Shown one piece after another: positions 1 through 64,000 of a stretch of DNA of 64,000 nucleotides. Both the position numbers and the translations under genes were made by a program. The notes under the pieces are model-generated. The model had not been told where the DNA came from and did no database searches. It saw only the letters and a list, made by a program, of their open reading frames with translations. This stretch comes from Thermoplasmata archaeon. Its GTDB lineage: Archaea > Thermoplasmatota > Thermoplasmata > Thermoplasmatales > GCA-001856825. Position 1 is the first letter of the stretch. The number at the start of each line of letters is the position of its first letter. The stretch covers positions 109,747 to 173,746 of the forward strand of contig JAGDXP010000002.1 of NCBI GenBank assembly GCA_023256475.1. Direction: 5' to 3'.

Positions 1-218
1 TTGGCAGGGCAGGGTACCTTAAGGGGAGTAGCATAAAAAGTAAGAAAATAATCGTGGACATAGGAATAAATGTAGTTGAAAATAAGGTTATGGGAGATTT
101 TCAAATGGATGGAAAGTTTGAACATATAGACTACACACCCGTTCCAGGTGGCGTTGGGACCGTGACGTCGGCAGAAATACTGATGAATGCGCTAAAGCTC
201 AAGATGAGATCTAAATAA
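1..218 (+). CDS. folD: Methylenetetrahydrofolate dehydrogenase/cyclohydrolase FolD, C-terminal fragment (5' end outside window)
   Basis: Own frame-3 translation gives ...KIIVDIGINVVENKVMGDF...IDYTPVPGGVGTVTSAEILMNALKLKMRSK with stop TAA at 216-218. VDxGIN and TPVPGGVGxxT are conserved FolD C-terminal motifs. Confidence 0.6.
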   Translation, partial: GRAGYLKGSSIKSKKIIVDIGINVVENKVMGDFQMDGKFEHIDYTPVPGGVGTVTSAEILMNALKLKMRSK

Positions 219-321
219 TCTATTATAGGTATAAATTAAAAATTCAAATCAATTTGGGCCGATATCCCCACATAAGATTTATTAATATTTAATCCATACA
301 GTTCGGCTTAGGTGTAAATAA

Positions 322-678
322 ATGGGAGTCCTAGATCGTTCATCAAGAGAAAAACTCATTAGTGAGATGAAAAAATTAGCTATTGAAAACAAATCAGCCT
401 TCTGGAAGGACATAGCAGAGAGGCTCGATAAGCCTATTAACAATCTGAGCGAGGTAAATGTTGGCAAAATATCAAGGTTTGCCAAATCCGGAGAGATTGT
501 AGTTGTTCCAGGAGTCGTTCTTGGAGCTGGTTCTGTAGATGAGCCCATTACTGTGGCAGCCCTCTACTTTTCAGAAACAGCTAAAAAGAAAATTGAGGAG
601 GCTGGGGGGAAGATTTATACTCTGAAGGAATTAATGGAATTGAACAAAACTGGAAGTAAATTGAGGATAATGGGGTAA
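322..678 (+). CDS. rpl18e: 50S ribosomal protein eL18 (L18e)
   Basis: 118-aa basic protein at the head of the conserved archaeal L18e-L13-S9-RpoN cluster. The sequence pattern is typical of L18e. Confidence 0.8.
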   Translation: MGVLDRSSREKLISEMKKLAIENKSAFWKDIAERLDKPINNLSEVNVGKISRFAKSGEIVVVPGVVLGAGSVDEPITVAALYFSETAKKKIEEAGGKIYTLKELMELNKTGSKLRIMG

Positions 679-683
679 TTAAA

Positions 684-1121
684 ATGAGGGTAATTGATGC
701 ATCAAATATGATAATGGGAAGGCTTTGCTCATATGTAGCAAAGGAACTCCTTACAAAAGATGATGAAATTGTAATAGTAAATGCAGAAAAAGTTATGATA
801 ACCGGAAAAAAGGAAACTGTTCTGGAAAGGTTCAAAACTGAGAGGGATGTAGGATCGGTAAGGAAGGGTCCGAGATTCCCAAAGGAGCCAGATCGAATTC
901 TCAGAAGAACGGTCAGGGGAATGCTGCCCATGAAGACAAGCAGGGGAAAAAATGCCTACAAAAGGTTGAAAGTTTATGTTAGCATTCCTGAAGAATTTAA
1001 AAATTCCAATATAGAGGTTTTGGAAGAACTTAAGAACAAGCATATTAATAATGTGATAAGCCTATTGGAAGTTTCAAGGCAATTGGGCTCAAAGGTGAGG
1101 GTAAATGACAGCAGTAATTGA
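684..1121 (+). CDS. rpl13: 50S ribosomal protein uL13
   Basis: 145 aa. The N-terminus VIDASNMIMGRLCSYVAKELL is the typical uL13 signature. Conserved cluster position. Confidence 0.9.
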   Translation: MRVIDASNMIMGRLCSYVAKELLTKDDEIVIVNAEKVMITGKKETVLERFKTERDVGSVRKGPRFPKEPDRILRRTVRGMLPMKTSRGKNAYKRLKVYVSIPEEFKNSNIEVLEELKNKHINNVISLLEVSRQLGSKVRVNDSSN

Positions 1122-1506
1122 AACAAGCGGCAGCAGGAAAACTGCTGTAGCTAGGGCAACAATAAGAGAGGGTCAGGGTAGAATCAGGATCAATGGTATA
1201 CCACTGGAAATTTATGGTAGCGAACTTGCAAGAATGAAGATAATGGAACCACTGATGCTTGCAGGTGATAAGGTATCGAAGATCGACATTTCTGTGAATG
1301 TAAAGGGCGGAGGCCCCATGGGACAGGCAGATGCAGTTAGGACTGCCATATCAAGAGCCATAGTAGCATATTTCAAAGATGAAGAACTGGCAAATGCATT
1401 TAAAGGATTTGACAGGACCCTATTGGTTAATGACGTAAGAATGAAGCTGCCAAAGAAACCTGGAGGAAGAGGAGCCAGGAAGAAGAGGCAGAAATCATAC
1501 AGGTGA
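1105..1506 (+). CDS. rps9: 30S ribosomal protein uS9
   Basis: 133 aa ending GGRGARKKRQKSYR, the conserved uS9 tail. It overlaps rpl13 by 17 nt. Confidence 0.9.
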   Translation: MTAVIETSGSRKTAVARATIREGQGRIRINGIPLEIYGSELARMKIMEPLMLAGDKVSKIDISVNVKGGGPMGQADAVRTAISRAIVAYFKDEELANAFKGFDRTLLVNDVRMKLPKKPGGRGARKKRQKSYR

Positions 1507-1510
1507 AATA

Positions 1511-1732
1511 ATGATTATACCTGTAAGATGCTTCAGCTGTGGGAGAGTAATCGCATCTGATTATGTTAGATTCAAAGATAAGATGGATAAAATTAGAACA
1601 GAGCATAAGAGAGAGCCAACTCCAGAGGAGATTTCGGCGACGCTTGACGAATTAGGAGTTACCAGGTACTGCTGCAGGAGAATGATAATCTCTCAGGCTG
1701 ATTTGTTGCAAGAAATATTGCCATTTGACTGA
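1511..1732 (+). CDS. rpoN: DNA-directed RNA polymerase subunit N (Rpo10)
   Basis: 73 aa. MIIPVRCFSCG...YCCRRM are the zinc-binding motifs of RpoN/Rpb10. Confidence 0.9.
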   Translation: MIIPVRCFSCGRVIASDYVRFKDKMDKIRTEHKREPTPEEISATLDELGVTRYCCRRMIISQADLLQEILPFD

Positions 1733-1734
1733 AT

Positions 1735-1809
1735 GGGACCGTAGGGTAGCCTGGACCATCCTACCAGCTTGGGGTGTTGGTGACCGGAGTTCAAATCTCC
1801 GCGGTCCCA
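1735..1809 (+). tRNA. tRNA-Pro (anticodon GGG in best register; an alternative register gives UGG, also Pro)
   Basis: Manual cloverleaf. Acceptor GGGACCG pairs with CGGTCCC. T-arm is CGGAG-TTCAAAT-CTCCG. Anticodon arm is CCAGC-TTGGGGT-GTTGG. D-arm contains GG, the discriminator is A, and no CCA is encoded. Confidence 0.8.
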
Positions 1810-1976
1810 TCATTGTTAGTAAATAATTTATATATTCTTAATTTAATTATTTCAGACTTCAAAATTAAAAGTCTGTTCCTACGTTTTAAGCAATATTGAA
1901 TTTGAGGTTCCAAATTATATCACCAACAAGATGAAAGACATACAAAAAAAGTTATTGGATCACTAGGGTATAAATT

Positions 1977-3260
1977 TCATTTGGGATTAACAAAATTCCA
2001 GCTGTGATCAACTTTTGTCCATGGTGATGGTATAATATCCTCAAGGTGACCTCTTAGCCATTCATATTCTGGATGCTTTTGAATGTGCTCATTGGCCTTG
2101 AAAGGAATGTCACAGGGTTTTCCCCATTTAACCCATGAGCTTCCCATTAATGCCATTTTTCCCGTTACAACCTTTCCGTCTATGGATCCGGTGGTGAAAT
2201 AAGGCGGTCTTTTATCGAATTTATCCAGCCTAGGCTCGTTTTCCCTGTGCCCACATACTGTGTTTTTACCTGGAAATTCCTTCCTGAGGGATAGATCGTA
2301 ATGATCTGCCAGTAATTTTTTAGCGCTATCAATATCAAGTTTGCTATTTCTCAGAAATTGTTCCATCCTGATGTATCGGCTTGTATCGGAATCATCAAAA
2401 GAATCGTATTCTATCTTTACTTCTTCCTCAAGGTTATCAAACTGTACCCTATTGCTGGATACAATGAAACCTTCCCTTTTCTTAACTACCGCATAATTGA
2501 ACGTTCCCAGCTCCAATAACCCTATTCCATCCTTGCTTCCAATGAGATAATCGTTGGCATAGGCCCCATTGTTATTATGTGTTAGATTATAGATTACACC
2601 CTCCATATCACTGGAGAATTGTATGGCCTTCCTGAGCCTTTGGAACAGTGGTTCCCCTTCAATATTGAACGTCTTTATTCCATCAATTGTAGTTTCAGAT
2701 ATCGCTATGCCTTTTGAGTTGTAATAGAAGTCAGTGAAACTGAACAGTAATCCTGGTGCACTTTGCATTGCGAATGGAAATCCCCTATCCGGATTGTAGA
2801 TAAAGAGGAATTTGAAACTGTTTGCAGTATAATATCTCCACCAGGTTGTGTGTGCTAGGATATAATCACCATCTGAAGTATACCTCCCATTGGCAATGAA
2901 AGATGTGCAGCTTGTATCAGAAGGAATTTTCTTTATCCAAGAGAAATAACTATCTATTTCTGCAATGGTATTCAGTGTTGCAATATCCTCAAATGAGATT
3001 TCATATCCTTTTTTCCTGGCTCCATGAACAATACCTAAAATTTCTTCAATTATATCCTCACTGAATTTTCCATAGAAATTGTCCATGGAAAATCCCCTAA
3101 ACCATTCCCAGCTCTTTCCATAATCATTCTCAAGGGCAAATTTGAACCTATTTATGACCCTTAAAATTTCATTTCCCAATTTTTCACCATGCTCCAGGCC
3201 CATTTCGTATGGACTTCCGTCAAATTTGTAAATATTGAATGCATCTTCTCTTATTGGCAT
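1977..3260 (-). CDS. Peptidase C45 / acyl-CoA:6-APA acyltransferase-like Ntn hydrolase
   Basis: 427 aa. The N-terminus F..DGSPYEMGLEHGEKLG resembles the C45 family pro-region. An internal TSCTSF could supply the self-processed nucleophile Cys. Confidence 0.5.
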   Translation of the reverse strand: MPIREDAFNIYKFDGSPYEMGLEHGEKLGNEILRVINRFKFALENDYGKSWEWFRGFSMDNFYGKFSEDIIEEILGIVHGARKKGYEISFEDIATLNTIAEIDSYFSWIKKIPSDTSCTSFIANGRYTSDGDYILAHTTWWRYYTANSFKFLFIYNPDRGFPFAMQSAPGLLFSFTDFYYNSKGIAISETTIDGIKTFNIEGEPLFQRLRKAIQFSSDMEGVIYNLTHNNNGAYANDYLIGSKDGIGLLELGTFNYAVVKKREGFIVSSNRVQFDNLEEEVKIEYDSFDDSDTSRYIRMEQFLRNSKLDIDSAKKLLADHYDLSLRKEFPGKNTVCGHRENEPRLDKFDKRPPYFTTGSIDGKVVTGKMALMGSSWVKWGKPCDIPFKANEHIQKHPEYEWLRGHLEDIIPSPWTKVDHSWNFVNPK

Positions 3261-3508
3261 TAGAGAATAATCATAACAGAATAATTTAGATTTCTATACG
3301 ATTGAAATAGAAAGAATTACATTTAAGTTTTCAATTGCCTTGGAGATTTGAAATGAAAGTTGAGAGGAAGATAGGGAAATTCGTAATTATTGTTGACCAG
3401 GAAGAAAAACCAGATGATGAAGGGCAATACTGCCGCTCTGGCAAATGTGCGTAAATTTTCCAATATTTATGATGTAGAAACGTGTAAATACAAGTAAAAA
3501 GTATTCTA

Positions 3509-3697
3509 TTGATGGCTAAGCTCACCATTTATTGCAGAGACCTTGGAAATGATTGTGATTTTCAAGCGAGCAGCAAGTATGTGGATGACTTGATCTATAA
3601 AATTGGGGAACATCTCTACGTTAAGCACGGGGTGACCCAATTAAATGATGAAATAAAAGACAGAATAAAATGGAAGATCAAGATTAAAAATATCTAA
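3509..3697 (+). CDS. Small DUF1059-like metal-binding protein
   Basis: 62 aa. The pattern CRDLGNDCDF...EHLYVKH (C..G.dC.f ... H....H) is typical of DUF1059. Confidence 0.45.
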   Translation: MMAKLTIYCRDLGNDCDFQASSKYVDDLIYKIGEHLYVKHGVTQLNDEIKDRIKWKIKIKNI

Positions 3698-4000
3698 TCA
3701 CAACGAATTGATGGCATTGGTGGTTTCTACCACTGCCTTTTCGATATCCTTGTACTTTCTGTTTATTAATTCCTTCAATTCCTCCGGTGCATCCTTAATA
3801 TTTAGTATGTTCAACAGGTGCTGAAGTTCGCTGTCCAGTAGTTGCGAAAGAACAGACAATTTTCCACTGTTTTGTTCATCTACATTCTTTGATTTTTCCG
3901 ATATGAAACAATGGTAATGCACTGCACCGCTTTTGGTAAATGTAAACTTCTGCCCTGTGACCACAGGTTTATTGCAAACATAGCATGTGAACTTTGCCAT
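3698..4000 (-). CDS. Conserved archaeal Cys/His small protein (possibly DUF2175-like)
   Basis: 100 aa. N-terminal CYVCNKPV...GAVHYHC looks like a zinc-binding knuckle, followed by a helical C-terminal half. The family assignment is from memory only. Confidence 0.35.
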   Translation of the reverse strand: MAKFTCYVCNKPVVTGQKFTFTKSGAVHYHCFISEKSKNVDEQNSGKLSVLSQLLDSELQHLLNILNIKDAPEELKELINRKYKDIEKAVVETTNAINSL

Positions 4001-4027
4001 GTATCTCTATAAATTAAAGATAAAAAA

Positions 4028-5980
4028 TTATTTTGTTTCGCAGAAACTGATTTCTAGAGATTTGGTTGAAATTTCATCCCTTACCTTTGCAATAAATTCT
4101 TCTACGCTCACGAGGTTTCTTTGTCTCATCTTCCTATCTCTTACTGATATCTTCCCCTGTGATGCCTCCTTATCACCGATTATAACAGCATAGGGGATCT
4201 TTTCATCGTGCGCATTTCTGATCTTCTTGCTTATTGTGTTGGGTGAAGCATCTAGCTCAACCCTTATTCTTTCACCCTTCAATTTATTGTAAACTTCATT
4301 GGCATAAGGAACAGCGCTTTCACCAACAGTCAGTATCCTTACCTGGATAGGGGATAACCACAATGGAAAAGCTCCAGCGAAATGCTCTATTATAATTCCC
4401 ATGAATCTGTCAAGTGTACCATATATGGCCCTGTGTATCATCACCGGATGGTGGTATTGGTTGTTCTCATCAACATATTTAAGATCAAAGTGATTTTCAT
4501 CGGGCATAAAGAAGTCTAGCTGTATGGTGCTCAGTTGCCAATACCTGCCTATGGCATCCCTTACATCAACATCAATTTTAGGCCCATAGAATGCTGCCTC
4601 CCCTTCCTTTATCTCATAGGGCAAACCTCTGGATTCCAGGACTTCTTTTAATTTGGCCGTGGCCACTGACCACACTTCGTCAGAACCTGCATATTTTTCC
4701 TTGTTATTTTCATCCCTAGTACTCAGCTTGAATCTTAATTCCTTTATACCAAATGTTTTGTAATAAACCTCCTGGATTATGTCTATTAGTTTTCCCACTT
4801 CCTGGTCTATCTGATCAATTCTAACGAAGGCATGCCCATCATCCTGTGTGAGTGATCTCACCCTTAGGAGGCCATTGGTTACTCCCGACCTTTCATACCT
4901 GTAAACTGTTCCAAATTCCGAATATCTTGCTGGCATTTCCTTGTAACTCCAAGCCTTTCTCTGGAATATGAGAATGTGACCGGGACAATTCATTGGCTTC
5001 ATACCGTACTCCTCGCCGTCAAGTTCCATTAGAAACATATTTTCTCTATAATGGTTCATGTGACCCGATTTTTCCCACAGTGTTGTTCTGAATGCGTGGG
5101 GAGTCCATACCTCCTCATAACCTGCCTTGGCATTGAGCTCCCTCATATAATCAACAAGCTCATTTCTTATGATTACTCCCTTTGGCGTGTATATGGGAAA
5201 AGCTGGACCGTATTCAGGGCGCATAATGAATAGGTCAAGTTCCGCTCCAATCTTTCTGTGGTCCCTCTTCTTGGCTTCTTCCACCATATTTAGGTACTGT
5301 TCAAGCTCCTCTTTAGTGGGAAAAGCAGTGCCATATATCCTTACCAGTTTCGGATTTTCCTCCTTTCCTCTCCAGAATGCGGTTGAAACATTCAGGAGCT
5401 TGAATGCCTTAATGTACCCCGTGGACGGTACATGTGGGCCCGTGCAGAATTCCACATAGTTACCCTGTTTGTATGCCGTTGATTTTCCTCCGTTTTCCAC
5501 TTCTTCCCTTATGAGCTCGCTCTTGAATGGGTTGTCCTTAAACATATTGAGCAATTCTTCCTTCGCAAGTACCATTTTCTCTATTTTGTAATTTCTGTTC
5601 GATATCTCCCTCATCTTATCCTCTATCTTCTTCAAATCTTCTGATGAGATTGGAGGCATCTCAATATCGTAATAGAAACCCGGTGGGTCTTCCACGGGTG
5701 GTCCAATAGTAGGTTTAGCGTTTGGATAGAGTTCCGTTACTGCGTGAGCCAGAAGATGTGCAGCTGAATGCCTTAATATCTCAATGCCTTCTTTGCTGTG
5801 GATGGAGACTGGTTCTAGTGTACCTTCAGTAACTGTATCAGTTAAATCTATTAATTTACCATTCAATTTGGCTGCAATTATATCCTTATCCAAACCCAAT
5901 TCCCTAAATATCTCTTCTGCTGTTTTCCCCCCTTGTACAGTTGTTTCCTTTTTAGGGGTCAATTTTACTACTACGGACAT
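4028..5980 (-). CDS. thrS: Threonyl-tRNA synthetase
   Basis: 650 aa. It has an N-terminal TGS-like domain, the HSAAHLLAH editing-domain motif, class II core motifs (RVRSLTQDDGH, HRAIYGTLDRF) and a C-terminal anticodon-binding domain. Confidence 0.95.
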   Translation of the reverse strand: MSVVVKLTPKKETTVQGGKTAEEIFRELGLDKDIIAAKLNGKLIDLTDTVTEGTLEPVSIHSKEGIEILRHSAAHLLAHAVTELYPNAKPTIGPPVEDPPGFYYDIEMPPISSEDLKKIEDKMREISNRNYKIEKMVLAKEELLNMFKDNPFKSELIREEVENGGKSTAYKQGNYVEFCTGPHVPSTGYIKAFKLLNVSTAFWRGKEENPKLVRIYGTAFPTKEELEQYLNMVEEAKKRDHRKIGAELDLFIMRPEYGPAFPIYTPKGVIIRNELVDYMRELNAKAGYEEVWTPHAFRTTLWEKSGHMNHYRENMFLMELDGEEYGMKPMNCPGHILIFQRKAWSYKEMPARYSEFGTVYRYERSGVTNGLLRVRSLTQDDGHAFVRIDQIDQEVGKLIDIIQEVYYKTFGIKELRFKLSTRDENNKEKYAGSDEVWSVATAKLKEVLESRGLPYEIKEGEAAFYGPKIDVDVRDAIGRYWQLSTIQLDFFMPDENHFDLKYVDENNQYHHPVMIHRAIYGTLDRFMGIIIEHFAGAFPLWLSPIQVRILTVGESAVPYANEVYNKLKGERIRVELDASPNTISKKIRNAHDEKIPYAVIIGDKEASQGKISVRDRKMRQRNLVSVEEFIAKVRDEISTKSLEISFCETK

Positions 5981-6207
5981 GGTTGATTAATGGGACATAT
6001 TATTTTATTTTTATGAGGGTGAAAATTATCAAATCTTTTAGGGATTTAACTCATTTCTTCCAGTATCAAAGTGAATAGAAGACCATTTATCAATTACTTA
6101 ATTCTTTAAAGATATGAAATGCTGACATCTGCAAACAAATATACGCGGTTCTTCATTTCAATATATAACCAACAATAATTTTTTAAGTAGATTAAATTAC
6201 AGTAGCA

Positions 6208-7386
6208 ATGAAATTCTACCTTGAAAACTATGGATGCACTCTGAATCAGGCTCAGGGGGAAATGATCGCATCTTCCCTCATATCACAGGGGAATTCCCTA
6301 GTGGATGATATAAATGAAGCTGATTCAGTCCTTATTTCAACTTGCATTGTTATAGATCATACAGAGAAGAAAATGCTGAAAAGGATAGACGAATTTAAAA
6401 AATTGGGAAAGAATGTTTTGGTATCCGGATGTCTGACCCATTATAAGCTTCCAGATGTAAAAAACATTTCCTTCGAAGTCTCTAGAGGGAATCTCCCATT
6501 GATTAAGCCCAACGACCTTTCGGCAGGCATACCCATCGCCGAGGGCTGTGATGGTGGGTGCAGTTTCTGTATCTCCAGGCTGGCAAGAGGTAGGTTGAAA
6601 TCCTATTCCAGAGAGGAAATTTTGAGTACCATAGAAGGGGCTGTAGAGAAGGGTGCTAGAGAAATCAGGCTCACGGCATTAGATACGGGCAGTTATGGTT
6701 ACGATATGGATTCAAGTCTTCCAGAATTGATGAAGGAAATTAAGAAAATGAAAGGTGACTTCATGGTCAGGATCGGAATGATGGAACCCGAACATTTTGT
6801 AGAGATTCAGGAGGAGCTACTCGATGTAATGAGGGACAAAAGATTCTACAAGTTCCTTCATCTTCCATTTCAGAGCGGCGATCCAATGATACTGAAAAAA
6901 ATGGGTAGAAAATACAGGATTGAAGATTTTGTAGAAGGTGTGAAGAAATTCAGGGACGTGTTTCCAGACTCCATGCTTAGCACAGATGTAATAGTTGGAT
7001 TCCCATTTGAAAATGTACAATCATTGATTAAGACGAAAGAAGTGATTTCGGCAACAGAACCCGAGATACTCAATATAACTAAGTATTCTCCAAGACCTGG
7101 AACCGTAGCCTACAACTGGAAAACTCCGCCTACCAACCAGACTGCAACTTGGTCCCAGATATTCTCAGAACTCCATAGAGAGATATCAGAGAGGAGAATG
7201 AAAAGGTATGTGGGCAGGGAGTTTGAGGCCCTGGTTGTAGAAATAGGCAAAGATAACACCTTCATCGCCAGGGATGAATTCTATCACCCCATAGTACTCA
7301 AAAATGTACAACTTGGCCAGAAGTTAAGGGTAAAGATAATTAATTCGACTCCATTCTATTTAATCGGTGAGAATGGACAAGAATGA
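6208..7386 (+). CDS. MiaB-like radical-SAM tRNA methylthiotransferase (archaeal type)
   Basis: 392 aa. N-terminal UPF0004 domain (ENYGCTLNQ), radical SAM motif CDGGCSFC, and a C-terminal TRAM-like domain. Confidence 0.85.
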   Translation: MKFYLENYGCTLNQAQGEMIASSLISQGNSLVDDINEADSVLISTCIVIDHTEKKMLKRIDEFKKLGKNVLVSGCLTHYKLPDVKNISFEVSRGNLPLIKPNDLSAGIPIAEGCDGGCSFCISRLARGRLKSYSREEILSTIEGAVEKGAREIRLTALDTGSYGYDMDSSLPELMKEIKKMKGDFMVRIGMMEPEHFVEIQEELLDVMRDKRFYKFLHLPFQSGDPMILKKMGRKYRIEDFVEGVKKFRDVFPDSMLSTDVIVGFPFENVQSLIKTKEVISATEPEILNITKYSPRPGTVAYNWKTPPTNQTATWSQIFSELHREISERRMKRYVGREFEALVVEIGKDNTFIARDEFYHPIVLKNVQLGQKLRVKIINSTPFYLIGENGQE

Positions 7387-8011
7387 ATTTAATGATAATA
7401 TTTCATTGAATTCTAGACTTCTGGATCTGCTTTCAAAAATATTGAGGGGTGAAAATGTAAATGAGGAAGAGGCCAATTTCCTGATTACCAACGGTTATGC
7501 CACCATGAATTCTGGCGTATTGCAGCCCACCCACAAGGCCAAAGAAAAGATGGAACAGCTGAGAAATAAGATGGATGTGTTGAATTTTTATAACTATCAC
7601 CCATATTTGAGGCCAGCCGTAACTGTTGACGGTATAATTTTCTATAAAGGCAATTTAGTTCTAATAAAGAGGGGGAATGAACCCTATAAGGGACTTTACG
7701 CATTGCCGGGGGGTTATGTTAATTACAACGAAAGCGTTGAAGATGCATTCCTCAGGGAAATGAAAGAAGAAATTGGAGTTGACGTATATCATTGGAAGCT
7801 GTTTACAGTTTTATCGGATCCGAAAAGAGATCCAAGGGGGCATACCATTTCCATAGTTTTTGAAGGAACAGCTTACGATGAACCCAAGGCAGGTGACGAT
7901 GCTTCTGAAGTTTTCCTGATGAAAGAAGAAGATGCAATAAAATTAGAGATGGCTTTTGACCATCAGGAAGTAATTAAAAAATTCATTCAATGTAAATCCT
8001 TGCCACGTTGA
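7367..8011 (+). CDS. NUDIX hydrolase with ~85-aa N-terminal extra domain
   Basis: Nudix box GGYVNYNESVEDAFLREMKEEIGV. It overlaps the upstream gene by 20 nt, and the true start may be an internal Met. Confidence 0.8.
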   Translation: MRMDKNEFNDNISLNSRLLDLLSKILRGENVNEEEANFLITNGYATMNSGVLQPTHKAKEKMEQLRNKMDVLNFYNYHPYLRPAVTVDGIIFYKGNLVLIKRGNEPYKGLYALPGGYVNYNESVEDAFLREMKEEIGVDVYHWKLFTVLSDPKRDPRGHTISIVFEGTAYDEPKAGDDASEVFLMKEEDAIKLEMAFDHQEVIKKFIQCKSLPR

Positions 8012-8414
8012 AGTATCTCTTGCTTATGTTCATAGCTGTATGAAGATTCTTAGCACCTTTTCCAAGGGCACTTGCCTTGTAGGCTGGATCTACCTTCACG
8101 TTCACTATTAAACCCTTTTCTCCGGAAGTGACACTGAGTGATACAACCTTGTAGCGATAGAACAGATTCCTGAAGAATTTTTCAGGATCTTCGTCATAAT
8201 CAAGAACGTTGATTTTCTTTTTTAGAGATTCCTTAAGGTTCTCGAAAATCTGCTTCTTCTTTTCGTCCTTAAAGAGTCTGTATGTTTCCCCTTTTTCCAC
8301 AATCAGGTAGATGAAATCCTCTACCTCAATAACATCCTTAACCTTCACTCCCAGATTAGATTCAAACAACTGTATTAATTCTAGAGCCCTTGTGTCCAGT
8401 GTTATTTCTCCCAA
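7983..8414 (-). CDS. nusA: Archaeal NusA-like KH-domain transcription factor
   Basis: 143 aa, in the conserved position after rpoA2-L30e. Two-KH-domain-like pattern. Confidence 0.8.
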   Translation of the reverse strand: MGEITLDTRALELIQLFESNLGVKVKDVIEVEDFIYLIVEKGETYRLFKDEKKKQIFENLKESLKKKINVLDYDEDPEKFFRNLFYRYKVVSLSVTSGEKGLIVNVKVDPAYKASALGKGAKNLHTAMNISKRYFNVARIYIE

Positions 8415-8420
8415 ATTCCA

Positions 8421-8693
8421 TCAATCCCCTTTAAGCGCTGAAGAACCTGGTTCAATTATACCCACAATGCTGACGGAGAAAGGTTTTCCGAAAACTGCCC
8501 CCATCTGCATTGAATTCAATTCCGATTCATATTTCTTAACATTCAATTTTCCATATTCCGATTTGAAGTGCGGTTCCGATGAATAAACTACTGCCTTTAT
8601 TTGCCCCTTTTTCAACAGCTTCAGCGTTTCCTTTCTTCCAAGTACATATTTTCCTGTTTCCTTAAGCCTTCCCAATTCCCAATTGTAATCCAA
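8421..8693 (-). CDS. rpl30e: 50S ribosomal protein eL30 (L30e)
   Basis: 90 aa. The TGKYVLGRKETLKLLKKGQIKAVV pattern and its position between rpoA2 and nusA support the call. Confidence 0.8.
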   Translation of the reverse strand: MDYNWELGRLKETGKYVLGRKETLKLLKKGQIKAVVYSSEPHFKSEYGKLNVKKYESELNSMQMGAVFGKPFSVSIVGIIEPGSSALKGD

Positions 8694-8695
8694 AT

Positions 8696-12905
<4,210 letters not shown>

Positions 12906-12909
<4 letters not shown>

Positions 12910-15900
12910 TTCAACTCACCCAACCTTAACCTCATAACAACACCAAGCGACATCAGCTCATCCCTCATTAGCTTGAACGCATAGCTCGTCTCTATTGGAT
13001 GAATGTTTGTCGTATTTCCGCACACTGGACATCTCAGTTCTTTCTTGTTGTAGTCATTGATTGCGACATGACCGCACTCCGGGTCACCACACACCCATAT
13101 AGTAAAGCCATCGCTCTGATCCAGAAGCCTGTCCTTAATTGTCATGGCCGCACCGTGTCCGATTAGTGTATCTCTTTCCATTTCTCCGAATCTCAAACCA
13201 CCCTGCCTGGACCTACCCTCAGTGGGTTGCCTTGTAAGGATCTGCACAGGTCCTCTGGACCTTGCGTGGAATTTACCAGCAACCATGTGGTGTAACTTCT
13301 GGTAAAAGACAACCCCTATGAATATATCAGCTTCAAACTTTCTTCCGGTTATGCCATCGTACATTGTTTCTCTTCCAGTGTATTTGAAGCCATTCCTCTC
13401 CAGTGCTTCCCTTAAGCTTTCCTCAGGTTCCCCGTTGAATATGGTACCGTTTATGAATCTTCCTTCCAGAGACCCGACTTTTCCTCCCAGAGTTTCCAGG
13501 AGGTGACCTACTGTCATTCTGCTTGGGATTGAGTGCGGGTTTATTATTATATCAGGAATGACTCCGTCTTCTGTGAAAGGCATGTCTTCCTGAGGTATGA
13601 TTGCACCAACAACCCCTTTCTGTCCATGCCTGCTTGCGAATTTATCACCCAGCTCGGGTATTCTGTCTCCCCTGACCTTAACTTTAATCATTCTGCTGTT
13701 GTTTTCTGATACTGTTAAAATGACGCTGTCAACGTAGCCAGACTCCCCTGGCCTGTTGGTTATGGAGCTCTCTCTCCTCCTCTGTGTTGTTATAAATTGC
13801 TGGTCCTCTTCTCCCATGAACCTTGGTGGTGATGTTTTTCCAATAAGAACATCTCCGCCTTCAACGAAGGTCTCAGGGGAAATGAATCCATTATCATCCA
13901 GGTTTCTGTATGCTCCCTCAGGCCTAACACCTGAGACATCATGGGGAGGAACCTCAAACTTATCTTCCTGGCCTCCAGGATACCTCTTCTCCTCTGTTTT
14001 GTAAGTCCTAAAGAACGCTGACCTTCCAAGTCCCCTTTCCACTGAAGCCTTGTTCAGTATTACTGCATCCTGTATGTTATAATTGTGATATGATAACAAC
14101 GCAACCACAGCGTTCTGACCTGATGGCCTTCTGTTGTATTTAATGAAATCTGATTGCTTTGTGGTGACTATGGGCTTCTGCGGATAGTGAAGTACGTGCC
14201 CCCTAGTATCGGCCCTTAGCCTGAAGTTGCTTTCTGATAGTCCCAGAGACTGTTTTGTCATAGCAGCACCCATGGTTACCCTGGGGCTCTGATTATGTTC
14301 AGGATAAGGAATGACACCGACTACCGCTCCAAGGATTAACAGAGGATTTATTTCCAGGTGCGTATGCTCTGGCCCATAGGTTTTCTTTGCTTCGAATATC
14401 TCCCCACACTTTAGACATTTTAGCTTAACAGTATCATCCCCTGGATTAACCCAATCCATCTTATCTGAGTATAGGTAGGTTCCGCATTTGGGGCACCTCT
14501 CCGGCTTTTCGAATGGCTCCACAGCTACGTATGCATTTTCCTCTTCCTCAGCATCCAGCCATTCTATAATTCCGGAATTAACCATTTCCTTAACTCCCAT
14601 CTTGCCCGATGCAATTTCCTCCCTTATCTTGCTGTTCATCTTTATTTTACCGTCATAAACTACGAAGACCGGCCTCCTCAATCTTCCTTTATCTGTATTT
14701 ATGACAACCTCATTTGTGGTTTCATCGAATTTTACATTAATCTGATCAGGCATTTGCCCGCTTCTTCTCTTTTTTCTTATATCATTGACCAATTCCACGC
14801 CATCTTCATAATAGCCTACAAGGTTTCCGTTTACGTAGACCCTTGAGAAGCCTGGTTTCTCTCCCAGTACCTCTTCAAGGCCCTTCTGCTTTAGATAACT
14901 CATTATCACTTCTTCTGGAATTCCTTCCGTTACCTGAACTATCAGTGCGGCATTCTTCACTAGACCGCAATTCTGGCCTTCGGGTGTCTCGTTGGGGCAC
15001 ATTCTTCCCCATTGTGTTGGATGAAGATCCCTTGCCTCAAAGTGGGGCTGAGATCTTGTGAGTGGCGATGAAATTCTTCTAAGATGTGAAATGGTACTAA
15101 TGTAAGATGTCCTCTCGAGCAACTGAGAAACACCTGTTCTCCCGCCAATCCAGTTACCAGTGGAGAGTGCATGTTTCAATTTTTCATTCAAAACATCCTG
15201 CCTTATGGAGGCAGATATCCTGATACCTCTCTTCTTATTGTAGGTCTTTTCAAGCTGGCTCTTTAGATCCTTAAGCAATGCCTGCACACTGCTCCTGAAC
15301 AGTTCTTCCAGAAGGTCACCAGAGAGCTTTATTCTCTTGTTAGCCATGTGATCCTTATCATCTTCCTTTCTTATTCCGAGATACAACTCCAGAAGTGCCC
15401 TTGCCATCCTACCCAGAAATACACCCTTCTTGTACCTATCCTCCTCTGTATCTCCAAGGTGTGGCAGAAGGTTCTTATCGAGTATTTGTGACAATTTCTT
15501 TTCCCTGAATTCCTTGGCCTGACCAGCTGCAAATCTCTTCTCGAGATACACGATGGCGTCCTTGGTAGTCCTGATTCCTTCTGGTAAATATTGATCTGGA
15601 GTACTCGCATCTTCAATATTGGCCATGACTATGGAAACCATCCTTTCATCTGTGACAATGGCATCATAAATTTCATTATCTTTCTCAACACCAAGGGCCT
15701 TCATCAAAATTACCAATGGGATTGTTCCCGCTATGGATGGAATGGAAACAATTAAGAGGCCATCACTCTTCCTCTCAAGTGTTATCAATGCCCTGTATCC
15801 TTCTTTCTGTGAGAAAATCTTTGCAACTTCCACCTTGGTATCATACTTTTCCTCATATTCCACTATGATTTTATTGGGAGCAAGATCCTCCATGGATATT

Positions 15901-16538
15901 AGGGTTCTCTCAGTTCCTCCGATAATAAAATAACCACCGGGATCTGCAGGATCCTCTCCAAGAAGCCTTAGCTTATCTTCATAACTCATTGCCAGGAGTT
16001 CTTCCTCAGTCTTCCCTCTTATCCTTTCTCCCCTTCGAAGGTTGATTCTCCTTATGAATTCGTCGATGTTGTTCTTGTTGAGTATGCATATTTTCGACCT
16101 TACCATTACCGGAAATTCTCCTATCTTAACCTCTTCAGGCGGCCTTACAACCTGATCATCTTCGACTATAGTGAACCTCACATATAGTGGAGCCATATAG
16201 TTTAGATCCCTTAGCCTTGCCTCCATGGGTGTGATGTAATTCTCAGAACCTGTAGGCTCCCTTATCAATGGAAGCCCTATCCTAACTGTTGGTTCATCGT
16301 ATCCGTTAGGCCCACTCTTTCTTCCGAATCTAATCCTAATATCGCTACCACCTGTCTTTGACCTGTCAAGCTTCATCTCTCCTGGCGGATCATCCTCGGA
16401 AACCCTAAGAGTATCCAGAACCTCCTGCATCCCAGAATTAGGGTTGTCGTCTGTTGGAATAAAATCGTTGTAGCTAGTCAACTGATGGCTAACTGCATCA
16501 AACTCTCTAAAAATCGCATCCAAAACTTCCTTAACCAT
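12906..16538 (-). CDS. rpoB: DNA-directed RNA polymerase subunit B (unsplit)
   Basis: 1210 aa. Motifs [10 protein letters not shown] and [13 protein letters not shown], plus the C-terminal Zn site CGDPECGH...CPVCG. A single ORF covers both the B'' and B' parts. Confidence 0.95.
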
Positions 16539-16796
16539 TTATTCACCTACCACCATTCTATAAACAATATAAATTCCACTTGTCCTGCTATTATTCCTAA
16601 TAATTTTAATAATCCTTCCTGGCTCAATGGGACCATATTTCTCTTCTAGAATTTTTATAACTGGATCAGATTTTCGAATCTTAGGAAGCTGTTCTCGCTT
16701 GATCCCTAGATTCTTTAGGAGCTCTTCTTCCTCCTCCTTGCTTAAAAGTTCATGAGCTGGTACCAATTCATGCTTCAAAATATTATATTTACCCAT
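16539..16796 (-). CDS. rpoH: DNA-directed RNA polymerase subunit H (Rpo5)
   Basis: 85 aa. HELVPAHELLSKEEEEELL...LPKI is typical of RpoH. It lies immediately upstream of rpoB. Confidence 0.9.
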   Translation of the reverse strand: MGKYNILKHELVPAHELLSKEEEEELLKNLGIKREQLPKIRKSDPVIKILEEKYGPIEPGRIIKIIRNNSRTSGIYIVYRMVVGE

Positions 16797-17435
16797 ATAA
16801 CCTACACCCTTCCAATATTCCAGAGCCTATTACACCAATTTCTTTGTACATATTAATCTTAATCATCATTAGACCTCTGGAATAGCTACCCTATATTAAA
16901 AACATATAATTAATTTTTGCGATTCGACGATCTATCTTCTCGTTGAACATAATAGATCGGATTTAAGATAGATTGTTTGGAATGCTCTATAAGCTGAATC
17001 AATTAAGATTTTACTTTAGATTTCTATTGCTCAATCATTCCTCGCAGCTTTGGAGCCTTTCGCAGAGCCTCAGTTATTGAGTTTAAGGGACGTGTCTACC
17101 CTGAACTTTCCCCTCCTTGAGGGATCAATGCTTACCTTGCATGCATTCCTGTCTGCATGCAATTTATATAGGTATTTGTCAGCTATGCCCGGGATAAAAT
17201 GCGGAAACATTCCAAACATTCTCTTAACTTATTTTATGTTGGAAGCATACCCCAAGCCATATGCTGAGACTTATTCGCAACACCTTACACATCTCTATGA
17301 TTTTCATCAAAATGCATTTACATTTCGCAATTCGTCTCCCCTTAAATGTCGATCCAATTTTGTTCCTTTTTCCGTTATTTAATGATAATTCAGGAAATTA
17401 ACTATAAATATTAATGATCTATTAGCTTTGATCAA

Positions 17436-17633
17436 ATGAGCGTAAATAGTCTTCTAAGGCTCTTATCATTCATGCTATTCGGTGCAGCAGTCATATTCTA
17501 TCTATCATGGGGAATAGCATATGGAGATTGGACAGATATTGGGTTATACAGCATAACTGTAGTTCTGGCAGGGTTTGGGTTAACTGGTTTTTTCCTGTTC
17601 AATGAAAAAATAAAGCAGGGAATTGAAGATTAA
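17436..17633 (+). CDS. Small two-helix membrane protein (hypothetical)
   Basis: 65 aa with two hydrophobic segments (LLSFMLFGAAVIFYLSWGI and LYSITVVLAGFGLTGFFLF). ATG start. No recognisable family. Confidence 0.4.
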   Translation: MSVNSLLRLLSFMLFGAAVIFYLSWGIAYGDWTDIGLYSITVVLAGFGLTGFFLFNEKIKQGIED

Positions 17634-17642
17634 TTTTTAAAT

Positions 17643-19028
17643 TTAATACTTCTTTGAAATGATGGTTTTCTTCCCCTCCTTTCCACATACTATGCATTTC
17701 CCTGAGCCTTCCGTTGTTGATAGTAAGCTCTTGCCTGTTTTTTCCTCTATCACATCGGCACACTGCTTTTCCCCACACCAATAGACGTAATTTGGATAGA
17801 AGTCCATTTCTTCCTCCAGGCTTTTAAGTGGCTTGATATATGCATTGATCCTTTCTTTCGCTCTAGAATAAATTTCAGACTGTATTTCCTCCAATATGGA
17901 GTTAACTTTTGATAGGAATTCTTCCCTAGCTATAGAAACCTTACCTCCAGTCCTCTTGGCATAAGTTACTTTCTTCTCGGAAACTTCTTTCTTTCCTATT
18001 TCCAGCCTCAGGGGGACCCCTTTTTCCTCCCAATCATTGAATTTCCAGCCTGGTGTATACTGGTCCCTCTCATCCAGTCTGACCCTGATCTTCATTTGAT
18101 CAAGTACTTTGAAAATTTCCCTTGAGTATTCCATCACCCCTTCTCCAGGTATGGGAACTATTACTATCTGTATGGGGGCCACCCTCGGTGGAATTATTAA
18201 TCCCTTCTTATCCCCATGTATTCCTACTATGGAAGCAATCAGTCTCTCAGAAATTCCAAAAGTTGTCTGATGAGCATACTTGATATTTCCATTTTCATCT
18301 ACAAATTTTATTTCATAGGGCTTGGCAAAGTTGTCCCTATACTGATGGATGGTGGCAATCTGCAATGATCTACCGGAGGGAAAGAATGTGTCTGCACCTA
18401 TGGTATAATATGCTCCTGGAAACTTGTCCCAGTCAGGCCGTCTTCCCATTATGTATGGGACTGCAATATCCTCGGCGACTCTCCTCCATATCTCCATATC
18501 GTCAGCTATCTGCCTTTCAGCATCCTCGTAACTATCATGTACTGTATGGCCTTCAATGAAGTGAATTTCCCTTACTCTTATAAATGTCCTGGTCTGTTTG
18601 GTCTCATATCTGAAAACATTAACAATTTGATATGTTCTCAATGGCAGGTCAGCATGTGACCTGATCCATAAGGAAAATATTGGGTACATGGCAGTCTCAG
18701 ATGTTGGGCGCAAAACCAATTGCTCGTCCAGTTCTGTATCCCCGCCCTTCGTTATCCAATAAACTTCCGATGTAAATCCCTTAATGTGCTCTGCTTCCTT
18801 ATTGAATTGACTCTTAGGTATGAGGGATGGGAAGTAGACTTCCTGATAACCAAAATCTTCGAAATGCTTTCTTATTCTTTCGTCTATAAGCCTCATTAAC
18901 TTCCATCCATACGGTGGCCAGACATTCAAACCCTTAACTGGATATCTTTTATCCGTTAATCCAGTCCTCTCAATTATATCGTTGTACCACTCGGAGAAAT
19001 TAGTCTCTGGATCCTCTTTAGCCATCAA
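17643..19028 (-). CDS. proS: Prolyl-tRNA synthetase (archaeal/eukaryotic type)
   Basis: 461 aa. Class II motifs (LRPTSETAMYP, FRYE...TRTFIRVREIHF..GH) and a C-terminal Cys-containing zinc domain. Confidence 0.95.
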   Translation of the reverse strand: MMAKEDPETNFSEWYNDIIERTGLTDKRYPVKGLNVWPPYGWKLMRLIDERIRKHFEDFGYQEVYFPSLIPKSQFNKEAEHIKGFTSEVYWITKGGDTELDEQLVLRPTSETAMYPIFSLWIRSHADLPLRTYQIVNVFRYETKQTRTFIRVREIHFIEGHTVHDSYEDAERQIADDMEIWRRVAEDIAVPYIMGRRPDWDKFPGAYYTIGADTFFPSGRSLQIATIHQYRDNFAKPYEIKFVDENGNIKYAHQTTFGISERLIASIVGIHGDKKGLIIPPRVAPIQIVIVPIPGEGVMEYSREIFKVLDQMKIRVRLDERDQYTPGWKFNDWEEKGVPLRLEIGKKEVSEKKVTYAKRTGGKVSIAREEFLSKVNSILEEIQSEIYSRAKERINAYIKPLKSLEEEMDFYPNYVYWCGEKQCADVIEEKTGKSLLSTTEGSGKCIVCGKEGKKTIISKKY

Positions 19029-19107
19029 CCCTTAATCTTTAAGGTTATTTAATTCTATATATTTAACCGACCGAATTTTTAATAAAGTTTATGAATAGTG
19101 CATTATT

Positions 19108-20562
19108 ATGCATCGAATGGAACTGACCAATTCTGAGAAGAAAATAATCAAGTACCTCAAAGGGAAAGATTTCGTGGACGTAGAAGAGTTATTCAAGGTT
19201 ATGGATAAGAATGAGGTGGCCAGTGCTGTATCATGGCTCAAGGAAAAGAAGTTAGTGAATGTTGATGAAAAGCCCTTCAGAGTGTATGCACTGGGAAAGG
19301 AGGGTAAAAAAGTTCTTGAATCAGAATTGCCTGAAGAAAAACTTCTAAAATTAATTGAAGATGGAATTCACGATATTCAGGAGCTTCAAAAATTAATGGG
19401 AGATGACTTGAGGTATGCGCTGGCTCAGTTCTATAAATTTGGAGGGAAAACAGAGAACGGGAAAGTTTCAATAGAGAATCCTGAACCTTTAAGGGAGTAC
19501 ATTTCAAAGGTGAAGGAAGTATTAAACAAGATTTCAAAGGGCGAAAATCAAGACATTGATATAACCGCTGTTAAAGGAAGGAAGGATTTTGTGGAAGAGA
19601 AAGTCAGGATGAGAAGGAAGATTAGGCTCACCGAACAGGCATATAGAATTCCAGAACAGGAACTGATTGAATCTGAAGAAATAAATCAAATTACCCCAGA
19701 ACTAATTGAGAGATATAATGAAAGCATCAAGCTGAGGCCATATGATGTAATGCTTTATGCCCCAAGAGCGCTTCCTGCCAAGATCCATCCTCTATCAGAA
19801 TTCATTGAAATTGTTAGGAAAAAGATGATAGCCATGGGGTTCCAAGAGCTCTATGGCAATTTTATAGAAAACACATTCTGGAATATGGATATCCTCTTCA
19901 TACCTCAGAACCATCCTGCCAGGGACATGCAGGATACATTCTATGTGGAAGGTACTCTAGCGCCAGATAAGGCCATGGCAGAAAAAGTGAAAACAGTCCA
20001 TGAAAAAGGATTGGAAAATGGGAGGGGATGGGGATACAATTGGTCTATTGATGAGGCATCAAAGAGAATACTTAGAACTCACACAACTGTCAATACCATA
20101 AGGTATCTTGTAGAACACCCCCATGAGCCCTGCAAGATTTTCTCTGTTGAAAGGATATTCAGGAGGGAGAACCTTGATTCAAGGCACCTGGCTGAATTTA
20201 CTCAGGTTGAAGGAGTGATATCAGGTCCGGGAGTCAATTTCGGAGTGCTAATTAGAACCTTGAGGGAATTCTATAACTCCCTAGGAATAAAGGATTTAAA
20301 ATTCAAGCCTTCGTACTTCCCTTATACAGAACCATCGCTGGAAATTTTTGGAAAGTTCATGGGAAAATACATGGAACTCGGAGGAGCGGGACTCTTCAGA
20401 CCGGAGGTTTTAAGACCCTGGGGGATTAAATATCAGGTGGCTGCGTGGGGGCTTGGCTTGGAAAGGCTGCTAATGCTTGTTCTGAATCTGGATGACATAA
20501 GGGACATTTACAGAAACGACCTGGCATTTCTCCAGGAAAGAAGAATTATAAGAATAAAATAG
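19108..20562 (+). CDS. pheS: Phenylalanyl-tRNA synthetase alpha subunit
   Basis: 484 aa. N-terminal wHTH repeats and a class II core (HPARDMQDTFY, FRRE..D..HLAEFTQVEG, GLGLERL). An alternative start is at 19117. Confidence 0.9.
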   Translation: MHRMELTNSEKKIIKYLKGKDFVDVEELFKVMDKNEVASAVSWLKEKKLVNVDEKPFRVYALGKEGKKVLESELPEEKLLKLIEDGIHDIQELQKLMGDDLRYALAQFYKFGGKTENGKVSIENPEPLREYISKVKEVLNKISKGENQDIDITAVKGRKDFVEEKVRMRRKIRLTEQAYRIPEQELIESEEINQITPELIERYNESIKLRPYDVMLYAPRALPAKIHPLSEFIEIVRKKMIAMGFQELYGNFIENTFWNMDILFIPQNHPARDMQDTFYVEGTLAPDKAMAEKVKTVHEKGLENGRGWGYNWSIDEASKRILRTHTTVNTIRYLVEHPHEPCKIFSVERIFRRENLDSRHLAEFTQVEGVISGPGVNFGVLIRTLREFYNSLGIKDLKFKPSYFPYTEPSLEIFGKFMGKYMELGGAGLFRPEVLRPWGIKYQVAAWGLGLERLLMLVLNLDDIRDIYRNDLAFLQERRIIRIK

Positions 20563-20568
20563 AAATTT

Positions 20569-21150
20569 TCAGAGCTCCAATTTTTTCTGTATTCCGTTGC
20601 TTCCTTTCTTGAATTTGAATTTCTCGCTTATTATATCAGAAAGAACCTTTATGGCCAAATCCGGATATTGCTCCTGAGGAATGAAAGCCTCCATCTCTGG
20701 TGTTAATTTCACTTCTTTGCTTTCAATTTTCTCCAAAATCCTCTTCCTTTCCTTCTTATCGATCCTCTTGGCATTGGATATGGACATTACCCCAGCCTTT
20801 TCAAGCTCAGCGGAAAATATCGGCCTCTCAAATATTCTATATAAAACATATAGAGTCTTTTCGGCCTTGTGGTCTTCCTCTCCCTGAAGCTTCTCCCTGA
20901 TGAAATCATAGATGGTTTCCCCGTCTTTTTTATTCAGATAATATATCTTGGATGGCTTGACGTACTTCTCCTTGAGCAATCCGAAATCTGTCATTGCTTT
21001 CAGGTATCCAGTAAGCTCGAGCCGATGTATCTTGGCATTGTCGGTTGTCTTGAGTTCTTTGTATATGCCTGATATTGACTTCCCATCGCCACGCAGTATC
21101 TCGAGGATGTGATCCTTTAAGGGAACTCCATGAAGTTCTTGGTCTTCCAT
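20569..21150 (-). CDS. Hypothetical protein with N-terminal winged-helix-like domain
   Basis: 193 aa. ILEILRGDGKSISGIYKEL...LTGYLKAMTDFGLL resembles a wHTH. Its ATG overlaps the fbp stop (TAATG). Confidence 0.4.
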   Translation of the reverse strand: MEDQELHGVPLKDHILEILRGDGKSISGIYKELKTTDNAKIHRLELTGYLKAMTDFGLLKEKYVKPSKIYYLNKKDGETIYDFIREKLQGEEDHKAEKTLYVLYRIFERPIFSAELEKAGVMSISNAKRIDKKERKRILEKIESKEVKLTPEMEAFIPQEQYPDLAIKVLSDIISEKFKFKKGSNGIQKKLEL

Positions 21151-22259
21151 TATAGATCTCTGAACCTGTTCGACAATTTATTTCTAACTTCGTTTAATGT
21201 CGTATATTCCATTTCTTCATCTGGAAGCCTGTGTGGTTCGAATGGACCCATTCTCCTGATGTAGTCAGTTATTTCCAGTGCCAGTTTTCTCGCATTGTCG
21301 AATGCAATATCTCCCAGAAGGTCTGCAGGACCAACAAGTCTCCCTTCAGAAAGCTGGAAACCTAAACCTATGACTCTTGGTGGACCATCAAACCTAGATG
21401 GAGTTGCGTCTTTCTCCGAAACTGGCATAATAGGCCCGTTGTGACTTCCTCTCATCCAGCCTGATACCAGATGTGGATAAGCAAATGGCTCCAGCACCTC
21501 TCCCATGGCCGGCAGACCTGCCTGAGCCCTTACTATGGCCACTGGATCATCCTTCCCCACATATTTTCCAGCAATTTCCTGCAGCTTGTCTGTACTGACT
21601 ACAGCCACTGGCTCATGAGGGAGATGCTTATTTTCTTTCCCCGGATAAACTCTCTTGATAACATATCTCCCTTTGGATCCTATGAGCGCAAGGATGTCAT
21701 AAATCTCATCAGGACTGTGCAAAGTCACTGCCTTTTTACCTATCACATCCCATATTTCAAAATCAAATCCATAATGCATATTGGGATCTATGACCAATCC
21801 TGCAGTGTTAAAAGGATCAGCAAATATCCTATAGATTGGTAGATTAAATGCTCCGGGCTCCGTCTTATCCATCATAAAAATAGCTACGGGCTCGCTCTTT
21901 CTCTCCTCAAACTCCATTTCGGCAACACCTGGACCCATGCCTTTCAGGTTTCCTGAGAAGGAGTCTTTTAGAAGATCCTGCCCTGCACCGTAAAGTTTCA
22001 ATTTCTTTGCAGCTTCTGTGGCCTTTAGGAAAGCATCCCATGCCATTTTGTGTATTTCAGAGGAACCTTCACCCTTTGTATGGGTAATTATTAATTGAAG
22101 ATCATCTCCCACTGCTGTAACGTAAAAATCAATTATTTTACCCTCGTCCCTTGCATTCTCCAATACAAGTCTCGCCTCATTCTTTAGGTCCGGATGGACC
22201 CTAGAATGGCCGGCCAGACCACCAACATCAGCTTTGATCACGCTTAAGGTTATCTTCAT
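21150..22259 (-). CDS. fbp: Fructose-1,6-bisphosphate aldolase/phosphatase (class V FBPase)
   Basis: 369 aa. The N-terminus MKITLSVIKADVGGLAGHSRVHP is the hallmark of the archaeal bifunctional FBP aldolase/phosphatase. Confidence 0.9.
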   Translation of the reverse strand: MKITLSVIKADVGGLAGHSRVHPDLKNEARLVLENARDEGKIIDFYVTAVGDDLQLIITHTKGEGSSEIHKMAWDAFLKATEAAKKLKLYGAGQDLLKDSFSGNLKGMGPGVAEMEFEERKSEPVAIFMMDKTEPGAFNLPIYRIFADPFNTAGLVIDPNMHYGFDFEIWDVIGKKAVTLHSPDEIYDILALIGSKGRYVIKRVYPGKENKHLPHEPVAVVSTDKLQEIAGKYVGKDDPVAIVRAQAGLPAMGEVLEPFAYPHLVSGWMRGSHNGPIMPVSEKDATPSRFDGPPRVIGLGFQLSEGRLVGPADLLGDIAFDNARKLALEITDYIRRMGPFEPHRLPDEEMEYTTLNEVRNKLSNRFRDL

Positions 22260-22362
22260 ATTTTTTCACCTTTTCCATATAATTGTTTTATTACTTAATA
22301 TTAATGGTAGCCGAAATTATGAAACCATAAATAATTTACCTTTTTTAGATCAAAAACTAAAA

Positions 22363-23265
22363 TCACTGATTTTCACACAATGATTTTAGGAAGAACCTGG
22401 TAGCTTGCGTCAACGAAATTTGACCTTTGGATATCTTATCTGCGAGCTCTTCTATTGTTTTGTCATTGGAATTTATGATTGCCATTATGTTGTTTTTCAG
22501 CTTCTCCTTATTTCTAACTTTATTTTCGTCTCTAGAGGTGTGATTTTTAAAATCTTTAATGGCATCCACAAGACCCTGTATGCCGGAGCCGTTTATGGAA
22601 GAGACCTTGAAAAATTTATGAGATTTTGCATTATCCGGAATACTCAATATCTCCATCAACTGTTTTTCCGCAACATATGCCTCAGGTCTATCGGATTTTG
22701 TTAGGACGATAAAATCCCCTATCTCCATCTGGCCTGCCTTCATAGCCTGTATTTCATCTCCGAGACCAGGTGCCAGCACCAAGGTCACAAGGTCTGAGAA
22801 GTACATTATGTCAACTTCATCCTGACCTGCACCCACAGACTCCACGATGACCATGCTATAACCCAGATAGGCTAAAAGATCAAGAACGTCCCCAATAGAA
22901 AAATTCAAGCCTCCACTCTGTCCTCTTGTGGACATGCTTCTAATGTATGCATCCCCCTCATCAATTATTCTCAATCTATTTCCCAGCAGTGATCCACCGC
23001 TGAACGGGCTAGTCGCATCAATCATCACGACTGCCAGTTTTTCTTCACCTGAAAATGCCTTGACCAACTTTGAAATCAATGTAGATTTCCCAGCCCCAGG
23101 GGGTCCAGTAATACCCAAAATAAACGATTTCCCTGGGGTTTTGTCAATTATTCCCCGAAGTTCATTGTACCCATCTAACCTATTTTCCAAAATTGTGATC
23201 AGTTTCCCTATGGCCCTCCTGTCCCCTGCCTTGGCTTTCTGAATTAGCTCTTCGATGTGAGTCAT
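22363..23265 (-). CDS. MeaB/ArgK-family G3E GTPase (metallochaperone of methylmalonyl-CoA mutase type)
   Basis: 300 aa. P-loop GITGPPGAGKSTL, followed by the ESVGAGQDE and LTKSD motifs typical of MeaB/ArgK. Confidence 0.8.
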   Translation of the reverse strand: MTHIEELIQKAKAGDRRAIGKLITILENRLDGYNELRGIIDKTPGKSFILGITGPPGAGKSTLISKLVKAFSGEEKLAVVMIDATSPFSGGSLLGNRLRIIDEGDAYIRSMSTRGQSGGLNFSIGDVLDLLAYLGYSMVIVESVGAGQDEVDIMYFSDLVTLVLAPGLGDEIQAMKAGQMEIGDFIVLTKSDRPEAYVAEKQLMEILSIPDNAKSHKFFKVSSINGSGIQGLVDAIKDFKNHTSRDENKVRNKEKLKNNIMAIINSNDKTIEELADKISKGQISLTQATRFFLKSLCENQ

Positions 23266-23317
23266 TTATGTTGTATTGATTCTTATTTAATATTCTTTAA
23301 TGAAATTCTATATCCCA

Positions 23318-23680
23318 TTAACAACTGTTCCGATTGATTCCACCCTTAAGTGTCCTTAGAGGCAGAAGCACGCACCCTATTCTGCCAGGAGAGACGCTTA
23401 TGGGAAAGTTTTCCAGATAGGATTGATCGGAAATACTCATTGCATCCTTGATGTTCATTCCGATTATCTTAGAAAGGAAGATATCGGCTGATAGGGTTGA
23501 AAGAACGCAAGCTTCCCCATCAAACTTTGCATCCTTAATTATCCCCTGTTCCAATTTGATATAAAGGTTAATTGCATCTCCACATTGTGTTCCAGTTCCC
23601 TTTATTACTATATCGGCAGAATCCAATTTTCCCCAATTTCTCAGTTCTCCATAACTATTAATGAAATCCCAATCAGACAT
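23318..23680 (-). CDS. sufU: SufU/IscU-like Fe-S scaffold or sulfur acceptor
   Basis: 120 aa with three conserved Cys contexts (QCGD, EACVLS, RIGCVLLP). It overlaps the sufS 3' end by 8 nt. Confidence 0.75.
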   Translation of the reverse strand: MSDWDFINSYGELRNWGKLDSADIVIKGTGTQCGDAINLYIKLEQGIIKDAKFDGEACVLSTLSADIFLSKIIGMNIKDAMSISDQSYLENFPISVSPGRIGCVLLPLRTLKGGINRNSC

Positions 23681-24923
23681 TTAATTCACCCAGAGATTCA
23701 AAGGCCCTCTCTATCTCTTTCACATCGTTATACAGATACCATGAGAACCTTATTCCTCCATTTACTCCTAGATATTTGAACAGTGGTTCTGCACAGTGAT
23801 ATCCGCTCCTAGCAAAAACTGATTTATTCCCTAAGAATTCCGCCACATCGTGGGAATGTATGAATTTCCCTGTAATAATGGACTTTGATCGGAGACCTTG
23901 GATTATTTTATCGTAATTTTTTGATTTAAGATTGAATGATATTAAGCCCGATCGCTTTTTGAAATCCTTTGGTCCGTAGTATTCTATAAATTTGTTAGAT
24001 TCCGCCAATTCCAAGGCCTTCTTACCTAGATTTTGTTCATGACTCCTAATATTTTCCATTCCTATTCTCTTCAAATAATCCACGGCTGCTGACAACCCTA
24101 CGGCACCTTCAACGTTTGGAGTTCCTGCTTCGAATTTTACCGGAGGGTCTTCATATATTATTCTTTCCAATGATACACTCTTCACCATTTCGCCACCCTG
24201 CATAAATGGGGGAAGATCTTCCAGCAGTGAATATTTGCCGTATAGAACACCTATACCCATAGGCCCAAGCATTTTATGGCCTGAAAACGCAAGAAAATCT
24301 ATATTGTCATTTATCCTAAATGGTAAATGTGGTATGGATTGGGCGCCATCCACAACAAAGATGGATTCATTTTCCTTTGCCATCTTACCAAGTTCCTCAA
24401 TATTGTTAACAGTTCCGAGAACATTGGAAACATGGGTTAGACTAACTAATTTGACATTCTTCCCAAGCTTTGATTTGAAATCCTCCTCGTCTATATTACC
24501 CTCCTTGTCCAGTTCGGCGAATTTTACCTTGATTCCATGAGATTCCAGTCTCAACCATGGGAGGAGATTGCTGTGGTGTTCCATCCTGCTAATCAATATT
24601 TCATTACCCTTCTGCAATTTGCTCTGCAGGGCATATGAAAGAAAGTTCAATGCCTCCGTGGTATTCCTCATGAAAACTATTTCCTCACTCTTGGCGCCAA
24701 TAAAATCTGCTACATTTTTCCTTGATTTCTCATATATTTCTGTGGCCTCATTGGCTAAGCTATAGATGGATCTGTGTACATTCGCGTTGTAATTTTCATA
24801 GTAATCCTTTATCGCCTCTATCACCTGATAAGGTTTCTGTGAAGTGGCCGCAGAATCCAGATAGATAAAGTTTCTCTTAAATATGGGAAAATCCTTTCTT
24901 ATGGATTCTGAATCCATATTCAT
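23673..24923 (-). CDS. sufS: Cysteine desulfurase SufS (class II aminotransferase V)
   Basis: 416 aa. PLP lysine context FSGHKMLGPMG and active-site region ARSGYHCAEP. Confidence 0.9.
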   Translation of the reverse strand: MNMDSESIRKDFPIFKRNFIYLDSAATSQKPYQVIEAIKDYYENYNANVHRSIYSLANEATEIYEKSRKNVADFIGAKSEEIVFMRNTTEALNFLSYALQSKLQKGNEILISRMEHHSNLLPWLRLESHGIKVKFAELDKEGNIDEEDFKSKLGKNVKLVSLTHVSNVLGTVNNIEELGKMAKENESIFVVDGAQSIPHLPFRINDNIDFLAFSGHKMLGPMGIGVLYGKYSLLEDLPPFMQGGEMVKSVSLERIIYEDPPVKFEAGTPNVEGAVGLSAAVDYLKRIGMENIRSHEQNLGKKALELAESNKFIEYYGPKDFKKRSGLISFNLKSKNYDKIIQGLRSKSIITGKFIHSHDVAEFLGNKSVFARSGYHCAEPLFKYLGVNGGIRFSWYLYNDVKEIERAFESLGELNV

Positions 24924-26065
24924 TCCACTATTTCATCCACCAGAGAAAGGTACTTCTCTTTGATGTTATCTGGTACAGGTTCAATTATTGGATATATGAA
25001 CCCTTCAAGAATCAGCTTCTTTGCCTCCTTCGTTTCTATTCCCCTGGACTCTAGGTATAGAATCTGCTCTTCCGGGATTGAGGATACGGTTTCGCCATGC
25101 TTGGACCTCACATTTCCATTGTATATTTCCAGCGTTGGAATTGCATTACCGACGGCCTCCTTTGATAGTAGCAACAGGTTAGCCATGAGGAAGGATTCTG
25201 TCCCTTTTGATTCTTCATTGATTTTGATGTTACCTCTGAATATAATGGAACTTTTGTTCCCCAGTATACCCTTGAAATTTATGTTATTTCTCTCCATGGG
25301 TTTTTGATGATTCGATAATACTTCCAGGTCAAGATGATTGGTTTTCTTCCCTATTGCTGAGCCGAAATAGTTGGAATCTGAATATTGATCTCTGTGATTC
25401 ATTATTATCTTTGTGATATCTTTCTGTCCGTAAACAGAAAGATGGAAGATCTTAAGGGTGGAATATCTATCCATGAACACATGAAGGTTCAGGTTGTTGA
25501 ATGACGAAAGTGATGAGTCCTCCAGCAGATAAAGTGTTAAATTGGAATTTTCGCCCAACTTAATCACAGAAGAGTTGGATACTGTGGTGTTTGAAGATAT
25601 TATGTAATTTACAATGAAGCTAACCTGGGTGTTGTCACCGATTTCCATGTAATGCCTTGATACATGATTTTCCTCGTTTGTTGAGATTATTTCATACAAT
25701 TTATCTGATGCGAAATTTGAAGGTATCTTTAAAAACATTCCGTCTTTGAATTTAACCTGATTTAAAATTTCCAACTTATTGTCTGACTTGGGAAAGAAGA
25801 GTTCTGCATCGATTTCATCCTCGTGCTCCAATATGCTTCCATATTGAAATTTTTCAGATCCCAGGAACCTGCATGGAGAGCCATTGTGAAGGGTATATCT
25901 GGTTTGCATTCCAGCACATTTCTTGAGGTCAGTTCTGTATAAGGGCAGTATTTCATCTTCTTTGATAGATGTATAATATTTAAATGACGGAGAATCAGGC
26001 TCCCCCCTTAATGGGAGGTTTTCAAGCAGTTTCTCTCTTTCCTTCTTGATGAGTTCAATTTTCAT
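24920..26065 (-). CDS. sufD: Fe-S assembly protein SufD
   Basis: 381 aa, in the operon between sufB and sufS. The C-terminal beta-helix region resembles the SufB/D family (..GETVSSIPEEQILYLESRGI..). Confidence 0.8.
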   Translation of the reverse strand: MKIELIKKEREKLLENLPLRGEPDSPSFKYYTSIKEDEILPLYRTDLKKCAGMQTRYTLHNGSPCRFLGSEKFQYGSILEHEDEIDAELFFPKSDNKLEILNQVKFKDGMFLKIPSNFASDKLYEIISTNEENHVSRHYMEIGDNTQVSFIVNYIISSNTTVSNSSVIKLGENSNLTLYLLEDSSLSSFNNLNLHVFMDRYSTLKIFHLSVYGQKDITKIIMNHRDQYSDSNYFGSAIGKKTNHLDLEVLSNHQKPMERNNINFKGILGNKSSIIFRGNIKINEESKGTESFLMANLLLLSKEAVGNAIPTLEIYNGNVRSKHGETVSSIPEEQILYLESRGIETKEAKKLILEGFIYPIIEPVPDNIKEKYLSLVDEIVE

Positions 26066-27498
26066 CCTACAGCACCCATTTTGCTCATTTCTAACCTTAT
26101 GAGCTTGTTGAATTCTATGGAGTATTCCAAGGGTATTTCCTTTAGAACATCATCTAGGAAGCCAAGCACAATCAGAGATCTGGCATCCTCTTCCCTTATA
26201 CCTCTGCTCATGAGATAGTTAATCTGCTCCTCTGATATCTTTCCCACAGAGGCCTCATGGGAGAATGCTGCAGTATCCTCCAGTATCTCGTTATGTGGAT
26301 AGGTGTTGCTCTTGGATACATCATCCACTATTAGTGCATCGCATTGAACTGAGGACTTGGAATTATATGCACCCTGATTTATCCTTAGTAGCCCCCTGTA
26401 AACTGACATTCCTCCCCTTCCAGATATGCTTTTTGCGACAACCTTGGAACTTGTGTTTGGGGCCGCATGGACAACCTTGGCTCCATTGTCCTTCCATACT
26501 TCACCCATGGCCAGTGCCACATTTAGGTTTGATGTGGATGCATATTCTCCTCTGAGGATTGAAGAAGGATATGTCATGGTTATCTTGGATCCTAAGCTTC
26601 CCTGCACCCATTCCATCCTTGCATTTTCCTCAACCCATGCCCTTTTGGTTGGAAGATTAATGACATTGTCGGACCAGTTTTGTATTGATGTGTATCTAAC
26701 CTTGGAATTCTTCTTGGCATAGACTTCCACGACTGCTGCGTGTAGTGCATATCTGCTGTAAGTGGGGGCAGTGCAACCTTCAATATAATGTACAGATGCG
26801 CCTTCCTCCGCAATTATGAGGGTCCTCTCAAACTGGCCTTCAAGTTCACCATTCATCCTGAAATAAGCCTGAACAGGTAGATCCACATGAACTCCTCTTG
26901 GAATGTAAAGGAATGATCCACCTGACCATACCGCTGTGTTAAGAGCTGCGAATTTATTGTCGCTGGCTGGCACTACCCTCCCAAAGTGTTCCCTTATAAT
27001 GTCCGGATACCTTTGCAGGGCCGAATCCATATCCATAAATATAACTCCCTTTTCTTCCCACTGCTTCTTGATCTTTGAATATACACCTTCAGATTCAAAC
27101 TGTGCAACGGTACCAGCGAGGTATTTCCTTTCCATCTCAGGCACACCAAGCTTGTCGAACGTTTCTTTTATCTCCTTGGGAACCTCATCCCAGCTTGTGG
27201 ATTTCCTCTCCTCGGGCTTTATGTAGTATGTTATTTCATCGAAATTCAGCTCAGATAGATCTGGACCCCACGTTGGCAAAGGTTTGGAATTGAATATCTC
27301 CAGAGCCCTAAGCCTTATGTTCTTCATCCATTCAGGTTCCTTTTTGACCCTGGAAATTTCCTCAACTACTGCCCTAGTTAGTCCCTGCCCTACCTGATAC
27401 ACGGGCTTGATGTTTGTTCTGAAATCGTATTTATCCTTTCTTATCTCAAAATTTTCATCCAACTTTTGCACTTGCCTCACCCCTTCTATAATAATCAT
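26062..27498 (-). CDS. sufB: Fe-S assembly protein SufB
   Basis: 478 aa. Conserved SufB blocks (TAVWSGGSFLYIPRGV, HEASVGKISEEQINYLMSRGI). The annotated start overlaps the sufC 3' end by 44 nt. Confidence 0.95.
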   Translation of the reverse strand: MIIIEGVRQVQKLDENFEIRKDKYDFRTNIKPVYQVGQGLTRAVVEEISRVKKEPEWMKNIRLRALEIFNSKPLPTWGPDLSELNFDEITYYIKPEERKSTSWDEVPKEIKETFDKLGVPEMERKYLAGTVAQFESEGVYSKIKKQWEEKGVIFMDMDSALQRYPDIIREHFGRVVPASDNKFAALNTAVWSGGSFLYIPRGVHVDLPVQAYFRMNGELEGQFERTLIIAEEGASVHYIEGCTAPTYSRYALHAAVVEVYAKKNSKVRYTSIQNWSDNVINLPTKRAWVEENARMEWVQGSLGSKITMTYPSSILRGEYASTSNLNVALAMGEVWKDNGAKVVHAAPNTSSKVVAKSISGRGGMSVYRGLLRINQGAYNSKSSVQCDALIVDDVSKSNTYPHNEILEDTAAFSHEASVGKISEEQINYLMSRGIREEDARSLIVLGFLDDVLKEIPLEYSIEFNKLIRLEMSKMGAVG

Positions 27499-28231
27499 AA
27501 CCGAACTCCTCTATTTTCTTGGCTATCTCAGCCTTACCGCTTTCAACTATTGTCCCATCCACTAGTACATGAATGAAATCAGGAGAAACGTAATCCAGTA
27601 TTCTCTTATAGTGAGTGATTATTAATATACCAGTACCGTTCTCCTTTGCCTTCTTTACGGCCTCCGCCACAATCTTGAGGGCATCTACGTCCAACCCTGA
27701 ATCAATTTCGTCTAGAATCACAAATTTTGGCTTGAAGAGAAGCATCTGCAGTGCCTCCATCCTCTTTTTCTCACCGCCAGACAGGCCATCATTGAGGCTT
27801 CTTTCCACAAACGATTTGTCCAGCCTGAATAATCCCAGCAACTCCTGTACCTGTTCTATGAACTTCTTGTATTCCAGCTTCTCATTGGGATGAAGGGACA
27901 TATAGGCTGTCCTGAGGAAATTTATATATTTCAATCCCTGAACTGCAACCGGTTCCTGGAATGCAAGAAATAATCCCTCCCTTGCCCTCTCGTAAAGCTG
28001 GAGGTCTGTTATATCCTTTCCATTGACCAAAATCCTACCGCTGGTTATTTTGTATTTAGGATTGCCAATTATGGCCTGTGCAAGTGTGCTCTTTCCCGCT
28101 CCGTTTGGACCCATAAGTGCATGAATTTCCCCGCTTTTAATGGTTAAATTTAGAGATTTTAGTATATTCCTTTCACCGACATCAACAGATAGGTTTTCTA
28201 TGTTCAGAACATTGCTTAGCTGGCTTTCCAT
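27455..28231 (-). CDS. sufC: Fe-S assembly ATPase SufC
   Basis: 258 aa. Walker A GPNGAGKST, ABC signature LSGGEKKR, and Walker B FVILDEIDSGLD. Confidence 0.95.
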   Translation of the reverse strand: MESQLSNVLNIENLSVDVGERNILKSLNLTIKSGEIHALMGPNGAGKSTLAQAIIGNPKYKITSGRILVNGKDITDLQLYERAREGLFLAFQEPVAVQGLKYINFLRTAYMSLHPNEKLEYKKFIEQVQELLGLFRLDKSFVERSLNDGLSGGEKKRMEALQMLLFKPKFVILDEIDSGLDVDALKIVAEAVKKAKENGTGILIITHYKRILDYVSPDFIHVLVDGTIVESGKAEIAKKIEEFGYDYYRRGEASAKVG

Positions 28232-28292
28232 TTTTATCTTAGGATAATCTATGATTCATATTTAAACATTTTTTACTGTCTAAAATGATAAA
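28232..28292. promoter_or_regulatory. Divergent promoter/operator region between sufC and the SufR-like regulator gene
   Basis: A 61-bp AT-rich spacer between divergently oriented genes, with TATA-like runs (catatttaaac, taaaatgataaaa). No operator was identified. Confidence 0.3.
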
Positions 28293-28952
28293 ATGTATAT
28301 ACCCTTTGTTAATACAATAATCGTGCTAGATGTACACCTGTTAACAGGTACTAAAAGAGAAATATTGGAAATGCTATTGGATGGGCCTATGACAGCCCTG
28401 GAGATGTCGAAGAAATTAAAGATTCAAATTAATGCTGTTAGGGAACATCTGGCATCACTGGAGAGCAGTGATTTGGTTGCCTACACCTTTGTAAATACTG
28501 GAAAAGGTAGGCCAAAGAAAGTTTATCAGATTACCAAGAAAGGAGCTGATCTGTTCCCTAAAAGGTATGACCTACTATTGAAGATATTCCTTGATCAGCT
28601 GGAATCAGAGATGGGCAAGGAATGGGTAAAATCGTTCCTTGAGAGAGCAGGATCCAATGTAGTTTCAGGAATAAACCCGAAGGCGGGAATTGAAGGGCTT
28701 CTAAATTTTTATAATAGCCTCGGCTGTATGGCAACGGTCTCAACGGAAAATGGAAGCATCGTCATAAAGAGAAGGAATTGCATATATTACAATTTGGCTG
28801 TAGATCATGAAAATTTGGTCTGCGAAAGCTTTGAAGATTCCATATTAAACAAACTCTTTCCATCTTACAGAGTTGTTAAAAAGGATACCGTTAAACCTGG
28901 GAAGTTCGACTGCGAAATAATTATTGAAGAAAAGAGTAGCAAATCAGCATAA
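28293..28952 (+). CDS. wHTH transcriptional regulator with C-terminal 4-Cys domain (SufR-like)
   Basis: 219 aa. ArsR/DeoR-like wHTH (REILEMLLDGPMTALEMSKKLKIQINAVREHL...GRPKKVYQITKKG). Cys at aa 145, 163, 177 and 207. Divergent from the suf operon. The true start may be an internal Met. Confidence 0.6.
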   Translation: MYIPFVNTIIVLDVHLLTGTKREILEMLLDGPMTALEMSKKLKIQINAVREHLASLESSDLVAYTFVNTGKGRPKKVYQITKKGADLFPKRYDLLLKIFLDQLESEMGKEWVKSFLERAGSNVVSGINPKAGIEGLLNFYNSLGCMATVSTENGSIVIKRRNCIYYNLAVDHENLVCESFEDSILNKLFPSYRVVKKDTVKPGKFDCEIIIEEKSSKSA

Positions 28953-29003
28953 AACTTACAATAAATTCATAAAGATTATTTCAGAGAAACATATTATGTA
29001 ATA

Positions 29004-29636
29004 ATGCTTACAATTACAGAAACATTCCTTTCCATAGAGGGTGAGGGGCCATTTATAGGGATTCCAACATTTTTTATCAGACTCACGGGATGCAATCTCA
29101 GGTGCGAATGGTGTGATACAAAGTACTCTTTCTACGGAGGAACTAAGAGGGAAGTCGACGACCTGGTGCAGGAGGCTGTTAGATCAGGGGTAAAATATGT
29201 TTCAATCACAGGAGGAGAGCCATTACTTCAAAAGGATGTTTATCCTTTGATGTATAAGCTCCTTGACCTCGATTTCAAGATTATATTGGAAACCAGTGGT
29301 TCCATATCCATAGAAGAAGTTCCCACAGAGGATAATCTAATTATTTCTATGGACATCAAAACACCATCTTCGAAAATGGTGGAACATAACCTCTACTCCA
29401 ATATAGAACTCCTAGGTAACAAGGATTATTTGAAATTTGTAATTGCAGATGAAAAAGATTTCGATTTTTCAGTTAATATCATAGAAAAATATCCATTTGA
29501 AGGGGAGATAATATTCCAACCTGAGGGTGGAACAAACCTTAAATGGTTGGTAGAAAAGGTTTTAGATAAAAGAATTAATGTAAGAGTGTTGCCCCAGCTT
29601 CACAAGATAATTTGGGGAGATAGGAGGGGAGTATGA
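29004..29636 (+). CDS. queE: 7-carboxy-7-deazaguanine synthase QueE (radical SAM)
   Basis: 210 aa. SIEGEGPFIGIPTFFIRLTGCNLRCEWCDTKYSF is the QueE N-terminal signature. Confidence 0.8.
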   Translation: MLTITETFLSIEGEGPFIGIPTFFIRLTGCNLRCEWCDTKYSFYGGTKREVDDLVQEAVRSGVKYVSITGGEPLLQKDVYPLMYKLLDLDFKIILETSGSISIEEVPTEDNLIISMDIKTPSSKMVEHNLYSNIELLGNKDYLKFVIADEKDFDFSVNIIEKYPFEGEIIFQPEGGTNLKWLVEKVLDKRINVRVLPQLHKIIWGDRRGV

Positions 29637-30247
29637 ATTTTTACGAATACACTGATGAAGAGGGAACTATAGCTGTTAAATTGGCCAGAAAAGCCATTGA
29701 AGAATATGTTGATATAAAGTTAGTGGTTAAGAATAGCTATGGAGGAAAGTTTGTTGAGAAGAGAGGTGTTTTCACAACTATTAACAAGACAAATGGAGAA
29801 TTGCGAGGTTGCATAGGTTTTCCTGAGCCTATATATCCCTTGGGAGAGGCAATAATCAAGAGTGCCATAGCTGCAGCCGTGGAAGATCCTCGTTTCCCAC
29901 CTGTCACAAAGAAGGAACTTGACGAAATAGTTGTGGAAGTTTCTCTCCTCACCAAGCCTATTCCGGTTATTGTTGAAGATAGATCAAAACTCCCAGAAAA
30001 GATAATAGTGGGTACTCACGGATTGATAGCAAGCTCAGGGCCATTCAGTGGGCTTCTTCTCCCACAGGTGGCTGTTGAGGAGAAAATGGATTCGAGGGAA
30101 TTTTTGGATGCAGTCTGCTGGAAAGCGGGAATGGAGAAGGGATGCTGGAAGGATAAGGATGTGGAGATAAAAACCTTCACCGCTGAAATATTCTATGAAG
30201 TGGAACCCAACGGACCTGTGTTCAGAAAATTATTGGAGAATGGATAA
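29633..30247 (+). CDS. AMMECR1-domain protein
   Basis: 204 aa. LRGCIGFPEP and DPRFPPV motifs of AMMECR1. 4-nt overlap with queE. Confidence 0.85.
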   Translation: MNFYEYTDEEGTIAVKLARKAIEEYVDIKLVVKNSYGGKFVEKRGVFTTINKTNGELRGCIGFPEPIYPLGEAIIKSAIAAAVEDPRFPPVTKKELDEIVVEVSLLTKPIPVIVEDRSKLPEKIIVGTHGLIASSGPFSGLLLPQVAVEEKMDSREFLDAVCWKAGMEKGCWKDKDVEIKTFTAEIFYEVEPNGPVFRKLLENG

Positions 30248-30249
30248 AA

Positions 30250-31488
30250 TTGACGGACTATTTCCGTGGTAAATTTTTCATTGACGGCGAATTCAAAGAA
30301 AGATATGTTGAAGTGGAAAATGGGAAAATCAAAAGCATCAGTATAGAAAAGGGGAATGGGAAGGTCAAGGCACTGGATGGCTTGGTTTTACCAGCAGGAG
30401 TAGACATTCACGTGCATTTCAGAGATCCAGGAGAGGAGAGCAAAGAAGATTTTTACTCTGGGTCTAAAAGTGCAATTTATGGAGGAACCTCCACAGTGGC
30501 CGATATGCCCAATAATATTAAACCCATAAATTCTCAGGAAGTATTCAATGAGAAATTAAAGGCTATTACTGGGAGAAGCTTTGCAGATTTCGCATTGTAT
30601 CAGCTTCCCATTGGAAAAGAAATTCAGGGTGCCATAGGGCAGAAGATATTCATGGGTAAATCCACAGGTGGCATAATTTCAGATGTAACTAAAATAATCA
30701 ATGATGAGAGAGTTAAAGTGTTCCATGCTGAGAACCAATTATGCCTGGACAAATATAAGATAGACGATAAAGACCTTAAGTCACACGATAATTCAAGGCC
30801 ATTGGAATGCGAAATTGAAGCCGTGGAGAGCATTTCGGGTCTATGGCTGAACAACGTGCTCATTGCACATGCAACATCCAGAACAGTTGCAGAAGTTGCC
30901 AATTCCTTTGGCTTCAAGGTTGAAGTCACACCACATCATCTTCTTTTGAATAGAGAAATGAAATTGGGACCTCTGGGTAAAGTTAACCCGCCCCTTCGCA
31001 AGAGGATAATACAGGAAGATCTTTTGAATTATCTTTCCAAAGGTCTCGTCCATGTGGTCTCTTCTGATCATGCACCGCACACGCTTGAAGAAAAGGAAGT
31101 ATTCGAGAGTGCCCCCTCTGGAATGCCTGGTGTTGAAACAAGGCTTCCATTGATTTTGATGTTATCCAAGAGAGGCATCATTAGTCTGGACTACGCAGTG
31201 AAATTACTTTCCACAAATCCTGCTCAAACATTAGGTATATCTAAGGGTAAAATAGCACCTGGATACGATGCGGACTTCATAATCACTGATCTTGAGGAAG
31301 AACCAATAAAAAATGAGAATCTCCATTATAAATGCGGATGGACAACTTTTGAAGGTTTTAATGGAATATTCCCCAACGATCTAATACTCAGGGGGGAAGA
31401 AATAATGGTTGAAAGGGAGATAGTGGAGCAACCTAGGGGTGAATTCCTAAGTGGGGAGAAGAGAAGAGGCAAAAATAATCAAGAATAG
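30250..31488 (+). CDS. pyrC: Dihydroorotase (cyclic amidohydrolase family)
   Basis: 412 aa. Metal ligands DIHVHFRDPG and SSDHAPH, plus ADMPN. Non-ATG (TTG) start in the ORF track. Confidence 0.75.
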   Translation: MTDYFRGKFFIDGEFKERYVEVENGKIKSISIEKGNGKVKALDGLVLPAGVDIHVHFRDPGEESKEDFYSGSKSAIYGGTSTVADMPNNIKPINSQEVFNEKLKAITGRSFADFALYQLPIGKEIQGAIGQKIFMGKSTGGIISDVTKIINDERVKVFHAENQLCLDKYKIDDKDLKSHDNSRPLECEIEAVESISGLWLNNVLIAHATSRTVAEVANSFGFKVEVTPHHLLLNREMKLGPLGKVNPPLRKRIIQEDLLNYLSKGLVHVVSSDHAPHTLEEKEVFESAPSGMPGVETRLPLILMLSKRGIISLDYAVKLLSTNPAQTLGISKGKIAPGYDADFIITDLEEEPIKNENLHYKCGWTTFEGFNGIFPNDLILRGEEIMVEREIVEQPRGEFLSGEKRRGKNNQE

Positions 31489-31780
31489 AATGAATGAACT
31501 TTTCAAGCTGGCAATTATGGATGATAAGAATGGGTTAACAGAGTATTCCCATATAAAATATGATTTGATTTTCAAATATTCAACAAAGTACAGGGTCAGA
31601 AGACCAGAGGAATTTAAGGTCTGGGTCTGCAGAAAATGCAGGTATTCTATAATACCCAATGGGGGTTCGATTAGATTGAAAAGATCAACTCTAATAGTCA
31701 GGTGTGGTAGATGTGGATATATAAGGAGATATAAGATAAATCATTCTTCAATTGTTTCTGCGCTAAACAGCACATTGTAG
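31451..31780 (+). CDS. rnp4: RNase P protein component 4 (Rpp21/Rpr2)
   Basis: 109 aa. Helical N-terminus plus zinc ribbon CRKCRYSI...RCGRCGYIRRY. Confidence 0.8.
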   Translation: MGRREEAKIIKNRMNELFKLAIMDDKNGLTEYSHIKYDLIFKYSTKYRVRRPEEFKVWVCRKCRYSIIPNGGSIRLKRSTLIVRCGRCGYIRRYKINHSSIVSALNSTL

Positions 31781-31974
31781 CCCTGCAAGGTTGTATATAC
31801 CTTATCAAGCAGGGATATTGCGTCCTCTACATTTGCGTGATTTCCCCATTCATAGACCATATCTCTGCTACCAGTTATGGGTTTGAATCCCAGGGATCTT
31901 AGCCTTGTTAGTATCTCCGATGGGCGCTCCCCCTCGGAACTAAAGATAATGGTCAGGTATGTTTTTCTCCCCAT
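31741..31974 (-). CDS. Hypothetical small protein
   Basis: 77 aa, ATG start, with composition like real genes in this window. Its 3' end overlaps rnp4 by 40 nt. No family recognised. Confidence 0.35.
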   Translation of the reverse strand: MGRKTYLTIIFSSEGERPSEILTRLRSLGFKPITGSRDMVYEWGNHANVEDAISLLDKVYTTLQGYNVLFSAETIEE

Positions 31975-32032
31975 GCGGGTTAATATAGTATTCTTATAAA
32001 TCCTTTTTTAAATTTCCTAAATTAATACTAAC

Positions 32033-32998
32033 TTATTCATCGTCATCCAGATCCACTAAATTTACCAAACCAAGACCAATGGAAGGGTTGTCTGTGATAA
32101 TATATCTGGTAAGTGACCTGTGCACAAATATTTCAGCTGCTAATATTGGGGAAAGGTATTCGTTTGCCAATTCATAGATTTCCCTGTTAGGGAGAGCCAT
32201 GGAATAATGGTAATTTCCCCTGATTATTATACTAAATAAATCCTGATATAATCTGGTCCTTGTTTCTGAAAAGACCTTCGAACCCCTTCCATAGGGAGGA
32301 TCGGTGACAATGGCATCAAAGTTGTATTCACCAATCTGTGAGAAGTCACCGGGCCTCACAGTGTAATCGTTAAAACCGTAGTATTTCATATTTTCAATAA
32401 CCCCGTTTACCATTTTAACACTCAGATCTATTCCAATGGCCTTTATTCCCATCCTTTGTGCCTCGGATAAGAATGTTCCTGTACCGGCAAACGGATCTAT
32501 TATTGTTCCGCCCGTTTTTACGCCAGAGATATTTATCATGGCCCTTGCTAATAAAGGATTTATGCTAGATGGATGATTGAAGGGTCTCCTCTTGAATGAT
32601 CTGACTATTTCAGACACGTCCCTTTCGTATATTAGCTCACCCATGACGAAGCCATCGGAATTGGTCAACAGCAGATAGATATCCTCCGGATTTTCTAGAT
32701 CTACTTTGCCCGGAATATGCTTTGCTACCTCCTTAATTCTAGATTCTGAATCATCCAATATCTTCTCGATTATTTTGTATCTTTTTTCCCTGCTAGGATT
32801 TGGGAATAACTTTGCAATGTACTTGGTAAAAGTGACTCTTCTTACTATTTCTTCTATGGATTTGGCTCTGAAAAATACAACTCTATTTTCAATTTTATCT
32901 ATCTGCCCTTCCGATAACGCTACCAAAGATTTCAGCTCTGATACTCCCAAAGAAGTTTGGTCTCCGGTAATAAGGGCGATATATTGCACACATCCCAA
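32033..32998 (-). CDS. THUMP-domain tRNA (guanine-N2)-methyltransferase (Trm-G10/Trm11-like)
   Basis: 321 aa. SAM motif IDPFAGTGTF and catalytic VTDPPYGR, with an N-terminal THUMP-like region. Confidence 0.7.
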   Translation of the reverse strand: MGCVQYIALITGDQTSLGVSELKSLVALSEGQIDKIENRVVFFRAKSIEEIVRRVTFTKYIAKLFPNPSREKRYKIIEKILDDSESRIKEVAKHIPGKVDLENPEDIYLLLTNSDGFVMGELIYERDVSEIVRSFKRRPFNHPSSINPLLARAMINISGVKTGGTIIDPFAGTGTFLSEAQRMGIKAIGIDLSVKMVNGVIENMKYYGFNDYTVRPGDFSQIGEYNFDAIVTDPPYGRGSKVFSETRTRLYQDLFSIIIRGNYHYSMALPNREIYELANEYLSPILAAEIFVHRSLTRYIITDNPSIGLGLVNLVDLDDDE

Positions 32999-33043
32999 TT
33001 CTATTATGATTAATTTATTTAACCGGTAGGCATATAGATCTGA

Positions 33044-34042
33044 ATGGTAAGGTACAAGGATGCAGGCGTGGACTTTGATGCTATAGGGAAATTCAGGAAT
33101 ACGTTGATTTCAAAACTAAATCTCCATGGAAATTGGAAGATACCAATAGGCATAGGGCATTATGCTGGATTAATTGAATTGGGAAACTACTACCTTGCAT
33201 TGCATACTGACGGAATCGGCACCAAGACCCTTCTGGCACTAAAATACAGGTATTTTAAAGAGCTGGGTTTTGACCTAGTTGGCATGAATGTTAATGATCT
33301 TCTAGCCATGAATATAGAGCCCATAGCCATGGTGGACTACATCTCATCCTCCATATTCGATCTGGATTTGGCTAGTGATCTGGGTGAGTCCTTGGATCAA
33401 GCATTAGCCCAGGCTAAAATATCCATAATAGGGGGAGAGACTGCCTCGGTGCCAGATATTGTTAATGGTATTGATATTGCGGGCACAGTACTTGGGATAG
33501 TTGAGAAGGAAAAATTGGTTGATGGCTCCAGAGTGAGTGAAGGGGATGTAATAATTGGCATTGAAAGCAGTGGTTTCCACTCAAATGGTTATTCTTTAAT
33601 CAGGAAAATCCTAGAGGATAATCCGGGATTAGATCATGAAATTTTCAATGGAGAAGAACTCTGGAAACTACTACTAAGGGGTACAAGAATTTACCGCGAT
33701 TTAATCTTGGAAATAAATGAAAAGTATAAAATAAAGGGTATGGCACATATTACAGGAGGTGGGTTCAGAAATATTCTGAGACTGAAGAAGATGCTCTATA
33801 AGTTCCATATAAATTACGAAATTCCCACAATATTCCATGAAATCATTAGGGTTGGAAATATTGACTATCAGGAAGCCTTCCAGACTTTCAATATGGGAAT
33901 AGGATTTATGATGATTCTGGAAAAGGAAGAATCCAGAAAATTGTTGCATGAATTCAATGATTTTATTGAAATTGGAGAGGTAAAAGATGGGAATGGAATT
34001 ACAATTGAACCCTACAGTATTAAGTACGAGAGCTATTACTGA
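33044..34042 (+). CDS. purM: Phosphoribosylformylglycinamidine cyclo-ligase (AIR synthetase)
   Basis: 332 aa. YKDAGVD, LHTDGIGTK and VNDLLAMN motifs of PurM. Confidence 0.9.
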   Translation: MVRYKDAGVDFDAIGKFRNTLISKLNLHGNWKIPIGIGHYAGLIELGNYYLALHTDGIGTKTLLALKYRYFKELGFDLVGMNVNDLLAMNIEPIAMVDYISSSIFDLDLASDLGESLDQALAQAKISIIGGETASVPDIVNGIDIAGTVLGIVEKEKLVDGSRVSEGDVIIGIESSGFHSNGYSLIRKILEDNPGLDHEIFNGEELWKLLLRGTRIYRDLILEINEKYKIKGMAHITGGGFRNILRLKKMLYKFHINYEIPTIFHEIIRVGNIDYQEAFQTFNMGIGFMMILEKEESRKLLHEFNDFIEIGEVKDGNGITIEPYSIKYESYY

Positions 34043-34101
34043 GTTCTCGGTAACATTTATTATGAGCTTCCTGATAAAGGGATAAATTTAAGGGTGGTTA
34101 A

Positions 34102-34632
34102 ATGATAGGAAAGTTAGCACCAGATTTTGAGGCAAACTATGTTGTGAACGGAGAAATTGCCAAGAAGCCTTTAAAGCTATCTGAAGTATATAAAAGCGGG
34201 AAATGGGTAATACTCTTCTTCTACCCAGCCGATTTTACATTTGTTTGCCCTACGGAAGTAGAAGGATTTGCAGAGAAATACCATGAATTCCAGAAGATGG
34301 GAGCAGAAGTAATTGCCGTGAGTACAGATACTGTGTATACACATAAGGCATGGATAGAGCACGATTCAAGAGTTTCCAAGGCCAAATATCCTATGGTTGA
34401 GGACAGAACCGGCCAAATATCCAAAGCTTATCAGGTTTACAATGAAAAAACTGGAAATGCGTTCAGGGGTCTGTTCATAATAGATCCGAAAGGAATAGTT
34501 AGGTACATGGTAGTAACGGATGATAACGTTGGAAGAAGCACAGAGGAAACCAAGAGGGTTCTTGCAGCACTCCAATCTGGTGGTCTGTGCCCAGTAGATT
34601 GGGAACCTGGCCAACCAACACTCAAAATTTAA
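34102..34632 (+). CDS. Peroxiredoxin (AhpC/TSA family, 2-Cys)
   Basis: 176 aa. Peroxidatic Cys context FYPADFTFVCPTE and a second Cys near the C-terminus (GGLCPVDW). Confidence 0.9.
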   Translation: MIGKLAPDFEANYVVNGEIAKKPLKLSEVYKSGKWVILFFYPADFTFVCPTEVEGFAEKYHEFQKMGAEVIAVSTDTVYTHKAWIEHDSRVSKAKYPMVEDRTGQISKAYQVYNEKTGNAFRGLFIIDPKGIVRYMVVTDDNVGRSTEETKRVLAALQSGGLCPVDWEPGQPTLKI

Positions 34633-34644
34633 TTTCTTTAAATT

Positions 34645-34911
34645 TTATTTCAGTATTTTAAAATCTTCAAAATTTCCTTCTTCCTGATATTCCATGATCT
34701 TTTCTGTCACAATGGCATCAGGAATTCCATTTTCGCAGTACTGGATGAGTTTTTCGACTGCCTCTGGGCTTCCCTTAAATATGGCTTCCACAGTTCCATC
34801 AGCATTATTCCTAATCCATCCGAAAACGTTTAGTGAGCGTGCCATTCTTCTGGTCCTTTCCCTGAATCCAACGCCCTGAACAATACCCTTGAATATTATA
34901 TGGACTTGCAT
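34645..34911 (-). CDS. acyP: Acylphosphatase
   Basis: 88 aa. The GIVQGVGFR motif and GWIRNNADGTVE support the call. Confidence 0.85.
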   Translation of the reverse strand: MQVHIIFKGIVQGVGFRERTRRMARSLNVFGWIRNNADGTVEAIFKGSPEAVEKLIQYCENGIPDAIVTEKIMEYQEEGNFEDFKILK

Positions 34912-34986
34912 ATTCTTCAGATTGATTGCCTGTATTAATATTGTTACCTTAAAGTAAAATAAATTTTAAATAAATAAAGTTTATTT

Positions 34987-35934
34987 GTGCACATGACCAA
35001 ATGGTGGAATATCCTAGCTATTTTGGTAGTGGCCCTAGTATTTCTTTCCATAGGATACTATGCGGGCCAGCTTAGCAATCATACCGCTCAGGCTCCACAG
35101 AAGATAGTGGTAACGGACGATTTGGGCAGAAATGTTACCATTTACCTCCCTATTAAAAGAGTAGTCTCCATGGATCCATCCAACACGCAGATGATGTACG
35201 CCATAGGTGCAGGTAATTTGCTGGTTGCAGATACATCCTATGATTGGTGGCCAGCTCAAGCTAAGAATTTGCCAAAGGTTGAGATGGACAATGGTACGGC
35301 TTCGGTTGAGGAAGTTGTAAGCTACAATCCGAATCTGGTTCTAGCAACGACCATTCAGAGTTCACAGATTATAAACCAGCTGGAAAGCCTCGGGATACCA
35401 GTCCTAGTACTTGAACCTAACAACATAAGTGGCATTTACAGAGATATGTATCTCCTAGGCAATATAACTGGCCATAAGTCGGGTGCAGTCAATGAAGTCA
35501 ACTACATGAAGAACTATATCGGAAACATAACTTCAAAGATTGCCGGATTGCCAAAACTAAGGGTACTTTACATGCTCTGGCCAGATCCAATTTATACTGC
35601 TGGAAATGATACATTTATCAACGATATAATTACCACTGCCGGAGGAATAAATGTCGCCGCTAACTTAACTGGTCCATGGCCAATAATAAATAATGAAACT
35701 ATTCTTCAGGACAATCCCCAGGTACTGCTTGTAGACAACGGCACCGGAATATCCAACATCTCATATTTCAAGAGCAATCCTCTGTGGAGCAACATTTCTG
35801 CAGTTGAAAATAACAGAGTATACATTTTCAACCAGACCGAATCTAACTGGATGAATGAACCGGGACCTTTAACAATCTACGCAGTTAAAATGGTAGCCCA
35901 ATTCCTGTATCCACAGGTATTCAATGAGACCTAA
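34987..35934 (+). CDS. ABC importer substrate-binding protein (iron-siderophore/cobalamin PBP family), membrane-anchored
   Basis: 315 aa with an N-terminal hydrophobic anchor. It lies upstream of a FecCD permease and ATPase. 14 N-x-S/T sequons. Confidence 0.75.
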   Translation: MHMTKWWNILAILVVALVFLSIGYYAGQLSNHTAQAPQKIVVTDDLGRNVTIYLPIKRVVSMDPSNTQMMYAIGAGNLLVADTSYDWWPAQAKNLPKVEMDNGTASVEEVVSYNPNLVLATTIQSSQIINQLESLGIPVLVLEPNNISGIYRDMYLLGNITGHKSGAVNEVNYMKNYIGNITSKIAGLPKLRVLYMLWPDPIYTAGNDTFINDIITTAGGINVAANLTGPWPIINNETILQDNPQVLLVDNGTGISNISYFKSNPLWSNISAVENNRVYIFNQTESNWMNEPGPLTIYAVKMVAQFLYPQVFNET

Positions 35935-36919
35935 AATCCTAATTTTATTTTCTCTCTTAATTCTCTTAATATTGAACATTTTAACATCTATCAGCATAGG
36001 CCCTGTTAGAATTCCATTTTATGATGTGGTAATAACCATCTTCCAATACTTCACAGGAGACCCGTATAACAGAATATATATGCTCATAATTTTCTACATA
36101 AGAATGCCCAGAGTACTGCTGGCTGTACTAATAGGTGCGGTTTTAGCAATCTCGGGATTGACCACCCAAACAATTTTTAGGAATCCACTTGGCGACCCTT
36201 ACCTTACAGGGATAGCCAGTGGTGCGGCTCTGGGTGCAGCAATAGGTTTTCTCATATCCCCTTTTGTGGTTGAACCTTTGGCTTTCGCATTTGCTATGCT
36301 AGCTGTGTTCATCACCTTCGTGATATCAAGGGTAGATGGTGAATTCAGCCCAGAAATAATGATACTTGCGGGGATTGCTGTTTCATTTTTCTTTTCGGCC
36401 ATAGCATCTTATCTTATCTATCTGAGGGAAGTCAATTTGAGAGGCGTCCTCTTTTGGCTTCTGGGAGGATTGTATGGGGCAAACTGGAATGACGTCTTCT
36501 ACCTTACAATAGCCTCCCTTATATTATTTCCTATAATCTTCTACTTCATCCCAGAATTTGATCTCATGCTCATGGGTGATGAGCAAGCCAAGTCAATGGG
36601 TGTAAATACCAAAAGGGTCAAGGTATTCACACTGCTATCTTCTTCCATAGTTACTTCCTTCGCCGTCTCCATGGTTGGAATTATAGGTTTTATAGGTCTT
36701 GTATCACCACATATTGCTAGAAAGATAGTTGGAGAGAGCCATCGATTTCTATTACCCGCTTCCATACTGATCGGGGCAAATCTGCTCCTTGCAAGCGATA
36801 CCATTGCAAGGTCAAATCCCGGTGGTGAGATACCTGTAGGAATAATAACTTCCTTCATAGGTGCGCCTTTGCTCATATACCTTCTCATTAGGAGGAGATT
36901 CATTGATCGAAGCAATTAA
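35924..36919 (+). CDS. ABC importer permease, FecCD/BtuC family
   Basis: 331 aa and polytopic. Conserved FecCD blocks (RMPRVLLAVLIGA, FRNPLGDPYLTGIASGAALGA, IPVGIITSFIGAPLLIYLL). Confidence 0.85.
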   Translation: MRPKILILFSLLILLILNILTSISIGPVRIPFYDVVITIFQYFTGDPYNRIYMLIIFYIRMPRVLLAVLIGAVLAISGLTTQTIFRNPLGDPYLTGIASGAALGAAIGFLISPFVVEPLAFAFAMLAVFITFVISRVDGEFSPEIMILAGIAVSFFFSAIASYLIYLREVNLRGVLFWLLGGLYGANWNDVFYLTIASLILFPIIFYFIPEFDLMLMGDEQAKSMGVNTKRVKVFTLLSSSIVTSFAVSMVGIIGFIGLVSPHIARKIVGESHRFLLPASILIGANLLLASDTIARSNPGGEIPVGIITSFIGAPLLIYLLIRRRFIDRSN

Positions 36920-37631
36920 CCTCTCTGTAAAAATCGGAAGCAGACAGATATTAAAGAAAATAAACTTCACTTTCCAGGATAAAGAAAAAATTGCCATAGT
37001 AGGTCCCAATGGATCTGGTAAAACCACCCTTCTCAGGGCCCTAGGAGGTATGCTGCCATATATGGGAGAAATAATCCTGGATGGAATGGAGATTCGAAAA
37101 TATAAAAGGCAGGATATTGCAAAGCTTGTTTCGTATGTCCCGCAGATATTTTACACCCCCTACACCTTCACGGTTGAAGAATTTGTGAAGATGGGCAAAT
37201 ATGTAGACATTAGAAACTGGTGGAACGCTGAGGAAATAGACCGATACCTTGATGATGTCGGAATCCTTAGTCTGAAGGCTAGGTATGTTAATACACTCTC
37301 AGGCGGAGAACTTCAAAAGGTGCTTATAGCCAGAGCATTAGCTCAGAATCCAAAAATAATAATGCTGGATGAACCCACCTCGCATCTGGATCCCAAGGCC
37401 GCACTAGAAATAAATAAGATAATTACCAATCTGGATAAGACTGTGATTTCAGTTGTCCATGATCTAAATGCAGCATACAATCTGTACAGCAAAATAATGG
37501 TCATGGCAAATGGCGAAATTTTTGGAATATTTGAAGGAAAATCTCAAGATTTCGTTGATGCCATTTCTAAAATATATGGGATACAATACGAAATAATGGG
37601 CAACAGATTTATAGTGCCCAGGGGTCCGTAG
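36903..37631 (+). CDS. ABC importer ATPase (FepC/BtuD-like)
   Basis: Walker A GPNGSGKTT, signature LSGGELQK, Walker B IMLDEPTSHLD. The start is set at TTG 36903, preceded by GGAGG. The ORF track starts at GTG 36861. Confidence 0.85.
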   Translation: MIEAINLSVKIGSRQILKKINFTFQDKEKIAIVGPNGSGKTTLLRALGGMLPYMGEIILDGMEIRKYKRQDIAKLVSYVPQIFYTPYTFTVEEFVKMGKYVDIRNWWNAEEIDRYLDDVGILSLKARYVNTLSGGELQKVLIARALAQNPKIIMLDEPTSHLDPKAALEINKIITNLDKTVISVVHDLNAAYNLYSKIMVMANGEIFGIFEGKSQDFVDAISKIYGIQYEIMGNRFIVPRGP

Positions 37632-37633
37632 TT

Positions 37634-38518
37634 CTAATAAATGGTTAGACCTGTTCTGGATATTTTTGTAATAATAGGGTTTCCATACTTCCTCAATATT
37701 TCATAGGCCTCGTCATTGTATATCGAAATTATGCTGTCTCCTATTAGAGATACGCTCGACGGAATTCCCCCTAAATCCTCCAGTATAGTTAGAGAGTTTG
37801 GAGAGACAAGGTCCGAATCTATAGCGAATTTTCTTCCTATTCTGAGTCCATTTTCCAACGTTGGTCTCTTTATGAACTCCTTCAGTGACGCCTTGCCGTT
37901 TTTGATTATTTTCCTTACAATAGATTCAGAACTTATTATTTCCCCTGTAGGCACCTTCTTCTTAAACGGTAAAACAAGAAGGTCGGTATCCTTTACTAAT
38001 ATTCTCTCAGTCACTGAATAAGGAAAGCTGCCTCCTTTAATCCTGATGTGAAGCCCGCCACTTATCTGAGATTGCACATCCCCTAGCCCTGTCCCCCTCT
38101 TTATTTCAATTTGGTGTGCCATTTTGTATATCTCCCCTATTCTTGTATAATTTCCCTTTATGGCAGCTATTGTTGTCAATGCTGCGGCTGCACTTAGCCC
38201 GAATCCAGATGATGGAGGCAATTCGGAGGTTGAATAAATCTTGCCTTTGAATCTTAGCCTTTTTGCCACCTCCTCCTGTATGGATTTATCCAGAGGGATT
38301 CCATTGAATCTTACTTCTAATTCATCTGATGGCTCGATCCTTGTATTCATTCCTGACTCAATGCATATAGCTACACCTTGCGACCCCTTCTTCAATGCAT
38401 CACTGTATCTATTGGGTATAAAAAATAGCGTTGCACTACCTGGTGAAAAGGCTTTCACATAACTTTCTGACGATTGAGATTGAGACGTCATCTTTATCAC
38501 CTTTAAATTTTTCAACAA
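37634..38518 (-). CDS. GHMP-family kinase, pantoate kinase-like (archaeal CoA pathway)
   Basis: 294 aa. AFSPGSATLFFIP, GFGLSAAAAL (GHMP motif 2) and AHQIEIKRGTGLGDVQSQISGGLHIRIKGG match my recollection of PoK (COG1829). Adjacent to coaBC. Start uncertain, with a 23-83 nt overlap with coaBC. Confidence 0.65.
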   Translation of the reverse strand: MLKNLKVIKMTSQSQSSESYVKAFSPGSATLFFIPNRYSDALKKGSQGVAICIESGMNTRIEPSDELEVRFNGIPLDKSIQEEVAKRLRFKGKIYSTSELPPSSGFGLSAAAALTTIAAIKGNYTRIGEIYKMAHQIEIKRGTGLGDVQSQISGGLHIRIKGGSFPYSVTERILVKDTDLLVLPFKKKVPTGEIISSESIVRKIIKNGKASLKEFIKRPTLENGLRIGRKFAIDSDLVSPNSLTILEDLGGIPSSVSLIGDSIISIYNDEAYEILRKYGNPIITKISRTGLTIY

Positions 38519-39629
38519 TATTTTTACCTACAAGATAAACTATTGTATTTCCGTGTTTTACTTCTTCCAGTCTATTAGCTATAACATAATCCAAATTATA
38601 CTCCTCAAGCCTTTTCTTTGCCCTGCTAATGAGCTCCTTTTCAGTAACTCCGTACTCTGCCTTAAATCCTATTAAGAACCCACTATACTGTTTCCTCAAT
38701 TCCCTCAAAAATTTCTTAGCAGGTATCAGATTCAGATTCAACTCCTTCTCTGAAGGAATCTTTCCTGACCTCTTTTTCAAGGTAAAATCAGACAGCGCTG
38801 CTGGGACAATAACCATATCGCTCTCTCTTATTTTTGGTATCAATGATATCAAATCTTCAACAGTCTTAAAACTTTCATATGTCAAATAGCTTGGAACCTG
38901 TGTTCTCATTATTCCCAGATAATTATGGAGATCAGCACCTAAATAATAGAATGCTTTCATTAAGCTTACGGTGGTTTCCCCCGTTGACAAGTTTGTTATA
39001 ACTCTAACATCATCTATGGGCTCTGCACTTGAACCTCCTACTACAGCCACCTTCTTGCCAGAACATATGGGATTGAGCATTCTTATGGCACTTGCGGTTA
39101 TGTATTCGATGTCGGCCATTTTAGCTTTATTTTCCTCCAATATTGGGTCTAGAAAGACAATTCCATATTTTCTCAATTTCTGTATGTTTTCCTTCAGGAT
39201 TGGATTTTCTAACATGCCCTGATGCATTGCGGGAACTATCAATATGGGCTTCCTTCCTATTGCATTGGAAAGAACTGATGTAACTGGTGTATCATCAATT
39301 CCCATGGCTGCCTTTGAAATTGTATTTGCAGTTGCGGGGGCTACCAGAATCAGATCCGAATTGTTAACTAGGGTTACATGTTCTATCCTTCCAGTAAGTT
39401 CAGTAACAACTTCGTTTCCGCTCGCATATTGGAGTGAATACGGATGAATAATCTTCATTGCAGATTGGTTCATTACTGGAAATACTGTTGCACCGTGCCT
39501 CTTTAATTCGTGTATAAGCTTAACATCTTCTACTGCCGCAATGGAGCCTGTGACGCCTAACACAACCCTTTTACCATCCAGCAGGTTACTTTTTGACCTT
39601 AATTCTGTTGTCATATTTCCAAAATCCAT
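38436..39629 (-). CDS. coaBC: Bifunctional phosphopantothenoylcysteine decarboxylase/synthetase (CoaBC/Dfp)
   Basis: 397 aa. N-terminal flavoprotein motif GKRVVLGVTGSIAA and PAMH, with a C-terminal CoaB domain. Confidence 0.9.
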   Translation of the reverse strand: MDFGNMTTELRSKSNLLDGKRVVLGVTGSIAAVEDVKLIHELKRHGATVFPVMNQSAMKIIHPYSLQYASGNEVVTELTGRIEHVTLVNNSDLILVAPATANTISKAAMGIDDTPVTSVLSNAIGRKPILIVPAMHQGMLENPILKENIQKLRKYGIVFLDPILEENKAKMADIEYITASAIRMLNPICSGKKVAVVGGSSAEPIDDVRVITNLSTGETTVSLMKAFYYLGADLHNYLGIMRTQVPSYLTYESFKTVEDLISLIPKIRESDMVIVPAALSDFTLKKRSGKIPSEKELNLNLIPAKKFLRELRKQYSGFLIGFKAEYGVTEKELISRAKKRLEEYNLDYVIANRLEEVKHGNTIVYLVGKNIVEKFKGDKDDVSISIVRKLCESLFTR

Positions 39630-39684
39630 TTATTAGTATTGTGTCTACGATAAAAAATTTTAATGCTGTTCATATGCATCATAG

Positions 39685-41034
39685 ATGGAAATATTTGATA
39701 CCCTCAGCAATAGCCTTAAGGAATTAAAGACCGCAAATGGCAAAAGGTTCAACGTCTTTGTATGCGGCCCTACTGTATATGATAAGCCTCACCTTGGCCA
39801 TGCCAGAACCTATATCTTTTTTGACATATTCATAAGGTATCTTAGATATAAGGGCCTACACCCCTTCTATTTAATGAACATTACCGATATAGATGACAAA
39901 ATCATTAAAAAGGCTAATTCTGAGAATGTACCCTACGATGAAATTTCCAGAAGGTATTCAGCTGAATTTTTCAAAATAATGAAGGCATTGCGGAATGAGA
40001 GCGTGAACTATTATGCATTTGCTACTGATTTCATAAATGAAATAATAAGTCAGATATCCCGCCTTATGGACAGAGGCTATGCTTATGAGACCTCAGATGG
40101 GGTTTATTATAGTGTAGAAAAATTTGCTGATTACGGAAAATTATCACATCAGGACATTTCCCAATTAAAGGCCGGTGCAAGGGTTGAAACAAATGAAAAC
40201 AAAAAGAGTCCTCTCGATTTTGCCTTATGGAAGAAAAGGAAGCCCAACGAACCCTATTGGGATTCCCCCTGGGGGGAGGGAAGGCCTGGCTGGCATATAG
40301 AAGATACCGCTATCACAGAGAGGTTCTTCGGTTATCATTATGACCTGCACGGTGGCGGAATTGATCTCATATTCCCCCATCATGAGGCGGAGATCGCTCA
40401 AATGGAGGCAATATCTGGCAAACCGCCGCTGGTAGATTATTGGGTGCATACGGGCCATCTTTCTGTGGAAAATGTTAAAATGAGCAAAAGCCTTGGGAAC
40501 TTCATTACGGTTGAGGAAATTTTGAAGGACTACTGGCCAGAATCCATCAGGCTTTTGTTCATTGGAATGAACTATAGAGATACATCTAACTTCAGCATGG
40601 ATGGATTGAACAATTCACAAATTATTGCTGAAAGGTTAACCTGGATTTATAGAAAAGTCGCAGATGTGGAAACACAGAGGAAGGAAAATTATGAAACTTT
40701 CATCAACGAGATCACTGAGCCCCTAGATAAAAATATGAACACCCCCGAATCTTTGGCGAATATAAATGCCTTCATAAGATGGGCTACAAATGAACTGGGC
40801 AAAACCGATGGCAAGAACGGTGAAATCAGGGCTATACTTGATGATATAGATTCAATATTTGGAATAGTTAGAAAGGCTCCTTTGCCCGAAGGTCTATTGA
40901 ATACGGTGCTTGAAATCAGGAAGAGAGCCAGGGCAAATGGTGACTATGGAACCTCAGACAAAATAAGGTCAGATTTATCGAAATTGGGAATTAAGATAGA
41001 GGACAAGGGGAATGAATCCTTCGCATGGTGGTGA
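39685..41034 (+). CDS. cysS: Cysteinyl-tRNA synthetase
   Basis: 449 aa. Class I HIGH variant HLGHARTY and KMSKS (KMSKSLGN). Confidence 0.95.
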   Translation: MEIFDTLSNSLKELKTANGKRFNVFVCGPTVYDKPHLGHARTYIFFDIFIRYLRYKGLHPFYLMNITDIDDKIIKKANSENVPYDEISRRYSAEFFKIMKALRNESVNYYAFATDFINEIISQISRLMDRGYAYETSDGVYYSVEKFADYGKLSHQDISQLKAGARVETNENKKSPLDFALWKKRKPNEPYWDSPWGEGRPGWHIEDTAITERFFGYHYDLHGGGIDLIFPHHEAEIAQMEAISGKPPLVDYWVHTGHLSVENVKMSKSLGNFITVEEILKDYWPESIRLLFIGMNYRDTSNFSMDGLNNSQIIAERLTWIYRKVADVETQRKENYETFINEITEPLDKNMNTPESLANINAFIRWATNELGKTDGKNGEIRAILDDIDSIFGIVRKAPLPEGLLNTVLEIRKRARANGDYGTSDKIRSDLSKLGIKIEDKGNESFAWW

Positions 41035-41072
41035 ATTAGAAAGGTAATTAATGTTATTCCTGATTTACCATC

Positions 41073-42233
41073 ATGAAAAACATAGCATCCTTCCAAGATA
41101 TAATCAACCTTAGGACTACCGATATATATTTCATGAGAGTTAGAGAGATCCTAAACAAGGCAGGAAAGAATCCCCATGTTGTAATGGACGTTACCCTTTC
41201 GAGCAGAGAATTACCATGGCTTGTGCTATCAGGCTTGGATGATTTCACAGCAATTCTTGAGGGCAGGCAGGTAGATGCATATGCACTAAAGGAGGGGACA
41301 ATCTTTCCACCGAGGGATATTAATGGAATCCCCATCCCTGCAGTGAGCATATCTGGAAAATATCTTGAATTTGGGCTTTTTGAGACACCATTGCTTGGTT
41401 CCATATCCCAGGCTTCCGGTATAGCTACTAAGGCTGCAAGGTTTAAGAAGAGAATAGGGGATTTGCCACTCTCATCATTTGGCGTTAGAAGAATGCACCC
41501 TAGTCTTGCGCCATTCATAGATAGAAACGCATACCTGGGGGGATGCGATAAAGTATCAAGCATTATTGGGGCCGAGAGGGTAGGAATTAACCCCGAGGGT
41601 ACCATGCCCCATTCCCTTCTAATAATCATGGGCGAGGAAAATGGATGGAGAATGTATGATGAAGTAATTGAGAGTGATGCGCCTAGAATCGCACTGGTAG
41701 ATACTTTCTGTGATGAAAAAGAGGCAGCAGTAAGAGCAGCGAAAGTAATAAAGAATCTTTCAGCAGTAAGGCTGGATACCCCATCATCCAGAAGGGGTAA
41801 TTTTGCAGATATCATAAGGGAGGTTCGCTGGGAACTTGACAGGAATGGGTTCAGCCATGTGAATATAATAGTGAGCGGAGGTATAAAAGAGGAAGACATT
41901 GAAACATTGAAGGAAGCGGGTGCAACCGGATTCGGAATTGGAACCTCGATTTCTAGTGCTCCCTCCATCGATTTTGCCATGGATATAGTTGAAATGGATG
42001 GTAGGCCCATTACCAAGAGGGGAAAGTTCTCTGGAAGGAAAAATGTATTTAGATGCCCTAAGTGCCACCTATTCAAAGTGAGTACGGAGAAAAGTGAATA
42101 TTGTCCCAAGGATAGAGAAATCATGGAAAATGTACTTGAAAAGATAATTGATAATGGAAAAATCATGTACAAAGAGGATTTAAAGGCCACAAGAAAGTAT
42201 GTTTTGGAGCAATTAAAATGGTTCGAATTATAA
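41073..42233 (+). CDS. Nicotinate phosphoribosyltransferase (type II PRTase) with C-terminal zinc-knuckle
   Basis: 386 aa. TIM-barrel PRTase blocks (GVRRMHP, VDTF, RLDTPSSRRG, IVSGGI) and CPKC...CPKD, as in the Thermoplasma-type NAPRTase. Confidence 0.85.
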   Translation: MKNIASFQDIINLRTTDIYFMRVREILNKAGKNPHVVMDVTLSSRELPWLVLSGLDDFTAILEGRQVDAYALKEGTIFPPRDINGIPIPAVSISGKYLEFGLFETPLLGSISQASGIATKAARFKKRIGDLPLSSFGVRRMHPSLAPFIDRNAYLGGCDKVSSIIGAERVGINPEGTMPHSLLIIMGEENGWRMYDEVIESDAPRIALVDTFCDEKEAAVRAAKVIKNLSAVRLDTPSSRRGNFADIIREVRWELDRNGFSHVNIIVSGGIKEEDIETLKEAGATGFGIGTSISSAPSIDFAMDIVEMDGRPITKRGKFSGRKNVFRCPKCHLFKVSTEKSEYCPKDREIMENVLEKIIDNGKIMYKEDLKATRKYVLEQLKWFEL

Positions 42234-42625
42234 ACTTATCCAGCAGCGGAAATGATGATACTGCAAATAAGTTACTGAAAATCCTAGATGGGATCAGCAT
42301 AAAGGGCTTTAAAATTACAGTAAACGGCAATGCCTATGATATATGCATAGAAATCCTAAGCGGCAATGTAAGAGCGCCCACTATTGAAACTTCCGAAGCA
42401 TTGGGAAGCGACCTTTGCCACTCTGCCAGATCTCAATTGATACCCTGCATTTTTAATCCTGTGAATGACGTAGACAAAATAAAGGTCACTGTACCAAAAC
42501 TTCCTGAATTTGATCTGAGCGGGAATGGCCCAACCATGTGCTTAGAAATGGAAATAAAATTTCTTGAAACCCTAATTTCAAGAATTATAAATTTAAAATT
42601 TATTGACCGCTCTTCCTCTCCTTGA
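42218..42625 (+). CDS. Hypothetical protein, translationally coupled to the NAPRTase gene
   Basis: 135 aa. ATG start overlaps the NAPRTase 3' end by 16 nt. No family recognised. Its 3' end overlaps the convergent eL40 gene by 26 nt. Confidence 0.35.
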
Positions 42626-42731
42626 CCTTCAATCTCAATTGCTTGCTTCCACATTTTCTGCACTTTTCTGCCCTTATGGGATTAGATGCTCCGCATTTCA
42701 TGCATATCTTCTTATTGAATATTCTATCCAT
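42600..42731 (-). CDS. rpl40e: 50S ribosomal protein eL40 (L40e)
   Basis: Own translation gives [43 protein letters not shown] (43 aa). C-x2-C...C-x2-C zinc ribbon and the conserved KKIC..CGA.NP....KCRKCG pattern. Below the ORF-track size cutoff. Confidence 0.8.
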
Positions 42732-42848
42732 AGCTTCTTTGAATGGCATGCGAGGTTAATCATTCCAACATATTTATGGTCTTCGATTTGTACGGACTTG
42801 CTGATTGATCCTACTGAAAAATTATATATGTAATACAATTGCAGGCAT

Positions 42849-43013
42849 ATGGAGGAGCTCCTTGTTCATTTTGATGTTTATAAGGACAACAAGAAATATT
42901 ACGCTAAAGTAAAGAGTGAACTCGGCGGGCTTAGAGAGTATTCAGCCAAGACATTGGAAAAACTTATGGAGATAGTTGCATTGGATATTCTGGAAGAACT
43001 TGAAAACTTATAA
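42849..43013 (+). CDS. Small HicB/UPF0150-like protein (tentative)
   Basis: Own translation gives MEELLVHFDVYKDNKKYYAKVKSELGGLREYSAKTLEKLMEIVALDILEELENL (54 aa). The strand-turn-strand-ELxG-helix pattern resembles the HicB-like fold. It overlaps the start of the next ORF. Confidence 0.35.
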   Translation: MEELLVHFDVYKDNKKYYAKVKSELGGLREYSAKTLEKLMEIVALDILEELENL

Positions 43014-43983
43014 TGATAAAAGATACTGGTCGGCCGGCGATGTAGAGAAATTTGCTTACTGTCCATTGAATTTATATTTAGCGCTGAAAGGAAATAAGGT
43101 GGAAGTATCTCAGGGGATTGAATATCAAAATAGTTTTTTCAAGAAAATAAAAAGGGCAATTAATAATAAAAAATTGTTGAGAGTTCATAATAGACTTTTC
43201 ATATCTCTCTATATTGCTGCTTTTGTACTGGTTATCACAACAATTCCCTTGTTATTTACAAGGTCAGATATACTAGTTCTTATAATTTTGATTGCTTCCC
43301 TCTTATCCCTGCTTTTCGGAACAGCAATTTATCTGCTGACATCTGTGGTAAGGAAACTCAGAGAATCCAGAAGACTTGAGGATTTAATTCTCTATTTCAG
43401 TATTGCAAGTCTGATTTTGATACTCATCCTCTATTTCTACTATTCCTTTAGAAATGATTTTGCTTTATTCGCTATCATTCTTTCAAACATTATAATTCTT
43501 TCAGATACTTACAGCTTCTATAAGATATTAACAACTTCTGAAATCATGACAATAAACGAGATTGATCCGGAAAAGGTATATTATATGGAAAATGGCGAGA
43601 ATCCTGTTCTCATAAGCGAAAGATGGAGGCTAAGGGGTGTCCCGGATTTAATATTGAAAGAAGAGGACCAACTGGTACCAGTGGAGATTAAGAGTAGTAA
43701 AAAACCAAGCTCAGTACCCTTTTCTCATTTGATGCAGCTGGTGGCTTACGCAGTATTAATAGAGGAAAATTACACATATGAGGTGAAGTATGGAATTTTA
43801 AATTATCCCAATGGCATATATAAAATTGAGATAACTGAACATTTAAAATTCCTGCTCGAGAAATTGCTTCGGGAAATGGATCAGATGGTGGAAACAGGGG
43901 TAGCGCATCGTAACCACAGCAATCAGGGGAAATGTGCTGGTTGCTTCAGGAAGTCTATGTGCCCAGAATCTCTTTCAAAGTGA
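42976..43983 (+). CDS. Cas4-family PD-(D/E)xK nuclease with 4-Cys Fe-S motifs and an internal four-helix transmembrane insertion
   Basis: 335 aa from TTG 42976 (alternative TTG at 43000). Motifs are YCPLNLYL, GVPDLIL...VPVEIK, QLVAY and CAGCFRKSMC. Four hydrophobic helices span aa ~74-182. Confidence 0.6.
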   Translation: MHWIFWKNLKTYNDKRYWSAGDVEKFAYCPLNLYLALKGNKVEVSQGIEYQNSFFKKIKRAINNKKLLRVHNRLFISLYIAAFVLVITTIPLLFTRSDILVLIILIASLLSLLFGTAIYLLTSVVRKLRESRRLEDLILYFSIASLILILILYFYYSFRNDFALFAIILSNIIILSDTYSFYKILTTSEIMTINEIDPEKVYYMENGENPVLISERWRLRGVPDLILKEEDQLVPVEIKSSKKPSSVPFSHLMQLVAYAVLIEENYTYEVKYGILNYPNGIYKIEITEHLKFLLEKLLREMDQMVETGVAHRNHSNQGKCAGCFRKSMCPESLSK

Positions 43984-44923
43984 TATATCTTCCCTCTTTT
44001 GCAGAGAACTGTGCCCCTAGATGCATGGCTGTTGAGATAACTCCATCGTAAGAGTTTGCTATTTTTAGCCCCTTGCCGACAAAGTCCTTTATCTCTTCCC
44101 TATACATATCTACCTTGGGGACCTCTCTAATAATACCATTTGTCTCGATCTTTGAATCCACGCTAGTGGAGAAGAAATTCTTAACTCTGATATATCCTCT
44201 TTCTCCCTGAATCACGAGATCGTTGTTTCCGTCTGGAATTTTTCTGCTGCTGATCGCTATAGCTGTCCTTGATTCACCGTAATCGAAAATGATATTGAAG
44301 TGGTCATCAATGGTCCTTCCCTTGGGATAACTTGTTGCAATTAACCCCTTTGGTTCCTCTCTGAAAATGTTATATATTGCGTCCATGACATGTACTCCAG
44401 TTCCCACAATGGAGCCTCCTCCCACCATGTAATCTACACCCCACCATGAATCGTTAAAGTTCCTAGATGAGAAGTGAGACCACTGCCCGCTCACTAATCT
44501 TATTTCCCCCAATTCTCCTTTTGAAATAGCTTCCCTTACATAATCCAAAGATGGATGGAATCTAAGATGGAACCCTATGGACAGCCTAAGACCTTTTTGC
44601 TGCGCAATATCATGAAGTTCCTTGGATTCCCTTACGCTCAATGTCATGGGCTTTTCCAGAAGCACATGCTTGTCATGAGTTAAGGCCAATTTGGTGAATT
44701 TATAGTGGAGATAGTTAGGGGATGAAATATAGGCGGCCTGGAAATCTTTGTGCATCATTTTCTCAAGATCGTCAAAAAATTCAGCTCCCACTTCCTTAGC
44801 ATATTTTGTCCCTTTCTGCCTGTCCGTAGAGTAAATGGCTGTAATTTTATTATCAGAACTCAAAATGGCAGGCATCACCCTATTAATGGCGTGGCTTCCC
44901 AACGATACTATACCGAATTCCAT
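43955..44923 (-). CDS. Gfo/Idh/MocA-family NAD(P)-dependent oxidoreductase
   Basis: 322 aa. N-terminal Rossmann fold MEFGIVSLGSHAINRVMPAI and the LLEKPM motif. Confidence 0.85.
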   Translation of the reverse strand: MEFGIVSLGSHAINRVMPAILSSDNKITAIYSTDRQKGTKYAKEVGAEFFDDLEKMMHKDFQAAYISSPNYLHYKFTKLALTHDKHVLLEKPMTLSVRESKELHDIAQQKGLRLSIGFHLRFHPSLDYVREAISKGELGEIRLVSGQWSHFSSRNFNDSWWGVDYMVGGGSIVGTGVHVMDAIYNIFREEPKGLIATSYPKGRTIDDHFNIIFDYGESRTAIAISSRKIPDGNNDLVIQGERGYIRVKNFFSTSVDSKIETNGIIREVPKVDMYREEIKDFVGKGLKIANSYDGVISTAMHLGAQFSAKEGRYITLKEILGT

Positions 44924-44944
44924 GAACAGCCATAATTTCTTTTT

Positions 44945-46171
44945 TCAAAATTTTTGTGTTATTCTGGCGATTCTCTTAAGCATAAGGGGCTGCACCGTGA
45001 GTGATAGGAATATTATTATGGTGACCAGTGCCTGTACCACTTCCCCATACTGAATCAATGTTAGATTTTTTGAAACGAAACCGAGGTATAAGAAGGTCGT
45101 ACTCAATATTGCGGGGAAAACACCCCTGGTTCCTTCCAGACCAATCAGTAGTGCATCTTGAAATGTTATATTTCTGTCAATGCTTACTGCCAGAATTGTT
45201 GTCAGGGGCCTTATTATGAATATAAGTGCTAAACCTATAATTATTCCCTGGAGCAGGAAACTCCTAAGATAAACCAACGAAGCCGTCGCCCCCAAAAATA
45301 CGAAGACAAATATTACTACGAAGGATGCAAGTTTATCCATGAACTCCTGATATTCCTGCTTTTCCCTATCCTTCGGCATATAGTTCCCAGCCAATATTCC
45401 AAAGATTGCCACTGCCATATACCCTGAACCCCCAAAGAATATGGTTATAGTATAGCTGCTGATCCCAAAGAGAATTAGAATTTCTGTGTAGTAACTTTTG
45501 AAATCCGTTGGGAAGAGCTGCCTGAGCTCATATGCAATAAAGAACATGCCCAGGGAGATTAGAACTGGGGAAACAAATTGTGACAGAATTATGTAAAAAA
45601 TGGGATTTGATATGGTGAATTCGCTTGATTCCAAGTAAGGCAAGTATTGAGGGAGCAACAATGCAATGACAATTATCAACATCATGTACGAAAAAGGATC
45701 GTTAAAAACTGCTTCGGTAATTAATAGTGTCGAGGGAATTTCCTTTATCCTTGCCTTCTTTAATGATGGTATTATGGATGCTGGGTCCGTGGAAGAAAGT
45801 ATGGCTCCCAACCCAAATCCTGCCCACAAAGGAAGCTTAAAAGCATATATCGTAATTATTGCTACTCCTATTCCAGTTACAAAAAGAACGAAGGTTATTA
45901 GTGTGAAAGTTGGTTTCCAAACCCTTCTGAGTGTTATTCTGGACAATTTGGATGACTCCGCCAGTATTATGAACATTGCCCCTATGGGCCCTACGTAGTT
46001 GAAGAAAAGATATTCGATTTCCTGCCTTTGAAATATTCCCAAAACCGGGCCAAATATTAATCCCAATATAACCAAATAAGGAATGTAGACAGTACCGGTC
46101 ACCCTTGCAATAACAGTGGCCAAATAACCAATGAGTAATGAGATTGCCAGGTAAAGGAGGAGCGAGTACAT
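44945..46171 (-). CDS. Na+/H+ (cation:proton) antiporter, CPA1/NhaP-like
   Basis: 408 aa, polytopic. ILSSTDPASIIP resembles the CPA1 conserved TM segment. Confidence 0.75.
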   Translation of the reverse strand: MYSLLLYLAISLLIGYLATVIARVTGTVYIPYLVILGLIFGPVLGIFQRQEIEYLFFNYVGPIGAMFIILAESSKLSRITLRRVWKPTFTLITFVLFVTGIGVAIITIYAFKLPLWAGFGLGAILSSTDPASIIPSLKKARIKEIPSTLLITEAVFNDPFSYMMLIIVIALLLPQYLPYLESSEFTISNPIFYIILSQFVSPVLISLGMFFIAYELRQLFPTDFKSYYTEILILFGISSYTITIFFGGSGYMAVAIFGILAGNYMPKDREKQEYQEFMDKLASFVVIFVFVFLGATASLVYLRSFLLQGIIIGLALIFIIRPLTTILAVSIDRNITFQDALLIGLEGTRGVFPAILSTTFLYLGFVSKNLTLIQYGEVVQALVTIIIFLSLTVQPLMLKRIARITQKF

Positions 46172-46202
46172 TAAAAAGGCAATAAAAAACTGATTATTCT
46201 TT

Positions 46203-47090
46203 TTATCTGTTTTTCCAGGCCTTAGGGTATATACCCCTGTCTATGAAAACCGTTTCGGGCTTTATATCGTTTCCTTCCCTCTTTCCCATGGCTAGCAGTT
46301 CATCTTTAGTTGATATTATTCTTACAATATCTCCTTCCCCATAATCTTCCAGTATACCTGATCTGTAAATTTTAGATCCGTGCGCCATGGCATCCACTGC
46401 ACTATCCTTTATTCTGACAAATGGAAAATCATTTGTGATTTCTTCTGGATCAAGAATTATTTTATTCAGGAGCTCAGGATTACCTTGCTTGTATAATTCA
46501 TAGGCATCCTTTAGTTTCTGTAGAGTTACCATTTTATCTTCTCCAACAGGACCGCTTCTTATTCTTCTCAACTCAAGCATATTTGCTCCTACAAGGAGTG
46601 CATCGCCAATATCCCTGCAGAGTGTCCTGATGTATACACCCGATTCCACACTTGCCCTGAACAAAACCAGTCTCCCCTTCTTTTCCAATAGCTTTAGTTG
46701 GTAAACTTTCCTCTTCCTTAGGGTCCTTGCAACGGCAGACCTCACAGGCGGGAACTGGTATATTTCACCAGTGAATTCCCTGAAAACCTCTCTGATACTG
46801 TCTTCCGGCACGTCCTTATGGAGTATCATAATTCCTACGTACTCCTTCCCTTCCTCGTGTAAATAGTCGGCCAATCTGGTAGCCTTCTCTAATCCAACCG
46901 GTAGGACACCTGTAACATTTGGATCCAGCGTACCCACATGCCCCGCCTTTTTGGCTTTAACTATTTCCTTTACCCAAGAAGACACCTGATGGCTAGTAGG
47001 GCCTCTGGGTTTATCGATAACAATAAACCCAAAATCAAGTCTCTCCTCTATGGAACGTTCAGACGGTCTTTTGCCGAATATCCAGGACAT
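46203..47090 (-). CDS. cbf5: tRNA/rRNA pseudouridine synthase Cbf5 (H/ACA RNP catalytic subunit) with PUA domain
   Basis: 295 aa. DKPRGPTSHQV and GHVGTLDPNVTGVLPV (catalytic Asp), with a PUA-like C-terminus. Confidence 0.9.
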   Translation of the reverse strand: MSWIFGKRPSERSIEERLDFGFIVIDKPRGPTSHQVSSWVKEIVKAKKAGHVGTLDPNVTGVLPVGLEKATRLADYLHEEGKEYVGIMILHKDVPEDSIREVFREFTGEIYQFPPVRSAVARTLRKRKVYQLKLLEKKGRLVLFRASVESGVYIRTLCRDIGDALLVGANMLELRRIRSGPVGEDKMVTLQKLKDAYELYKQGNPELLNKIILDPEEITNDFPFVRIKDSAVDAMAHGSKIYRSGILEDYGEGDIVRIISTKDELLAMGKREGNDIKPETVFIDRGIYPKAWKNR

Positions 47091-47613
47091 CCTTAATCAC
47101 CTTCAAAACCTGTTCTGTGCTCAAGTCGGTGGAGTCTATAATAAGATCATATATTGATAGATCATTGTAATCTGCTCCATAGTACTTCCTATATCTTTCA
47201 AGCTCAGATTTTTCTCTTGTCCTCATGGCCTTTAAAACATCAGAAGAGGATTCGCCCTCCCTGCTTCTCATGGATCCTATTATCCTCTGAACGCGTACTT
47301 CCTCATCCGCAGTAATGAATATCTTGATCGCTGGTATGCCATTCCTGTAAGCGAGCCATCCTGCTAGCCTAGATTCTACTATTATGTTGTCTTTCCTCTT
47401 CATTTCCTCCAGGAGATATTTATCAAGCTCCATATCAATTTTTGGATCATTCTCTGCCATTCTCCCAAGCTCTTCAAGGCTTATACCTAGGGATTTCGCA
47501 TAAGCCCTGAATATGAGTCCTCCGGTAATAACTTCCAGATTATATTCCCTCGCGAGACTGTTAGCGATAGTAGTCTTGCCACTGCCCGGGGGGCCGGAGA
47601 TAGTAATCCTCAT
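47059..47613 (-). CDS. cmk: Cytidylate kinase (archaeal type)
   Basis: 184 aa. P-loop ISGPPGSGKTT. Conserved position in the secY-adk-DUF106-cmk cluster. Confidence 0.85.
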   Translation of the reverse strand: MRITISGPPGSGKTTIANSLAREYNLEVITGGLIFRAYAKSLGISLEELGRMAENDPKIDMELDKYLLEEMKRKDNIIVESRLAGWLAYRNGIPAIKIFITADEEVRVQRIIGSMRSREGESSSDVLKAMRTREKSELERYRKYYGADYNDLSIYDLIIDSTDLSTEQVLKVIKDVLDIRQKTV

Positions 47614-48272
47614 GAACTAACACTTCTCTTCAAGTATAGCAGGCGGAACGTGTACTGTATTGGATAGGAAAGTACAAAGCTGAAAATCATGTAAAGCAAT
47701 ATCCACAAGTAAAAACCGTAATAAGCTTTCATAAGGTCACCTACTCCGAAAGGAGATTTAACTGTGGATGTGCCCTGCTGGTGTGCCACAAACATAAAGT
47801 TAATGAGCCAGGCGAATATTAGAACTGAGATCAGAAGAGTAATGTAGGTAGGTTTCATCTGCTGCTGTGTCATATCCATGGTTTCAGGGAGATACTTCAT
47901 CTGTTCTCCCCTTATTCTCTCAATTTCTTTCTTGTCATTTCTCCTAATGGCCTCTCTCATCTGCTGTGAAAATTTCCTGTTTCTGTGTTGAATCTCCGCC
48001 ATCTTGAAGTAATCCATGAAGAAATGCCTTGCCCCTGAGTTGATCAGGGCCGTTATCAGAGCTGCAAGAAATATTGTTATAATTGGATTCTGATAATTGA
48101 ATCCTATTACTGGCTGAAGTATATAATACATGGGTAGAGAGAAATAATATCTTATAATTGGAGTTGTATAAACAAAAAGCAGAAGTATCATTATAAACAA
48201 GTAAGTCATCTGAGTTCTAACTGATTTTCGCATTGCTTCTTGCTGCTCTTTTGTCATTGTATTCTGGCTCAT
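47610..48272 (-). CDS. DUF106 membrane protein (archaeal YidC/Oxa1/EMC3-like insertase candidate)
   Basis: 220 aa with three hydrophobic helices and a charged coiled segment. Conserved position between adk and cmk. Confidence 0.7.
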   Translation of the reverse strand: MSQNTMTKEQQEAMRKSVRTQMTYLFIMILLLFVYTTPIIRYYFSLPMYYILQPVIGFNYQNPIITIFLAALITALINSGARHFFMDYFKMAEIQHRNRKFSQQMREAIRRNDKKEIERIRGEQMKYLPETMDMTQQQMKPTYITLLISVLIFAWLINFMFVAHQQGTSTVKSPFGVGDLMKAYYGFYLWILLYMIFSFVLSYPIQYTFRLLYLKRSVSS

Positions 48273-48817
48273 TTCCTCTTCAGAACCTCCATTATCTTAT
48301 TCGCAGCTTCCGCTGACTTATTGTTCTCATTGCTCACGACCATGAAGGGTATTCCCATGGATGATGCATATGCAATTCCGAACATCCTATTAACTTCAAG
48401 ATGCATCCTTATCTCCGACTGAGATTCCTCGTCCCTGTGCCTTTGCACGTCCTTTTTCCTTCTCTCAAAAATTTCGAGCGGGTCCGCCTCAATGGAGACA
48501 AGAAGTTCAGGATTTATTGCCTTTAGAACATGGGGAGGGAGGCCTGGAAGATATCCTGAGGGAGTCTTTATGGAGAAGTGTGTATCTATTATAACATCTT
48601 TCAATTGGGAAAAGTACATGGCTGCATCTGTCTGTATTTCGGTTTGAATATCTATTGGAAGTTTCCTCATTTCATCCCTTGACTTCGCGTAGCCCTTTTC
48701 AGTGGCTATCTTTAGCATTACATCCCCGTAATTCTCAACTCTAAAACCAGCTCTTGTTAACTCGTTGAGAACAGTAGTCTTTCCAACCCCGGGTATTCCT
48801 CCAATGATTACTCTCAT
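48269..48817 (-). CDS. adkA: Adenylate kinase (archaeal AdkA type)
   Basis: 182 aa. P-loop GIPGVGKTTV. Immediately downstream of secY. Confidence 0.85.
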   Translation of the reverse strand: MRVIIGGIPGVGKTTVLNELTRAGFRVENYGDVMLKIATEKGYAKSRDEMRKLPIDIQTEIQTDAAMYFSQLKDVIIDTHFSIKTPSGYLPGLPPHVLKAINPELLVSIEADPLEIFERRKKDVQRHRDEESQSEIRMHLEVNRMFGIAYASSMGIPFMVVSNENNKSAEAANKIMEVLKRK

Positions 48818-50572
48818 TTACATACCTCCAAACAGATCCCTCATGAAGGGATACATTTCTGATAGTTGCTCTTTACCCATGGCCTGGTAGAACTGTATAA
48901 TAATTCCCACAGTTAGCAATACTCCCGTTCCAGAGGCATTACCCACTGTCCCGATCAGGTCGGCCATAGCAGCCAAAGCACCTACAGCTGCCCCGCTGAA
49001 TACTGTTATGGCTGGAATGTACTTGTCAAGAACCTTCTTCAGGACTCTTGGATCCCTCCTGAAGCCGGGAATTTGCATACCTGAGCTCTGTATCTGCTTC
49101 GCTACCCCTTCCGAATTCATTCCTGTGGTCTCTATCCAGAATTTAGCAAATAATACTGATGCACCCACCATAAAGGCCACATAGGCCAGCACATGCACTC
49201 CCATAGCCCATGGTGGATGATGGAATAGCTCAATAGTATACGCCTGAGGATCAAGCAGGGGGAAGAGCCAGTTGGCAATACCGTTCGGATTACTGAGATA
49301 CCATGCAAGACCTCCTATGGGGGTGGTGGGTTGGATATTCAACTGCTGGGCCAAGCTCTGGGAGGGATAAGCTCCCAGGTACCAGTTATGGCCTAATATA
49401 GGCACCTTCTGCAATGTGGGATTGGTCCAGAAAAGCAATGACCACATGGCCAAGTTCGCCAGGACCGCCGAAGCCAATATAACAGGTATGTTGGAAGCAT
49501 ACATCAGCTGAATGGGATACCTTCCCCTCGCTCCCCTTGCCCTCTCATGTGCTAAAGGTAGCTCCACCTTCACGGATTGTACCCAGACCACTAAGTAAAA
49601 TACGAATATGGTTCCAACTAGTGCAATGACCGGATTGGGTTGGGCAAATAGTATCCTCTCAAGGCTCACTGAGAATAGCTCCTGAGCGTTTGACTGTGTA
49701 AGTAAATAGAATGTCTTGGGTATTGTACCAACTGGTGGGTTGGTCAATGATAGGGGCTGATTGGTATTGGTAGGCACCCAGTTCAGTGTGCCTGTAATTA
49801 GTGCTTGAGATACTCCTGCTGCTATGAACAAAGAAATACCAGAACCTATACCCCATTTTGATACGACTTCATCCATGAGGAATACTAGGTATGAGCCCAT
49901 GAACAGCTGGAATATGATAAACATCCTCGCCAGCATCAATCCATATCCGGGCATGAAGCCATTCATGGCTGATATAAATGAAGGGTCAGGTGGCAAATAT
50001 CCAAATACCTGAGGTATAGCTTCAACAAATATCATTAATATAACCAGAAGCTTCTGGGCCCCCTGATAGAGAGCTTTATCCTCAGATTTTGTAAGATCAA
50101 TATTTATTATCTTGGCCCCTACGAACAGCTGCATTATAATGGATGCAGTTACTATGGGACCAATTCCCAGATCCATTATGGATCCGGCCTGTCCAGCGAA
50201 TATACTTCTGAATGATGCGAACACATCTATAATCTGGGACCTATCCAATCCATAAATATATATGTTTGAAAGTACAAAATATATTATAAGTATAATTGAG
50301 GTCCATAGGAACTTCTCCTTAAACCTCACATGCCTGCCGGGCTTCTTCACAGCGGGTAGATGGTTTACCAGATTCTTCCAGCCATATAATTTCGACCCTG
50401 GCCCATTGTAGCTTATTAATAGATAAGTGAGATAGTATAGCGGGGCAACTGAGAGGGACAATACTGTAGTATATACCCTATCGTAATGAAACGCCCTATA
50501 GAAAAGGTAAACGTTAAAGAGGAATATGACCAATACCGGAATAGCGGTTGCCCTATTCCTCTTTATCTCCAT
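48818..50572 (-). CDS. secY: Preprotein translocase subunit SecY (unusually long, N-terminal extension)
   Basis: 584 aa. The canonical archaeal SecY N-terminus (LPAVKKPGRHVRFKEKFLWT) begins only near aa 72. Polytopic. Follows uL15. Confidence 0.9.
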   Translation of the reverse strand: MEIKRNRATAIPVLVIFLFNVYLFYRAFHYDRVYTTVLSLSVAPLYYLTYLLISYNGPGSKLYGWKNLVNHLPAVKKPGRHVRFKEKFLWTSIILIIYFVLSNIYIYGLDRSQIIDVFASFRSIFAGQAGSIMDLGIGPIVTASIIMQLFVGAKIINIDLTKSEDKALYQGAQKLLVILMIFVEAIPQVFGYLPPDPSFISAMNGFMPGYGLMLARMFIIFQLFMGSYLVFLMDEVVSKWGIGSGISLFIAAGVSQALITGTLNWVPTNTNQPLSLTNPPVGTIPKTFYLLTQSNAQELFSVSLERILFAQPNPVIALVGTIFVFYLVVWVQSVKVELPLAHERARGARGRYPIQLMYASNIPVILASAVLANLAMWSLLFWTNPTLQKVPILGHNWYLGAYPSQSLAQQLNIQPTTPIGGLAWYLSNPNGIANWLFPLLDPQAYTIELFHHPPWAMGVHVLAYVAFMVGASVLFAKFWIETTGMNSEGVAKQIQSSGMQIPGFRRDPRVLKKVLDKYIPAITVFSGAAVGALAAMADLIGTVGNASGTGVLLTVGIIIQFYQAMGKEQLSEMYPFMRDLFGGM

Positions 50573-51005
50573 CTGTTTCTACCTCTCCGCCTGCATTTTT
50601 AATCTTCTCAATGGCCCTCTCCGTAGCCTTGGCAACCTTAACAACCATGGGCCTCCCAACCTGGCCTCCGCCAAGCAGGACGTCATAACCCATTTTGTTC
50701 AGATCAAAATAGAGCTTATCCTCCTTAATCTCCACTAAGCCTTGTGACATGAACTTTTCATAATTCCTATCCAACTCACCCACGTTGATTGCCTTTACTT
50801 CCTTTTCAACAGCGTGCCTGACAAATCCATGGGATCCATAATGATCTGGCTCGTATTTTACCATCCAAATCCATCTGTGCTTGCCAAGGCCGGCCATGCC
50901 ACTGCCTCCTCTCTTTCCCTTTCCTCTACCGGCCTTCTTGCCCCTTCCATAAAGGGTTCCCCTATATTTCTTAGTTTTTTGCCTGACCAATTTTACCACC
51001 CTCAA
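50553..51005 (-). CDS. rpl15: 50S ribosomal protein uL15
   Basis: 150 aa. G/K/R-rich N-terminus (GRGKKAGRGKGKRGGSG). Cluster position. Confidence 0.9.
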   Translation of the reverse strand: MRVVKLVRQKTKKYRGTLYGRGKKAGRGKGKRGGSGMAGLGKHRWIWMVKYEPDHYGSHGFVRHAVEKEVKAINVGELDRNYEKFMSQGLVEIKEDKLYFDLNKMGYDVLLGGGQVGRPMVVKVAKATERAIEKIKNAGGEVETDGDKEE

Positions 51006-51453
51006 TCATTCTATCTATCAATTTGTTTATTTCCGGTCCCCTATAACCAAGGTTTCCTCCCAGTTTAAAAGGTTCCTTGGTCTTTCCATAACCTTTCCGG
51101 GGGGGATTCATCCTAAAAACTGGTTTAATGTCAGGATAATCCTTAAGTTTTATCTTTCCTTCCAGAAGCTTTTCCGCGAAGTCCTGTATGCCTTCGAACC
51201 CGTTTTGCTTGAGCCATTCCTCAGTTATGGGTTTATCACCCACAAGCTTTCCCCTCTCCTTGAGCAATTTTACAAGATGCTCCTTGTCAACTTCTCCCCA
51301 AGTAACGTAGTCCTTAACCTTTTTCAGCTGCCCTATCATATCCTCTGGAACAAGAACAAGATGATTTACTCTATGAAGCCTCAGTTCATTTAATGCGTAT
51401 TTTATATCAACCTTCGTATGATTTGAACCTCTAATCTTTACCACTGCGTACAT
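50971..51453 (-). CDS. rpl30: 50S ribosomal protein uL30
   Basis: The start is set at the internal Met ([10 protein letters not shown]...), which is the canonical uL30 N-terminus. The ORF track extends 16 codons further upstream. Confidence 0.9.
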
Positions 51454-52105
51454 GCATAACACCACCTTTATATATTGGAGTAGAAAGCACCAATTTATCA
51501 TTTATCTTGAATTTTGCAGTTTCTTTAAGAGCGTTGAATGTGGCGTAGGCAAAATTTACCGATGTCTTGGTATGCCCCTCCGAGAATCCCCATGTATCTG
51601 ATATTCCTGCCAGTTCAAGAACTTTCTTGGGTATATCTCCAATAGCCAGTCCTACTCCCTGTGGAGCGGGCTTTAGATAAACCCTAACAGATCCTGATTT
51701 CCCGACTACCTCAAAGGGTACGGTATGGCTCTTTCCGCAACCGCATTCCCAAGAACCGCATCCTCTTTTTATTTCTATAATATTCATTTTAGCATTTTCC
51801 AGCGCTTTTTCAATGGCGTCTCCGGTTTCCCTGGCCTTTCCATGGCCTATCCCCACATATCCGTTGCGATTCCCAACCACAACAGTGGCCGCAAACTTCG
51901 ATTTTCTACCGGAGTCTGACATTTTTTGGACCATTTTGATATCGATTACCTCTTCTTCCAAATTTGGAAGGAGCATATCCACAATCTGCGGTTCCCTTAT
52001 GGGCATCCTAGTGGCAAGAACTTCGGAAATGGTCTTAAGCTTTCCTTCCTTGACCATTCTCCCAAGCTTCGTCTTAGGCGTCCAATCCATTAAATTGTCA
52101 CTCAT
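51431..52105 (-). CDS. rps5: 30S ribosomal protein uS5
   Basis: 224 aa. dsRBD and S5 C-terminal domain patterns. Cluster position. Confidence 0.9.
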
Positions 52106-52599
52106 AATAACTCCTCCATAGCCTTTTTAACTATTTCAATTGATTTACTGTCAATAGATTCTAGATGCTCCCCCTTTAAATGTTCCTCATCGGGAAGTAG
52201 ACCCTCATCTACTGGTACTTCTATACCCGCGTCCAATAGGCCCTTTATGGCTGCCATTAGCCTTCCTCCCTTAACAACCTTCTGCAGGCCCAGGTCAGCG
52301 TAAACCTTGGTGATACCCTTCTTTTTTGCCCTTAAACCTGACATATATCCTGCTAGATAGGCCGATGGAACATTGCCTGTAGGAGCCTTCCACCCAAACT
52401 TCTTCAGTTCAATTGTACAGCCATGCGAGACAACCCTATCTCCTGAGGGTCTGTATTCCACTATATCCACCCTTGTGTGCATTAGTGATTTCCTTATGAC
52501 CGCCCTAGGTACACCTGTCTTGACTAATGCTAGCCTCTTCCTGTAATTGGTCTTGTTAAGCCTTCTCCTCTTTAAAGGCATTATATACCTTGAATGCAT
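52102..52599 (-). CDS. rpl18: 50S ribosomal protein uL18
   Basis: 165 aa. [14 protein letters not shown]-terminus. Cluster position. Confidence 0.9.
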
Positions 52600-53055
52600 T
52601 TAATCACCCTTTATTAGACCGAAATCTTTCAAATGAGTCAATAACTGTGAAGTGTTTCTAAATACTCCACCTTTGATCTTCCTGTAATATTCCCTGTATA
52701 ACTTCTTATCAAGCTTCCCAGTGTCTCTTAGCTCCCTTAACTTTCTCCTCATGGCCCTTACATTCTTTATCCATCTTTCCTTGGATGGTTCCCTGGCATT
52801 TCTTGTTCCCTTTCTGGATCCGGGTCCTTTCCTCCTTCCCTTATCCTTTTGTGATTTGAGTTTTCTGTAGCGTGCTCTTGAGTTACCCTTTTTGGGTTTC
52901 TTCTGTATTACATTCCTCTTTATTAGTTTCCTTACATCCTCCCTTGTAACAGCTTCTGAAACCTCTTCATAGCTTTTTGGATCTATCCAGACCCTTGATT
53001 GACCTACCTTCAGTAGCTCTGCAGCAATCCTCTTCTGAGTTGCGAGCGTTGGCAC
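52600..53055 (-). CDS. rpl19e: 50S ribosomal protein eL19
   Basis: 151 aa. LATQKRIAAELLKVGQSRVWIDP is the typical L19e N-terminus. Confidence 0.9.
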   Translation of the reverse strand: MPTLATQKRIAAELLKVGQSRVWIDPKSYEEVSEAVTREDVRKLIKRNVIQKKPKKGNSRARYRKLKSQKDKGRRKGPGSRKGTRNAREPSKERWIKNVRAMRRKLRELRDTGKLDKKLYREYYRKIKGGVFRNTSQLLTHLKDFGLIKGD

Positions 53056-53460
53056 TTAGATCCCCCCATTAAGAATCTTAATACCCATGGACTTTGCCTT
53101 CTCCACTATCTCCAATTTTTTCTTCTTTCCGACGGTTGCTGAAATTCTTATGGCTTGAGTTTTGGGGTCAACCTTATCTAGCTGGGAGATGTTGGTTATA
53201 TAAACCTCTTTGAAGCCACTGGGATGTAGATACCTAACCAGCTTTGGTCCCCTGTATCCAGATTCAACAAAGGCGTGCCTGTACCCCCTTTTCTCTCTAA
53301 GCTTAGAGTGCTTTCCGCGGGGCTTTCTCCAGGCATCCCCGAGCTTTTTATATCTGAACCACTCCTGCCTGTGAAACTCGGGCCTCTTTCTGCTCATCTC
53401 ATTTCTTATTTCCAACAGTCTTAACATCTCTTTGCTCATTTCAGGCTTCAAGTACATCAC
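53056..53460 (-). CDS. rpl32e: 50S ribosomal protein eL32
   Basis: 134 aa. F.RQEWFRYKKLGDAWRKPRG pattern of L32e. Confidence 0.9.
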   Translation of the reverse strand: MMYLKPEMSKEMLRLLEIRNEMSRKRPEFHRQEWFRYKKLGDAWRKPRGKHSKLREKRGYRHAFVESGYRGPKLVRYLHPSGFKEVYITNISQLDKVDPKTQAIRISATVGKKKKLEIVEKAKSMGIKILNGGI

Positions 53461-53995
53461 CCTTCTTTACTATGTAAATTCCATCCTGGAATACTCTCGG
53501 ATCAAAGTTCTTGATCTTGCTGAGCCTCTCTATTTTTGCAGCAGTATTGCCTAAAAGTTCTAGATCGTTACCTTCAAGTGTTACAGTGTCACCCTTAACT
53601 GTTACCTTTACGCTGGGATCAATCTTGATCTTCCTCGGAGATTTTTCACCTAGGAAGTTATCCAGAGTAACTTCGTCCCCCTTAACTGTAACCTTAACTG
53701 GAAAGTGAGCATACACAATTTTCATGGTATATACAAACCCCTTTGTCACACCAATGAACAGACTCTTTATTATAGATTCCCATGTTCCTACCACTGCCTT
53801 ATCGTTCCTCTTATCCCTGAGGGTATAAATTCTGATCCTCTTTCCGCCATCAAGAAGTTCCAGCTTAGCGAATTCATATAGGAACTTCTTCTTAACCTCT
53901 CCCCTTGGACCCTTAACAGAGAGGATGTTGCTGTTGGGATCAAAGGAAACCGAAACCCTTTCTGGAACCTCAATAACTGTTTCCATTTCATTCAC
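53441..53995 (-). CDS. rpl6: 50S ribosomal protein uL6
   Basis: 184 aa with the two-repeat uL6 pattern. Cluster position. Confidence 0.9.
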   Translation of the reverse strand: MNEMETVIEVPERVSVSFDPNSNILSVKGPRGEVKKKFLYEFAKLELLDGGKRIRIYTLRDKRNDKAVVGTWESIIKSLFIGVTKGFVYTMKIVYAHFPVKVTVKGDEVTLDNFLGEKSPRKIKIDPSVKVTVKGDTVTLEGNDLELLGNTAAKIERLSKIKNFDPRVFQDGIYIVKKGDVLEA

Positions 53996-53996
53996 C

Positions 53997-54380
53997 TCAA
54001 TAAATATAGGCTAACGCCCTGCCACCCAAACCCTTGGATTTGGCCTCCACGTCGCTTATGACACCTTCAGTTGTCGTCATCACAATGATACCAATATCCT
54101 GGGCTGGAAGGTATCTGGCCTCCCATTTTTCAATCTCATCCTTCTTTATAGAAAATCTGGGTGTTATCACACCACAATCGTTGATAGTCTTAGCCAGCTT
54201 GACCTTAAATATGCCACCTTTTCCATTTTCACTGAACTCGAATTCCTCTATGTATCCATACTTCTGGAACACTTTTAACACATTTCCAACCAGATTGGAA
54301 GTCCTCACTTCAACATAGGGCTTCCCAAGCTTTGCTGCGTTTTTTATCTTGATTAAAGCTTCATTTAATGTATCTCCCAT
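53997..54380 (-). CDS. rps8: 30S ribosomal protein uS8
   Basis: 127 aa. DTLNEALIKIKNA N-terminus. Cluster position. Confidence 0.9.
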   Translation of the reverse strand: MGDTLNEALIKIKNAAKLGKPYVEVRTSNLVGNVLKVFQKYGYIEEFEFSENGKGGIFKVKLAKTINDCGVITPRFSIKKDEIEKWEARYLPAQDIGIIVMTTTEGVISDVEAKSKGLGGRALAYIY

Positions 54381-54391
54381 TTTTTATCCCC

Positions 54392-54553
54392 TCACGAGAA
54401 CTTTTTGAATCCCAATTCGGGCGCAACTTCCCTGAAGCATTGCCTGCATAGCCTCAAACCGTACCGTCTAACTATGCCCCTTTTCCTTCCGCACCTTTCA
54501 CAACCTCTATTTCTTCCGTAATTTTTCTTTGGCCTAAGCACTGGTTGAGCCAT
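54392..54553 (-). CDS. rps14: 30S ribosomal protein uS14 (zinc-binding type Z)
   Basis: Own translation gives [53 protein letters not shown] (53 aa) with C-x2-C...C-x2-C. It lies between uL5 and uS8 and is below the ORF-track cutoff. Confidence 0.9.
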
Positions 54554-54555
54554 TG

Positions 54556-55071
54556 TTAATCAGCCTCCACTATTTCCAATCCATAATTTTTCTTCATAAA
54601 TTCCATCATTTCTTCTCTCCTTATCCTGATTTTTTTGGGAATCGGCCTTCTTTTGAGTCTCCTTCTGCTTATTCTGAAGCCGCCTCTTCTCTTGAACGTG
54701 ACATTTATGTCCATTCCAAAGATTCCTATTTCAGGATTGTATTTCATTCCCTTGAAATCAGTATAATCCGAAATACCAAAGCTAAAGGTGGACTGCGAGG
54801 AAAAGGAATAACTGAGTGCTTTATTATTTTTTACCCATAGTGCTTCCCTAAGGAACCTATCGGCTTCTTCTCCCCTCAAGGTTACCTTTACACCTATGGG
54901 CTGCCCTTTCCTAATTGCAAATTCCCTGTTTGTCGCCTTAACAAGTGTCACCGTAGGGGTTCTTCCTGTAAGCAATTCTATAACCTTCTTGGCCTTCTCT
55001 ATCTTTTCACCTGCTTCACCAACGCCTATATTTATGGTTACCTTATCAATTACCACATCATCCATGGCCAT
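54556..55071 (-). CDS. rpl5: 50S ribosomal protein uL5
   Basis: 171 aa. [12 protein letters not shown] pattern. Cluster position. Confidence 0.9.
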
Positions 55072-55769
55072 TATGCCACACCCCCTATCTCATTGGCTGA
55101 TCTTCCAAGGACAAATACGTTTGAAACTGTGGTAGTGAAGTTATCCTTAGTATCGACAGTATTTTCCTGATAGCTTCTGCTTATTTCTATATCTTGAATT
55201 TCAGTTATTGTGCCCATGTGGGCTCCTCCTGTTATGTATACCTTGGTGTCCTTAACTAGTGGATGGTGATCAAGAATTTTCTGGTCTGGTAAGGATATTT
55301 TCAATGTATCTCCTCTCTTAATATTTTTCTGATCTGTAACAATGGTCCTCCCGTCATGGGTTCCAATCTGGATCTTTCCACCTTCCGTTATTTTCTTGGA
55401 TGTAACCTTCACGAGCTTCCAGGAGGATTCCTCTGGTTTAATTTCCTTCAGCCTCAGTATTCCATTTTCATCAATGAGAACTCTGGCGAAGATATTTGCA
55501 GATGGAATTGTAATAACATCCATGAAGCCTATTGGGAATTTATAATTCTTTACAATTCTACCATCGACCAGAACCTTCCCCGAAATTATAATTGATTTGG
55601 CTTCCTTTGAATTGTCAGCAAAATTCAGTATATCTCTTATGACAACTAGCAATGGTATAGAACGCTCAATTGGATGGGGACCGGGAACAGCTCTTACTGC
55701 CCAGTAGTAAGTTTTCCTTGGTTGTTTCCAGGTTTTTGGTGCTGCCAATCTCTTTAGATGGTTACTCAT
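55071..55769 (-). CDS. rps4e: 30S ribosomal protein eS4
   Basis: 232 aa. HLKRLAAPKTW N-terminus typical of S4e. Confidence 0.9.
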   Translation of the reverse strand: MSNHLKRLAAPKTWKQPRKTYYWAVRAVPGPHPIERSIPLLVVIRDILNFADNSKEAKSIIISGKVLVDGRIVKNYKFPIGFMDVITIPSANIFARVLIDENGILRLKEIKPEESSWKLVKVTSKKITEGGKIQIGTHDGRTIVTDQKNIKRGDTLKISLPDQKILDHHPLVKDTKVYITGGAHMGTITEIQDIEISRSYQENTVDTKDNFTTTVSNVFVLGRSANEIGGVA

Positions 55770-56205
55770 TCTCTTTCACCTCACTATTCCCTTCATCATG
55801 CTCCTGTGATTCGTTGTTTTTTTCTTCACTCTCTTCCTTCTCAGAGGTTTCCTCTTCCAATTCTTCAACAACTTTGTTCTTTAGCTTTGCCAATTGGGCC
55901 AATTTATCCTTCCTTATTTTATCATCAAGGTCAAATTTGACTATTATAGTATTGGAAGCATCAATTTTCCTTGGCTTCATTTTACCATCGGCCTTGGATA
56001 TGTTAACATTCTCTATTATTAACTTACCTTCGCTCCTCAGTACCTGAAGCACCTTGCCTTCTTTACCTTTAACATTATTCTTGTCATCCTTTCCAGCGTC
56101 TCCCCTCACTATCCTAACCACATCTCCCTTGCGAACAGGGAACTTCTTGATCCCGTATTTCTCATACAATTCTTTTGATAAATGAACATTTATTTTTTGC
56201 ACCAT
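55762..56205 (-). CDS. rpl24: 50S ribosomal protein uL24 with acidic C-terminal tail
   Basis: 147 aa. KOW motif (VRKGDVVRIVRGD) and a ~35-aa E/S-rich tail. Confidence 0.9.
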   Translation of the reverse strand: MVQKINVHLSKELYEKYGIKKFPVRKGDVVRIVRGDAGKDDKNNVKGKEGKVLQVLRSEGKLIIENVNISKADGKMKPRKIDASNTIIVKFDLDDKIRKDKLAQLAKLKNKVVEELEEETSEKEESEEKNNESQEHDEGNSEVKENE

Positions 56206-56211
56206 ATCACC

Positions 56212-56610
56212 TCATATAATAGTACTTGCAAGGGCAGCAACCCTTGGCCATCTCTCAGCAGCTTCTTTGGCTACGGGTCCCTTAATTTCAGTTCCCCTTG
56301 TTTCACCATTATCCTGCACGAGCACAGCTGCATTGTCTTCGAATTCAACCATTAATCCATCTGGCCTTCTGAATGCCTTCCTCTGTCTTATGACTACTGC
56401 ATAAACTACCTTTCTTCTCATCTCAGGTGTTCCCTTTTTAACTGATGCGATTATCATATCCCCAACCGAAGCTACAGGCACCCTATCCTTGGTATTGTGG
56501 TATGCCTTCACATTTATGAGGGAAATAACCTTGGCACCCGTATTATCAGCGCATTCAAGTTTTGCACCTAAAGGTAAACCCCTAATCTGTCTACCTGCCA
56601 ATCCCTTCAT
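56212..56610 (-). CDS. rpl14: 50S ribosomal protein uL14
   Basis: 132 aa. LECADNTGAK motif. Confidence 0.95.
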   Translation of the reverse strand: MKGLAGRQIRGLPLGAKLECADNTGAKVISLINVKAYHNTKDRVPVASVGDMIIASVKKGTPEMRRKVVYAVVIRQRKAFRRPDGLMVEFEDNAAVLVQDNGETRGTEIKGPVAKEAAERWPRVAALASTII

Positions 56611-56933
56611 TCTGATCCCACCTTTTCAATTACAACAAATGAAACTGATTTGGCCAGAGGTCTGGAATATGCTATTCTGACCTTATCCCCAACTTTCACA
56701 TGGATGCATGCCGGCAGATGTGCGTGATATTTCCTAAATCTCTTTTCATACCTCTCATACTTGGGGATTTTCCTAACATATTCTCTCTTCACGATAACAG
56801 TTCCCTTCATGTTTAAAGCTACTACTTCCCCCTCAATAATCGGAGACTTCACATTCAATTCCCCGTGGAACGGGCACTTTTTGTCCTGGCAAACCTCTTC
56901 TGGTGCTTTAACATCAATACCTATATTCTTCAT
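56607..56933 (-). CDS. rps17: 30S ribosomal protein uS17
   Basis: 108 aa. OB-fold pattern with CPFHG. Cluster position. Confidence 0.9.
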   Translation of the reverse strand: MKNIGIDVKAPEEVCQDKKCPFHGELNVKSPIIEGEVVALNMKGTVIVKREYVRKIPKYERYEKRFRKYHAHLPACIHVKVGDKVRIAYSRPLAKSVSFVVIEKVGSE

Positions 56934-57187
56934 ATTTTACCCTTCCTCCTCATTTTTCTGATTTTATCTTCAGGCCTGATCATCAGCCTGGACATATCAT
57001 AAACTTTGCCCTTGATTTCTAGATCAACTACCTTCTTGGGTAGCATGATTTCCCTACCCTCTTCAATCATATATATCATATTTTTTGATTCCTTAAATAC
57101 GACTCCTTTCTTGTTCAGCAGGCTAGGATCCTTTGACCGGACTACCTTTACATTCTCACCTATTATGTCAGTGAACAAGGGATTCAT
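56930..57187 (-). CDS. rnp1: RNase P protein component 1 (Rpp29/Pop4)
   Basis: 85 aa. IGENVKVVRSKDPSLLNKKGVVFKESKNM pattern. Conserved position between SUI1/L29 and S17. Confidence 0.8.
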   Translation of the reverse strand: MNPLFTDIIGENVKVVRSKDPSLLNKKGVVFKESKNMIYMIEEGREIMLPKKVVDLEIKGKVYDMSRLMIRPEDKIRKMRRKGKI

Positions 57188-57474
57188 TGGATCACCTCTA
57201 CTCTGAAACCCATTTCCTCAAGTACTTTTTTTACTCTATCTCTCTGATCTCCCTGAAGTTCAATCTTATTATCCTTCACTGTACCACCTGCAGCAGTTTT
57301 CTTCTTCAATGTCTTAGCCAATTCATATATATCCTCGGCCTTGGTGTCAAATCCTGAGACTATAGTGACGAATTTGCCGTATCTCCTCTTATCCAGCTCA
57401 ATCTTTATTACCTGCGTCTCCCTCGCAATTTCGTCAATAGGAGTCAGATCCTTAAGGAATCTATCATCCCTCAT
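57184..57474 (-). CDS. Translation initiation factor aSUI1 (eIF1 homologue)
   Basis: 96 aa. KFVTIVSGF...ELQGDQRDRVKKVLEEMGF are typical SUI1 motifs. Confidence 0.85.
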   Translation of the reverse strand: MRDDRFLKDLTPIDEIARETQVIKIELDKRRYGKFVTIVSGFDTKAEDIYELAKTLKKKTAAGGTVKDNKIELQGDQRDRVKKVLEEMGFRVEVIQ

Positions 57475-57670
57475 TTTTCTTCTCCCTCATTATAGTCTCA
57501 ATTCTGGCGATCTGCCTCCGGAGAGATTCAATCTTTCCGGGGCTTGGTGGCGCTCCACCCATTGCTGATATGCCCCTTTCCCTCATCAATTCCTCTTTAA
57601 GTTCATTATACCTCTTCATGAGGTCATCCCGGCTCATTGTTCTAAGTTGTTTGATCTTGATTTCTGCCAT
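57464..57670 (-). CDS. rpl29: 50S ribosomal protein uL29
   Basis: 68 aa, helical. LRTMSRDDLMKRYNELKEEL pattern. Confidence 0.9.
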   Translation of the reverse strand: MAEIKIKQLRTMSRDDLMKRYNELKEELMRERGISAMGGAPPSPGKIESLRRQIARIETIMREKKNEG

Positions 57671-58274
57671 TTAATTCACCTCCATCGATTTCCTTTATAA
57701 CTATGTCATCCGGCAGTTTTATGTCGCTTCTCAAGATCTTAACTGTGACACCTATTATACCGGGTTTCGTCATTGCAACAGCTCTTCCCTCATCGATATA
57801 TTCTGAAGGGTAACCCGATGATATTATTTTACCAGCAGTATATTTAACAGCCCTGGCTCTTTCGCCGCTCAATTTACCTCCAATCCTAACCTGCCCTCCC
57901 CTAGCTCCTGCATCCATGATCCTCTTCAAAATGCTGTGACCTGCCCTCCTATAATGCCATCCCTTTTCTATGGATCTGGCCAGCCTCTCTGCCATGATCT
58001 GAGCATTAAGAGCAGGCTGCTCGGCAGGTTCAACCTTGATTAATGGGCTGTTCAAATTGAAATTCTTCTCTAGATATTCTTCCATGCTTCGAATCTTCTG
58101 ACCCCTGCGGCCTATGACTAATCCGGGTTTTTCAACCCTGAGAAGTACAATTGTATTCTGTGGCGTTCTCTGAATTTCCAGGCCACCGAAACCAGCGTCA
58201 CCTATCTCCTTAATTAAGTATTCCTTGATCAGCTGATTTCTTATATTTTCCTTTAAAAACTTCAATTCCTTCAT
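57642..58274 (-). CDS. rps3: 30S ribosomal protein uS3
   Basis: 210 aa. KH domain plus S3 C-terminal domain pattern. Cluster position. Confidence 0.9.
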   Translation of the reverse strand: MKELKFLKENIRNQLIKEYLIKEIGDAGFGGLEIQRTPQNTIVLLRVEKPGLVIGRRGQKIRSMEEYLEKNFNLNSPLIKVEPAEQPALNAQIMAERLARSIEKGWHYRRAGHSILKRIMDAGARGGQVRIGGKLSGERARAVKYTAGKIISSGYPSEYIDEGRAVAMTKPGIIGVTVKILRSDIKLPDDIVIKEIDGGELNGRNQDQTT

Positions 58275-58714
58275 TCTAATTCCTCCAGAATAATCTGAAT
58301 GTGTACCCTTTCCCTATAAAACTTACCGCTAGATCCAAAGGCTTTGAACGTATAATACTTAATTGGCGGAGCCAGATTTGCCACGGCACTTTTAACCACA
58401 AGTTTATCAGTATCAAGTTGTTTAAATTCAGCGTTATTTTCTGCATTCTTCAGGGTTTCAAGGAAATACTTGGCCGCCTTCACAGGATATCTTCCCGGAC
58501 CCACACCCTTCCTATGTGAAACCGAATCAAGGAATTTCCTGTACGGAACTGCTCTCTTTTTCGCAATTACATCCTCTAGGAATTCCTTTGCCTCATCAAG
58601 TTTCATACCCTTTATAGTTCTAGCTACCTCTAATGCATCCCTTGGCGATATCGGGGAATTTGGATAGGTTGCCTTCGCAGTTTTCTTGTCATCAACTTCA
58701 ATTACATACTTCAT
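58271..58714 (-). CDS. rpl22: 50S ribosomal protein uL22
   Basis: 147 aa. Cluster position between S19 and S3. Confidence 0.9.
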   Translation of the reverse strand: MKYVIEVDDKKTAKATYPNSPISPRDALEVARTIKGMKLDEAKEFLEDVIAKKRAVPYRKFLDSVSHRKGVGPGRYPVKAAKYFLETLKNAENNAEFKQLDTDKLVVKSAVANLAPPIKYYTFKAFGSSGKFYRERVHIQIILEELE

Positions 58715-58723
58715 ATCATCACC

Positions 58724-59179
58724 TTACTTAAGCGGCAGGAACTTGGAACCCCTTGTAGCTCCAACTCCAGGACCTGAGTGCTTAACCTCCTTCCTTGTCA
58801 TGACGAATTCACCAAGGTAATGACCTATCATTTCCTCCTTGATTGTGAATGTCTGGTATTGCTTGCCATCGTAAACTGATACTACTTTACCTACGTACTG
58901 TGGAAGGATAACTAAATCCCTTACCCTTGTTTTAACCTGATCTCTTTCTAATAATTTCTCGTGTAATTTTTTCTGCTCGGAGTTGTAGCCTCTTTTCAAT
59001 GATCTCCTTGCCCTCGCTGGTAGTATTTTAAGGAGATCCTCCATCTTCATCTCAAGGAGTTCTTCTAATGTTTTCCCCTTGAACAGCAACTCCTTTCCTC
59101 TTTCCGTTATACTCTTGGCGCTCTTTCTCTTGGTTCTTTTAATAGCTTTAGTGGATTTTAGCTTCTTATCCTCTGCCAT
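58724..59179 (-). CDS. rps19: 30S ribosomal protein uS19
   Basis: 151 aa. GHYLGEFVMTRK...HSGPG motif. Confidence 0.9.
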   Translation of the reverse strand: MAEDKKLKSTKAIKRTKRKSAKSITERGKELLFKGKTLEELLEMKMEDLLKILPARARRSLKRGYNSEQKKLHEKLLERDQVKTRVRDLVILPQYVGKVVSVYDGKQYQTFTIKEEMIGHYLGEFVMTRKEVKHSGPGVGATRGSKFLPLK

Positions 59180-59180
59180 T

Positions 59181-59882
59181 TCATTTCACCTTCTTCTTTT
59201 TAGGAGATAACCTGCCCACTTTTCTACCAGGTGGAGTATTCCTGCCAACGGTAGATGGCCTACCAACATGCTGATGATTGCCACCGCCATGTGGATGGTT
59301 TGCAGCGTTCATAGCAACTCCTCTGACAGTATAAGGCCTCTTTGCCCTTGATTGATAAGCATGAACCTTCTTTCCGGCCTTCATCAGTGGCTTAGTATTT
59401 CTTCCTCCACCGCCAGCTATACCAATGGTAGCCCTGCATGAAGGTAGGAAATCTTTTAAGTCACCTGACGGCAGCTTGAGGGTTACCTTATCGCCATGAG
59501 CCACGACAGTACAGAAGGATCCAGGAGTCCTTGCAATATTCCCTCCGGTACCTGGCCTCAACTCTACATTATAGACCAGCGTTCCATCTGGTATTGAACC
59601 TAGTGGTAATGTATTCCCCTCAATTGGCTCTACATTAATTCCACCCCTGACTCTTTGACCTACGAACATGCCGCTGTGAGCCAGGAATAGAGCTTTTCTA
59701 TTATCATTAAGCTCTACCAATGCCAATGGAGTATAATGTCCGGGGTCCTTTACAAAATCTACTACTTTTCCTTCCCATGATTCCATCTCTGGATATTTCA
59801 AATCCGCATAAAATCTATGGCTAGGGCTCCTGTAAACCAGACCACCGCGACCTCTTCTCTGTGGAATTATTCTCTTTCCCAT
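59181..59882 (-). CDS. rpl2: 50S ribosomal protein uL2
   Basis: 233 aa. VRGVAMNAANHPHGGG motif. Confidence 0.95.
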   Translation of the reverse strand: MGKRIIPQRRGRGGLVYRSPSHRFYADLKYPEMESWEGKVVDFVKDPGHYTPLALVELNDNRKALFLAHSGMFVGQRVRGGINVEPIEGNTLPLGSIPDGTLVYNVELRPGTGGNIARTPGSFCTVVAHGDKVTLKLPSGDLKDFLPSCRATIGIAGGGGRNTKPLMKAGKKVHAYQSRAKRPYTVRGVAMNAANHPHGGGNHQHVGRPSTVGRNTPPGRKVGRLSPKKKKVK

Positions 59883-59891
59883 TATATCACC

Positions 59892-60158
59892 TCAGAATAT
59901 CCCCAACTTTGTGGCAAGCTCCTCAGCTGAAAATTCTGATTTGAGCTTTACCACCGCTTTCTTTCCTTCCTTATCTCTCATAACATTTACCTTATCGACC
60001 TTCATGCCTGATATTTCTTCTACCGCCTTTTTGATATCAAGTTTTGAACTATTCTCATTGACTATAAACCAAATCTTATTTTCCCTCTCGATTTGAAGCA
60101 TGGTTTTTTCTGTCACATAGGGCTTGATAAGAATATCATATGGATTCAAAGGTTCCAC
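59892..60158 (-). CDS. rpl23: 50S ribosomal protein uL23
   Basis: 88 aa. Cluster position. PYVTEKTM pattern. Confidence 0.9.
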   Translation of the reverse strand: MEPLNPYDILIKPYVTEKTMLQIERENKIWFIVNENSSKLDIKKAVEEISGMKVDKVNVMRDKEGKKAVVKLKSEFSAEELATKLGIF

Positions 60159-60904
60159 CCCCTTATCTCTTCAAGTGCCCCCTCCGTAATTACCATTAGC
60201 CTTCCTGGGTGAGCTCCAGGTGCCAGCACATAAGCATTAAGCTGATTTGGAGTTTTTACGTCTACACCGGGCAGATTTCTAGCAGCTTTACCTATCTTTG
60301 ATTTATCCTTTACCACCAGAAGTATACTCTTAGGAGTTCTGTATGGCCTATTTCTGCTCTTTCCCCTTCCAGCTCTTATCTTTGTCCCTTCCTTAGCCCT
60401 TATTATGTCTTCGTAAACCCCTATTTTCTTTAATATTTCTGTCAAATCCTCAGCCTTCATCACTTCTTCGATTTTATTTTCAACAACTACAGGAACCTCC
60501 TCTGCGTTGAACTTGTGACCCCTGCCCCTAACCAGGTCTATGATGGATGTTGCTGAGAGTGCAGATAATTTCGCCATTTTCCTCTGTTTTTCATTTATCT
60601 TCATATCCCAGACTTTTTCCACCACGGGGTGATGGGCGCTCCTTCCACCCCTTGCATTGGACAACATTACTCCCCTAGTTGTACCTGCTACCCTTGGATA
60701 CCTGGCAATTCCGTGGTTCGGTCCGAGATTATGACCTACCCTTCTGTTTCCTGCGAACCAATAGGTACCATAAGGAGTTCTTGAATTTGACATATATGCA
60801 TTCACAAAGAGGTTTATTAGATCCCTCCTTATGGGATAAGAAAATGCGGGCGGTAAATCCACATTTTTTATCTTTTCTCCATTTACATTAACAACTGCAA
60901 CCAT
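60146..60904 (-). CDS. rpl4: 50S ribosomal protein uL4
   Basis: 252 aa. Cluster position. Typical archaeal L4 pattern (RGGRSAH). Confidence 0.9.
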   Translation of the reverse strand: MVAVVNVNGEKIKNVDLPPAFSYPIRRDLINLFVNAYMSNSRTPYGTYWFAGNRRVGHNLGPNHGIARYPRVAGTTRGVMLSNARGGRSAHHPVVEKVWDMKINEKQRKMAKLSALSATSIIDLVRGRGHKFNAEEVPVVVENKIEEVMKAEDLTEILKKIGVYEDIIRAKEGTKIRAGRGKSRNRPYRTPKSILLVVKDKSKIGKAARNLPGVDVKTPNQLNAYVLAPGAHPGRLMVITEGALEEIRGWNL

Positions 60905-60908
60905 AAAA

Positions 60909-61898
60909 TCACACTCCCTGCTTGCTTTCCATGGATAGATAAGTAATCTTTATCTCCTCCACATCTGGAACCGTCTGCCTAACTGGATATCTGAACTTTA
61001 CAATTCTCTTCACTGGTCCTGGAATGGATCCGTGCAATATTACATACTGATTGGTAACTTCGCCATAATTAACAAAACCGCCCTTTGGAGTAATCGGCTT
61101 TTCCCTTGGATCTGCAACAAGAAGTATTCTTTTATTGAACTCAGTCCTCTGATGAAAACCTGTCTGGCCAGCCTGGGGAACTGTATTCCTAACCCAATCC
61201 GGGTGCCATGGTCCCAAAGTACCAATCATCCTCCTATGCTTCCTGTTCTTTCTGGGAAGCAACTTCACACCCCATCTCTTAACATGGCCCTGGAACCCCT
61301 TACCTTTTGTAACAGCTATAATATCTACAAATTTTCCTGGGCCGGAGAATTGATCAAATGTTACTTCCTTTCCAAGAATAGACTTTGCATAATCAATTCT
61401 TTCCTTTACACTGCCTCCCCCTATTCTTATTTCTGTTATATCCCCCTTCTTCTTTCCCAATCCCTTAACTTTTTTATTTTGGATTAAGGCTATGACATTA
61501 ACTTGAAATACCTTTGAAAAGTCTATTTGTTTTTCTTTCGCTTCTTTGGGGACTGGCATTATTCCCTTGATATCTTTTAATGAATTTTTATCTAGCTCTT
61601 CGCCAACAACATATTCACCATAGGTACCTTCACCATAATATCGGACTCCGACTATCTTTATTGGTGGAACTTCCACCACAGTTACAGCCGAAGCCACCTC
61701 AGTTCCTGCTGTATTGCTATATTTTCTGTAATCTACAAAAAGGGCATGTGTCATGCCGGCCTTAAAACCAACGAATCCCAATAGCTTTGGACCTTCCTTG
61801 ATTTCAGGCCAAGACCTGATATGCGGTACCAAAGATGCAGCCCTCTTTCTGGGATAGTATCCCATAGACCCATGTCTCGAATGATTAGGTGTCGCCAT
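60909..61898 (-). CDS. rpl3: 50S ribosomal protein uL3
   Basis: 329 aa. HGSMGYYPRKRA N-terminus and FQGHVKRWG motif. First gene of the cluster. Confidence 0.95.
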   Translation of the reverse strand: MATPNHSRHGSMGYYPRKRAASLVPHIRSWPEIKEGPKLLGFVGFKAGMTHALFVDYRKYSNTAGTEVASAVTVVEVPPIKIVGVRYYGEGTYGEYVVGEELDKNSLKDIKGIMPVPKEAKEKQIDFSKVFQVNVIALIQNKKVKGLGKKKGDITEIRIGGGSVKERIDYAKSILGKEVTFDQFSGPGKFVDIIAVTKGKGFQGHVKRWGVKLLPRKNRKHRRMIGTLGPWHPDWVRNTVPQAGQTGFHQRTEFNKRILLVADPREKPITPKGGFVNYGEVTNQYVILHGSIPGPVKRIVKFRYPVRQTVPDVEEIKITYLSMESKQGV

Positions 61899-62027
61899 AT
61901 ATTATCACCGGTTGCATAGCCGTTGCGTCTTCAGTCGGTTTAACCATTGAGCACCGACTAACGGGCACTATAGGCCCATAGACGTGAGGCTAATGCTTAC
62001 CTGATAACACATAATCTTATATAAATC
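61899..62027 (-). promoter_or_regulatory. Putative promoter (TATA-like TTTATATAAG) and structured ~90-nt leader of the L3 ribosomal operon
   Basis: On the minus strand, TTTATATAAG lies at 62017-62026. Downstream is a GC-richer segment with hairpins GGGC-CTATAGT-GCCC and GTCGGT-(13 nt)-ACCGAC enclosed by CGTCT/AGACG. Confidence 0.25.
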
Positions 62028-62114
62028 TATCATAAGAGGACAAACCCCGGAGGTAGCACATAGAACATTATTAAAACATATTTACGATCTGTTAGAATAT
62101 AGTAACCTATAATA

Positions 62115-63398
62115 GTGAAAAATTCATTCATCTCAATGGCCCAGTCATACGATTACATAATTGTTGGTGCAGGCGTTTTAGGCCTCTCAGTTGCTAATTA
62201 CCTATCAAAAAAGGGGAATTTTAAAATTCTGGTCTTGGAGAAACATGGATCCATAGCGCAGGGTAATACCAGTAAAAGTGCAGCAGGTTTCAGGGACCTA
62301 TTTACAAGTGAACTGAACATTAAAGTTAGCAAATCCTCAATTGCATATTATGAATATGTTCATAATAATTTAAAGAATTTAGGTCTAGAGAAGATAGGGT
62401 ATTTAATATTGGAGGACGAGGAAGCGGTTAAGAGGCATGACAAAATTATTCCAAAATTGAAATCCCATACAGGGGTTGATTTGGTGGACGAATCAGACTT
62501 AAAAGAAATAGGTTTGAATACAAACCCGTCCGATGATGAGGCTAAAATGATGGAGCTTCCTCATGTTGTCCGAGGTATTTTTGGGAGGAATTGCGGCATC
62601 ATGGATCCTGAATTGATTGCACAGCACTATTATGAAGAGGCGGTTAAGCAGGGAGTAGAATTTAAATTCAATGTAGAAGTCAATAAACTAATAATAAAGG
62701 GTTACCCAGAACTCGGAATTGAAGGAGAGCCGTTTACTTGGCAAGATGTTAAGGTGACAGGAGTTAAAGCTAATGACTTAGAGGTCGAGGGAAATGTCAT
62801 ACTTGCAAATGATGTGTGGGTTAACAGGTTGGCTAGGCCTGCAGGAGTAGAAAGTTTCGTGAGCCCCAAAAAGAGACAAATATTCCAGCTCAAGGGGGAT
62901 CAGATTTCAAAATTTTTTAGGAAAAATAAGTTCAACAATTATTCAGGAATACCATTTACATTCTTACCTATGGTTGAATTTTATGTGAGACCTTCTTTTA
63001 CTGAAAATTCAATATGGGTAGGTGGATCAGATGAGTTAAATAGACCCATAGAAGTAGAGGACGATCCACTTCCAGAGAGAGAATATTTTGAATACAATCT
63101 TGCTCCAATTCTTAGGCAATATTTCGGTGTAAATAATTTCGAGCTTTCGGGAATGTGGGCCGGACAGTATTCAATGAATTACATCGATCTGCAACCAATA
63201 ATTTTTGGCGATAATGGAATTTACATCGTATCTGGATCTTCCGGGAGCGGGATTATGAAGGCAGATGCTATCGGTAGAATTGCTTCATCATTGATCACAG
63301 GTGAAAAGATAACTGAATTGTATGGTGGAGAATATATAAGAAGTGATGCTCTGACAATAGAGAATAGAGATCATGAAAAGGAAGAGTTCATATTTTAA
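62115..63398 (+). CDS. FAD-dependent oxidoreductase (DAO/glycine-oxidase-like family)
   Basis: 427 aa. Dinucleotide-binding motif YDYIIVGAGVLGLSVA. The start could be ATG 62136 rather than GTG 62115. Confidence 0.75.
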   Translation: MKNSFISMAQSYDYIIVGAGVLGLSVANYLSKKGNFKILVLEKHGSIAQGNTSKSAAGFRDLFTSELNIKVSKSSIAYYEYVHNNLKNLGLEKIGYLILEDEEAVKRHDKIIPKLKSHTGVDLVDESDLKEIGLNTNPSDDEAKMMELPHVVRGIFGRNCGIMDPELIAQHYYEEAVKQGVEFKFNVEVNKLIIKGYPELGIEGEPFTWQDVKVTGVKANDLEVEGNVILANDVWVNRLARPAGVESFVSPKKRQIFQLKGDQISKFFRKNKFNNYSGIPFTFLPMVEFYVRPSFTENSIWVGGSDELNRPIEVEDDPLPEREYFEYNLAPILRQYFGVNNFELSGMWAGQYSMNYIDLQPIIFGDNGIYIVSGSSGSGIMKADAIGRIASSLITGEKITELYGGEYIRSDALTIENRDHEKEEFIF

Positions 63399-63443
63399 AT
63401 TTCTCAATCTCCATTTTTTTAATCGAAGTTTTCATTTTATTGA

Positions 63444-63734
63444 TTAGAGCTCTTCCATCCATTTAAACCATATAATTTCGAAATCCTTGCCCATGGATCC
63501 CTGTAATTGCCTCTCGCAGTTCAATATATGGTTCAACGATTTCTCAAGATATTCCCTGTATTTCAAAAGCTCAGAGTTGCTATATTGATAGAGGAGTTTC
63601 TTATAGGCATTTAGAATTCCTTCATAACTTTCGTTATATTCACAATAATCGTTTAGGCACTCACAAGTTTTAATATATTTTTTTAATAAAAAAATTATAT
63701 TGGAGATTAATAACTCCCTCGAATTTATCTCCAT
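63444..63734 (-). CDS. Hypothetical helical Cys-containing small protein
   Basis: 96 aa, ATG start, 6 nt downstream of the RNR gene on the same strand. No family recognised. Confidence 0.3.
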   Translation of the reverse strand: MEINSRELLISNIIFLLKKYIKTCECLNDYCEYNESYEGILNAYKKLLYQYSNSELLKYREYLEKSLNHILNCERQLQGSMGKDFEIIWFKWMEEL

Positions 63735-63740
63735 ATTGCC

Positions 63741-64000
63741 TCATTCGCATTTCGAATACCCACAGGTCCTGCAAGTTAAACATCCATTTTCATTTACCAG
63801 GGTATCATTACCACACTTTGGACAAGTCATGAGGTTGGGTTTCTTTTCCTCTTTTTCCTGGGGTACGCCAAAGAAGATGCCTTGTGTGAGAGTGGTTTGC
63901 GGAGAATAACCCTTCATGGCAAACTCAATGGCCTTGGCAACTCCATCAGGCACTGAAGTTATCTTGGCACCTTCAACAAAGGTTGTACTTTTTCCCTTTA
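63741..64000 (-). CDS. Ribonucleotide reductase (probably class II, B12-dependent), C-terminal fragment; 5' end outside window
   Basis: The frame is open to the window edge. The C-terminal tail CPKCGNDTLVNENGCLTCRTCGYSKCE resembles the Cys-rich zinc/thiol tail of archaeal NrdJ-type reductases. Assignment is from memory. Confidence 0.5.
   Translation of the reverse strand, partial: KGKSTTFVEGAKITSVPDGVAKAIEFAMKGYSPQTTLTQGIFFGVPQEKEEKKPNLMTCPKCGNDTLVNENGCLTCRTCGYSKCE

Follow-up and report, generated by a model that had tools for sequence, protein, structure and literature searches.

The Cas4-family nucleases known so far are soluble and serve in CRISPR adaptation and DNA repair, and 'solo' Cas4 genes are widespread in archaea. 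The locus described here is part of a 64-kb window (the whole stretch of 64,000 nucleotides that was analysed) from a Thermoplasmata archaeon. An initial annotation had pointed to an open reading frame at 42,976 to 43,983 of the forward strand with Cas4 motifs, and the frame is indeed there, with all of the quoted motifs in the order described. Its start had been placed 24 nt too far upstream, though. The TTG at 43000 is kept in four of four close genomes (the window and loci L001, L004 and L005) and is the start that gene callers pick, whereas the one at 42976 lacks such conservation, being followed in L001 by an in-frame TAG two codons later. We therefore take the solo-Cas4 gene to span 43000 to 43983 and number the residues of its 327-aa product from there (Table 1).

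Table 1. Features of the solo-Cas4 locus, with positions counted from the first letter of the window.
Feature	Position	Strand	Remarks
TATA-box-like TTATATAT	42822..42829	+	about 20 nt upstream of the 54-aa ORF's ATG; read from the sequence
54-aa ORF	42849..43013	+	overlaps the Cas4 start by 14 nt; highly conserved, Thermoplasmata-specific small protein
In-frame upstream extension (start of the initial annotation)	42976..42999	+	probably untranslated; the orthologous locus L001 reads TTG CAT TAG
Solo-Cas4 gene, predicted membrane-embedded	43000..43983	+	327 aa plus stop; conserved TTG start, shared with gene-caller product P0001
N-terminal segment, aa 1-62	43000..43185	+	C21 (43060-43062); GxxxH position is Q43 (43126-43128); predicted on the cytoplasmic side
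Predicted TM helix 1, aa 66-84	43195..43251	+	Kyte-Doolittle peak 2.41; within AF2 helix 37-85
Predicted TM helix 2, aa 91-109	43270..43326	+	Kyte-Doolittle peak 2.76; AF2 helix 91-116
Predicted TM helix 3, aa 129-147	43384..43440	+	Kyte-Doolittle peak 2.48; AF2 helix 124-148; after K/R-rich loop RKLRESRRLE
Predicted TM helix 4, aa 154-172	43459..43515	+	Kyte-Doolittle peak 1.67; AF2 helix 153-180
Cas4 nuclease core, aa 177-327	43528..43980	+	predicted cytoplasmic; profile matches, AF2, Foldseek
D216	43645-43647	+	within GVPD216
E229-x-K231	43684-43692	+	VE229-I-K231
Q246xxxY250	43735-43749	+	Q246LVAY250
H303RNH306		+	in the nuclease core, before the C-terminal cysteines; the clade's own HRNH motif
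C312-x2-C315-x5-C321	43933-43962	+	C312AGC315FRKSMC321

Profile searches place the protein in the Cas4 family with scores far beyond chance, namely 84.0 bits against TIGR00372 (cas4; curated cut-off 65), 43.7 bits against PF01930 (E = 4e-11; curated cut-off 22.7) and 37 bits against PF12705 (curated cut-off 22), and 14 PADLOC Cas4-type models match the gene as well. These profile matches span aa 208-330 of the 335-aa ORF. When aa 59-178 were removed in silico, TIGR00372 aligned over positions 5-179 of its 180 with 86.6 bits, and the score of the Cas4g/Cas1g model rose from 37.7 to 46.3 bits. Simple sequence comparison is less telling, with phmmer searches of PDB sequences returning only noise for the full-length protein and a single weak match, 4r5q (E = 0.5), for the spliced one.

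The first cluster cysteine, C21, sits in the motif KFAYC21PLNLYL and, like D216, K231, Q246, C312, C315 and C321, is invariant in all 28 diverse family members of our alignment; E229 is kept in 26 and Y250 in 27 of them. Y20 and G39 are invariant across the same 28 members, and the N-terminal segment that holds them joins the TIGR00372 alignment after excision of the TM block. With these motifs present and the profile scores over their cut-offs, the RecB-like PD-(D/E)xK domain proposed in the initial annotation holds up. The protein is, to judge from its motifs, a Cas4-family nuclease domain with the ligands of a [4Fe-4S] cluster, and both cluster binding and nuclease activity are predicted on that basis.

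The AF2 model (pLDDT 79.7 overall, above 90 over aa 201-300 and 94 for aa 11-20) has the predicted fold of a Cas4/RecB nuclease. Its best Foldseek matches are the type I-C Cas4 structures 8d3q and 8d3l (E = 6e-6; 8d3q_J 6.2e-6), with further matches to Cas4-Cas1 7mi5, MGME1, 4r5q and 4ic1 and a superposition on 7mi5_A at an rmsd of 1.9 Å over 124 columns. CRISPR-associated Cas4 (types I-A/B/C/D, II-B and V and Cas4-Cas1 fusions; 8d3q, 7mi5) thus provides the best structural and profile matches and shares the motifs, but the window protein has no adjacent cas1/cas2, no array and no adaptation-module transfer, and is predicted to be membrane-embedded. Archaeal solo-Cas4 proteins (COG1468/PF01930/TIGR00372; SSO0001, Pcal_0546 and M. 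mazei Solo-Cas4) have the same core and fold with the same D, ExK and QxxxY motifs and the same one N-terminal and three C-terminal cluster cysteines, and are likewise encoded away from cas genes and follow host taxonomy. Those that have been characterised are soluble and often form decamers, whereas the window family has a 2-, 4- or 8-helix block inserted, the window's clade has an HRNH motif of its own, and the window protein carries Gln in place of the metal-ligand His. The fold also recurs in MGME1, EXO5, the nuclease domains of Dna2 and AddB, and ACE1, and EXO5, Dna2 and AddB also have an Fe-S 'staple' by which one N-terminal Cys is linked with cysteines at the C-terminus; all of these are soluble repair, mitochondrial or Argonaute-partner enzymes, however, without TM helices inside the domain.

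C21 and D216 lie 195 residues apart, and the four long hydrophobic segments noticed between them all exceed our TM criterion (a Kyte-Doolittle 19-residue window above 1.6); AF2 models the block as four long helices of 25-49 residues each. The loop between TM1 and TM2 is very short and nearly uncharged across the family (mean 2.6 residues, 0.2 K+R), as opposed to a mean of 2.8 K+R between TM2 and TM3. K+R counts per loop alternate as 5.8 / 0.2 / 2.8 / 0.6 / 4.6, and the predicted topology is N-in/C-in, in agreement with the even helix count and positive-inside loops proposed in the initial annotation. An hhalign comparison shows hairpins 1 (TM1-2) and 2 (TM3-4) to be homologues (probability 98.4%, E = 1e-14). 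Block and core appear to be under similar purifying selection: set against an orthologue of 81% identity, the block has synonymous and nonsynonymous codon differences in a ratio of 48:26 and the core in one of 44:27. Identity to protein P0003 is 68% in the core, the protein's most conserved part, versus 47% in the TM block. Membrane insertion and N-in/C-in topology are thus predicted from hydropathy, from charge bias and from the logic of split genes in other organisms (see below), and we regard the split-domain membrane architecture as very probable.

The gene is not the isolated oddity that had been implied but one member of a large family. Exhaustive phmmer searches retrieved 849 cluster representatives at E <= 1e-3 (a word-indexed search found four matches), and relatives occur in at least 476 species genomes, the best 80 of these 476 all being Thermoplasmatota. 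Most of the best 150 of the 849 representatives have hydrophobic helices. Two inserted helices were counted in 16 representatives, four in 26 and eight in 13; nine others score 1, 3 or 7 helices, most likely with one helix just below the hydropathy threshold. By this count, the block is a two-helix hairpin predicted in 1, 2 or 4 copies. Databases already label the family "Cas4" or "PD-(D/E)XK nuclease", and by the yardstick of the initial annotation the family is widespread. The literature that we searched nevertheless contains no description of its membrane architecture or of a transmembrane or membrane-bound Cas4 and, in line with the initial annotation, no characterised example.

In some relatives two neighbouring genes take the place of one; the break lies in the outer loop of the hairpin, and each gene encodes a single helix. 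The N-half of ca. 85 aa comprises the Cys helix, with the N-terminal Cys motif kept, and one TM helix, and the C-half of ca. 175 aa one TM helix and the core. A metagenome scan based on an alignment of nine closer sequences found this form in 42 of 80 loci by strict motif and in two more by eye. Contigs with the split form are probably bacterial, as suggested by neighbours resembling L,D-transpeptidases. Because the split genes are cut in the outer hairpin loop and leave one helix per half, they support the membrane block independently.

Directly upstream lies the small 54-aa ORF, preceded by TTATATAT at 42822..42829, which we take, going by archaeal promoters in general, to be a candidate promoter of a leaderless two-gene transcript. 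Window and L001 agree at every residue of the 54-aa protein (100% identity), and the differences at 25 of its 165 nucleotides are all synonymous; in the same comparison, CysS is 73% and L40e 96% identical. Its family comprises 55 clusters without a Pfam match, and the AF2 model predicts a beta-beta-beta-alpha fold (pLDDT 93.6). A HicB-like antitoxin fold was considered and dropped, with nothing below E = 0.2 in Foldseek and HicB ranking 36th. The conservation of this ORF beside nuclease homologues, which the initial annotation proposed to check, holds only in part: it is a genuine ORF of extreme conservation, but it adjoins the nuclease gene only in the window's clade and is found elsewhere in Picrophilus and Aciduliprofundum MAR08-339, so it is no obligate partner.

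Neither tandem or CRISPR-like repeats nor Rfam matches were found within the 64-kb window, as had been noted for CRISPR repeats. The accompanying claim that cas genes are missing holds for the regions scanned: among 47 window ORFs searched with PADLOC (those up to ca. 44 kb and beyond ca. 62 kb), Cas4 models match the solo-Cas4 gene only, counting the best 25 of 98 families to E = 3e-8, below which a weaker cas match could lie. Pfam annotation of the source contig covers ca. 10 kb downstream (to window position ca. 54 kb) and lists housekeeping and ribosomal genes; between them the two scans cover the window up to ca. 54 kb and from ca. 62 kb onwards. No cas Pfam families occur in the annotated neighbourhoods of four loci and no recurrent cas-like neighbour cluster across 72 loci, and a CRISPR-associated, adaptation-module Cas4 was rejected for want of an array and of cas1/cas2 neighbours within the regions scanned. 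The housekeeping surroundings and solo status described in the initial annotation agree with these annotated neighbourhoods. Synteny is conserved within lineages, and there is no universal operon partner, the neighbours being lineage-specific housekeeping genes such as those for CysS, L40e, Cbf5, SecY, ribosomal proteins, GlmS and MtnA. A mobile-element origin was likewise rejected: no relatives are present in IMG/VR or in the phage records of INPHARED, and plasmids gave one weak match. Solo-Cas4 genes are known to be vertically inherited in archaea and to evolve like regular cellular genes (PMC5704561), and, judged by taxonomy, synteny and missing mobile copies, the gene is a vertically inherited solo-Cas4 in the sense of that study.

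The explanation that we favour, at about even confidence, is a Thermoplasmatota solo-Cas4 with membrane hairpins that serves in surveillance or processing of incoming DNA. A tandem pair of predicted membrane hairpins, two helices in each, interrupts the fold after the N-terminal helices, which carry C21 and the GxxxH position, and before the catalytic beta-sheet. The soluble parts on either side would lie in the cytoplasm and come together as one Cas4 domain, with the Fe-S cluster probably stapling the N-terminal helix to the C-terminal CxxCx5C and the four helices holding the enzyme flat on the membrane's inner face. Characterised Cas4 nucleases depend on Mn2+/Mg2+ and attack the ends of DNA as well as single strands, and the same catalytic chemistry would be expected here. 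The tether would confine a nuclease without sequence specificity to DNA near the membrane and away from the nucleoid. A role on DNA at the inner membrane face appears likely; that the main substrate is DNA crossing the membrane, be it viral, plasmid or taken up, is a more tentative proposal that we hold with less than even confidence, and the gene neighbourhood contains no pointers to viruses or DNA uptake. The enzyme would then be a constitutive, vertically inherited factor of entry surveillance or processing rather than a CRISPR adaptation factor. It also counts against this explanation that 2, 4 or 8 helices, with conserved features in their sequence, are more than a simple anchor would obviously need.

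A precedent for a tether that aims a non-specific nuclease at entering DNA is SNIPE, a GIY-YIG nuclease bound to the membrane. It cleaves phage DNA while this is being injected, and deletion of its TM segment is toxic (PMC13190303). The likeness is one of functional analogy only: both would be anchored, cytoplasm-facing and non-specific nucleases whose location may decide what gets cut. The SNIPE fold is unrelated (GIY-YIG plus DUF4041, with a single N-terminal TM helix instead of an insert within the catalytic domain), and the window protein matches Cas4/PD-(D/E)xK profiles only, with neither GIY-YIG nor DUF4041. SNIPE is also bacterial, borne on defence islands and patchily distributed, whereas the window gene is vertically inherited among housekeeping genes.

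A rival reading, which we consider a real possibility though on the unlikely side, is a housekeeping genome-maintenance nuclease that works at the membrane without any role against foreign DNA. It might, for instance, process ends or stalled intermediates of chromosomal DNA where replication or segregation takes place attached to the membrane, or clear DNA trapped at the division site. Inheritance across the whole phylum (judged by the best 80 of 476 genome matches), the core-gene neighbours, ordinary purifying selection and missing mobile-element copies all point this way, as does the published evolution of solo-Cas4 along with regular cellular genes, and vertical inheritance, housekeeping context and purifying selection are no less compatible with a core cellular role than with defence. 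On the other hand, no conserved repair, replication or division neighbour was seen at the inspected loci, and the need for a tether would be left unexplained. We also know of no membrane-linked DNA repair pathway in these archaea.

The outer loops are very short, and the hairpin, present in 1, 2 or 4 copies, shows conservation in its sequence; both would also suit a ring of subunits whose hairpins line a membrane pore and couple DNA passage to strand degradation or end-processing. Such a gate would be an archaeal (for the split form, bacterial) counterpart of ComEC, the channel-nuclease of bacterial competence, built from the Cas4 fold, with an Fe-S cluster common to two anchored halves in the split form. 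Soluble Cas4 and solo-Cas4 are reported to assemble as decameric toroids (PMC12501428, citing Lemak 2013). We consider it improbable, since the helices have no conserved charged or polar pore-lining residues in the alignment of 28 family members, no competence or pilus genes lie near solo-Cas4 at the inspected loci, and prediction puts the nuclease domain in the cytoplasm.

A different doubt concerns the window lineage alone, where the N-terminal metal-ligand His, a feature of the family as a whole, is missing: position 43 is His in 25 of 28 members and Gln in three, namely the window protein and the two relatives nearest to it. The equivalent His62 of SSO0001 is reported to ligate Mn2+ (PMC12501428, PMC13621843), and the activity of the window protein may be altered by Gln43 or, at the extreme, lost, leaving a membrane-bound DNA-binding or redox-sensing Fe-S protein. 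D216, E229, K231, Q246 and Y250 are all retained, however, and the core is better conserved than the TM block in the comparison with P0003. Gln, moreover, is still able to coordinate a metal ion. We think that the window protein is probably an active nuclease and rate the loss of activity as quite improbable.

The protein passes the trusted cut-off of TIGR00372, the cas4 equivalog model, and some Cas4 genes lie at a distance from arrays; it could thus also be a CRISPR adaptation Cas4 acting in trans with Cas1-Cas2 encoded elsewhere. Neither an array nor another cas gene was found in the scanned parts of the window or at any inspected locus, and being tethered to the membrane would make it harder for the protein to assemble with Cas1-Cas2. 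Given also that CRISPR-Cas prevalence is low in Thermoplasmatota (PMC12988326) and that CAS-Cas4 travels with cas1 and cas2 while the solo-Cas4 gene follows taxonomy (PMC5704561), this reading is highly improbable. Least credible of all is an artefact, either two genes fused by a sequencing frameshift, as the split two-gene versions of other organisms might suggest, or a hydrophobic but soluble helical insert, for which Foldseek lists soluble four-helix bundles at E > 0.2: the data contradict it, in agreement with the initial annotation, which had argued against a frameshift artefact. Dozens of independent assemblies carry the gene uninterrupted, at 319-341 aa and with many synonymous differences, and the architecture is conserved in hundreds of genomes. 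The break in the split versions lies elsewhere, consistently in the outer hairpin loop, and hydropathy reaches 2.76 over 19 residues, far above soluble bundles.

The lead offered by the favoured reading, a solo-Cas4 that surveys or processes incoming DNA, is its place of action, which would be the inner face of the membrane in a phylum mostly without CRISPR-Cas. The series of one, two and four hairpin copies would show in clear form how a domain insertion evolves through duplication, and in the split form two membrane-anchored polypeptides would have a single Fe-S cluster between them, which is a rarity. If the tether does aim the nuclease at entering DNA, this family would have arrived independently at the spatial principle of self/non-self distinction recently shown for SNIPE, as the second case of it, and it would hint at a role that Cas4 had before it joined CRISPR.

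The Cas4-type gene of the window is, as we confirmed, a real member of a large family whose proteins carry automatic annotations in public databases ("CRISPR-associated exonuclease Cas4" at JGI, "PD-(D/E)XK nuclease family protein" at NCBI), and its product is predicted to be embedded in the membrane. Direct reading of the + strand ORF at 42976-43983 recovered all Cas4 motifs quoted in the initial annotation, while the start proposed there, a TTG at 42976, had to be corrected to the TTG at 43000 chosen by gene callers, which yields a product of 327 aa; residue numbers here refer to this product. The upstream TTG is not conserved, since the orthologous locus L001 reads TTG CAT TAG at this position, and TTG 43000 is shared by the window, L001 and the related loci L004 and L005. 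As anticipated for a Cas4/RecB-like nuclease, profile scores all exceed the curated cut-offs (TIGR00372, 84 bits against 65; PF01930, 43.7 against 22.7; PF12705, 37 against 22), with the Cas4 models among them matching the C-terminal 125 residues, and 14 Cas4-type PADLOC models match the protein. The G+C content of the gene (35% vs 41% for the window) is low due to codons rich in Ile, Leu, Phe and Tyr. We note that its 3' end overlaps a convergent GFO/IDH-family oxidoreductase gene (43955-44923, - strand) by 29 nt (43955-43983), as it also does in L001 and L004.

In the intact protein, profile matches span model positions ca. 53-180 only. When the hydrophobic block (aa 59-178) was excised in silico and the search repeated, TIGR00372 aligned at positions 5-179 of 180 (86.6 bits), the score of the Cas4g/Cas1g model increased from 37.7 to 46.3 bits (positions 4-189) and the PF01930 alignment reached positions 25-158. 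An AlphaFold2 model built with 28 family members (mean pLDDT 79.7, above 90 in the catalytic sheet and up to 94 at aa 11-20) is closest by Foldseek against the PDB to type I-C Cas4 (8d3q and 8d3l, E = 6e-6), and the best matches also include the Cas4 portion of Cas4-Cas1 (7mi5, 124 columns with an rmsd of 1.9 A), MGME1, Pcal_0546 (4r5q), SSO0001 (4ic1) and ACE1. The protein is a single Cas4 domain split by an inserted hydrophobic block. An assembly or frameshift artefact, already doubted in the initial annotation, is excluded by the recurrence of this architecture in independent assemblies.

The four hydrophobic segments were borne out by Kyte-Doolittle peaks of 1.67 to 2.76 (19-residue windows, classical threshold 1.6; see table) and by four long helices in the AlphaFold2 model (aa 37-85, 91-116, 124-148 and 153-180). 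Across 28 four-helix members, K+R residues average 5.8 ahead of helix 1, 2.8 in loop 2-3 and 4.6 after helix 4, against 0.2 in loop 1-2 (2.6 residues long on average) and 0.6 in loop 3-4, a positive-inside pattern that would be expected if, as had been proposed, both soluble halves return to the cytoplasm. Compared to the 81%-identical orthologue, the block differs by 48 synonymous and 26 nonsynonymous codons and the core by 44 and 27, indicating comparable purifying selection on both.

Positions of features in the window gene, its upstream region and the split relatives
Feature	Position	Strand	Note
N-terminal cluster cysteine	C21, within KFAYCPLNLYL	+	ORF translation
Catalytic Asp	D216, within GVPD	+	ORF translation
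Glu-x-Lys	E229-I-K231	+	ORF translation
QxxxY motif	Q246-x3-Y250	+	ORF translation
C-terminal cysteines	C312-x2-C315-x5-C321	+	ORF translation
Hydropathy peak 1	aa 66-84	+	Kyte-Doolittle 2.41
Hydropathy peak 2	aa 91-109	+	Kyte-Doolittle 2.76
Hydropathy peak 3	aa 129-147	+	Kyte-Doolittle 2.48
Hydropathy peak 4	aa 154-172	+	Kyte-Doolittle 1.67
135-aa ORF	42218-42625	+	between phosphoribosyltransferase gene and L40e
TATA-box-like TTATATAT	42822-42829		about 20 nt upstream of 54-aa ORF ATG
54-aa ORF	42849-43013	+	overlaps Cas4 start by 14 nt
Split pairs	L089:302-1104; L090:2641-3406; within L093-L167 (42 loci)		~85-aa N-half immediately upstream of ~175-aa C-half

A word-indexed search found four relatives only. 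Exhaustive phmmer across 1.84 billion cluster representatives yielded 849 relatives at E <= 1e-3 (261 at E <= 1e-10). The interpretation in the initial annotation is thus partly supported: the protein is a Cas4 predicted to be membrane-embedded, but one of many such proteins and not unique. We sorted the best 150 of these 849 by hydropathy and motifs. Of these, 64 carry hydrophobic helices inserted after an N-terminal Cys motif, with two helices in 16, four in 26 and eight in 13; nine score 1, 3 or 7 helices, most likely because one helix falls slightly below the threshold. Another 52 (ca. 170 to 180 aa) have one N-terminal helix and lack the Cys motif, 16 have at least two helices before the core without a strict-motif N-terminal Cys, nine have no scored helix (seven, mostly short, without the motif and two with it) and nine are unclassified. 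Comparing the profile of hairpin 1 (helices 1-2) to that of hairpin 2 (helices 3-4) gave a probability of 98.4% (E = 1e-14), scores that compositional bias inflates; the consensus lines of the two hairpins nevertheless agree, with "ER" preceding the first of their helices and "WL" within the other. The two-, four- and eight-helix forms therefore represent one, two and four copies of a single hairpin module. The eight-helix versions (490 to 600 aa, four hairpin copies) include the proteins P0004 (L002:8001-9476), P0016, P0017 and P0024, among others; the L002 copy is archaeal, as it adjoins a ribosomal protein L15e gene. Invariant in the 28 four-helix members are Y20, C21 and G39 in the N-terminal part, G213, P215, D216, P227, K231, S242, H243 and Q246 in the core, and R304, H306, C312, C315, C321 and E323 toward the C-terminus.

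The single-helix relatives of ca. 175 aa are C-terminal halves of a two-gene form. At L089 and L090, a gene of ca. 85 aa abuts the C-half gene with a 1-nt overlap or 1-nt gap and encodes the Cys helix (e.g., ISASEIGKFAYCQRAWWL) and the GxxxH motif, followed at the C-terminal end by one hydrophobic helix. Among 80 metagenome loci retrieved with the C-half as query, this N-half lies directly upstream in 42 by a strict motif test and in two more by eye, while three loci are fused, 12 uninformative and about 20 have an unrelated upstream gene. The gene is divided within the hairpin's short outer loop, and each chain retains one helix and its own cytoplasmic part. The proposed topology would predict this arrangement, in which the two chains would have to contribute the cluster ligands jointly. 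Genes resembling L,D-transpeptidases mark several of the contigs as probably bacterial.

Relatives are encoded in 476 genomes (one scanned per species), and the best 80 are all Thermoplasmatota, including Thermoplasmata, Methanomassiliicoccales, Aciduliprofundum/DHVE2 and I-plasma, with some labelled only as generic archaea and one MAG as Aenigmatarchaeota. The closest relative (81% identity) comes from a Chesapeake Bay MAG. Searches of IMG/VR and phage records returned no relatives, and a plasmid search gave one weak match only. The neighbours are housekeeping genes, as noted initially: in the window and close relatives, CysS, nicotinate phosphoribosyltransferase, a 135-aa ORF, L40e and a 54-aa ORF precede the Cas4 gene, and the GFO/IDH oxidoreductase, a Na+/H+ exchanger, Cbf5 and a SecY and ribosomal-protein cluster follow it. 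Neighbour clustering of 84 loci, 72 with an intact Cas4-family gene, revealed no universal partner among these 72, only lineage-specific housekeeping genes such as GlmS, a sugar nucleotidyltransferase and MtnA. In 16 of the 72 (L012:5134-5949, L016:4538-5314, L019:5147-5977 and 13 others), a second putative nuclease adjoins the Cas4 gene; in Methanomassiliicoccales-type loci, this ca. 265-aa gene lies just upstream on the same strand with its own PD-(D/E)xK-like motif, TPDCLLD ... WIESKASFGD, which we take to be reminiscent of the "TPD" nuclease-like family.

The small upstream ORF, whose conservation beside homologues had been raised, is retained in the window and close relatives and is not adjacent to a Cas4 gene in Picrophilus and Aciduliprofundum. 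The window and L001 encode identical 54-aa products (100%; 25 of 165 nt differ, all synonymously), a conservation exceeding that of ribosomal protein L40e (96%) and CysS (73%). This Thermoplasmata-restricted family lacks a Pfam match, and its confident beta-beta-beta-alpha AlphaFold2 model has no significant match in the PDB. A TATA-box-like element further upstream suggests a leaderless transcript that would span this ORF and the Cas4 gene. The 135-aa ORF has no Pfam match, shares only 36% identity with its L001 counterpart (73-96% for its neighbours) and overlaps the convergent L40e gene at its 3' end; either it evolves fast or it is a spurious ORF.

The window contains no CRISPR-like repeats, in line with the initial annotation, and no Rfam match, and the 47 ORFs scanned show no other cas family among the PADLOC families listed (25 of 98 matched). 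One of these ORFs strongly matches SspA and DndA (E ~ 1e-55) and most likely encodes a regular IscS/NifS-type cysteine desulfurase, not a DNA phosphorothioation component; no other Dnd or Ssp components occur among the 25 families listed. The literature describes solo-Cas4 genes as inherited vertically, with an evolution like that of regular cellular genes (PMC5704561), a picture with which the distribution and context found here agree.

We favor a Cas4-type nuclease that would be tethered in the membrane facing the cytoplasm, probably binding an Fe-S cluster, with its presumed activity confined by location to DNA at the membrane; DNA entering the cell would be the most likely target. The nearest functional precedent, an analogue and not a relative, is SNIPE, described as a GIY-YIG nuclease with one TM-helix anchor that cuts phage DNA during injection and is toxic without its tether (PMC13190303). 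The M. mazei solo-Cas4, reportedly the only characterised archaeal one, is soluble and forms decamers from subunits of 30.7 kDa. The word "transmembrane" is absent from the reference phylogenomic study of Cas4, and our full-text literature search, covering few subscription-journal papers, found no description of a membrane Cas4; this agrees with the initial claim that none is characterised and does not prove absence. The main rival is a housekeeping role in repair or segregation at the membrane, which the purely housekeeping gene context fits about as well. A CRISPR adaptation factor acting in trans is less likely, and CRISPR-Cas is reported to be of low prevalence in Thermoplasmatota (PMC12988326). 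Less likely, too, is that activity was lost in the window lineage via His43Gln: the GxxxH position 43, counterpart of the Mn2+ ligand His62 of SSO0001 (quoted in PMC12501428), is His in 25 of 28 members, the three with Gln being the window protein and the two relatives closest to it. A pore-forming DNA gate is likewise a less likely reading. The phylum-wide occurrence of a predicted membrane solo-Cas4, its one-, two- and four-copy hairpin series and the split two-chain form jointly offer a testable handle on the solo-Cas4 question.
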